The position numbers and the translations under genes were made by a program. A DNA stretch of 64,000 bases from Raja brachyura (lineage: Eukaryota), in NCBI GenBank assembly GCA_963514005.1, contig OY740783.1:104284001-104348000 (forward strand), written 5' to 3'. The notes under the pieces were generated by a model. That model did no database searches, had not been told where the DNA came from, and saw nothing but the letters and a program-made list of their open reading frames with translations. Positions 1-64,000 of this stretch are shown here, one piece after another (position 1 is the first letter of the stretch; every line of letters begins with the position of its first letter).

Positions 1-11401: not shown

Positions 11402-12960
11402 TACATAGATACATAGACAATAGCTGCAGGAATAAGCCATTTGGCCCTTTAAGCCAGCATCGCCATTCAATGTGATCATGGCTAATAGAAACATAGAAAA
11501 TAGGTGCAGGAGGAGGCCATTTGGCCCTTTGATCCCGCACCGCCATTCATTGTGATCATGGCTGATCATCCCCAATCAATAACCTGTGCCTGCCTTCTCC
11601 CCACATCCCCTGATTCCACTCGCCCCCAAGAGCTCTATCTAACTGTGTCTGAAATCCATCCAGTGATTTGGCGCCCACTGCCCTCTGTGGCAGGGAATTC
11701 CACAAATTCACAACTCTCTGGGTGAAACGTTTTTTCTCAGCTCAGTCTTAAATGGCCTCGCCTTTATTCTAAGACTGTGGCCCCTGGTTCTGGACTCACC
11801 CAACATTGGGACCATTTTTCCTGCATCTAGCTTGTCCAGTCCTTTTATAATTTTGTATGTTTCTATAAGATTCCCCCTCATCCTTCTAAACTCTAGTGAA
11901 TACAAGCCTAGTCTTTTCAATCTTTCCTCGTATGACAGTCCCGACATCCCAGGGATCAATCTTGTGAACCTACGCTGCACTGCCGCATTCACAAGGATGT
12001 CCTTCCTCAAATTAGGAGACCAAAACTGTACACAATACTCCAGATGTGGTCTTACCAGAGTGCTATACAACTACAGAAGAACCTCTTTACTCCTATGTTG
12101 AAATCCTCTTGTTATGAAGGACAACATTCCTTGAAGGACTTCACTGCCTGCTGTACCTTCACGCCAACTTTCAGTGACTTGTGTACAAGGACACCCAGGT
12201 CTCTCTGTACCTCCCACTTACCTAACCTAACCCCGTTGAGATAATAATCTGCCCCCTTCATTTTGCCACCAAAGTGGATAACCTCACATTTATCTATCTT
12301 ATACTGCATCTGCCATGCATCTGCCCATTCATTCAACCTGTCCAGATCACCCTGCAACCTCCTAACATCCTCTTCACAGTTCACACTGCCACCCAGCTTT
12401 GTGTCATCAATTATTACTAGAGCCACCTCCCTGAGGACTCTGGGATGCAGACCATCAGGCCCAGGGGATTTATCATCCTTCAGTCCCATTAGCCTACCCA
12501 ATACTATTTCTCGCCTAATGAAAATTTATTTCTGTTCCTCTACCCCCTTAGATCCTCTGTCTTCCAGTACTTCTGGGAGATTGTTTGTGTCTTCCTTAGT
12601 GAAGACAGATCCAAAGTACCTGTTCAACTCTCCTGTCATTTCCTTGTTCCCCATAGTAATTTCACCCGTGTCTGCCTTCAAGGGACCCACATTTGGCTTT
12701 GCTACTCTTTTTCCCTTAACATATCTAAATAAGCTTTTACTGTCCTTCTTTATATCCCTGGCCAGCTTCCCCTCATACTTCTTCTTTTCAGCCCATATTG
12801 CCTGTTTTGTTTCCTTCTGTTATCCTATGAAAGTTTCCTAATCCACTGGCTTCCGGCTACTCTTTGCTGTGTTATACATCTTTTCTTTAAGTTTTATTCT
12901 ATCCCTAACTTCTCTTGTCAGCCACAGTTGCCTCCCCTTAGAATCTTTCTTCCTTTTTGG
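11402..12960 (-). mobile_element. CR1 LINE with internal deletion, preceded by an extra 3' tail
   Basis: YSTLVRPHLEYCVQFWSP and DDTKLGG; KSPGPDGLHPRVLRE is joined directly to IDDTKLGG near 12410, indicating an RT core deletion. Confidence 0.92.
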
Positions 12961-12964
12961 ATTA

Positions 12965-14325
12965 TGCCCAGACCATCCACAATCAGTATCCCGTTTCTGC
13001 CTTCGCCCCATACCCTGCTAGCCCTAAGAGCTCTATCTAACTCTCTTTTGAATGCACCCAGTGAATCGGCCTCCACTGCCTTCTGAGGCAGAGAATTCCA
13101 CAAATTCACAACTCACTATGTGAATAGGTTTTTCCTCATCCCAGATCTAAATGGCCTACCACTTATTCTTAAACTGTGGCTCCTGGTTCTGGACTCCCCA
13201 AACATCCGGAACATGCTTCCTGCAAAGAGCGTGTCCAATCCCTTAATAATTTTATATGTTTCTATAAGAAACCCTCTCCTCCTTCTAAATTCCAGTGAAT
13301 ACAACCCAGTCGATCCATTCTTTCATAATATGGGAATATCTTTCATCCCGGGAATTAATCTTGTGATCCTACGCTACACTCCCTCAATAGCAAGAATGTC
13401 TGTCCTACCTCAATTAGGAGACCAAAACCGTACACAATACTCCAGGTGTGGTCTCACCAGGGCCCTGTATAACTGCAGAAGGACCTATTTACTCCTATAC
13501 TCAACTCCTCTCATTATGAAGGACAACATGCCATTAGCCTTCTCACTGCCTGTTGTACCTGTATGCTTACTTTCAGTGACTGATGTACTAGGACACACAG
13601 GTCTCATTGCACTTCCTAACCTGACACAATTCAGATAATAACCGCTCTTGCCTCGAAAGTGGATAACCTCACATTTATCCACATTATACTGCATCTGCCA
13701 TGCATCTGCCCACTCACCAAACCTGTCCAAGTCACTCTGCACCCTCATAGCATCCTCTTCACTGTTCACACTGCGCCCAGCTTGGTGTCACCAGCAAATT
13801 TGCTAATGTTACTTTTAATTCCTTCATCTAAATCATTAATGTAAACTGTAAATGGCTGCGGTACCAGCACCGAGCCTTGCGTCACCCCACTAGTCACTGT
13901 CTGCCATTCTAAAAGGGACCCGTTAATCCCTACTCTTTTTTTCCTGTCTGTTAACCAATTGTCTATCCATGTCAATACCCTACCCCAATACCATGTGCTC
14001 TAATTTTGCCCACTAATCTCCTGTGTGGGACCTTATCAAAGGCTTTCTGAAAATCCAGGTACACTACATCCACTGGGTCTCCCTTGTCCATTTTCCTAGT
14101 TACATCCTCAAAAAATTCCAGCAGATTTATCAAGCATGATTTCCCTTTGTAAATCCATGCTGACTTGGACCTATCCTGTTGCTGCTATCCAAATGCGCCG
14201 CTATTACATCTTTAATAATCGACTCCAGCATCTTTCCCACCACCGATGTCAGGCTAACTGGTCTATAATTCCCTGTTTTCTCTCTCCATCCGTTCTTGAA
14301 AATTGAAATAACATTAGCTATGCTC
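12965..14325 (-). mobile_element. Second CR1 LINE copy (RT core and 3' end), head-to-tail with the previous copy
   Basis: NYRPVSLTS, DFQKAFDKVPH, SGVTQGSVL, KFAGDTKLG, with frameshifts. Confidence 0.92.
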
Positions 14326-16129
14326 TAACTAACCATGTGTACTTCGCACATGACTGCATGTTGAGTTACCTTCCATTGCTGTGATTAAAGAAAAGTAAAG
14401 AAAGCCAACTGTAGCCTGATATTTACCCATAGCTCAGAGTGACTGGAGTAATCAAAGGCACAAACGTAGGACTAAATTTGTATTTTGCACTTGAGTATTA
14501 TCTTCTTATTGCTGTGGTAGCATCTTTTAATTGACATTATCATCCTCAATTAATTAAAGATTTACGGACTCCAAATAAGATCAATACAAATCAGTAGACA
14601 GGGTCAGATTATCAGTCAAAACTCTGCTAATAGGTTTTTGTTTTAACCTTCTCTCAGTATGGTGTGGGGGAAGGATGCCCTGTTGCCCTATCTGGCAACA
14701 TGGTGAGAGGAGTTGATTGTAGCAGGGGAAAGGTTTGTAAACTTGTCTGAATTAAGGGCTAATGTTTGCCATGAATATCCACCCCATAATGTCATTAAAA
14801 AAGACGAAATCCACCCTAATCAAAAATCTCACTTACATCCTACCACCCCCCCCCCCCCCCCCCCCCCCACCCTTACTCTTCCATTAGCATCCCTGATCCT
14901 TTATTCCCTTCATATCCCATGTGCAAATTCTCAGCTGCTCTTTGTCACTAAAATCAAATGGGCATTTAAGAGCTTGCCTTCCCAAACTCTCTCCTACCGA
15001 CTTCACAGCTTCCTGAATTTGGCTGTGTCAAAGTGTTTGAAGTTTGGTTTTGAGGGAGTTTAGTTTCTGAAGTTGAAGATGTTAATTTCAGCTGCAACAT
15101 ATTTTGTTATTTTATGATTCAAGCCAGTCAGTCCATCTGCACATTGATTCCCATTATTCCCAGCATTCCCAGCATTCTACTTATTGTCCCGCACATGCTC
15201 CTCAACTCCCCCTAATTCTTACACCATTCACTTTCTCCAAGGACAATGTACACTAGCCCATTAAACTTCCAGTGTGTCTTTGGGATGTTTGAGTAAACTC
15301 GACGCTCCAGGGCAAACCCACATGGCATCACTCCGCTGCCGCAAAACAAGTATGTCTGGAAGAAAGTTCAATGATTCTCAGTCATTCATGTTCAATTCGT
15401 GCCGAAGAATGGCCCAAATCGCTTTCACTACTTGTAGATGTGAAAATCAATGGAGCACACGTTCAGTTGCATTGATTAAAACTGGATGGATGTGTGAACA
15501 TTGCATCTCATCTGCAATCAAGTAGTGATTCCATATCATTATGATTCAGATGATAAATTAGACTGATCTAAACATCCGAGGTTCAGCGGTGGTGGGGCAG
15601 CAGGATTAGTATACAGTGATGTTAATGTTTCATGTTCAAGGGATCGGATTGCATTTTGTAGCACTGTCTGTGTGGAGTTTGTGCGTTCTTCACGCCCTGG
15701 CTCTGCCGTATGTGGCAGCGCTGGTGGCAGCTGCAGAAGGTGAGGGGGAAAGCTGTTCTGTGAATGGACCGTGTTCTCAGATAACGCCCAAAAGTTCCGC
15801 GATGGACTTGGAAAGTTGGACATAATGACCTTGTCGAAAGAAGCAGAGAGATGACAGCTAGAGGTAATGAATGGTGCGTTTGTGGTGATCTAGAGGCATG
15901 ATGCTGGTGGAGGCGGAGGCGGCCTTAAGAGCCCAACAGCAGCTGGGTGAACGAGTGAATAGCGCACAGCCTACTGTGGATACATGGAGCGGTGGTGGAA
16001 GGACACAAAGGCATCACATTGGGTCAGGTGGATCAGTACTTCATTGATACAGTGCCACCAGGACAGTGGGTCACAATGTGAGAAATATACTTACTTCTAA
16101 AGGAAGAACACTGATGTGCCTTCTTGTGC

Positions 16130-16735
16130 ATGGTAACTTCAGTCACCAAAGCAGACATCAGAAGATCCTTCAGGTGGGAGAACCCTTGGAAGGTATTCAA
16201 CCCTGATGAACCTGGCCATGTTCTTAAAACCTGCGCAAACCTACTGGATAATGTAATTGCAGCCATCTTTAACCTATCCTTACAAAGGTCCGAGGTTCCC
16301 ATGTGCTTTAAAAGGGCATCAATAATACTGATGCCCAAGAAGACTAAGATGACATGCCTCCATGACCTCCGATGGCATTAATGTCTGTGGTGAGGAAATG
16401 CTTTGAACTCCTTTGAACTCCTACTTTGGCAAGGATCTGGACCCATTACTATTTGGCTACCTCCACAGAACTGGGTCTCCGCTCATCCCTATACAACTGA
16501 ATCCTTGAATTCCTCATCAGTACACCATAATCAGCATGAATTGGCAACAACATTGCCTCCTCCCTAACCATCAGCACAAGAGCACATCATGGCTATGTGT
16601 TCAGTCCCCTCCTCTGCTCACTCTATACCCATGATTATGTAACCACAGTGCCAATGCCACATACAATTTCACCAACATTGCAACCATTGTTGGATGAATA
16701 ACAGGTTATGATGAATTCAGTATAGGAGGAATGCT
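16130..16735 (+). mobile_element. Rex1/Babar-type non-LTR RT fragment
   Basis: VLKTCANLL..IFNLSLQRSEVPMCFKRASII.MPKK..CLHD, and SPLLCSLYTHDY downstream. Confidence 0.85.
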
Positions 16736-16759
16736 GTCAAAATATACCATGGGACATAG

Positions 16760-17525
16760 ATCAATTACAGGTATGGGCAAAGAAATGGCAGATCACGTTT
16801 AGTCGAAGGAAGTGTGAGGTGTGGCTCTTTGGGAGTTTGAATGTAAGGGGAAAGTCGAGACAATGTCAAGACCCTTAACAGCATTGATGAATGCAGGGAT
16901 CTTAGGGTCCTAGTTCATAGCTCCCTGAAAATGGCAACACAAAAAAAACGCTGTATGGTATGCTTACCTTCATCAATCAGGACATTGAGTATAAGAGTCA
17001 TTATATCATGTTGTAACTGTATAAACATTTGGTTATGCAGTATTTGTAGTATTATGTGCAGTTCTTGTCGCCACATTCCAGGAAGGATGTGGGGGCTTTG
17101 AAGATGGTGCAGAAGAGGTTTACCAGAAGCCTGCCTGATTAGATTGTATTATCGGTACGGATAGATGGGATAAACTTGGATTATTTTATCTGAAGCATCA
17201 GCTGAGGGGGTTGACGTGTATAAAATTATAAGATTGCCATTATTCTGTCAGTACCTTTTTCCCAGGGTAGAAATGTCAAAGATGAGAAGGATTTGTTTTA
17301 AGATCAGGGGAAAAGTTTAAAGATGTGTAGGACATGTTTTTTAGACAGAGTGGTGGATGCTGATAATGCACTGTGAAGGGTGATGGTGGAAGCAGATACA
17401 ATAGTGGTGTTTAACAGGCTTTTAGATTGCCACATGGATATGCAGGGAATGGAGTGATGTGGATCAGATGCAAGCAAAGGGGATCACCTCACCGAAGGAT
17501 CTGTTCCAATGCTGCACTGTTCTAT
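16760..17525 (+). mobile_element. Degraded CR1 3' region
   Basis: KCEV..FG, RDLRVLVHSSLK and QKRFTR remnants plus 3' UTR. Confidence 0.75.
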
Positions 17526-19496
17526 GTAGTGTGGAAAAGCGGAAGGAACCTCTGGAGCTTTCGAATTTCTTTCAACCTTAAATCCTCATAATGGCCCTAA
17601 AGAAAATCTGTTGGGTAGTCAGATCCACACCACCCGATGTTTGAAAGCAGCAGGCACAGAAGAGGAAATCAATAATGGTCACAGCAGTGGTAGAAGATGG
17701 GAAATGAGATAGATGGGACTTTGCCATCTATCCAAACATTTACGTATGTTGATTTGTGTCAAATATTGTCTAATAATCTTGGGAAGCAATTGAGGAGGGA
17801 CGTTTTTACGAGTTTCACGGCTCTATTTAATTGCAAGTTCTAGCAGTATTGTAGGATGTGGTCAGAATTGGAACTGGGCTTCCGAATCTCTCATTCTTTT
17901 GCATTACCTTCTCCAAACGTACCTGGAGCTGTAAGCAAGTCACAAATTTCCCTCTTAAGAACAATAATTGAGCAGAGTCAGCAGTTCTGAAAAGCCAGCA
18001 GGGCACACGGAATCACTCATTCCAGAGAGCAGAGCTAAAATAGTCTCTGGTCAGGTCAGAGAAACACAAAGGCTCTCCTGAAGAAGTCATGTTGTACAGA
18101 ATACCTTCCATGTACATAGTGCTAGTTGTTACCCTTTGGTAAACTTAGAATCATTGAAACAAACTAAGACAATTTTAATAAGCATTTCATACTCTCCTGT
18201 TTTTTTGCACTTACAAATCCAAGTCCATTTACAATTTGCCATAAATCAAATCTGTCATGAATCAACATAATCATAGTTTCAAAATGTTAATTAATTAAAA
18301 GTACATTTCTTCTACATCCTGGTGTAATTTGGGTAAAGGAGATAAAAAATATGTTAAAACACAGGATAACGTTTTTAAAGCCCCATGTTAGGCAATACCT
18401 TGGTGGAACCAAATTTTAATGTAGGGCACATGGCCCTTTACAATAAAGTGCAGACATTTTTTTTTAGCTCAGAGTCCATTGTTGGGGGAATGGTTCTTTT
18501 TTTTTAAACAAATGTATCATTCAAAACATTTTAAGACAATAGACATGATATTTTTGTGCACAGAAGATTCAGTTTTGAACCTCTTTAAGATAATCCATAT
18601 GCGCTCATTTAATAACTGCCATGCTGATTAACCCACTAGAGGATGTTACCAGTTTTGTGGCAGTGCAATATTTGCCACAATTTATTTAAAGCTAGAGCAA
18701 ATAAACTCAGTATGTAGAGCTGCATATAACACCCAACAGAATATTTGGCACCAATTGTGCTGATATAAATCTAACTGCACCGAGCAAAAACCCTGTGCCA
18801 TCCGGTGAGCTTCAAGCCACACTATAATAGAAAATGGCAAAGCAATGAAGTTGAATCCACAACCTCAACCTGGACAGCTCACTAGCAGCTGCCCAAGTGC
18901 TAGGCTTAAGCTTAGTATAAGGAATGAATGAATAAATGAATGAATGATACTTTAATGGCACAATGTAACATCACAATGATATTCTTTGATTTGCACACCC
19001 AAGATATGCAGAGTTGCCACATAAAGGTGCCGACAAAGTTACTACGTATATTGGGCAGGGTCCTCCTTTGTTCTCCCCCCACACACACCTACGGTGGCAC
19101 AGTAGAGTTGCTGCCTTCAGAGGCCGTACCACAGCGGTGACCTAATCTGCGAGTTATGAAGAGTGCCTTCGACCGTCAAGCTCGAGGGTTCCAAGCTCAC
19201 CTGGAACACCTAGAGCTGGATCGACCGTCCACGTTGAAACCGCGAGCCGGATCAACTGACCGCACACACACACACACAAACACATCGCAAAGGCGGGTGC
19301 CAGGGAAAGTGGGGGAGCGCTGTCTGAAATTCACACCCACGATGAAGAGGAAGGTAAATGGCTGCCAGTGTACGGTAAGTCCTTTGGAGAGCGTGGGGGT
19401 GGGAGAGAGGGGGGAGAGAGGGGGAGAGAGGGGGAGAGAAGGGGGGGGGAAAGGGGGGGGAGAAGGTGGGAGGAGTGGAGACACGTTTAAGAAGTA

Positions 19497-20618
19497 CTAG
19501 ACTGAGTGGGTCCCAGCTTCACACGGGAGGGCTGGTCCCCCAACGCAATATTCCATCTCTCGACCAATTCCAATATTGCTGGCCAGTGGGTGGGGGGGGT
19601 GGGCTTTCTGGAGTGCTGGCATGGTGTTGTGGGCTAAAGAGACTGGTTTCCTGGGCCAAATGGATTCTTGGGCTGGCTGAGACCACTCACACACTCACTC
19701 ACTCACTCACGCACACACACTCCCACCAACACACACTCCCACCAACACACACTCCCACCAACACACACTCCCACCAACACACACTCCCACCAACACACAC
19801 TCCCACTCACACACACTCCCACTCACACTTACAAACATACACAGACACAGACACAGACACAGACACACACTCACAAATAGATACACACGCACTCACTGAC
19901 TCATACTATATGGCAGTAAACTTCCTGGAATACTCACACGGCTGAGCACGGCCTCTCTACTTTGGGGCTTCGGCAGTCAGCGGCACCTCTGCAATTACCG
20001 GAAATTATGCTAGCAACGCGACCTCTGCACTCACCGGAAATTACACAATAAGCGCAAGATGTCCACTAAGCAGAAGTCATGAAACCAGCGGGACTTTTGA
20101 ACCAAACACAGTCGGACCAAATATCGAATGTATTCCTTCCAAACACAGTCGGACCTAATAAAGCATTGCAGTTTCAAGCACAGGCAGGTCAGCAGGCCAA
20201 ACAACTTATGGCATTGTCATTAAGGTCTAACAAATCATTTATTACAAGTATATTGCAGACTCACAGTTCAGTTGATTCACAGCTTTGAATGGGAGTCGTG
20301 GCCTCTCCGTTGTGATCTTGCAGAGTGACTGAGTCACGTCCGGGCAACCGGGATTTTATAGTCCTACCCCCCCCCCCCCCCGGAAGGGACGTTACCTTCA
20401 TCGTGGCGATTGACAGGTGAGGGGATCTCAAGGTTTTTTTAAACACTCATAACTTTTTTATTTTTCATCTATGCAAAAAATCCTTGGGGGCCTGCTAAGC
20501 GGAGGAGGACTGTGAGTATGATGGCCAAAAATCATAGCGATATATGGTAGCTTTTTTTCTAAAATCAATATACAGCGCAGACAGGAAGTGGTCAAGATGA
20601 GACTTTTAATTATATAGA
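19497..20618 (-). mobile_element. Non-autonomous Helitron, copy 1
   Basis: Minus strand starts A|TCTATATAATTAAAAG and ends CTAG|T, with GC-rich hairpin-forming sequence near the 3' end. Inserted at an AT dinucleotide with no TSD. Termini are homologous to 26743-28580. Confidence 0.85.
19686..19895 (+). repeat. CA-rich tandem repeats, including a 16-bp unit CACACACTCCCACCAA, inside Helitron copy 1
   Basis: About 5 exact 16-mers plus (CACT)n and (CACAGA)n. Confidence 0.9.
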
Positions 20619-21817
20619 TAATAAAGTTTTGCACGGATTTTACCTACCGGTCAGTTTTCCCTGGTCCTGAAAACTCCAATGAGCCAATTAAAATGCCCAG
20701 TCAGCGAAGGAGAATGCCTATGGCTGTGCCTGTACCTAAATAGCAACCCCACTGCACTACGAGTCAAAAAGAACCATGCCGACCAAATTTTACTTGTGGA
20801 AAATTTTTCAACAGTTGAACATTTTTCAGCGACCTAGCTGAGGCCACGGTTATTCGGGAACTTCCCTCGAGCATGAAGGAGAGTTCCAGTGACCTCATAG
20901 GACCTCCTAGGACCTTGTGTTGACCATGCTGCAAGTTTGAGTTGAGGGCAAACTCATCTAAACTCACACATTAGGTCGCTGCAGTGGGACAGGCCCTTTA
21001 CAGAGACCCAGGTTCGATCCTGACTGCAGTTGCTCTGTGTATGGAGTTTGTCCCTTCTCCCTGTGACATCTGTGGGTTTTCTCCAGGAGCTCCATTTTCT
21101 CCTGCCCTCCAACGACATGCAGGTTTGTAGGTTAATTGGCATGGAAAAATTGTAAATTGTCGCTAGAGTGTGTGTTGGATAGGGTTAGTTTGTGGGGAGC
21201 ACTGGTGGGCTGCAGGCTCTTTGGGCCAAATGACCTGCTCCAGCATTGTATCTCCAAATGAAGAAACAGTACATTTTTTTAATGAAGGACTATTGTAATT
21301 TAAAAAATAATAATTTAGCATATACACCATTCAAACTGTTCCGTCCCAAGTGATTTGCAACCAGCAACAAATGCTAACATCACACTAACTGATTTGGAAC
21401 AAAATGCTGACAATATAGAAAGAGGTTTTGCTCCAGTAATAGGAATTCCAGAAAATGCTTGGGTCAGAAAGAGAATAAAGTAGTTCAGATTTCAGTCCTT
21501 GGGTAGAATTAAAAATAGAACTTTTTCTTGAATGAATGACTCCCTCTCATTAGTTATTTAAAATAAAGCAGCATGATTCCCAAAGTGTTACATAATAAAA
21601 ACACCTGATATTTTCTCATTACGGAAATGAAATGGGAAGCAGTATGTTTCAACGTATATTCCTTTTATGGTGCTTCCACTATTTGAGGATTCAAAGTTTG
21701 CTTTCTATCATATATGCTCAAAAATATGATGAGCAGTGAATTTCAGAAGTAAGTGACAATGTACATGCCTGATTCAGCCACATGGATGTATCAGATTTCA
21801 TTTCTGAAATAGACTAT

Positions 21818-22045
21818 AGACAATAGATTAGACAATAGGTGCAGGAGTAAGCCATTCGGCCCTTCGAGCCAGCACCGCCATTCACTGTGATCATGGCTGA
21901 TCATTCCCAATCAGTACCCCGCTCCTGCCTTCTCCCCATATCCCTTCACTCCTCTACCTTTATCTATCTAACTCTCTTGATGGCCTCCAAAGAATTGGCC
22001 TTCACTGCCTTCTGAGGCTGAAAATTCCACAGATTAACAACTCTG
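21818..22045 (-). mobile_element. CR1 3' UTR fragment
   Basis: TAGACAATAGGTGCAGGAGTAAGCCATTCGGCCC, the same family as 9994-10320. Confidence 0.8.
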
Positions 22046-22683
22046 TGTCAAAAAGTTTTTCCTAAGTTTTTCCAAAAATATCTACAGTCTTTGACTTTAA
22101 AGCACCGATTTTATGTGGAATACAAAGTGCAAATTATACCAGATCGTGCATATAGCCTATGTGACTAAGGATGAGATTTTCCCTAAAATTTAATTACTGC
22201 ATATCCCAAGTTAAGTCTTCTTGAGAGTGAAGTTTGCAGATTGGCAGGTGGATTTACATTTCCAGCTCCCTGCCAAGAGAAATCAGCATTAAATTGATTG
22301 GTTCTCTTTCATTCTCCTTTCTATACAGATATGTTTAACTCTTCAAAATGTGGCTTCTGAAATATTATAAATTCAGAACTTTATCACAAAAAGACAGGAG
22401 AGATTTTTTTCTCTTGAAAATTTGTGTGAATTCTTCAAGGTGTGCAAGAAATAAGAAATATAGTGAATCGTTGCACAAAATGAAAGAGTGTCATGTATTC
22501 AATATCTCAACAATATTTTAAATAATTTGAATGCAATAATGAGAACTAATTGCTTTTTTCACTGGGGAATTGCTAATGAGTCCAAATGTGAAAGAAATAT
22601 AAATTAACTTAATGGCTCCCTAAATACCCTTCTTTAAAAACTGTATTGCTACTGGAATCAATTAGTTCTCATAATCCTGGGCA

Positions 22684-23311
22684 AGACACAAAACTGGGTG
22701 GCAGTGTGAGTTGAGGGGAGCCCACCCTATGAGGCTGCAGGGTGACTTGGATAGGTTGGGTGAGTGGGCAGATACATGACAGATGCAGTATAATGTGGAT
22801 AAATGTGAGGTTATCCACTTTGGTGGCAAGGACAAGAAGGCAGATTATTATCTGAATGGTGTCAGATTAGGAAAAGTGGAGATGCAACAAGACCTGGGTG
22901 TCCTTGTACATCAGTCACTGAAAGTAGGCATGCAGGCACAGCAGGCAGTGAAGAAAGCAAATCGCATGTTGGCCTTCATAGCAAGAGGATTTGAGTATAG
23001 GATCAAGGAGGTCTTACTGCAGTTGTGCATTCAAATTATTTGAGACTACACCTGGAGTATTGTGTGTAGTTTTGGTCTCCTAATTTGAGGAAGAATATTT
23101 GTGCTATTGAGGGAGTGCAACGTAGGTTCACCAGATTAGTTCCTGGGATGGCGGGGCTGACATATGATGAAACAATGGGTCGACTGGACTTGTATTCACT
23201 GGAATTTAGAAGGGTGAAAGGGGATCTTATAGAATTCTGAAGGGATGGGACAAGCCAGATGCTGGATCGAAGGGCCGAATGACCTACTCCTGCACCTATT
23301 TTCTAAGTTTC
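22684..23311 (+). mobile_element. CR1 RT C-terminal fragment and tail
   Basis: DTKLGGSV, MQYNVDKCEVIHFG, QAVKKANRMLAFI. Confidence 0.9.
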
Positions 23312-23314
23312 TTA

Positions 23315-23927
23315 TGGGCCTGTCCCACTTAGGCAATTTTTCAACGTACTGCCGTCGACTGTCAAGTTGCCAGCAGTTGCCTGAAAAACCTGGAAATGTA
23401 ACGGCGACTGTCAGAGTGGAACACACACAAACACATTGCTTCCTTCACCAGCCCGTGTAACTGTTTTACACAGCATCCCCCCACTTGCCCTGTCTAATAA
23501 ATTCACACGGTGCAAAGCCAAGGTGATACAGACACACACACAACACGATGAACAGGAAAGTTAGCACTGTAAAAACATGGCTAAAGCACAGTGTATGATA
23601 AATACTTTGAAAGAAGGGGGGAGAAGGAGTGGAGACAACTTTTAAGAAGCCAGAGATACACGGCTGTGAAGCTCTGCGGACATTTAACATTACCGGTTGG
23701 TAATTTAACATTACCGGTTGACAACATTTTCAATATGTTGAAAAATTTTAGGCAACAGTGGCGACAATTTTTGGTGTTGTAGGTTGTCGTAGGTTGCGAT
23801 ATGTTGATGTAGGTGTTGTCATAGGTTGTGGGTGCTGTTGTAGGTTGTCACCAGGTGTCGTACGTGAATACCATTAAAATTAGTCCCTGGCAGTCACCTA
23901 AAGAATCGCCAACGTGGGACAGGTCCA
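23315..23927. mobile_element. PIF/Harbinger-type MITE, family A
   Basis: TIRs TGGGCCTGTCCCACTTAGGCAATTTTT / AAAGAATCGCCAACGTGGGACAGGTCCA, with TTA and ATA flanks. Confidence 0.8.
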
Positions 23928-23947
23928 ATAAGGCAGTGTGAATGTTA

Positions 23948-24517
23948 AGAGCCTGTCCCACCAGCATGCAACTCCATGCGATGAGCGCGACCTAACCTGG
24001 TCGCTTGAGCCATCCGGCGTCGCGGGGCCCGTCCCACTTCGATCGCCGGAGCCGTGCGGAATTGTCCCGAGTTCGTCCCGACATTGCGCAGGGCTCCGAA
24101 AAACTGACCATGTTCAAAAATTCCGCGCGGCTTGTCGGCTCGCAGTCGCCTCGACGTATTACACACCGCCTCGACGTCGTGCCTCCGTGAACCTATCTGT
24201 AGGTGCCTCCGTGACCCTCTATGTGTGTAGCTCCGTGGCCCTCTGTGTGTGCCTCTGTGGCCCTCTCTGTGTGCCTCTCTCTGTCCTGGCGAACTTACCT
24301 TTAAGACTTCGCTCCAAGTTCGCCTCACTTTGCACCGCGTTACGCCACTCACCCAACCTCCGCGCGGCCCTCGCTGCCGGTTTGGTCGCGCTTGCCACGT
24401 GCAGGCGCATGCTGTTGGGAACGGCCCTGTACAGGGATCACCTGACCTCCGCGCGGCCCCCACTTCTAGTTTGATCGCGCTCATCGCATGGAGTCGGATG
24501 CTGGTAGGACAGGCCCT
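23948..24517. mobile_element. PIF/Harbinger-type MITE, family B (CpG-rich)
   Basis: TIRs of about 45 bp (AGAGCCTGTCCCACCAGCATGCAACTCCATGCGATGAGCGCGA and its reverse complement), perfect TTA TSD at 23945-47 and 24518-20. Confidence 0.9.
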
Positions 24518-25057
24518 TTAGGTCTCCTTTCAACAGAACTCTAACCAATGCTTTTAGTCAGAGCTGCTTGAGAGTTAGGCTAACTTAATGTTACAAAGTT
24601 AATTTCATTTGCGCAGTGGTAATTAGCTTTGTTCCCTGATAAGTCTGTGGTCGGGTGCTTGCTGGAAAGAACAAGTAACTTGCAAGAACAATGGGTCAAT
24701 TTACAGGAATTGGGTGATGGAGTTGGCAATCTAAATGAAATTAAGCACGTTTATTTAATTTGTTGGCGAATGAGACATGCTATTTTTAACAAGTCGCTAG
24801 CAATAAACATTTCAGCATTTGGGAGGTATTACGCTCCAGCTAGGTGTGAATCCCAGGGCACCTTCACAGTGCGGTTGGAGTCCTCGGTGACAGATGGAGC
24901 TCTGCAGGCTTCCTTGGATTTAACCTGCCGGCTGAAGTGTTCCAGATTCATTCGACACAAGTACAATAGCCCATTGGAATACATGAGAAGAAACATCTTC
25001 CAGGAAATGGGCAAGTGGATCCTTTAAATTCAATTTAATTCAATTTGTCAAAGAGTA

Positions 25058-25363
25058 GATTAGTTTAGTGGTACAGCATGGAAACAGGCCCTTCAATCTA
25101 CCGAGTCCGCACTGACCAGCGATCTACACACATTATTACTGCCCTACACACACTATGGAGAGTATTACATTTACACCAACCAAATTAACCTACAAACCTG
25201 TACGTCTTTGGAGTGTGGAAGGAAACTGAAGATCTTGAAGAAAACCCTCGCAAGGTCACGGGGAGAACATACAAGCACCGTACAGATAAGTACCCATAGT
25301 CAGGATCGCACCCCGGTCTCTGGCGTTGTAAGACAGTAGCTCTATCGCTATGCCACTGTGCCG
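25058..25363 (-). mobile_element. HE1-like SINE
   Basis: Full head-to-tail match to the other copies, reverse orientation. Confidence 0.85.
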
Positions 25364-25539
25364 TTCTAATCATACTGAATTGTCTTTGGATATCTAAGTG
25401 TTTTTTAGCTTTTAATTAAAAAATATATACTCTTACTGCATTTGTATGTTCTTGGAATTTACTAAATGACAAAGCTATTCACCCATCTAAATGGCAGCTT
25501 TAAAGGTCAATGATCCAAGAGGCAAAGGGCTCACTGGCT

Positions 25540-26065
25540 AGTTTATTTTATTTCATTATTGTCACGTGAACCATTAGTGAAAAGCTTTTTTTGTGGCATG
25601 CTTTCCAGTCAGCGGAAAGATTATACATGATTACAATCAAGCCATCCACAGTTTATAAATAGAGGATAAAGGGAATAATGTTTAATGCAAAATAAAGTCC
25701 AGTAAAGTCTGATTACAGATTGCGAGTGGAGGTCAGGACCACTCTCTAGTGGTGGTTCTGTTGCCTGAGAACAGCCGGGTAGAAACTGTCATTGAAACTG
25801 GAGGTATGCGTTTTCACACCTCTGGACCTCTTGCTTGATGAGAGGGGGGAGAAGAGGGAGTGTCCAGGGTAAGACTTAACCTTGATTATGCTGGTGGTCT
25901 TGCCCAGGCAGCGTGAAGAGTAGATGGAGTCAATGGAAGGGAAGTTGGTTTGTGTGATGGTCTGGCATGTGTCCACACTTCTCTGCAATTTCTTGTGGTC
26001 TTGGTTGGCAAAGTTCCCAAACCATGTTGTGATGCATTCCAATAAAATGCTTTCTGTGCAGCTGC
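25540..26065 (-). mobile_element. Rex1-type LINE 3' end
   Basis: ESILLECITTWFGN..KKLQR..HSLFSPLSS.KR..THTSSFNDSFYP. Confidence 0.85.
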
Positions 26066-26877
26066 CATTTGGTTTTGGGAAAGGCCCCAACTTACTGACA
26101 TGCTATCCTCACAGAGGAAGATTGCATTTGGATCATGCTGGAAGAAGCAGTATGGTCCAAGAAGCTGGCAAACAATGAATTTGGATGACACGTACATCAA
26201 TGTGCATTGGTACAGGTGAATAGCATCAATGAATACATGGGGAGAATTGCTTAGCACAAGAAGCAGAAGGAACAGGAAAATATATAGACCGAGTTTGGCA
26301 AATTTGAGGTGGAGAATTTCTTTCCAAGGAAATTGTTAAACTGTCCATTCTCTCAGGTTAGCATTCTAAAATAATCCCTTAGTACTAAATTGAAGAGGGC
26401 CAGGGGAGACCTGACCAATAATTATCCTCTTCCTAATGTAACTAAAAGTAATTATCACAGAGCAGTATTTCTGATCTAATCGTAAAACACATAATACATA
26501 TTTTGCAAGGATCCTTAAATCTATTAACAATAGAGGAATCCATTTAGTAATAAGTGCTGGTTTCACATACCATATTCATAAACTAAATCTAAACTAAAAG
26601 TTGATAAGCATTCTGGCTGAATATTTAATTTCTATAGATAGAGAGATGATAGTCTCTCCCTGTATGAAGTCTTATTCAGCCCACCCACTCGCTGCGATAT
26701 CTACCCTTCTAGCCTATTGACTATATGTGAATTTATTTACTACTAGACAAAGTGGGACCCATTGGTGGCCAGTGGAGGGGGGGGGGGCTTTCTGAAGCAC
26801 TAGTATGGGTGTTGTGGGCTGAAGGGACTGGTTTACAGAGGGCTAGCATGGACATTTGGGATGAATGGATTCTTGGG

Positions 26878-27365
26878 CTGGCAGCTCAGTCACTCAGACC
26901 TGGTGGGCTGGCAGCTCAGTCAATCAGGCCTGGTGGGCAGGCAGCTCAGCCACTCAGGCCTGGTGGGCTGGCAGCTAAGTCACTCAGGCCTTGTTGGTCT
27001 GGCAGCTCTGTCACTCAGGCCTGGTGGGCCTGGCAGCTCAGTCACTCAGGCCTGGTGGGCCTGGCAGCTCAGTCACTCAGGCCTGGTGGGCTGGCAGCTC
27101 AGTCACTCAGGCCTGGTGGGCTGGCAGCTCAGTCACTCAGGCCTGGTGGGCTGGCAGCTCAGCCACTCAGGCCCGGTGGGCTGGCAGCTCAGTCACTCAG
27201 GCCTGGTGGGCTGGCAGCACAGTTACTCAGGCCTGGTGGGCTGGCAGCTCGGTCACTCAGGCCTGATAGGCTGCCAGCTCAGTCACTCAGGGCTGGTGGG
27301 CTGCCAGCTCAGTCATTCAGGGCTGGTGGGCTGGCAGATCAGTCACTCATGCTGGTGGGCCTGCA
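26878..27365 (+). repeat. 30-bp minisatellite, about 16 copies of CTGGCAGCTCAGTCACTCAGGCCTGGTGGG
   Basis: 30-nt periodicity is directly visible. Confidence 0.97.
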
Positions 27366-27539
27366 GCTAAGAAGCTGACAGAAATTCTGCCTAAAACTGG
27401 TGAGGGACTTTGTGAGAGAGAAGGGGGGGGAGGGTGGAGAATCAATTTTTGACATTTTTCATATTTTTCTGCAGATCACGGCAATGAAGGAGTAAAGTCT
27501 TTCCTGGCCTGGATCTCACAGGGAGCCAATGAAGAGAGG

Positions 27540-28210
27540 GCCAACAACTCATTTCATTTCCATGTCAAGCACAGTGCAAGGCCAACAACTCATTTCATTT
27601 CCACGTCAAGCACAGTGTAAGACCACCAACTCATTGGATTGCCATTTCAAGCACAGTGCAAGGCCAACAAGTTATTTCATTTCCGTTTCAAGCACAGTCC
27701 AAGGTCAACAAGTCATTTTTTTTCCATTTCAAGCACAGCACAAGGTCGGCAAGTCATTTAATTTCCATTCCACGCACAGTGCAAGACCAATAACTGATTT
27801 AATTTCCATTCAAGCACAGTGCAAGGCCAACAACTCATTTTATTTCCATTTCAAGCACAGTGCAAGGCCAACAACTCATTTCATTTCACTTTCAAGCACA
27901 GTGCAAGGCCAACAAAGCATTTCATTTCAATTTCTAGCACAGTGCAAGGCCAACAACTCATTTCATTTCCATTTCAAGCACAGTTCAAGGACAACAATTC
28001 ATTTCATTTCCATGTGAAGCACAGTGCAAGTCCAAGAATGCATTTCATTTCCATTTGAAGCACAGTACAAGGCTAACAACTCATTTAGCTTCCATTTCAA
28101 GTACAGTATAAGCCCAACAACTCATTTCATTTCCATTTGAAGCACAGTGCAGGCCAACAACTCATTTCAAGCACAGTGCATGCTAACAACTCATTTCAAG
28201 CACAATGCAG
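27540..28210 (+). repeat. 41-bp minisatellite, about 16 copies of GCACAGTGCAAGGCCAACAACTCATTTCATTTCCATTTCAA
   Basis: GCACAGT recurs every 41 nt (for example 27569 and 27610); units shorten at the right end. Confidence 0.95.
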
Positions 28211-29132
28211 ACTAACAGATCAGTTCACTCACAGCGTAGACTCACAGATCTGGAGTCAACTCTCACTCGCGTTCTTCCAGAGTTACTGACTGATGTCCGA
28301 CCTCCACGGGCTTTATTCTCCTGGGCCCCCTGAGGGGCGTGACCTTCATCATGGTGATCGACAGGCGAGAAGACCAATCAGCTGATCTCACGATTGTTTA
28401 AACATTCATAACTTTTTTATTATTTCACCGATCGGAAAAAACCTTGGGGCGGTTGGTGGAGCGGAGGACAGTGAGTAAGATGGCAAAAAATCAAAGCGAT
28501 ACAGCGTAGCACTTTTTCTAAAATGTATTTACAACGTAGACAGGACGTGGTCATGATGAGACTTTTAGTAATAGTATAGAAGATAGATAGATAGACAATG
28601 TTGGCAGCTTTCCTTCGAAATTTGGAGGCCCAAAACTGGCATGCCCTTTCGAAGTCTCTGCAATTCTCCTTCTTTCTGAAAAACACAACGTAACACAAAG
28701 CTTTTGGTGATTTAGCTACTGATTGTCTTGGAGTCATATTTAATTTAATGGCATTTCCTTGAAATGCATGTTACAGTTTGCCTCTTTGAAGGTTCCACGC
28801 AGCTATAAGTTGTCGGTATTCTGCAACAATAAATGATTTAAATGGCATGCCATTCATAAAACAAATCTGGCAGGTTTGTTGCAATCTCTGTCAATATAAC
28901 TACTGAAATCTAATATCATTTATACTTTAAGTAGCACAAGCCACTTCATCTGAATTTTCCCTTAAGAGACATTGTTCATTATTATCGAATCAACGTGGGA
29001 TCCACAACCCTGTACATAAATCACATTGCCAGGCCCTTAGTTTACACTGACAGTTAGCTAAAATGTTTTCACCAATATTGGCAGGCATCCAGTGAGTTAA
29101 TTTTACTCTGGTGGGCATGGTCTCCATCTTCA

Positions 29133-29455
29133 GTTTTGTTTTAGTTTTAGAGATACAGCGCGGTAACAGACCCTTTGGCCCACCGAGACTGTGCCGACTA
29201 ACGATCCCCACACATTGACGCTATCCTACACACACTAGGGGCTATTTACATTTAAATCCAGCCAATTAACCTACAAACCTGTACGTCTTTGGAGTGTGGG
29301 AGGAAACAGATGTTCTCAGAGAAATCCCACGGAGGTCACAGGGAGACCGTATAAACTCCATGCAGATAACGCCCGTAGTCGGGATCAAACCCAGGCCCCT
29401 GGCACTGAAATCGCTGTAAGGCACCAACTCTACTGCTGCGCTACCATGCCGCCCA
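29133..29455 (-). mobile_element. HE1-like SINE
   Basis: Complete reverse copy with tail and tRNA-like head. Confidence 0.85.
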
Positions 29456-30354
29456 TTCTGAATTTTACAGAATGATTGGTGAGAGTTCTAAGACAGCCAG
29501 GTATCCATTTAATTTCAGGAATCAGACTCATGGCTGAGCAGGAATTCATGCAAACATTTACTCTTTGAAATGGGTTGGTTGTTTAAGAGGTGATGAGTGT
29601 AATCACAAGATAGACATGCTGGGAAGAAAGGGAAGGGAAGCGCGGGAAATGGGAAATTCAAAAATTCCATTGGAGAAAATCCCAGCTGAGAGAAACTCCA
29701 TTAAAATATCATTAGATTTCTTAAAAAATACTAAATATTGAGCAGATAGGAATGTCTGAGACATGTACCTTTCACAATTACAGACCTAACTCAACAAATT
29801 ATGTCCTGCCTGTGACTCCGATCCATTTTGCTGCAAGTTTTAAAAGTTTGCAACATTTTCCCAAACTAAAAGATGTAACCGTTGGAAGCTATCAATAGCA
29901 AACACAAACTAAACGTAATTGAGGAGTTAAAGTTATGCTGTTCCAGCATCTCTTGTTCCAGAAAGAAGACTAGCAGTTCTTCTCCCGAAGTGCTTCAAAT
30001 CTAATTTAAAATTTATTTTTACTGAGCTGTAGCTGCTATGGCAACAGTGGAGTGCGGGCTAGGTGCTGAAGTCTGAATAGATTCCTGAGATAAAATTGCT
30101 ATGTCTTCCACTTCAGCCCTGTTCACCCAAGGGTCAGATCTCTACCATTTACACTTATTGCAGCAACAGAACCAACCATCAGAAAGTCCCAACCTGAAAC
30201 ATCCATTCCCTCCACAGATGCTGACTAACCTCATGAGTTTGTCCAGCATTTTTGCATTCTGCTCAAGATTCCTCCATTTGAAGTTCCTTGTGTCAACAAT
30301 ATTAACCTGCGTGTGCGGACGTGGTGTTGAAGCATGAGAAGCCAAAGCAAAGAA

Positions 30355-30530
30355 GAGGAAGCCAAATAACCGAACAGAAACAAAGCCGAAAAACCAACTA
30401 ACCAAAAGGGTGGGACGCCTAAATGCGAACTCACCGAAAGGCCGCTCTGCCAAAACGCCAACTCACCAAAAGGCTGCGTCACCTACAAGCCAACTCACCA
30501 AAATGCCACTCTCCCGAAAAGTCAAATAAC
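30355..30530 (+). repeat. Degenerate tandem array of about 16 bp (e.g. GCCAACTCACCAAAA) bordering a GC-rich unclassified segment that runs to about 31010
   Basis: About 11 units ending in CCGAA/CCAAA. Confidence 0.65.
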
Positions 30531-31222
30531 GGACATGATGTCGCCGGGGGCGCAGAACTTGTCAGCGATTGGTCCAGACACCTGCGTCCATCACATCACT
30601 GGCTGATGGAGAAGGGAGGGTGGGGTCATTTCCCCACACAATCCACAGGTGACTGGACACTCTGAACCCGAGCATCAAGTTGTAAGCGGCCAAAGGAGCG
30701 CATCCCTCGGGACAGCCCCCACTCTCCCACGACCGCCCTCCGCCTCATCTCCCCCATGCGGCCGCACTGTGATGGGCTGTGTGTCAGCAGCGCACGCGAA
30801 CACTGGTCCGGGTGGAACAAAGGTGTGGGACAGGCTGGTCCCTCCACCTACCCAGAGTCACTGAACGCGATCGGATCCCAAACCCCACACCAGGGTGACC
30901 CACGGACCCCAACCCACACACGGGGTGATTCACCTCCCAACACCCACACTGAGTTATTCACCCCCCACCCCGGCCGCAGGGAGAGACGGCTCGGGCATTA
31001 GCAGCCAAGGTAAATCGCTTTTAAAATATGGGGGTGGGGGGGACACAAATTCCCTGACAGGCCAATGACAAGTGTGCATGACAATGAACCATTTTATCTC
31101 CCCCCGTGACAACAAGAGCACGTTTTATGTATTGTTTAAACACAGTAATACTGAGTCTGGTTGCCTCCATAACCCACACAAGCTCCCACGCACAAAACAC
31201 CAGATAATCTGTAATCTGTTTT

Positions 31223-31424
31223 AACCGAAGATGGACACAAAATGCTGGAATAACTCAGCAGAACAGGCAGCATCTCAGGAGAGAAGGAATGGGTGACGTT
31301 TCGGGTCGAGACCATTCTTCAGACCTGAAGACTGAGGGTCTCGACTCGAAACGCCACCCATTCCTTCTTTCCAGAGATGCTGCCTGTCCCACTGAGTCCT
31401 CCAGCATTTTGTGTCCATCTTTGG
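31223..31424. mobile_element. Palindromic pair of Penelope terminal repeats with two back-to-back hammerhead-like cores
   Basis: Arms of about 100 bp are mutual reverse complements, centred near 31323. Confidence 0.85.
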
Positions 31425-31714
31425 TGTGACAGTTGTCTCATTTCATCGGCTGAGACCATTCAGGCACCATTGTATTTCTAGTGACAGTGAATCCGTAGCA
31501 TTGTGCCATGCAGAACGGAGTATATAATTGCTTTGACATGGCGGTCTTAATCACAATAGCTTTTCTGACGATTGCAGGTAATGCACAGCTGCAGGAGGAA
31601 TGTTCTTTGATGTTACTTATTAAGCTTAACATTGGGTCAGACAACCAGCACTAGTTCATTATATCGAAAGGCTTTTCTTTATCAGAGAGTGCTTGTGGGT
31701 GACAGTAGATACCA

Positions 31715-32035
31715 ATAAACACTAGTTCTATCCTACACATTAGGGACAATTTACAGAAGCAAATTAACCTACAAACCTGCACGTCTTTGGATTGTGGGGG
31801 GAAACCGGAGCACCAAAATAAAACCCAAATGGTCACAGGGACGACGTACAAACTCTGTACAGGTAACACAGATAGTCAGAAAATCAAGGGGTACACAAAA
31901 AGCTGGAGAAACTCAGCGGGTGCAGCAGCATCTATGGAGCGAAGGAGATAGGCGACGTTTCGGGTCGAGACCCTCCTTCAGACTGGAAATCAAACTCGGG
32001 TGTAAGGCTGCACCTCTACCGCCATACCATTGTAC
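31715..32035 (-). mobile_element. HE1-like SINE interrupted by a hammerhead-bearing insertion of about 100 bp (about 31888-31984)
   Basis: The SINE body resumes after the insertion; a near-duplication AAATCAA flanks it. Confidence 0.7.
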
Positions 32036-34058
32036 CCCCATTCAGTGTTATCTTACTTTACTCCAATTTCACGACAATAACTTGAATAGTTAAGTTGCTA
32101 CTTTTAATTTTCCTGTCCTTGCTTTGGAATACTTCACCTTGCAAGAAAACATTTTGAGATATCTACATCTAATTCTGGCCTCTTGAATATATTTGCATTG
32201 CCGTTGATGACCTACCTTTCCTGAACTCTGTGCAACAGAAACAGACTTCAGTTTTGTTTATTGTCACATGTACCGAGGTACAGTGAAAAGCTCAGGTAGG
32301 TGAACCTTCATGAGAACTGACAAAGCATCTTCATCCCAGAAAGTTAACTCTTTTTTTTCTTCCACGGACGCTGCCTAACCTGTTGAGTGTTTCCAATATT
32401 TTCTGTGTTCATTTAATCACTTTTTTTTATCATCAGCCTTAAAATTGTATGTGTCCCAGCATCTAAATATTGGCTGATGTGACTCTTGTGATGCACCAGG
32501 GGTGATTTACACTGTTACAGCTGTTATGTAAAACACTTTTGCGATTTGTTTGCCAGGACTAAACACCACAAAACCTTAACTTCAAAAATCCACAATTACC
32601 ATTTTGATTGCAAGCTCTCTCCTGAAAACACCCACATATCATAATTGCAACTACACTTAAAGGCACTTCCACAGCCGAAGGACAATGTGGAATGCCATGT
32701 GGATATAAAACCATTTTTTAAATGTTGTTTTCAAAATATGGACATTGTAAGTAATGCCAGCATTTACTGTTCAGCCGCAATTGGTCCCAAATTAAGGAGG
32801 CAGTTAAGAGTCGATCACTTAATCTGAAGTAACATAACCATCAGGCTTGATTTAGATGGAACATTCCGAACCCTGCAAGAGGCTACTGGTCTGTTTAAAA
32901 CAGTAAAGTAAGTTACTCTTACTGAATCTTCTTTTTTAAATCCAGGCCTCTGGCAGCTGGTGCTGCATTTTAACTATTCTGCTAACATACCTGTGCAGTG
33001 AAGTATCGAAATTGAAGTCTTCAGGGTTCAGAATTTAGCAATGATCACAACTAGCTCTCAACTGCTGCCAAAAGCTGGTGGGTCAGTACAATGTCACAAA
33101 AACAAATATGTCAGATAAGAATTTTCTAAAGGGAAGTGTAAATCCCAGCAGAGGGGAATAAAAGTCTTGGCCAAGACAGAAATATCTGACCAATAAATTT
33201 ACCTTCAAACAGTAACACTATTTCCAAGCATAAGGAATTGATATTACTTTAACAATAGTCAACCATTACAGCAACAGACTCAAAGTGATAGGCCTAATTT
33301 CAAGATCTGTTAGACTTTATATATAAAAACAAATTTCACTGGGCATTGGGGGCTACAGGATCAGCTCAAAGGTACTGAAATCACTTTATATCTCATGATT
33401 TCAATGTATTTGCTGCCCAGAATATTTGCCTAGTTCACATTTCAATAAAACTAATTAAATTACTTAGATACTATGATTCTAGACTCCAGGGACCATTTAA
33501 TTAAACCACTCTGAAAGTAAAGGCTTTCACTAACCAATGTTGGCATTGCACATTGACTAATCTTTCATATGTCCATATACGTCTGCCTCAGCATTATTCG
33601 ATTTTGAGCCTAATTGCAGCAAAGTAGTAGCATTTCCTCACAGTTTCACAGAATCTCCTCAATGCATCTTTCAATTGCAATTGTTGTCTGGAAAACAATT
33701 TCTCTCCATCTAGGTGAGTTTATGAAGATTGTGCCTTTGATGTACTCTTCTGAGCAAATCGTTTGGGTGGTCTGGTCAAATTAGTAACAATCCACAGCAT
33801 CCAAGGGAAATTTTAATACAACTACTTTATTTATTTCTCAAACTTAAGGAGTTTTGCAAGGCTCAGTGCCAGGTCTCTTTCTTCATATAGTATGGAAACG
33901 GGTCTTTTGACCCATTATGTCCACATTGGATATCAAATAGCCATTTACACTGATCCTACACAGATTCTATTTTATTGTTCCCACATTCCCATCCACCTTC
34001 CCCGATTCTATCACACAAGTGCAGCAGTTTGCAATGATCAATCTGATAGAGAATGTTA

Positions 34059-34220
34059 ACATAGAAACATAGAAAATAGGTGCAGGAGGAGGCCAAGCAG
34101 CCCTTCAAGCCAGCACCACCATTCATTGTGACCATTGGTGATCGTCCCCAATCAATAACCAGTGTCTGCCTTCTCCCCATATCCCTTGATTCCACTAGCC
34201 CCTAGAGCTCTATCTAACTC
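34059..34220 (-). mobile_element. CR1 3' tail
   Basis: (CATAGAAA)2 followed by ATAGGTGCAGGAGGAGGCC. Confidence 0.8.
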
Positions 34221-34649
34221 TTAACAACATATCATATTGCTTTAGACTTTAACATAGGACCCACGATTAAATTGTTTGCGTAAATGTGGTTGACAGTAAA
34301 TTGTTTGTCCATGTGGTTGACAGTGAAGATGAAAGTGAACACCCATTTCAGAACAATAGCAAAGGACTCCTTAGAAGGGTGGCAAGATCAGCCATAAGAT
34401 GTGCAAATGCATGCATTCAGGGGGAGGGGGGGCAAGGTAAGTGGATAAGACAGTAAAAAGAAAGATATTGAGAAGTTAAGAGAAAAATAGAGAGACTTTG
34501 GAGGGAATGTCCATGGATAATTAAAGGTGGCAAGATAGAAAGACAAGTTGGACATATAGGGGATCAGTTGTCTATAGTTAATCTCTGTGATATGTAAGTA
34601 ACATCGATATAATGACAAGGTAAAATGACTTTGGAATGTTTTTCTGCCC

Positions 34650-34780
34650 TTGCGTACTTACCGCGGACTTCGCTCCAACTTCGCGCCACTTCGCACCACT
34701 CACCCGACCTCCGCGCGGCCCCCGCTGCCGGTTTGGTCGTGCTTGCCGCATGCAGGTCGCATGCCTGTAGGACAGGCCCT
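34650..34780. mobile_element. Family B MITE right-end fragment
   Basis: Matches 24305-24410 and ends GGACAGGCCCT followed by TTA. Confidence 0.75.
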
Positions 34781-35544
34781 TTAGAGACTGTAGGTTCACT
34801 TAGTCAATGTTATCATTTTTATCATTTTATGTTGAATATCCATGCTCTTGGACTTTGGGAAATCAGTGACCATAGCACGCTCTTGGAGAGCTGGGCCTGA
34901 GACTGCCAAGGTCTGAACACACAGTCACTCAAGATTAAGCTTAGGCAGTCATCCCAAATCCATGGATGGACCATTATATGCTGCCCTAGTGCATCCACAA
35001 AATCTGAAGTGGACAGATCAAATGGAGAGGCAGTAATTGAGGAGCACTGAGTAGGTGGGAGTGGGAAAGGACTGAAGGAGGCAGAAGAGTGGTAGGATGG
35101 GTGAATGGAGATTCGGTTGAGGGAAAAGGGTGGTGGAACATTGGAGGAGGGGGAGGGGGGGTGAAGCATCAAGGGAGCATGAAGATAAAGAAAGTATTGG
35201 GGAGGGGAAGGAACATCAGAACGTTGGCAGTGGAAGGGGGTGAGATTGGTGTAGCCTTGTCTTTCTTCCTTGCTACCTTAAATTGTGAGAGGCAGAAGAG
35301 GAGATAATGGGATGGAGTCAGTGTTAAGTAGGGCAGTGGTTTGGTGTGATGAGGGATTGACGGATGCGGATGGTGGCATGAACAGGTGTCCCAAACACTC
35401 CACTGAATGATGGCTATCCACAAATGAATTAAAGCTGGAAAATCTCTAAACTCTGTTTTCTGCTAAAATTCATACTGAGAAGATAGAACAATATACTTAG
35501 AAACAGACCCTTTGGCCATCAATGTATGTTACAAACATAAGAAC

Positions 35545-35940
35545 ATAAGATCATGTGATAGGAGCAAAATTAGGCCATTTGGCCCATCGAGTCCACTCTG
35601 CCATTCAATCATGGTTGCTCTATCTCTCCCTCCTAACCTCATTCTCCTGCCTTCTCCCCATAACCTCTGACAACTGTACTGATCAAGAATCTATCTATCT
35701 CTGCCTTAAATATATCCACTGCACATAATCCATATCCCTCCATTCCCTGCATTTTAATACACCAATCCTAAAGTCTCTCAAATACCACTATTGTATCTGC
35801 CTCAACCGCTGCCCTCTGTAGCACATTCCAGGCACTCACCACTCTCTGTGTACAAAACAAAACTTGCCCTGTACTTCTCCTTTAAAATTTGCCCATCTCA
35901 CCATAAAGCCCTGCCCTCAACTATTTGATGTTTTGATCTT
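35545..35940 (-). mobile_element. Two adjoining CR1 3' fragments
   Basis: Reverse 3' UTR followed by a reverse WNVL/RVVS-type region. Confidence 0.65.
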
Positions 35941-37354
35941 GGAGGACTTCTGCAGTCCTACTCACTCAATACTCGTCCTTTTGTGAGGACAAAGCATTTT
36001 GTTCAGGGGGAAGTCCAGTATTGCTGAGGGGTTATTGAGAGTGAAGTCACTTAAAGTTGTGGTGTTGCCATTTCTAAGCCTGTGCCGAGTACAGGAGACT
36101 GTAACCAGTTCGAATGAGGCAGCCATAGTGTCACTCTGTGTCTTCACTTGTCACATGAAAATCATTGTCTTTAATCTCCCACCAATGATGTTCCAAGGTC
36201 TGAAGAACATTTTGTCCTGTGTTTCATTATTCGTTACTTGCCTTCCAGTGCCATCGCTATCTCTTTCTCTAACTTGATTAAGTATAAGACCTAGCTGAAT
36301 GAATAAGAGTTATATTATTAGTTGCTGAAATAATTTCATGGAAATAGATCATTGCAAACTAGGATGTATGAACAAATTAGGCTTTGACATTATTCTATTT
36401 TCAAATTATATCTGTGTTTAGGCATACACAATATAATATTTGGAAAGTAACTAAAATTATGATGTATTTCTCAAAGGAATGATCAATCTTTCAGTTTGTT
36501 ACCAAAGATAAACAGACAGATCCATTGGGACAGAGAGCTGGAAGTTAATAACTCCAAACTTGGAGAAAATATTAAACTGAATTGATTGTTTCTGTCAGCA
36601 ATATTTCTGCAACAAGATTTATTGATACTAATGAGATCCCTGTCGTCTGGCATATATATATTTAGGATTTTTAATTCAAATATCTCCTTTACGGTATGGG
36701 AATACAATTCTTACAGGACCTATTTCCTTAAAGCAAACATACTCTCGTGTTTCCTTCAGAGACAGAGCAAAGCAAACGAGAGAGGGTTATTTGATGCAGT
36801 TATTAAGCAACAATGCAAAACATCACCCAACAGGCTGTCAATTAATCTGACAGCATAGAAACAGACTCTTCATCTCAGAATCTCCATGTTGACCATTAAG
36901 TATTCATCTGTATTTATCCCATTTACCATCAGGACCCATTCCCTTCTATCATCCTTTGATGATACGTGCTCACTGCGATATTTCTTGTGTGTGTCTGTCT
37001 CCACTATCTCCTCAGGCAGTATGTCTCACAATCCAACCATCCTTTGATTAGATATCTTTCCTCCGATCCCCTCCCAACCTCTGATCCTTTATCTTGGACA
37101 GATGGCCTCTGGGTTTAGACTTCTATGTGAAAGGGAGAAGTTTCCTTTATCTGTAGATTTCCTACCAGATTTCCCCTTTGCCCTTTTCACTCCTTGGAAA
37201 AACAAATCCAGCCCACAGGGGAAATGTGACTTGGATAATTCACCATCAGAGTTGGTGGTTTTGAACATTTAAACCTGGACCTTGCCTGTCCTCTGTGGTG
37301 GATGTAAAGGGATCTTGTGATGATATGTTGAGAAGACAGAGGAGTTATTGCTAA

Positions 37355-37700
37355 GGCACACAGAGAGGGACATGGAAGCACATAGAGAGGGTCACAGAGG
37401 CACACACAGAGAGGGTCACGGAGCCACATAGAGAGGGTCACACAGAGAGGGTCACGGAGACACGACGTCGAGGTGGTGCGCAAAGTGTCGATGCAGCTGC
37501 GGGCCGACAGGCCATTGCCACGCAGAATTTATGAACATGGTCAGTTTTTCGGAGCCCCGCGCGATATCGGGACCAGCTTCGCACAACTCCATATGGCTCC
37601 GGCGATTGAAGTAGGACTGGCCCCGCGAGGCCAGATGGCTCAAGCGACCACGTTAGGTCGCGCTCACCGCATGGAGTCGCATGCTGGTGGGATAGGCGCT
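37355..37700 (-). mobile_element. Family B MITE, left half, inverted relative to 23948-24517
   Basis: Reverse complement of 23948-24280; ends GGGATAGGCGCT followed by TAA. Confidence 0.85.
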
Positions 37701-38409
37701 TAAGTGATTTCATTCCATGGGAGACTTTGATCTTTGGGAAAAAACAATTGGAAGTGGTTTAGGAATGTGCTATTGTAACCATAATAGTCACAAAGTTTAG
37801 ATTTTACATTGAACATAACAGTGACAGGAGGAGCCAGAATCTACACATTTAGGGTTAACACCAATGGACTGATATATCACCCAGCTGAGAGTTTACTTTG
37901 CCGCAGTTGGATCATTTCTGTCAGTCTTCCTCCCCTGTGATCTTCCATGGTCTAATAAAACATGTTCTCATTGAAGCTTTAGCAGCATTGTGTATTACTG
38001 AAGACCATTTGACAAGTGGCAAAGAAGGACAAGAGGCTGCCACTGTCATTGGGAAGCTCTATGGTTGTGGTCTCCTCTCAACCTGCTCGGAGAGCTGTAA
38101 TCCCGTTGCAAGGCCAAGCTGGAGAGCATGATGGGGGAAACTGCACCATCGCAGGGTGGGTGGCTGTGAGGATGGAACAGCTCATCCGTCACCACCGGGT
38201 GTCCTGTGTAGAAGAGATTTGGCAGCTTTATTTACAGGGCAATGAAAATTCAGAAAAAAAGGAGATACTCTAAATCTGAAATAACATTTGTGGAGAAACT
38301 CAGTTTGAAGGACATCCATAAATACTGTCACAGATTTGTGAATTACAAGGTTGAAATGAATTGCAGGACTGTTAAAGATCACCATGTAGCCACATCATTG
38401 ATATAATCC

Positions 38410-38785
38410 CCCTTTTCCCCCCTCCCCTCTCCTCCCTCCCCTCTCTTCCCTTGTGCTCCACCTCGAATCCCACCTATTTCTCCCCTTTTCCCCCAACCAC
38501 CACGTTCTTCTTTCTAACTTTATAATTCACAACTCTTCAATCCTCTCACACCTTCTGCTTTCATCTCTGGCCTTTGTTGGTACCATCTGCCTCTCAAACT
38601 ACCCCTCCCCTGCGTTCACCCATTACCTGCCATGCTTTGTCCTGCCTCTCCCCTCTTCCAGCTTTCTTCTCTCCCTCCCCCTGCAATCAGCCCAAAAAAG
38701 GGTCTTGTCCCGAAATGTCCCCAATCCATGTTCTCCATGGATGCTGCCTGACCTGCTGAGTTACTCCAGCACTGTGTCTTTTTGT
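38410..38785 (+). mobile_element. Penelope 3' region and terminal repeat
   Basis: Pyrimidine-rich tract, degenerate hammerhead core (38690-38720) and GATGCTGCCTGACCTGCTGAGTTACTCCAGC. Confidence 0.65.
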
Positions 38786-38848
38786 GGGTGTTTTAATGTT
38801 AGTCAGTGATTTATTTTAGCAGACATAAAGATACCAGTAGATGCCGTT

Positions 38849-41800
38849 AATAGTAAGATTAAATGGGAACTTATCAGTTTGAAGATTGATCTTGATTTTA
38901 TGAGGAGTTACATTGGTAATTACGTGAAGAACACCACCAGTGCACATGCGCGTCAATCTTCAAAGCAGCAGTATGAAATCACAAATAACAATTACCAAAG
39001 TGACATGGTAAGATGCGTGACTCGAGAACTACCAGATGACCTTTATGAGAGAGGGTTGGGCGTGGAGGGCACGTAATCATAAACGTAACGCCTCATAAAA
39101 TCAAGATCAAACTTCAAACTGGTAAGTTCTCGTTTAATCTTACTATTTTACTTCGGAGTCACGTGAGTGATTCCGTGAAGGGTTCGAAGCTTTGTGATTT
39201 CATGCCGCAGATCCATATCTTGGCGTCTCACTGCATTGATTGATTAAGGATGAGTGAATAATCAAAAAATGCATTAAGCATGATATTGATTCAAATGTAT
39301 TAATGGTTTATGTTAATAAAGAAATCAATAGCAACCCCTGTATTTCAGGGGAGGCTAAAGTGGACGCAAAACAGAATGGGCAAAAAACCCCGTGTCAGTA
39401 ACCGGCCAATGGTACATTTGTTTTTATTATTAAAAAAAAAAAATCAATTCAGTTGACCGACTTGCAGTCGCGAGGATATGGTCGATGGGAATGTCCATTG
39501 CCCTGGCCGCTGACGTTGATGCTGCCCTGGTGGAATGATGTATACAATCATCATACCTGCAAAACCCAGAACCTGCTGCAGCCACCTTGAAATAGTTTGA
39601 ACCGACCTTCCCATTTGTGGTCATTTGTCGATTAATAAACAATGCTGATTCCACACTTCTTATGATTCTGATGGCCTTGAAATAATATAGCAAGCCTGCC
39701 CTCCCACATAGACGTGAAACCGTGGGGTATCCAAAAAATGTTCTTAAATCCTGCCACCCCTGGTCTGCTCTGCTTGTGTAGATCAGAATGTAAAATGTAA
39801 TGGCACCTGCAGCCAATTCCATCCTATCTAGCCACAGCGTTTGCAATGTTTGCCCTCGTTGTGCTGATATTAGTGTCATGACTATGGATGTAGCTGGAAC
39901 CCCCTGGTGAAGTAATGTTAACACATTTTCAATATTCAAACTGCATATTCTTGTAATGGGAGAACTTGTGTCAAGATCTCTTTTACAACTCGATATCCAG
40001 GGTTGAACCCAACAGAGTGGTTCCCGTTTGTTGCAGCTGTAGTGGCTCTATAACTGAATTATTATCAAATATCATTTAAGAATGAACTGGAAGACGTCAG
40101 TAATCTGTATCGTATTAAATGTAACATTAACATTTAAACAAAACCGCTTCCGATCCCCTCAATAGGAATGTACTGCTTTTTTGGGTGCTATCCCTGCACT
40201 CTGTAGTGAGCACATCCATGGCTTGATGTGACGACCTGAGCCGTAAGTCAATCCATTCAGAATGTGTAAGTCAATAATTGTTTTATTATGCAGAGGCCGG
40301 TTTCCTGAACCACAGTTTGAACCAGCAAAGTTTTTGTTTCTTAGAATAACTGTATACCGTTGTATTATTATGCCTGATGAAAGCAGGCAACATGGCTGCT
40401 TAGCCAGTCCAACAGTACGAACCTAAAGTGAGGTCTTGCTGACTGTTTCAAGACCTGACTAATGAGGCAAAATGAAGGAAGACCTAAAGAACATTCCTCC
40501 TTTTGTAGTGAGAATGTATTTCTCCGCACTGTTGTGCCACATATTTTTGCAATCGGTGAATAAACATGAAACCAACAAATCGATATTTGTTGTACCATAC
40601 TTTCATAATAATTCACAATACCTATTCTGTGTTGTCATCAATCTGACAAAGGAGATTAAATCTCTAAAGCAGATTAGGTAAATTATTACAGGATACATTT
40701 ACTTGATTGGTATGTGACTAACATATGCCACCACCGTAGTGTAACAACTTGAAGTTGAGCATGTAGAATATGTATATTCGCTCAATAGCCCCTTACCCAT
40801 GGGGTGCATCTAGTGTATATATTTAATTGATACCAACAACTGAAGAATTGGTAACTCATGCAAATCTCCACTACCTCCAACTAGAGATGGTATTCGGAAC
40901 TTCTCACCTTAGAGCCCTTAGCATCAGTTTGTAATAACTGAATTCGACCAACCAAACTACTGGAGCAATGCTGAGTACTGTTTGTTCATCATTGTGACTG
41001 AGGTAGCTTCAGGTGATAATAGCATAAGGTTGTTAGCAATGGTCTACATGTCCTTTGAGAGGTCGCTACTTTGCACGATAACAGTTCCTTGATTTGCTCA
41101 GCTGAATCACAGCTACTATATTGCCAACTATTCTTGATGAAATAAAAGTCAGTTTTATAACAGGTTGCTATTAACTCCAATCTCTTGCCACAGAGCGGAG
41201 TCATAGGCTAATTAATAGTTAAAGGTAAATCCCGATGACCAACAAACAGTTTATCCCATTTGGCAATGTTTTACTGTTATTAGTACAGTTATATTGTCTT
41301 TGATAACCTCTGTAATGGGAACTGCATAGAATGGATCTTTGAGACCCTTATGAATCTGTTGCTAGTCAGGAAAATAAGTTTTCATATTCGGAAAGTTCAT
41401 ATGCCCGACACTCTCCATTTTTCATAATAAACAGGCCACTCCTGCCTTATTCCATGGGTGCTTTGCATGAGAACTCTGGCCCGATTTCTGAACGTTATCT
41501 TCAAAGACAACCCTGACCATAATCCAAACTTGCTTGAAATGCTAGTACTGTGCCTCTAAGCAGATGTTTTTATCCTTTGTGTGTTGTACAAACAAGTGTA
41601 AATATTACAACTTGTGAGTGGTGCACTTACCCATGTTTCGGAAGTGCCAGACCCACTTTGTTGAGTATGGTTGGTAGTGTGCGTGGAACTTTTGCCCAGC
41701 TGTCATGCTGCCCCCAGCTCCAGTGAACTGCCTACTGCCGATGAGCGCCTGGGGTGCATTCTGAAATGACGAACCTTTGCCCACCGTTGGCCTTAATTGA

Positions 41801-42879
41801 TTCATCTGCCAGGTTTTCTCCCCTGTTGAATAGGCCTTACCTGAATAACAGATTCGGCGGCTGGCTCTCACATCCCCCCCCGTTGGCGCTGTTCACTGCC
41901 GGCACATATGTGCTCTAGTATGTTCCATCAACCTCTTTAGAGCCTGGAGTCAATATGTCTTGATCTTTCGCACTCCCCTCCTCAGAGAGGGAAATTCATA
42001 GGCAGCCATAAATAGGCGCTGCCGCAGGAAACCTGCTATGACCCCATTGGACCCGAATGGAACATTCTGCTGGGGTGGTAGCTTTGTTGTCAGGAAAAGG
42101 TACCTCTGACACGTGCCCTTCATCCCTTGGGGTGTGCCCCACGGCCATACCCTGAGACTCGGCGTCAGCAGGACACTGACCTGTCTTGGTCTCTGCCTCC
42201 GAGAGGGAGACCTGAAGCAGCTCTGTCAACTGGCGCTGCTGGTATGGCCTGAAGAGATGGAACATCTGGCTCAACCTTAACATCAGAGCCGGGGTCAGAG
42301 TTAAGATGACCCATGGCACGCGCCTCATCATCCATGAGGCTGCTATCAAGCAGCTCTCTACTAGGTGCTGCTGGCACCTTTTGTTCAGGGTGGCACTGAC
42401 ACTCCTCCTGCTGGCGTGTGCCCTGCTGTAGCACTGTATGCAATAGTTGCTGCATTTGGGATAGTCGTTTCAAGTGAACTATCCAGGCACTGTCAGCAAC
42501 TCTGGCGTTACTTACGTGCCACTCCACGGCATCCCCGCAGGCTGGAAGCCACTGACTGCCTTGTCAGCAGCTGCTTTTCTCACAACCCGATCTTTTGCCG
42601 TTTATCCGCTTTCGCGGTCAGGCCGGGGTTTCCCCACAGTCCATAACCGGCTCACTCATCGGCCTGTGAAACTGGCAGGAAAACCTCTGTGAAGAGAGAC
42701 TCCTGCTTGAAAAAAACCCCAGGTAAGTAAAAACAAACTTACCTTCTAGGTTTAACTTACCACCGGCAGGAGCGCTGCCCTGCCAGTCTGGTGCTTGCGC
42801 CAATGTGGCTGATGTACTGACCCGCATGCGCAGTGGCGGGGTTCTTCACGGAATCACTCACGTCACTCCGAAGTAAAAT
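38849..42879 (-). mobile_element. DIRS1-type tyrosine-recombinase retrotransposon, copy 1 (strongly degraded)
   Basis: Termini homologous to copy 2; short ITR (38922-38956 versus 42818-42851); internal complementary region at about 39080-39180; YR motifs SAQRGQTL and HSTRAASTS; ATT at both junctions. Confidence 0.9.
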
Positions 42880-43171
42880 CAATGATAATTTTCAGGGGTG
42901 CTGGTATGCTGTACCAGAGCGACCATTACAAAAGAATTTTAGAATAATCCAACCTGGTTATACTAATCCAAATCATTGCCAGTGCTCGTTAGCAAAGGAC
43001 ATGTAATGTTCCCATTCAGGCTTTAATGTTGTTGATTGTTAATTGCTCTTTAATTTGAACTAGCAAGTCATTCAGGACTGCCGTTGCTACCTTTCTAATG
43101 TTAATTAGGAAAAAGCAATAAATCCCTGAATACCCATATCCCAAGTATAACCAAAAAAAATCACAAGTAGA

Positions 43172-43205
43172 AGTCTGAAGAAGGGTCTCGACCCGAAACG
43201 TCACT
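43172..43205 (+). ncRNA. Minimal type I hammerhead ribozyme-like motif of a Penelope terminal repeat (best-preserved + strand copy)
   Basis: AGU-CUGAAGA-A-GGGUC-UC-GACCC-GAAAC-GUC-ACU: both catalytic boxes, 5-bp stem II, palindromic ACGU in place of stem III, 3-bp stem I. Confidence 0.65.
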
Positions 43206-43329
43206 CGTTCCTTCTATCCACAGATGTTTCATGTCCCGCTGTGTTACTCCAGCATTTTGTGTCAATCTTCAATGAAATCTAAATTGGTTATCGAACAAGG
43301 CAGTCAGCAGTATTATGCATAATGTTCTG

Positions 43330-44050
43330 TGTGAGAAGGAACTGCAGAACCTGGTTTAAACCGAAGATAGACACAAAAAAGTGGAGTAACTCAGCGGGAC
43401 AGGCAGCATCTCTGGAGAGAAGGAATGGGTGACGTTTTGGGTGAGACCCTTCTTCAGACTGTTTAGGGATCAGGGAAACAAAAGATATAGGAGGTGATGT
43501 GGAGAGATAAAAAAACAATGAATGTAAGATATGCAAAAAGGTTGAGATGATAAAGGAAACAGGCCACTGTAAGCTGTTTGTAGGGTGAAAATGAGAAGCT
43601 AGTGTGACGGGTGGGGGAGGGATAGAGAGAGAGGGAATACCGGGGCTACCTGAAGTGAGAGAAATCAATATTCATACCACTAGGCTGTAAGCTGCCAAAC
43701 AAAATATGAGATGCTGTTCCTCCAATTTGCACTTAGCCTCACTCTGACAATGGAATAGGCAGAGGACAGGAATGACTGTGTAGGAATGGGCAGGAGAATT
43801 AAAGTGTCCAGCAACCAGGAGATCAGGTTGGTTCACTAGGGCTGAGCGAAGGTGTTCCACAAAATGATCACCCATGACGCTTGGTCTCACCGATGTATAA
43901 AAGTGCACATCTTGAACAACGGACACAGTAGATGAGGTTGGTGAAGGTGTAAGTGAACCTCTGCCTAACCGGAAAGGACTGTTGAGGACCCATTCCTTCT
44001 CTCCAGAGATGCTGCCTGTCCCGCAGTGCTACTCCAGCTTTTTGTCTATA
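43330..44050 (-). mobile_element. Penelope-like element 3' part with an inverted partial terminal repeat at its truncated 5' end (43988-44050)
   Basis: QRFTYTFTNLIYCVRCSRCALLYIGETKR, HFVEHLRS, HFNS, KLEEQHLIF. Confidence 0.9.
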
Positions 44051-44121
44051 AATGTTCTTCCTGGAATCCTTAGATTTTGCTTTACTGTATGCAAGTGTAC
44101 TCCTCATGTCAGAGGGAGTTA

Positions 44122-44270
44122 AGGGCCTGTCCCACTTAGGAGATTTTTCAATGGACTGCCGGCGACTGTCAAATTTGCGGCACTCGCCGGAAAAACCGGG
44201 AACTGGAACGGCGACGGTCAGAGTGGAACACACACAAATACATCGCAAAGGCGGGGGCCGGGGAAAGCCC
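44122..44270. mobile_element. Family A MITE left-end fragment
   Basis: TTA followed by AGGGCCTGTCCCACTTAGG, matching 23315-23440. Confidence 0.8.
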
Positions 44271-44911
44271 GTTAATTTGAAAATGTAAATATCCTTGTTG
44301 AAACATAAAATTAAGTGAAACGTATTAAGTGAAACATAGTGTTGGAAAAATGTTTGGCAATACCAAGTGATCTGTACTTTGCACTTAAAACTTATTTCAT
44401 ATGCATTAAAATTTCAAATTATTATCCTCAGAAAATCTGATAGATTCAAAGGAGAGAATCAGACAGATAACAAGTTCCATGTTTCATAAGATGTTTGATG
44501 GAAGACAGGATAAAAGGAAGAATTAGTGGTGTCCTTTCATGTCGGTAACCTATCTTTGAATACAGTACAACTGAGTGCACCTACAATAAATGACTGGACA
44601 AAATCAAACCAGTTTTTGATAGTTCAGCTTTTACCATTAAACCATCTGTGGTTATCATCGCTTTGAGAATTGCTGGAGGGATTACTCTTTATCTCCAGCT
44701 TGAGTTGGACTCTGTGTAATGCAATTATTTGAGTCCTTGGGTGATAAAAACCTGTGATTTTTTTACTAATCCATTTCATGTTAACTCATGCTGGGATCTA
44801 CTCTTTAAAACTGTTGGTACCACTTCTATAATGTGTATTGTTGGACCTGATTCCATTACATTATTCTTCAACCTTGTCTTAGCCTATCTGGAGCTGTGCC
44901 ATCCAGGTTAA

Positions 44912-45348
44912 GACCATAGGACATAGGAGAAGAATTAGTCCATTCAACCCATCGAGTCTACTCTGCCATTCGATCATGGCTGATCTATATTTCCTTCTCA
45001 ACCCTATTCTCCTGCCTTATCCCTGTAATCCTTGATGCCCATAATCAACTAAGGTTTAATCATTCCAATATTTTTCTGGATATTTTCCCTCCCCTAGCCC
45101 CCATTACTTTGTTCAAACTAAATCTGTGGAATTCACTGCCACAGACAGCCATGGAGGACAATTCACTGGATGTTTTCAAGACGGACACAGTAGCTTTAAC
45201 CCTTAGGGCTAATGGAATCAAGGGGTATGGGGGAAAAAGTGGGAATGAGGTACTGATTTTAGATGTTCAGCCATGATTATATTGAATGGCGGTGCTGGCT
45301 CAAAGGCATACTCCTGCAACTATTTTCTATGTTTCTACATTTCTATAT
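44912..45348. mobile_element. Two CR1 3' tails (minus at 44912-45050, plus at 45120-45348)
   Basis: 3' UTR homology; TTCTATGT tail. Confidence 0.7.
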
Positions 45349-45509
45349 TACCTTCGGATTTAATTCCATTATGTCTCCGCTCACTGTCTAATACTAAGTC
45401 TCTGTCTGGCATTGACTAAAGATTCCCATCCTGACATCCAAATCCCGCCATGGCTTCACACTTCCCTGCCTCTGCAATCTCCTCCAGTTCCAGGTTGTGA
45501 CAAATGTGC

Positions 45510-45812
45510 AGCTACTGATGCCTCACAGTTCCAGTGAGCTAGACCAAATCCGATCGCTGGTGCAGTCTGCGTGGAGTTTGCACGGTCCCTTGGTGACTAC
45601 GTGGGCTTACAATTACCTCCCACATCTCAAAGGCCTGAAGCCTGTTTGATTATTTGACCAGAGTAAATTGCCGCTGGTGTATGGGTGACTAGTAGACTCC
45701 GACAGGAGTTGATGGGAGTGTGGGAAGAATAACGTGGTATTTCTGTAAACAGTGGTAGATGCTTGGTGCAGACTCAGTGGGACTAAGGACTGTTTCTCTG
45801 CACTGTGATTCT
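45510..45812 (+). mobile_element. Old HE1-like SINE
   Basis: GCCTCACAG..GTGGAGTTTGCACG core and CTGTTTCTCTGCACTGT tail. Confidence 0.6.
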
Positions 45813-46344
45813 GACAACATGACATTAACTTTTTGAGATGTCAACATCTCAGATTTATTTTCTACAGCACAAACTTTAATAACTCCATCTAGGGCAGCTT
45901 TGCCTTAAGTTGCCTGGGCCATAAACCCTCTCCCATTACTGGACCAGTTACCATTTATCCAATAAATGCATGTACAATGTGCTAATAAAGCTGAGTGCAA
46001 TCATGAATTACATCTCATTAATCAATTGATCCATATGTGCTAAAATATATCATTTTGTGAAGGTTGTGAAATCTGTACCAGTGAGCGGAAGCAGGAAATT
46101 GTGGTTTAATGACAGTAAAACTATCATTTTTCAACCCTTAATACACTGTGAAATCGAGAGCAGTTTCCGGAGTGCATAAATGTACAGCTCTGTGCAGGCA
46201 TGCACAAGCCGCTATCTGTAATTCCCCACTCCTTCGAGGGGTGCACCCTGTCCAACGTAATCTGAGGCGGATCTATTAGAAATATGATAGAAATTCTTCA
46301 CAAGATATGGGGGAAACTAAACAAGTCATATTGTTGCATCAGGG

Positions 46345-46655
46345 ATAGACACAAGATGCTGGAGTAACTCAGGCAGCAAGATATTGCCGGTCCCGCTGAG
46401 TTACTCCTTTTCACCCTTTAAACATTTTCATCCTACAAACAGCTTACATTGGCCTGTTTCCTTTATCATCGTTACTTTTTTCCATATCTTTCATTCATTG
46501 TTCTTTATCTCTCCACATCACCATGAAACATCATCCATACCTCCTCTCCAGAGATGCTGCCTATCCCACTGGGTTACTCCAGCTTTTTGTGTCCAACTCC
46601 AGCATTTTGTATCTATCTTTGGTTTAAACCAGCATCTGCAGTTCCTTTATACACA
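46345..46655. mobile_element. Rearranged Penelope terminal-repeat fragments
   Basis: GCTGGAGTAACTCAG, CTGAGTTACTCC and AAACCAGCATCTGCAGTTCC; bracketed by a direct repeat GTTGCATCAGGG (46333-46344 and 46658-46669). Confidence 0.7.
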
Positions 46656-47239
46656 TAGTTGCATCAGGGTATTGCTCTGTGCCTCTGAAATTTACTCCAC
46701 ACTCAGTGGAATGAATTTTGGAAGCATATTACAGCACAATTACACAACTATATTGTGATCATGTAACTAGCAAATGGTGAAGAATTTCTAGGTAAAGGTA
46801 TTTATAAAATATTCCTTCTATGTCCTCAAAATATATTGTTATTCTGTACAAGGTGCGAGTGGAAATGCTGTGCTAATCTATAATTATTGCTAATAAACTC
46901 AAAGGCTTGAAAAATGTGCAAAATGTAGCAGATATTAAAACAATAAAACAATGTCTTGAAAGGGCTTAAGAGTGGCATGTCACGTTCTGTCTCAAAGTTA
47001 AGTGCATCTACTAATCTTTATTTAGTGGTCTATTGAATCTTTATAATTTTTGGTTGAAAATTGTGCTTTTTATTTTCTGGCTTGTCGTCTGTGGATTTTT
47101 CGATGTAATTGATTGGTCAGTCATAATTACCGAATGTCAGGTATCCTTTTGAACTGAGAGCAACAAAAAAGGGAAGTTTTCACTACTACAAGGCTGCTAC
47201 GTCTTTGTGAAGAGCTTCTTTATGGACATCGTTGAGTAG

Positions 47240-47535
47240 GGCGGCATGGTAGCACAGCAGTAGAGTTCCTGCCGCTCAGCACTGCCAGAGACATGGGTTC
47301 TATCCCGAAGGTGCTGTCTGTACAGATTTTGTACGTTCTCCCCATGACCGTATGCGTTTTCTCCGAGAGCTTTGGTTTCCTCCCACACTCCAAAGTTTGT
47401 AGGTTAATTGGTTTGGTATAAATGTAAATTGTCCCTAGTGTGTATAGGATAGTATTTATGTGTGAGTGTCACTGGTCAGTGCAGACTCGATGGGCCGAAA
47501 AGCCTGTTTCCATGCTGTATCTCTACACTAAACTA
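47240..47535 (+). mobile_element. HE1-like SINE, full length
   Basis: A box TAGCACAGCAG, B box GGTTCTATCC, CR1-derived tail ending CTAAACTA. Confidence 0.85.
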
Positions 47536-48509
47536 TAAGAATTTTCTCTCCACATATCTCAGACCACAACAACAATTCTTATTTCTACTCTTCAACCATG
47601 CCCTCACTTAGTTGGAAAGATAGGCATTTAAGCATGCCTGTCTCAACTGAGAGAAGGCTCACTCCAGTTATTTTGTCTTCCCTCAGAGGAGTCAGCCTCA
47701 ATACATCAGTACCTAGAACAACAGCGTGGACGACACAACAAATGCAGCAGTGTGCAATAATTCAAGATGTTTCCTGTGGGTGTCCCGTGATGTTCCAATA
47801 TGTAAATTGTAAGTAAAAAGTTTAATATATGAATCAAATTATTGATTCACTTGGTATAATCTGCCAGCCTTTGCATCTCACACTGTCCTACGTAATGACA
47901 TAATTTATTTCATAGGGTTCAGTCTACAATGTAGTCATGCCTCCAGCAAGAATTTATTCGTCAAGTTGAACTGACAAGAAAATTGACTGAAATTCCTACC
48001 CCAAGATGCAATGTTGGTGCTGAACTTCTAAATTGACTGAGAGCTGATTAGGAAATCATTAAGGAATTAATTGTGGAAACATCAACCTTTCTTTGGTGTG
48101 ACATCATCGCTAAGGTGAATCACCTCACCATTAAAAAAGATGGCTCAAGTACAGCTAGCGCTGCCCTTAACATCTAGTGAATTCTGTCCAAAATCCACAA
48201 GAAGCAATGTTTAGAAGCTGAAACACTCAGCACGTCAATCAGCATCAGTGGAGAGAAACAGAGTTTACGTTTAGGGAAGAAAGCCCTTCACGAGAAAAGA
48301 GAGAAAATAAATTGGTTTCAACCTGCAGAAAGTGTGGGAGAGAAATAAGTCAGACAAAGGTAATGTCACTGACTATTTGGATATAAGCTGTAAATTATGC
48401 TATCTGGATGATGGGTTAATGGGGGAGGGGGTGGGGTTGGGGAGTTAGTGAGAGAGAACTTGAAGAACTTGAAGAAAGTTAGAGACTGTGACTACAAACA
48501 AAGTTGCAA

Positions 48510-49460
48510 ACTATGGTTAGGAAGGAACCTCAGTTGCTGGTTTAAACTGAAGATAGACAAAATATGCTGGAGAAACTCAGCGGGATGGGCAGCATATCTG
48601 GAGAGAAGGAAATTTCTTCTCCCACTTCTCCCATTGAGTTAGTCCAGCATGTTGTGTCTATCTTCGTTGCAAACTATCGGGCGGCAATATGGTGCCAAAG
48701 AATGCAGTGGAGCAGTAAAATGGAAACACAACATTGGCAAGTTCATGTTCAGAGGAGCATGGGAGCAGAATTATGCCATTTGGACCATTAAATCTAGTCT
48801 GCCATTCAATTATGGCTGATCTATCATGGCAAGATCTGACATGTGCTCTGTCCACCAAGGCCTGCTGGAGTTCCTGGTTAATAACCATTTTAACTCTCAT
48901 CCCCATTGCCATACGGACCTCTTTAAGCCTTGGCCTCCTCCATTACAGAGTGAGGCAGCACACAGTGAGGCTGCCTTGCATCCACTTGTCAGGTCATGTC
49001 CCATTCCCAACTCTATCTTCCAGCTTTCTTCTCTCCTACTCATCAGACTGAAAAAGGGCCCTGTCCCGAGATGTCATCCGTCCATTGCCTCTACAGATAT
49101 GGCCTGACCTGCTGAGTTGCTCCAGACGTTTGTGTTTCTTTGCACAGGACTGCAAAGCTTGACCAGTAGATTAAGCTGTGGTAATAGAGAGAGAAATATC
49201 ACACATGAACTGACATACGCAAAGACTGATAGAGTAAGTGAGTTCCCTGAATTTATAGACTTGTGCATTGAGTACTGAATATCGCAATGTGTCCGGAAAA
49301 TAGATAGGTGCTGTTCCTTAACTTTACTTTGGGCTTTGCTATAACAGTTCCTAGGAAATAAAAAAAAGGTCAGAGCGGGAATATGACAGGTAATTAAAAC
49401 GGGAACCAAAGGAAGACCCTGTGAATAGAACACCGGTCGGTGCTCACATTCACCCAAACA
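48510..49460. mobile_element. Mosaic of Penelope fragments in both orientations
   Basis: HFNSH..LGLLH..SEA remnant, degenerate hammerhead at 49048-49076, reverse KVKEQHL remnant. Confidence 0.6.
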
Positions 49461-49574
49461 ATGTTTATTTTCTCTAATAAAAAGATGACTGTGGGAAATT
49501 GCACCTCAGAGTACAAACAACCTTAAATGATTTACTGTAATGGAAAGATTGAAATGTAACAATTTGGATTCTGT

Positions 49575-49900
49575 TGCAGCTTTCATATGCCTTTCAGGAC
49601 AGTGCAGAGCCCATTACAGTTAATGAAGTGTTCTTGATGTGTTGTCGCTGTTGTAATGTAGGAAATATGACAGTCAATTTCCCATAAACACCCAAGTGCT
49701 AATTACCAGATAATCTAATTCAGTGACAACACTTAAGGGATAAACATTATCCAGGAAACCAGGGATCATACTACTGTCCTTCAGAATAGTGCTGATGTGA
49801 CAGAGCAAATGGGGTCTAGCTTTAACACACCATATGAAATACATGATTGAAGCATTGGCAAATATCTGCCCAGACTCTCTGAAGTGAGAGCAGAACCCAC
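49575..49900 (-). mobile_element. Ancient Deu-domain SINE
   Basis: AATGAAGT..CTGTTGTAATGTAGGAAA..ACCAGATAATCT..AGGGATAAA..CCAGGA.ACCAGGG..AATAGTGC. Confidence 0.6.
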
Positions 49901-50411
49901 AGATTTTTAAATTAGAAAATGATGATGATAACTAAGCAGCAGCTGGCTTGTGGTAGAAATCAACACTTCAGTCGAAGAGACTCAGTACAAATGTCAGGGT
50001 GAAGCAGAAAGCAAACAACTTTGGTTTTGAAGCCTCATTAAAATTAGTTCATCTTTTTTGTGATATGCAATGATAAATAGGAGGGATGAAGCAGGAATCC
50101 AAATAATGTTCCCGATGAAAGATCAATGTCGCTTTCTGATGTAGGTGTTGTTTGATAAGAGTCTTTTATTTAGTTTTTCTTTTCAGAAGTCCAACACCCT
50201 CCAAATGTCTGTACCACAATGATGTTTTGTTTTCTAAAGGCAATCAAGGTAGAGTACAAAGAGTTTTACTGTGCACTGTGAACAGCTAGATTTTAATCAT
50301 GTATAGTCTTTTCACTGACTGTATAGCATGTAAACAAAAACTTTTCATTGTACCTTGATATCCATGACAATAATAAACTAAACCAAACTAAACTAAAATA
50401 TCCAAAACAAA

Positions 50412-50828
50412 TGAGTAGGCTATGATGAGCATTTGTCAGCACTGGGCCTGTACTCACTGGAGTTCAGAAGAATGAGGGGGGACCTCATTGAAACATACAG
50501 AATAGTGAAAGTCTTGAATAGAGTGGAGGTGGAGAGGATGTTTCCACTGGTGGGAATTAAAGGACGTTCTTTTAGGAAGGAACTGGGGAGAAATGTATTT
50601 AATCAGAGGGTGGTGAATCTGCGGATGTCCTTGCCACAGAAGGTTGGGGAGGCCGTCAGTGGATAATTTTAAGACAGAGATAGATAGATTCTTGATTGAG
50701 GGTGTCAGAGGTTATGGGGAGAAGGCAGGAGAATGGGGTTAGGAAGGAGAGATAGATCAGCCATGATTGAATGGCAGAGTAGACGATGGGCCGAATGGCC
50801 TAATTCTACTCTCATCTGATCTCATGAT
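50412..50828 (+). mobile_element. CR1 3' end
   Basis: LGLYSLEFRRMRGDLIETY..FNQRVVNL plus 3' UTR. Confidence 0.9.
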
Positions 50829-50954
50829 GAACTCTCAACACAAACTTTATTATCCATGGTGAAAACTCTTACTTGCTTATTTGTGCGACTTTTCTCAGAG
50901 TGAGTTCATACATATGGTTTCATTTAAATTTTTATATTTTGCTTTTAATTTGGA

Positions 50955-51440
50955 ACATAGAAAATTGTAGCACATGTTGGCCCATATTGTCCTTGCGGAA
51001 TATAATGCCAGGTTAAATTAATCTTCTCTGCCTACACGTAATCCATATCCTATCCGTGCATTCTCTGCATATCCATGTGCCTATCTGGAAACTTCTTAAA
51101 CGCCGATATTGTATCTGCCTCCTCCACCATCCCTGACAGTGCGTTCCAGGCACCCACCAGTTTCTGTGTGAAAAAACGTACCCTGTATATCTCCTTTACA
51201 TTTTTCCACTCTCACCTGAAAGCTATTGTTTGGCATAGCCATCCTGGGAAGAAGGATCTCCACTATCTACCTTATCTATGTCTCTCATAATTTTATGTAT
51301 TACTATCAGGTCTCTCCTCAGCTTCATGATCCAGGGGAAACAATCCATGTTTGTCCAACGTCTCCTTATAGCTGATACCCTATAATCCAGGCAACATTCC
51401 GGTAAACCTCTTTTATACTCTATCCAAAGTTTCTCCATCT
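50955..51440 (-). mobile_element. CR1 3' end (different subfamily)
   Basis: KLRRDLIVIHKIMRDIDKVD. Confidence 0.75.
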
Positions 51441-51711
51441 TTCTAGAGTCAACAGAGTGCAAAATATAGTATAACAGCTACAGAAAAAGTGCAGATAAAA
51501 CTAGTGCAAGGACCACAATGAGTTAGATTGAAAGATCGGGAATTCATCCTTTGCATATGAAAGGTCTGTTAAAGAATACGTCAACAAAGGGGAAAGCTGG
51601 TGGTGTGTAATTTCTAATTTATGTGGCGTCTGCCCAACAGGAGAAAAGAGAAGAGAAAATGTTAGGAATAATTAAGAACCACCCAAAATTAAGAGTGGTT
51701 CTTAATTATGA

Positions 51712-52175
51712 GTAGGAAGGAACTGCCCCTCTCACTTTTAAGCTGGTTTACACTGAAGAAAGACACTAAATGCTGGAGTAACTCAATGGGTCAGGCAGCA
51801 TCTCTGGAGAAAATGAATAGGTGACATTTTGGGTTGAGACCCTTCTTCAGACTGAGAGTCAGGGGAGAGGGAAGCTAGAGATATGAAAAGGTACAAAGAA
51901 CACATGAATGAAAGGTATGAAAAGAACAAACTAAAGCCAGCAACGATGATCAAGAAAGGGTGGAACCTACAATGGTCCATTGTTGGCTGGAAAACAGGTG
52001 ATAATGAGTGGATACGAACAGCAAGCCTAAGGAGGACGACTGTGAAACTAGTAGGATTAATAGGGTGGGGGAGGGACAGACAAAGAAGGGACAGAGGGAG
52101 AAGGAAAGCAAGGGTTACTTGAAATGAGTGAAATCAATATTTATACCATTGGGTTGTAAGCTGCCCAAGCAAAAG
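51712..52175 (-). mobile_element. Penelope 3' end and terminal repeat
   Basis: LGSLQPNGINIDF remnant; hammerhead-like core at 51821-51852. Confidence 0.8.
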
Positions 52176-52199
52176 AGAATAGAGATATGAAATACAAAA

Positions 52200-52770
52200 T
52201 ATGTTCTTGATTATGTTGGCTACTGATCCAAGATAGTGTGAAGTTTAGATGTAGTAGATTGAGTTGGGTGACGGGGGCTGAAGCTGGTTTACGTAGTCGA
52301 CTGGAACACAACCCTTTTCAATTTCTCTCGGTCCTGGGCAGATTAGGTGCCAGGTCAAGCTGTGATGAATCCTTCCAGGGTTACACAAAAAGCTGGAGAA
52401 ACTCAGCGGGTGCAGCAGCATCTAAGGAGTGAAGGAGATAGGCGACGTTTCGGGTCGAGACCCTTCTTCAGACCCAGGATGCTTTCTACGCTGCCGCTGT
52501 AGAAATTGTGAGCGTCAGTAGAGATGTATCAAATTTTCTCGGTCTTCTGAGGAATTAGAGGTGTTGAAGTGCTTTTGTGGCCATTTCATTGAAGTGGTTG
52601 GACCAGGCCAAATAGTTGGTGATATGTACACATAGGAACGTGAGGCTCTCGACCATCTTCACTTCAGTACCATTGATGCAGACTCCGGTGCGTACTCCAC
52701 CGTGCTTTCTGATGTCAATGGCTAGCTCTTTGCTGACGTTGAGGAAAAGATTGCTGTCTTGACACCAAGC
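52200..52770 (-). mobile_element. Rex1-type RT fragment containing a hammerhead-bearing insertion of about 92 bp (52381-52472)
   Basis: WCQDSNLFLNVSKELAIDIRK..FLCVHIT..W; CCAGG on both sides of the insertion. Confidence 0.8.
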
Positions 52771-53404
52771 TCTCTTTCTCCTTCCAAGGAGATTGATAGA
52801 ATTTTCATACAAAAGAGAGCATGGGGTTAGTGGACGGAAGTGGTGCTGGGGTAAAAGATTAACCATGATCTTATTTAATACAGAGGCAGACACAAGGGAG
52901 GCAAATGGCCTTTATTTTATGAACTGCCTTTTCTTACGGTCTTATAACTTTGCTCTTATGAGCTGCTATCCTGCTCTGAGAATGTTTTAGGCTGTCAGTT
53001 CTACCATTTTACGAGTAGTTATTTGTTCTTAATTATCTGAGGAGAAGCTAGAAAGCATATTCCAAATTTACTCAGCTGTACCTTGAGAACATTGCTTTAA
53101 TTGAGTACATTTCAGAAAATATTTAGAGAAGGTGCATCATAGACTTGCCAAATAATAATTGTGCGTAGAAATATAATGTACAATGTAAAAACCCTCATAA
53201 ATAAACTGGTGGTAAATCAGACTGTTTAAAGCAGTGAAATGATTAGATAAGATAGATCGGAGGTAACAATTTAATTTTGTCAAATAGATGTCAATATAAT
53301 TGGAAACATAGAGGTACTGTAAGTTATTCAATGCCTCTGCTAGGTCATCCCTCAGCTTAGTCAATTCAAGAGAAGAGATATAATCTATTTAGCCTTGCCC
53401 AAGT

Positions 53405-53700
53405 AGTAGCACAACAGTGGTTAGTTCTGCCGCACGGCTTCAGAGATCTGGGTTTGATCCTCGACTGGTGTCTGTTTGAGGTTTCCATGTTCTGTTTCTG
53501 AACACCTTTGGGTGCTCTGGGTTCCTCCTACATCCTAAAAATATACAAGCCGGTAGTTTTATTGCAACTATAAATTACCTGTTGTGTAAGTGCACGGCAA
53601 CAGATTGGGAGGGCAGGTAAGGCTATGGTGCAGATAAGTGCTTCATGGGTGGTGTCAATATTTTGGGCTGTAGGACCAGTTTCAATCCTGTATGACTAAG
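53405..53700 (+). mobile_element. Old HE1-like SINE
   Basis: CAGAGATCTGGGTTTGATCC B-box-like sequence and GGTTCCTCCTACATCC core. Confidence 0.55.
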
Positions 53701-54429
53701 GTCACAAAGCATGTTTTTGTCAAATAAATCTAGAACTGTGCACAATAAAAGATTGTAAATTCAAGGGCAATTGGAGCTCTCGTAATAGGGAAGAAGTTTG
53801 ATTGTGTATGAGTTTCAAATGATATGCAAGAATGTAAGAAGTAGAATCAGGACTAGGCGATTCTGCCCCTTGCACCTGTTCTGCCATTTAATAAGGTCTT
53901 GGCTCATCCACCTTAGTGTCATTTGGTAAACAAGGCAAAGAAGGATATGGTCCTAATGCAGATGGCATTTTGGTAAATAGATGGTAAATGGTAAATTTGG
54001 TTTGCACAGACAAGGTGGGCTGAAGGGTCCCTTTCTGTGCTGGTCACCTACATGACTCTATCACTCTGAGCCCTGTAAGAATGCTATATGTTTCAATGAG
54101 ATCACCTCTCATTCTTCTAAACTCAACATAGATGGTGGAAATGGCTGCACTGGAAAATATATTTATTTTGTAATTTAGTAAACCCAAAATGATGGCTTGA
54201 ATTTAAATTTCAAGGGAAAAATTGTGCAGAAACGGGGGATGGTGAGCAAGAAATATTGGCGAGATTCATGGCCAGGGTATGGGTAAGGTAATGAAAGAAG
54301 TCCATTGACTTCCTAGTTATAATTGGCTAATTCAATTATAACTGGGAAGTAGATGCAACATCTTTCATTATTTATGGGGAGCTTTTTAATTGAGGTAAGT
54401 GACTGTAAGGTGTTTATCAGCAGGGATGT

Positions 54430-54830
54430 TGTCCTGGCATCGCTAGCAAACAAGAGATTTATCTTCAGTACTCTTGCATGAGCTATATACAATACTGTGT
54501 AGACATTGGTTAGAGTATTGTGTACAGTTCTGGAAAGATGTGGTAGCAATTGAGAGAGTGCCAAAGAGATTTATCAATATTTTGCCGGGAATAAAATGTT
54601 GCAGTTAGAAGGAGAGTCTAGGTTTATTCTCATTGGAACTCAGAGGAGTAATGGGTGACCACATCAGGGTTTATCAAATTATGATTTTTTTTCTTCTCAG
54701 GGGGAGGAAGTCTAGAACTACAAGGCATGGGGTGCCAGTAAGAGGGGGAGAGACTTAGAGGGGGTCTTTGGAGTACATTTTTCACACGGAAGGTGGTGAA
54801 CATTTGGAACAAGCTGCGGGAGATGGGGGG
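54430..54830 (+). mobile_element. Degraded CR1 3' ORF2 fragment
   Basis: EYCVQFW, ERVPKRF and FFTRKVVNIWNKL remnants. Confidence 0.65.
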
Positions 54831-55109
54831 TGGAACAGACAGCTGGCCAACTTTGTGCCTTCTACCAAGAGCTGTTGTAAAGATACTTTCGGGAGGTTTT
54901 GTAATGAATAAATGCAGCAGATTTATCATGAATAAATGCACCATGATCATTTGCAGAGAGGGATCTTACAAATTCACAGAAATCTCCATATTCTCCGGTT
55001 CCCCTACTTAACCCCTACTCTCTCGGCCAAGCAACCATGTCAACAAAGGCAAATATGTCAAGTGATGTAGATTTGTCCAAATCCAGATACAACAGTGAAC
55101 AGTTTAGTG

Positions 55110-55537
55110 CCATAGTTTAGAATGAGGGGGTTAAACTGAGCATATAGTGAAAGGTCCGGATAGAGTGGATGTAGAGAGGTTGTTTCCACTAGTGGGACCA
55201 TAGAAACATAGAACCATAGAAAATAGGTGCAGGACCAGGACATTCGGCCCTTCAAGCCAACACCGCCATTCAATTTGATCATGGCTGAACATCCCAAATC
55301 AGTAGCCGGTTCCTGCTTTCTCCCCATGTCCCTTGAGTCCATTAGTCCTTCGAGATATATCTATCTCTCTTGAATACATGACCAGAGGCCATAGCCTCAG
55401 AATAAAATGACATACCTTTAAAAAGGAGACGAGGAGGAATTTCTTTTGTCAGAGGGTGGTGAATCTGAGAAATTCATTGCCACAGAAATACTGTAGAGGC
55501 CAAGTCAATGGATATTTTTTAAGGAGGTGAATGACAG
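55110..55537 (+). mobile_element. CR1 3' end, host of later insertions; continues at 60249-60295 and 60892-60930
   Basis: The pieces rejoin into GACAGATTCTTGATTAGTACGG..GAGAATG..GATAGATCTGCCATG. An inverted CR1 tail is inserted at about 55199-55375. Confidence 0.85.
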
Positions 55538-55736
55538 ATTTTACTTCGGAGTCACCTGAGTGATTCCGTGAAGAAATCCTGCCAGTCCACATGCGCGTCA
55601 TTACGTCTGACGCATGGCGCACTGATGGGCTGGCAAGCGCATAGCCCCACCAGCGGTAAGTTAAAAACCCTGAGGTAAGTTTTTAACCTTAGCTTTCTGG
55701 GGTCCGTGAATCTTGTTTACAGGAAACAAGTCGACC

Positions 55737-56850
55737 ATGGAGAAAATGATCAAGGGAAGGTTGAGGCGGTCCGCTGCAAAAACAGTTACGGAAGACTGCG
55801 GGAGTGTGGGTAGCGGGTGGCCGTCCATTTCCCCTTCAGAGTCGCTGGCGGCACGGCCAGAGGCTTCCAACTTGGTACCGGTGGAAGGCACCATGGCTAC
55901 TCCGGCGGGCCGGAAAGCCACCAAAAAGTTGGTGCGGCCCGTAGACTCTGATGAGTCGGGCCAGGAGGAAAGCCCTCCCATGATGGATGCCATTTTTGGG
56001 CAGCTGCCCAGAATGGAGCTCCTCATGGAGAGGATGCTCCATGCCAATATGCTTGAGGAAGACGAGCTTTATAGCCGCGAGACTCGTCGGGGGCCCGTGG
56101 CAGCAGCGCCTATAGAAGGGCTGCTTAATGTACCCCTCATGGAGGAGAAGAGTACAAGGAGTCAGTTTAGTTCAGACTCCGAGGTCGAGGGTATAGCGAG
56201 TGAGCATACCTCCAGACAAGGAGACCTGGCATCTCGGGTCCCAAGCCTGGCATCCAAATTTGGTATTCCAGCTGGAACTGGGGGACCGTTGAATGAGGAT
56301 TTGGCCAGGACCATTAATTACATGGTCTCTCATCAACTGCAAGACCTCATGATGGAGAACACCTCCAAGGAATAACAAACACCCACAAATTGTGCCTCCC
56401 TCAGAGTTCCAATGGTGAATCACCCAATATGGGGTCACATGGGTGCAGGGATCAGAGCCCAACAATTGAGGCTCCAAAAGTTTCTGAAGCTGCTTGCTTC
56501 AGGAATCACGGCATTCGCTAGGTTTGTTGATGATGGGGCTCTCTCTGAGGAGCAACAAGATGCACATTTCGAGATCAACTGTTTAAGGAAGAGTGCAATC
56601 CACCCCATGCTAAATCCTAAATTTGCGGCACTATGCAAGGCAAGCAATGTGCAGCCGCCGAATTTACTGTTCGGGGATTACTTGTCCAAACAGGTCCGAG
56701 AATTGGATGATGAGGAAAAAATGGTTGGCCTCATAAAAGCCCAACCGGCCAGCCAAAAATCTCCGCCGGTGGCAACACCCCTACCAATGCTTCATTGCAA
56801 TGGGTTCAGGCCAAGGAGCAAGCCGGACCCAGCCAACTATGCACAATTGG
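55737..56850 (+). pseudogene. DIRS ORF1 (gag-like), disrupted
   Basis: ATG in the context ACCATGG; P.NC.SLRVPMVNHPIW, LRK..I.P.LNPKFAALC and LLFGDYL.KQVREL motifs; premature stop at 56373-56375. The end coordinate is approximate. Confidence 0.8.
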
Positions 56851-56904
56851 CATACACCAACATTCTCCTCCAAAACACGGGGGCAGAAGTATATAACACC
56901 AACT

Positions 56905-58829
56905 ATGGAGGTAAGTGGATCTGGTTCTTTTCCAGAAATGTATGGGCCAGTCACAAGTTGGTGGGAGGTTACATTTGTTTTTCAATGAGTGGAGTTGTAT
57001 AACCTCTGACTTGTTTATATTGCACAGTATACTAGGTTTCCGAATTGAATTAATTTTCAAATTATGTCCACCCATACAGTATACACCTAGATGAACATTC
57101 TGTTTTTCACAACAATAGTCTTTAGATGTACAAGCTGAAATTGAAACATTAGCTAAAAAAGGGGTAATTGAGAAATCTTTTTATCAATCTCATCAATTTG
57201 TGTCTAATATATTCCCTAGACAAAAGAAAGATGGTGGGTGTCACATCATTCTTGATCTAACTTGACTTAACTCCTATGTGCATTATAAATATTTCAAAAT
57301 AGAAACTTTTGTTACTGCCAAACAACTGGTTTCGAAAGGATGCTATATGACATGCATAGATCTCAAAGATGCATACTATTCAGTACCCATTCATCATAAT
57401 CACCAGAGATATTTGAAATTTAGCTGGATGAATTATGGCAGTTTAAGGCATTGCCTAATGGATTAACTTTGGCTCCCAGGCTATTTACAAAATTGTTAAA
57501 AACCAGTGTTGGATCTACTCCGGGCTCACGATCATATTATCATGGCCTATTTGGATGATATCCTAATCATAGGCAAGACTCAGCAGTCAGCTGAATTATC
57601 TGTTTCAGCTACCAAACTCATGTTTGAGAGATAGGGATTTCTTATAAATCCAGTTAAATCCAAAGGGATACCAACCAAAGTCATTGATTATTTGGGGTTC
57701 ACCATTAATTCAACTTGCATGTCTGTGACTCTGACTCCAGGCAAGAGGTCAGAATTAATAGAAGCTTGTAACAGCCTCGTTGATGAGCAACAATCCCCTA
57801 TTCGGCATGTGGCTAGTATAATTGGCAAATTAGTAGCTGCATTTCCAGCTGCACAGTTTGGTCCTTTACATTATCAGAATTTCCAATGTGCAAAGGAGCA
57901 GGCAGTCATAAAGCATGCAGGTCATTTTGATAGACCTATGCAATTACCTGCTGAAGCTGTTGCTGAGTTACAATGGTGGATAGTGAATATATGGCACTGC
58001 TCCAGTAAAATTTGGATTGATACACCTTCAGTAATTTTACAAACTGATGTTAGTGCTCTAGGATGGGGAGCTACTGATACCATCTCCAGCTGTGGGGGCA
58101 GATGGAATATGCATGAGGCATTAATCCATCAATCCCATGGTATTAACAACTTAGAGTTGTTGGGAGCACTCTATGGTTTAAAAGCATGTTGTACAAGTAT
58201 GCATGATTTGCATGTGCAGCTTCAGATTGACAACACTACAGTAGTAGCATACGTTAATCACATGGGTGGAATCAAGTTGGAATCATGTGATAAGTTGACT
58301 AACCTTATCTGGCACTGGTGTATTACAAGATACATCTGGATTTCCAGGTAGATTTACCAGGTAGATATAACGTGGTGGCAGACACCAGATCACAAATATT
58401 CAATGACAACACAGAATGGATGTTGAATCGTGAAATATTCAATGATATTGTCGCTCGTTATGGCGTACCAGAGATTGACTTGTTTGCATCCAGATTGAAT
58501 CACCAGTTACCAAAGTATGTTTCATGGGACCCAGACCCTGGGGCAGTGGCGGTAGATGCATTCTCGCTACACTGGGGTGGAATGTTTTTATATGCATTTC
58601 CCCATTTTGCCTCAACAGACGGTGCTTTACTAAGATTGAGCAGGACTCGGCCTCAGGCATTTTGGTAGTTCCTGACTAGCCTACACAGCCGTGGTTTCCA
58701 CTAGTTCTGAGACTAATAACACAGCCTTTTATGGTGATCCCCAAAAGCAGTAACCTGCTGGTTCATCCAGTAACTGGGGAGAATCATCCACTACATGATC
58801 ATATTAATCTATTGATTTGCAGATTCTGA
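56905..58829 (+). pseudogene. DIRS reverse transcriptase / RNase H / Dam-methyltransferase-like ORF, disrupted
   Basis: KKDGG, IDLKDAYYSVP, LPNGL..APRLFTK, YLDD (57548-57559), TDVS..GWGA, INNLEL, DNTTVVAYVN, IDLFAS..N, VDAF..W, YAFP. Confidence 0.93.
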
Positions 58830-59803
58830 GGAGACCGTTCCTGGGGCTTGGACTATCAGGGCATACAGTGGATGTGATTACTGCGGCCTGGAGGGATAGT
58901 ACTAAAATACAATATATTTCTCATATCAAGAAATGGGAGGCGTTCTACTTGCAGTTGAACATTTCATATCATATGTATCGTCTGAAGAAGGGTCTCGACC
59001 CGAAACATCACCCATCTCCTTTGCTCCTTAGATGCTGCTGCACCCGCTGAGTTTCTCAAGCCTTTTGTGTACCCCCCATTTCATATCATACAGCAGGCGT
59101 ACCTGATGTGTTGGAATTGCTTTCCACGTTATATTTTGATGAACGACATAGCTATAGTGCCATCAGTAGTGCCAGGGGACAACACTCTGTTGGGTCTCAC
59201 CCTTTAATATCTCGGTTCATGAAGGGTATTTTTAACTGTAATCCCCCCCCAGGCCCAGGTACACGGAAATCTGGGATGTGAGTGTGGTTCTTGTGTTGCT
59301 TCGTCAACAGGCCCCAGTAACATCTCTGTCATTGCCCAGACTCACTCTTAAAGTGGTTATGCTCATGGCGCTGGTTCAGCGCAATGTGTCCAGACATTGC
59401 AGAAGCTTCCACTGGACAGGATGGTTTCATCTGTCAACAACATAACCTTCACCTATGTGTAGTTACGCACTTACGGTGGTATACTGAGGTCACTAAGTGC
59501 CTCAGAGGCCCCGAATAGGCATTATTTATCAGTCACAAAAAGCCTCATGAAAAGATGTCAGTACAGACCATCTCAAGGTAGCTGAAACAGGTTCTGGCTT
59601 CCGCCGGAGTTGACACTGATATTTTTAAATCTTACTCCACCAGGGCAGCATCAACGTCAGCAGCGAGGGCACTGAACGTCCCTCTAGACAAAATCCTCGT
59701 GGCCGCAGGATGGTCCAAAGAAATTACTTTTGAAAGGTTCTATCACAAACCTCTTGCCACACCAGGGGTGTATGGCCATTCAATTTTGAGTTCTGTTTTG
59801 TAG
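58823..59803 (+). pseudogene. DIRS tyrosine recombinase, disrupted
   Basis: AWRDSTKIQY..KKW, SHPLISRFMKGIFN, LTLKVVMLMAL, STRAASTS, AGWS..TFERFY.KPL. Confidence 0.9.
58974..59076 (+). mobile_element. 103-bp hammerhead-bearing Penelope-terminus insertion with a 14-bp TSD
   Basis: CATTTCATATCATA at 58960-58973 and 59077-59090 flanks CTGAAGAAGGGTCTCGACCCGAAACATC... Confidence 0.85.
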
Positions 59804-60295
59804 CTTCCCCCTGGGAGAGAGGGGTCGCTATTGGTTTTTCTTTTGTTAAATAAAGCATCAACGTGTTTAATTCTGTATCATGTTTGAATGCATTATTTGT
59901 TATTACTCATCCTGTGTCAACCGAGGCAGTGTGTCGTATGGACTCGTATCCACGGCATGAAATCACAGAGCTTTGAAGTCTTCACGGAATCACGCACGTG
60001 ACTCCGAAGTAAAATAGTAAGATTAAATGGGAATTTACCAGTTTGTAGTTTGATCTATGTTTTATGAGGAGTTATGATGATCAATTACGTACCCACCACT
60101 ACCAACCCCATATCACAAAGGTCATCTGGTAGTTTCTAGGTTTTCTAATCTTACTATGTTACTTCAATTACCGTTATCGCTCATCGTAACCCCTCATAAA
60201 ATAAAGATCAAACTTCAAACTGGTAAGTTCTCATTTAATCTTACTATTCTTGATTAGTACGGATGTCAGGATTATGTGGAGATGGCGAGAGAATG

Positions 60296-60891
60296 TAGCA
60301 ATGTTACAAAATTTTGAGATTTCAAAAATCAAGTCTGCAATTTATCCCATCAGATAAAGCATAAAAATAATTTTAATTTGACACCTAATTCACTTTCATA
60401 TCTTCAGAATTAAGAAACTTATGACCATTTAAATCAACTTGTGAGTGGGTTTTAGTGGAATGCAGTGGATTGGAACATTGCGGTTTGTGGTGAAGTCGGG
60501 AGGAAAAATACTGTTGGTTCATATATTTTTTTGGACCCCATTTTGCAACATGAAAATGTGATTAAAGCCTCCCTAAAAACGAACTTTTAATATAAAAATA
60601 AACTGTGTACCTTTTTTTTCTCCTTCCCATTGTCGGCGCACACGGCATTTGAAGGTGATTTTTAAATTACTCTAGTTAATAAATAATCTAGCGTAATTTA
60701 AAAATACCTTCATGAATGAAATGTCGGAGCGATTTTTCTTCCGCAACGAAATCACCCGACATGGATCGATTTTCACAGTCTGCAGAAAAACGGCACTTTA
60801 AGCCCGCCCCCCTCTGAAAGGCGCCAAAGTCACGCACACGGGGAGGGGCAGAACTGCAGCGCTGCTCAAGGTAAGTTTTGTAAGATATCTA
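60296..60891. mobile_element. hAT-like non-autonomous DNA element
   Basis: Imperfect TIRs TAGCAATGTTACAAAATTT / AAGTTTTGTAAGATATCTA; duplicated (A)GAGAATG target of 7-8 bp inside a CR1 3' UTR. Confidence 0.7.
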
Positions 60892-60936
60892 GAGAATGAG
60901 TTTCAGAATGAAAGATAGATCTGCCATGGCTGGATT

Positions 60937-62300
60937 GTCAAGTCAAGTCAATTTTATTTGTCCCATACACATACAAGATGTGCGGTGAAATGAAAGTGGC
61001 AATGCCTGCGGGTTGGGTAAACAAGTACAGAACAGAATAGAACAGAATCAGTATTTACATATTAGAAAAACCCAGCAATTTAAAAAAGACACAACACAAC
61101 AGTAAATTAGTCCCTGGTGAGATAAGAGTTTACAGTCCTAATGGCCTGTGGGAAGAAACTCCGTTTCATCCTCTCCGTTTTCACAGCATGACAGTGGAGG
61201 CGTTTGCCTGACCGTAGCAGCTGGGACAGTCCATTGCTGGGGTGGAAGGGGTCCCCATAATGTTTCTGGCTCTGGATCTGGACCTTTTGATGTATAGTTC
61301 CCAAACTAGATTGTGATGTTGCCAGCCAAGATGCTTTCTATAGCCCCCCGAGTAGAAGCACTGAACGATCCTCAGAGAGACTTTGAATTTCTTCAGCTGC
61401 CTGAGGTGGTAAAGGTGCTGCCTTGCCTTACTCACTAGTGCGGCAGTGTGTGTTGTCCATGTCAGATCCTCCGTGATGTGGACTCCCAGGTATTTAACGC
61501 AGCTCATCCTATCCACAGTAATCCCATTTATCTCCAGTGGCATGTATGTCATCGGAAGTTGTGCCCTTTTAAAGTCCACAATCAGCTCCTTGGTTTGTAT
61601 GACATTCAAGAGGAGACTGTTGTCCTGACACCAGAGTGCCAGATCAGCCACCTCCTCCCGGTAGGCCTTCTCATTGTTATCGGAGATCAGGCCCACCACC
61701 CCAGTGTCATCAGCAAACTTGATTATAGAGTTGGAGCTGAGCCTGGCCACACAGTCATGTGTGTACAGGGAGTACAGTAGGGGGCTGAGGACGCAACCCT
61801 GGGGGGATCCTGTGTTCAGCGTGAGGGTGATGTATTTCTTCCCATCTTGACTACCTGGGGCCTGGCAGTGAGAAAGTCCAGGCCTGACCCAGGCACACAG
61901 GGGAGTGTTAAGCCCCATTTCCAGCAGCTTCGCAGCAGGTCTGGTGGGGACTATCATATTGAAGGCTGAACTGAAGTCAATGAACAGCATCCTAACTTAG
62001 CCCCCCCTTCTGGCTGTCAAGGTGAGAGAAAGCGGTGTGCAGAACTTGGGAGACCGCATCATCTGTGGATCTGTTTGGACGGTATGTGAGCTGTAGCCGG
62101 TCCATGTAGCGAGGGAGGAAGGCGAAGATGTGGTTCTTCACCAGCCTCTCGTAGCATTTCATGACTACTGAGGTGAGAGCCACCGGTCGGTAGTCATTCA
62201 AACAAAGCTGGAGAGACATTCTTTGGTACAGATACAATGATGGATCTTTTGAAGTAGGCAGGGACCACGGACTTGGCCAGGGAGAGGTTGAATATTGGAT
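60937..62300 (-). mobile_element. Rex1/Babar-type LINE, RT through 3' tail
   Basis: [56 protein letters not shown]; (TTGAC)3 tail; frameshifted. Confidence 0.95.
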
Positions 62301-63194
62301 GAGTAGACTTTATGGACCGATGAACAGTGAACAAAATTTTCTACAGATTCTTGTGAATTTAATTTCTTATCAGGAATTGTATGTATTTTTCCCATTTAAA
62401 TTTGTTGTTTGTTTACAGATTCACATAAGACTATAGTGGAAAAACACTCAGAACAAAAATCTAGCTATGATCTGAATTGCAGTGTACAGATAAATGTGCA
62501 AAATTATCTTACGACGTTGCCCTGGGATGTTCTAAATATGTTTTTAATGTAGAAAATTTCATAATAGGTAAGTATTTTATAAGGCTTCACATGTTTTGAA
62601 GAGAGCGTATAATGTGTGAGTAATGGAGTTCGAGAGATGCCTGAAGAAAGGACCCAGCTGTGCTCAGGAAGGTTTATTGACTTGAATGTCATAAACAGAT
62701 TCAGGGCATGAAAATACAGCAGCTGATAAATCTTTACCACCAGAATTAAACTAATACATTGATACCTTATTACAAATTTCACCTTAGCTAGATATTTTTC
62801 AGAAAGTTATGATGACATTTCAGGAAAAGTAATTTTTACCCATGTGGAAGATTAATTCCATCTGCAGTAGAAATAACTCTGCACAGTGCACAAACTAGAG
62901 ATGATGTGAATATAGAGCATTTGTACATTTTCAACAATATAAAGGCCTGCGGCCCAATGATGCTGCTATTCGGGCTGATGCCTCACAGCTTCAGTGACCG
63001 GATTCAATCCTGACCTTTGATGCTGTCCAAGTGAAGTTTGCATATCCTCTCTGAAACTGCTTTTGTTTCCTTCATGTGTTATAGTTGTAAACATTCCAAA
63101 CCTGGGTGGTAGAAGCTGGGAATGTTGTTGGAAACATTCCCAGGTTGGAACTTTCTTGATGGAATGATAGAAACTTTCCTTTTGGAAGGAGACG

Positions 63195-63440
63195 GAGATA
63201 AATTTATTTAGTCAGAGGGTGGTGAACCTGTGGAATTCTTTGCCACGGAAGGCTGTAGTGGCCAAGTCAGTGAATATTTTTAAGGCAGAGATGGGTAGAG
63301 TCTTGATTAGTATGGATGTCAGAGGTTCTGGGGAAAAGGCAGGAGAATGTGTTCAGGAGAGAGAGATAGATCAGCCATGAATGGCGGAGTAGGCTTGATG
63401 GGCCGAAAAGTCTAATTCTACTCCTATCCCTTATGACCTA
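63195..63440 (+). mobile_element. CR1 3' end
   Basis: FSQRVVNLWNSLPRKAV plus 3' UTR. Confidence 0.85.
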
Positions 63441-63458
63441 ATTACCTAACATGAGGAG

Positions 63459-63655
63459 AATAATAATAATAATAATATATTTTATTGTCATTACACATAA
63501 GTGCAACGAGATTTGGTTTGCAACTTCCATCCGATGTCATAACTTAATCGACAAATTGTTTTCACAGCCGCGTTCGGTCGCGGGCTGCTTTGAATTCACT
63601 CGGACGGAGGAGCGCAAAACCGCTGTGTCTGAGCGCGCCGCCATCTTCCACGCTG
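63459..63655 (-). mobile_element. Short non-autonomous retroposon-like element (GC-rich head, AATAAA, (TTA)n tail)
   Basis: Minus strand starts GCGTGGAAGATGGCGGCGCGC and ends ACAATAAAATATATT(ATT)n; the tail resembles Rex1-type 3' ends. Confidence 0.4.
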
Positions 63656-64000
63656 TCGGGAGGTAAAGTAAATAGGATTAATTTACAGGGATGCTTGTTT
63701 GATCTCTGGTATTGGTTTGATCGGCCAAAGGGATTATTTGTATGCTCTGGCTCCAAGCCTCTAAATAGTAGTACAGAATGAAAGGTTTGCTTCGTGCCAA
63801 CTTCCATTGCAGCAAACCTCAGTGGTGCTTCATGCCTCTAAACTGAGGTTTCCCTTCATATGCTGTTGGTTCTCATTGGGGAAAACAGCATCCAGCACCA
63901 AGAGGGGGTTTGAGAGGTCGGAGCTGAGCGAAGAATGCCAACAGACGGCGGTCCGATGAGGATTGAATTTGGAGTGCATGGCTTTAATTGGCAGCGTGTG

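Follow-up and report, generated by a model that had tools for sequence, protein, structure and literature searches.

A predicted intron spanning pol and a putative Gag-recombinase product in DIRS1-like retrotransposons of Raja brachyura

We believe that a lineage of DIRS1-like retrotransposons in Raja brachyura probably made its tyrosine recombinase (YR) by splicing out pol, so that the spliced RNA would be translated into Gag-YR and the unspliced RNA into Gag-Pol. The element in question lies in a window of 64,000 nucleotides, by which we mean the whole stretch of DNA that was analysed. On sequence grounds, the splice itself, from a donor before the reverse transcriptase (RT) to an acceptor at the start of YR, is likely real. 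With somewhat less assurance, we consider it reasonably likely that the arrangement extends to a broad DIRS1-like clade with a short pol/YR overlap, in which pol would be a spliceosomal intron, a single promoter would suffice for Gag, Gag-Pol and Gag-YR through a -1 frameshift or an in-frame fusion together with the splice choice, and the acceptor would have moved among three pol motifs with its phase kept. If this is true, host splicing control would set the RT-to-recombinase ratio and would be a likely point of silencing, the annotation of DIRS ORFs would change, and the recurrent Gag-YR gene models in public proteomes would be explained. For the ATG-less DIRS recombinase, the analysis supplies exact predicted junctions in many elements.

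Structure of the window element and its predicted splice sites

The window element is a dead DIRS1-like retrotransposon copy (Table 1), damaged by private +1 insertions, by stops and frameshifts in gag and pol, and by a repeat insertion in YR. Its internal complementary region (ICR) is complementary to both termini. Inverted terminal repeats with 45-nt arms (93% complementary) were found in the related locus L049, and none were recovered in the decayed window copy. Profile searches found RVT_1 above the cut-off and weak Dam matches in L049 and L057, and RT_RNaseH in L064; the window copy's own pol fragments gave only a weak match in the methyltransferase region. The recombinase ORF of family copy L026 matched PF00589 (E 5e-5) and PF13495 under the curated cut-offs, whereas the YR of related families passed the profile cut-off. 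As in DIRS1-like elements according to the main texts of PMC3266345 and PMC9210276, there are gag, RT/RNase H/methyltransferase, YR, terminal inverted repeats, an ICR and a short pol/YR overlap. The difference is that gag and pol form one frame in the window family, L043 and L057 instead of belonging to three separate overlapping ORFs, and this single frame is a variant DIRS1 layout. A further GTAAGT donor-like site was seen at 60223 in the right terminal region.

Table 1. Features annotated in the window (positions counted from its first letter)
Feature	Position	Strand
Copy 1, from a different DIRS family with decayed pol, probably non-autonomous	38851..42880	-
DIRS1-like retrotransposon, decayed copy with gag-pol, YR, terminal repeats and ICR	55538..60250	+
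Left terminus, pairs with left ICR 59979-60015 (37 nt, 95% complementary)	55538..55574	+
Two donor-like GTAAGT sites (55656, 55675), kept in every family with leader read	55656..55680	+
Acceptor-like site just ahead of gag ATG, possible 5' leader intron	55707..55722	+
gag part of fused gag-pol frame, broken in window copy; predicted exon 1 coding part	55737..56910	+
ATG of the original prediction; internal Met of gag-pol in window family	56905..56907	+
Predicted splice donor, phase 0 (family mostly GAG/GTAGGT)	56911..56916	+
Predicted intron, 1912 nt, spanning nearly all pol (RT, RNase H, methyltransferase-like)	56911..58822	+
Last YR-frame stop codon (TAA) ahead of acceptor	58805..58807	+
Predicted acceptor AG, phase 0, within final pol codons (C-R-F-stop)	58821..58822	+
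Tyrosine recombinase frame, predicted exon 2, broken in window copy	58823..59803	+
pol stop TGA	58827..58829	+
Short interspersed repeat inserted in YR (103 nt), 14-bp target duplication	58974..59076	
Internal complementary region (ICR), left and right parts	59979..60089	+
Right terminal region, pairs with right ICR 60013-60089 (77 nt, 87%)	60172..60248	+

The ATG, the GAG behind it, the donor, the TAA stop and the acceptor AG were all confirmed at the positions first predicted, with the YR frame reading ILRRPF from the first letter of exon 2, and both junctions were again found in phase 0 when the sequence was re-read. The ends are GT and AG with consensus context, conserved and in frame, as in a U2 intron. 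By weight matrices, the donor scored joint first among the 266 GT sites of the window element and the acceptor approximately 14th among its 307 AG sites. The family was sampled as the best 40 of 5651 first-look DNA-search candidates, the 39 other copies being approximately 88% alike. The donor had been called perfect; GTAAGT is indeed present in the window copy but is private to it (1/31 family copies), and 24 of the 31 carry GTAGGT, which is still a good donor. This alignment has 31 rows, as 9 loci are without the region. The conservation check on the acceptor turned out well, with the AG intact in 38/40 copies, all 40 loci having been picked by that very region. Conservation inside a family was not taken as selection, because the copies share a recent source. 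The best acceptor-like site of the element is at 56936, 25 nt past the main donor and too close for an intron from it, and it could serve the leader donors.

The original prediction took the ATG for the start of the RT ORF, so that one start codon would serve RT when unspliced and YR when spliced. This mostly did not hold up: gag enters in frame in 12/25 copies, in which the length from a gag anchor to the ATG is divisible by three (234 and 237 nt being the commonest lengths), while the remaining 13, the window copy among them, carry indels mostly differing from copy to copy. Lengths divisible by three indicate that in the window family the gag frame continues past the ATG into RT, and the splice would therefore fuse all of gag, not Met-Glu alone, to YR.

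The minus-strand copy 1 had been cited as keeping the same donor. Its ATG-G-GTAAGT is there (41634-41625), but the AC read as its acceptor is common to all 6 rows aligned at that place. Copy 1 was rejected as support for a working splice because of this shared AC and because its family is nearly without RT similarity (one short match in 12 loci). The family (L167-L178) is abundant, with 2223 first-look candidates, keeps its termini and both leader donors, carries a GTAAG donor at the gag end in 12/12 loci, and is probably non-autonomous. Elsewhere in the window, tandem arrays of 30-nt and 41-nt units occupy 26815-28219, and broken reverse transcriptase frames, which we take to be LINE-type, lie at 61181-62309 (minus strand).

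Donors and acceptors in other families and other hosts

The PF00589 profile search of the genome gave 95 scored loci, all of which were retrieved, and the DIRS families among them are approximately 65-75% alike. In the window family, L043/49, L044, L055-57 and L059, a phase-0 xAG/GTA donor stands 48-54 nt ahead of GGRL, where RT starts, and the frameshifted L058 has a donor at a similar place. For L049 (minus strand), exon 1 is predicted to end at approximately base 4041 and exon 2 to begin at approximately base 2121. The codons preceding it differ by family (ATG GAG, GGA GAG, GCG GAG, ATG CAG, AGG GAG). In every genome family read, the acceptor TGCAG is at the same place, and a YR-frame stop lies 5-8 codons upstream of it in most copies, L050 being open further. 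The gag-pol frames are open over 987 aa in L043 and 1028 aa in L057, and in L059 gag is separate from pol. A pair of leader GTAAG sites approximately 17-20 nt apart was seen inside the left terminus in the window element, L043, L046-49, L052-58 and copy 1, several of these families also having an acceptor-like site before the gag ATG; the pair is likely to be a leader intron or a U1-binding element.

The youngest family counts against splicing on two points: its donor, GAG/GTACAT, is weak (score 5.6, the weakest among the fused families), and it has an in-frame Met close to the YR start. GGAGAG/GTACAT was read in 61/68 copies, the site being unreadable in the other 7. Copies of this young family (L043, L046, L049, L053, L054, L092-L163) are mostly 98-99% identical, 68 of 75 further YR-bearing loci belong to it, and it has a single gag-pol frame of approximately 1050 aa, which suggests recent activity. 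The deleted copies L114 and L161 were considered as spliced copies and discarded, as their breaks do not fall at the splice sites.

Scanning metagenome sequence yielded 32 foreign loci with 36-50% YR identity. The pol start is covered in eleven of them, all with a phase-0 GT donor 6-69 nt upstream of G[RK]L. In the 7/7 foreign elements with whole gag, the donor lies 2-29 nt past the gag stop, under the 50 nt distance of NMD. Donors in the pol phase that score at least 7 and lie no more than 75 nt ahead of the RT G[RK]L were found in 13 of 17 elements (11 foreign, 6 own) compared with 7/391 control pol windows, and, for elements with gag sequence, in 10/13 compared with 4/143 gag-side windows; the windows and thresholds of this and the following test were chosen with the data already in view, and the elements are not unrelated, so these contrasts overstate independence. 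Acceptors in the YR phase that score at least 6 and lie no more than 30 nt from the last stop upstream were found, with the same reservation, in 16 of 27 elements (22 foreign, 5 own; 10 foreign loci that were short, frameshifted or duplicate were left out) compared with 22/910 control stops, and the counts in phase 1 and phase 2 were 0/27 and 0/27, respectively.

Three pol motifs serve as the place of the acceptor (FPPF-S, a middle site and LxCR), always with phase 0, and on the YR tree the switching between them requires 3 changes. FPPF is followed by an AGY codon in 5/5 elements whose YR frame opens within 30 nt of it and in 1/17 others. At the protein level, with 58/120 proteins skipped, Gln stands at the LxCR-type site in 18/24 YR ORFs called from near it compared with 9/38 with long open extensions. 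Several results speak against splicing: 11/27 acceptors score under 6, two elements are without an acceptor near the stop, L042 has no donor, L075 and L083 have weak ones, and the YR frame of L076 and L086 is open well upstream of the best acceptor. Tandem donors 4 nt apart (GTAG-GT) were observed at L086:1725-1734 and L044:2687-2696; an out-of-frame splice from them could yield free Gag.

Search for spliced products and rival readings

No intron-less genomic copy was found, either as a match to the window-family junction with 2 mismatches allowed (0 matches) or among 75 further YR-bearing loci (0/75). This was counted against splicing, although the RT of Dictyostelium DIRS-1 acts in trans according to the main text of PMC7192593. 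When contigs of X1, X2, X3 and X5 (runs without RNA record) were compared with the young-family L049, the predicted joint was present in 0 of the 15 joints listed out of 74. Contigs of X1, X8 and X9 compared with L049 gave 10 joints, none at the predicted sites; the donor-side bins were the least covered, none of X8 and X9 were placed, and neither comparison counts for or against splicing. The gag-profile search, a weak one, did not return any longer proteins with gag, and the viral_contigs scan found nothing. The short metagenome loci L078, L082, L087, L088, L090 and L091 were set aside as spliced forms, there being no gag joined to YR.

Some public gene models, which are predictions, have gag fused to YR and leave RT out. 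They come from a sea urchin (Diadema, P0001 and P0002), a brittle star (Amphiura, P0011 and P0149), a clam (Ruditapes, P0045 and P0095) and a beetle (Callosobruchus, P0070, P0100 and P0102, alongside gag-only models), and Gag-YR models stand under the accessions XP_071483612.1, XP_060553557.1 and CAH7714905.1. The joins of P0001, P0002 and P0149 fall at about the same YR position. In most of these models the frameshift seems to be crossed by means of an additional join, and sites of this kind are preferred by gene finders, so the models do not amount to independent proof. The long Logan/ENA YR proteins P0029, P0033, P0037 and P0040 were rejected as spliced products, since they look like an overlapping alternative pol frame. 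In P0029, a 1294-aa Logan ORF, a gag-like start runs through the alternative pol frame into YR, and long-overlap DIRS might make Gag-YR in this way without splicing.

The absence of intron-less copies, together with the copy 1 family having retained its donor and not its acceptor, fits a reading without any splicing, in which ribosomes would get to YR by shifting -1 a second time or by initiating internally where pol and YR overlap, and the motifs would be protein-motif by-products or only U1 sites. In intact foreign elements YR does lie in the -1 frame of pol, and frameshifting has been proposed for the YR of Ngaro (Poulter and Butler 2015, as quoted in PMC13003380). However, the pol/YR overlap of the window family is only approximately 20 nt with no slippery heptamer visible there, and the phase-0 enrichment at both ends, the acceptor turnover among three sites and the AGY covariation would be left unexplained. 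We consider this reading improbable.

A little less probable again, and in our view unlikely, is the original prediction in its full form, namely the same intron with translation starting at the ATG before the donor, so that M-E-YR would be made from spliced RNA and M-E-RT from unspliced RNA; the start could arise by reinitiation past the gag stop or from a shorter RNA. The ATG is intact in 26/31 window-family copies, it recurs directly before the donor in five families of the genome, and an ATG stands at most 2 codons from the donor in L059, L048/L114, L164, L055-57 and the foreign L081 and L086. L059, where it is 2 nt past the gag stop, is the strongest case, but L059 also bears a slippery heptamer. 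The window-family gag is in frame, so ribosomes would traverse the ATG. The window copy has no strong acceptor a short way ahead of this ATG, and the youngest family, L107, L044, L052/L058 and 9/11 foreign elements lack the ATG altogether. The shared start is thus poorly supported, as gag runs through the ATG and several families are without it. It is very unlikely that a leader donor (55656 or 55675) is spliced directly to the YR acceptor and that translation then starts at a Met further on. In favour of this, both strong leader donors are kept in every family read in the genome, and the youngest family has its Met near the YR start. Against it, the first in-frame Met of the window family is at approximately residue 105 of YR (L011, L017), foreign elements show no evident pair of leader donors, and the donor at the gag end would be left unexplained.

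Proposed expression plan and comparison with known systems

Under the preferred reading, in which Gag-YR depends on splicing and Gag-Pol on its absence, the unspliced RNA would be the genome. In separate-gag elements, it would yield Gag and Gag-Pol, and the spliced RNA would yield Gag and Gag-YR: most ribosomes would end at the gag stop, and those slipping -1 would continue into RT or, on spliced RNA, into YR. In fused families, the products would be Gag-Pol and Gag-YR with no slip needed. Gag would in this way carry both enzymes into the particle. For the fused families, the plan accounts for no source of free Gag.

TTTTTTA or TTTAAAC was found in the -1 phase of the gag/pol overlap in 8/8 separate-gag elements in which the overlap is complete (7 foreign and L059), upstream of the donor, which is in the pol frame. 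In the 7 foreign elements, neither heptamer occurs in that phase elsewhere in gag, and TTTAAAC is also present in three further partial foreign loci. Seven of the 8 overlaps were folded, with a clear hairpin downstream in approximately 3. A slippery heptamer in this phase means that pol likely needs no ATG of its own. We take UUUUUUA to be the -1 frameshift site of HIV-1 and UUUAAAC that of coronaviruses. Separate-gag DIRS carry the same heptamers in the right phase of the gag/pol overlap, whereas the fused gag-pol families of the genome are without them.

Goodwin and Poulter in 2004 reportedly described introns in some YR retrotransposons. A splice with pol as its intron was undescribed in the literature searched, which consisted of main texts, including those of PMC7192593, PMC9341512, PMC4495291, PMC3266345, PMC9940879, PMC13003380, PMC9210276, PMC6681497 and PMC4157794, with the founding DIRS papers and Repbase outside its scope. 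The main texts of Piednoel 2011 (PMC3266345) and Gazolla 2022 (PMC9210276) contain 0 occurrences of "splic" or "intron", and the mentions of splicing in the main text of PMC7192593 concern marker introns. The only proposal found in print for an ATG-less recombinase, as far as the main texts go, is the programmed frameshift for Ngaro (Poulter and Butler 2015). The Ngaro elements as quoted in PMC13003380 resemble the present ones in that their YR frame has few ATGs and overlaps the end of pol in -1, whereas here splicing is indicated for YR and frameshifting for pol. The plan of DIRS pol splicing is apparently undescribed in the literature searched.

Drosophila copia gag RNA, gypsy and retroviral env, and foamy virus pol are made through spliced RNA. 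As in these systems, host splicing in DIRS would express or balance a downstream gene while the unspliced RNA would serve as the genome. In contrast to them, DIRS pol itself is the predicted intron, and the predicted product is a fusion of Gag with the recombinase.
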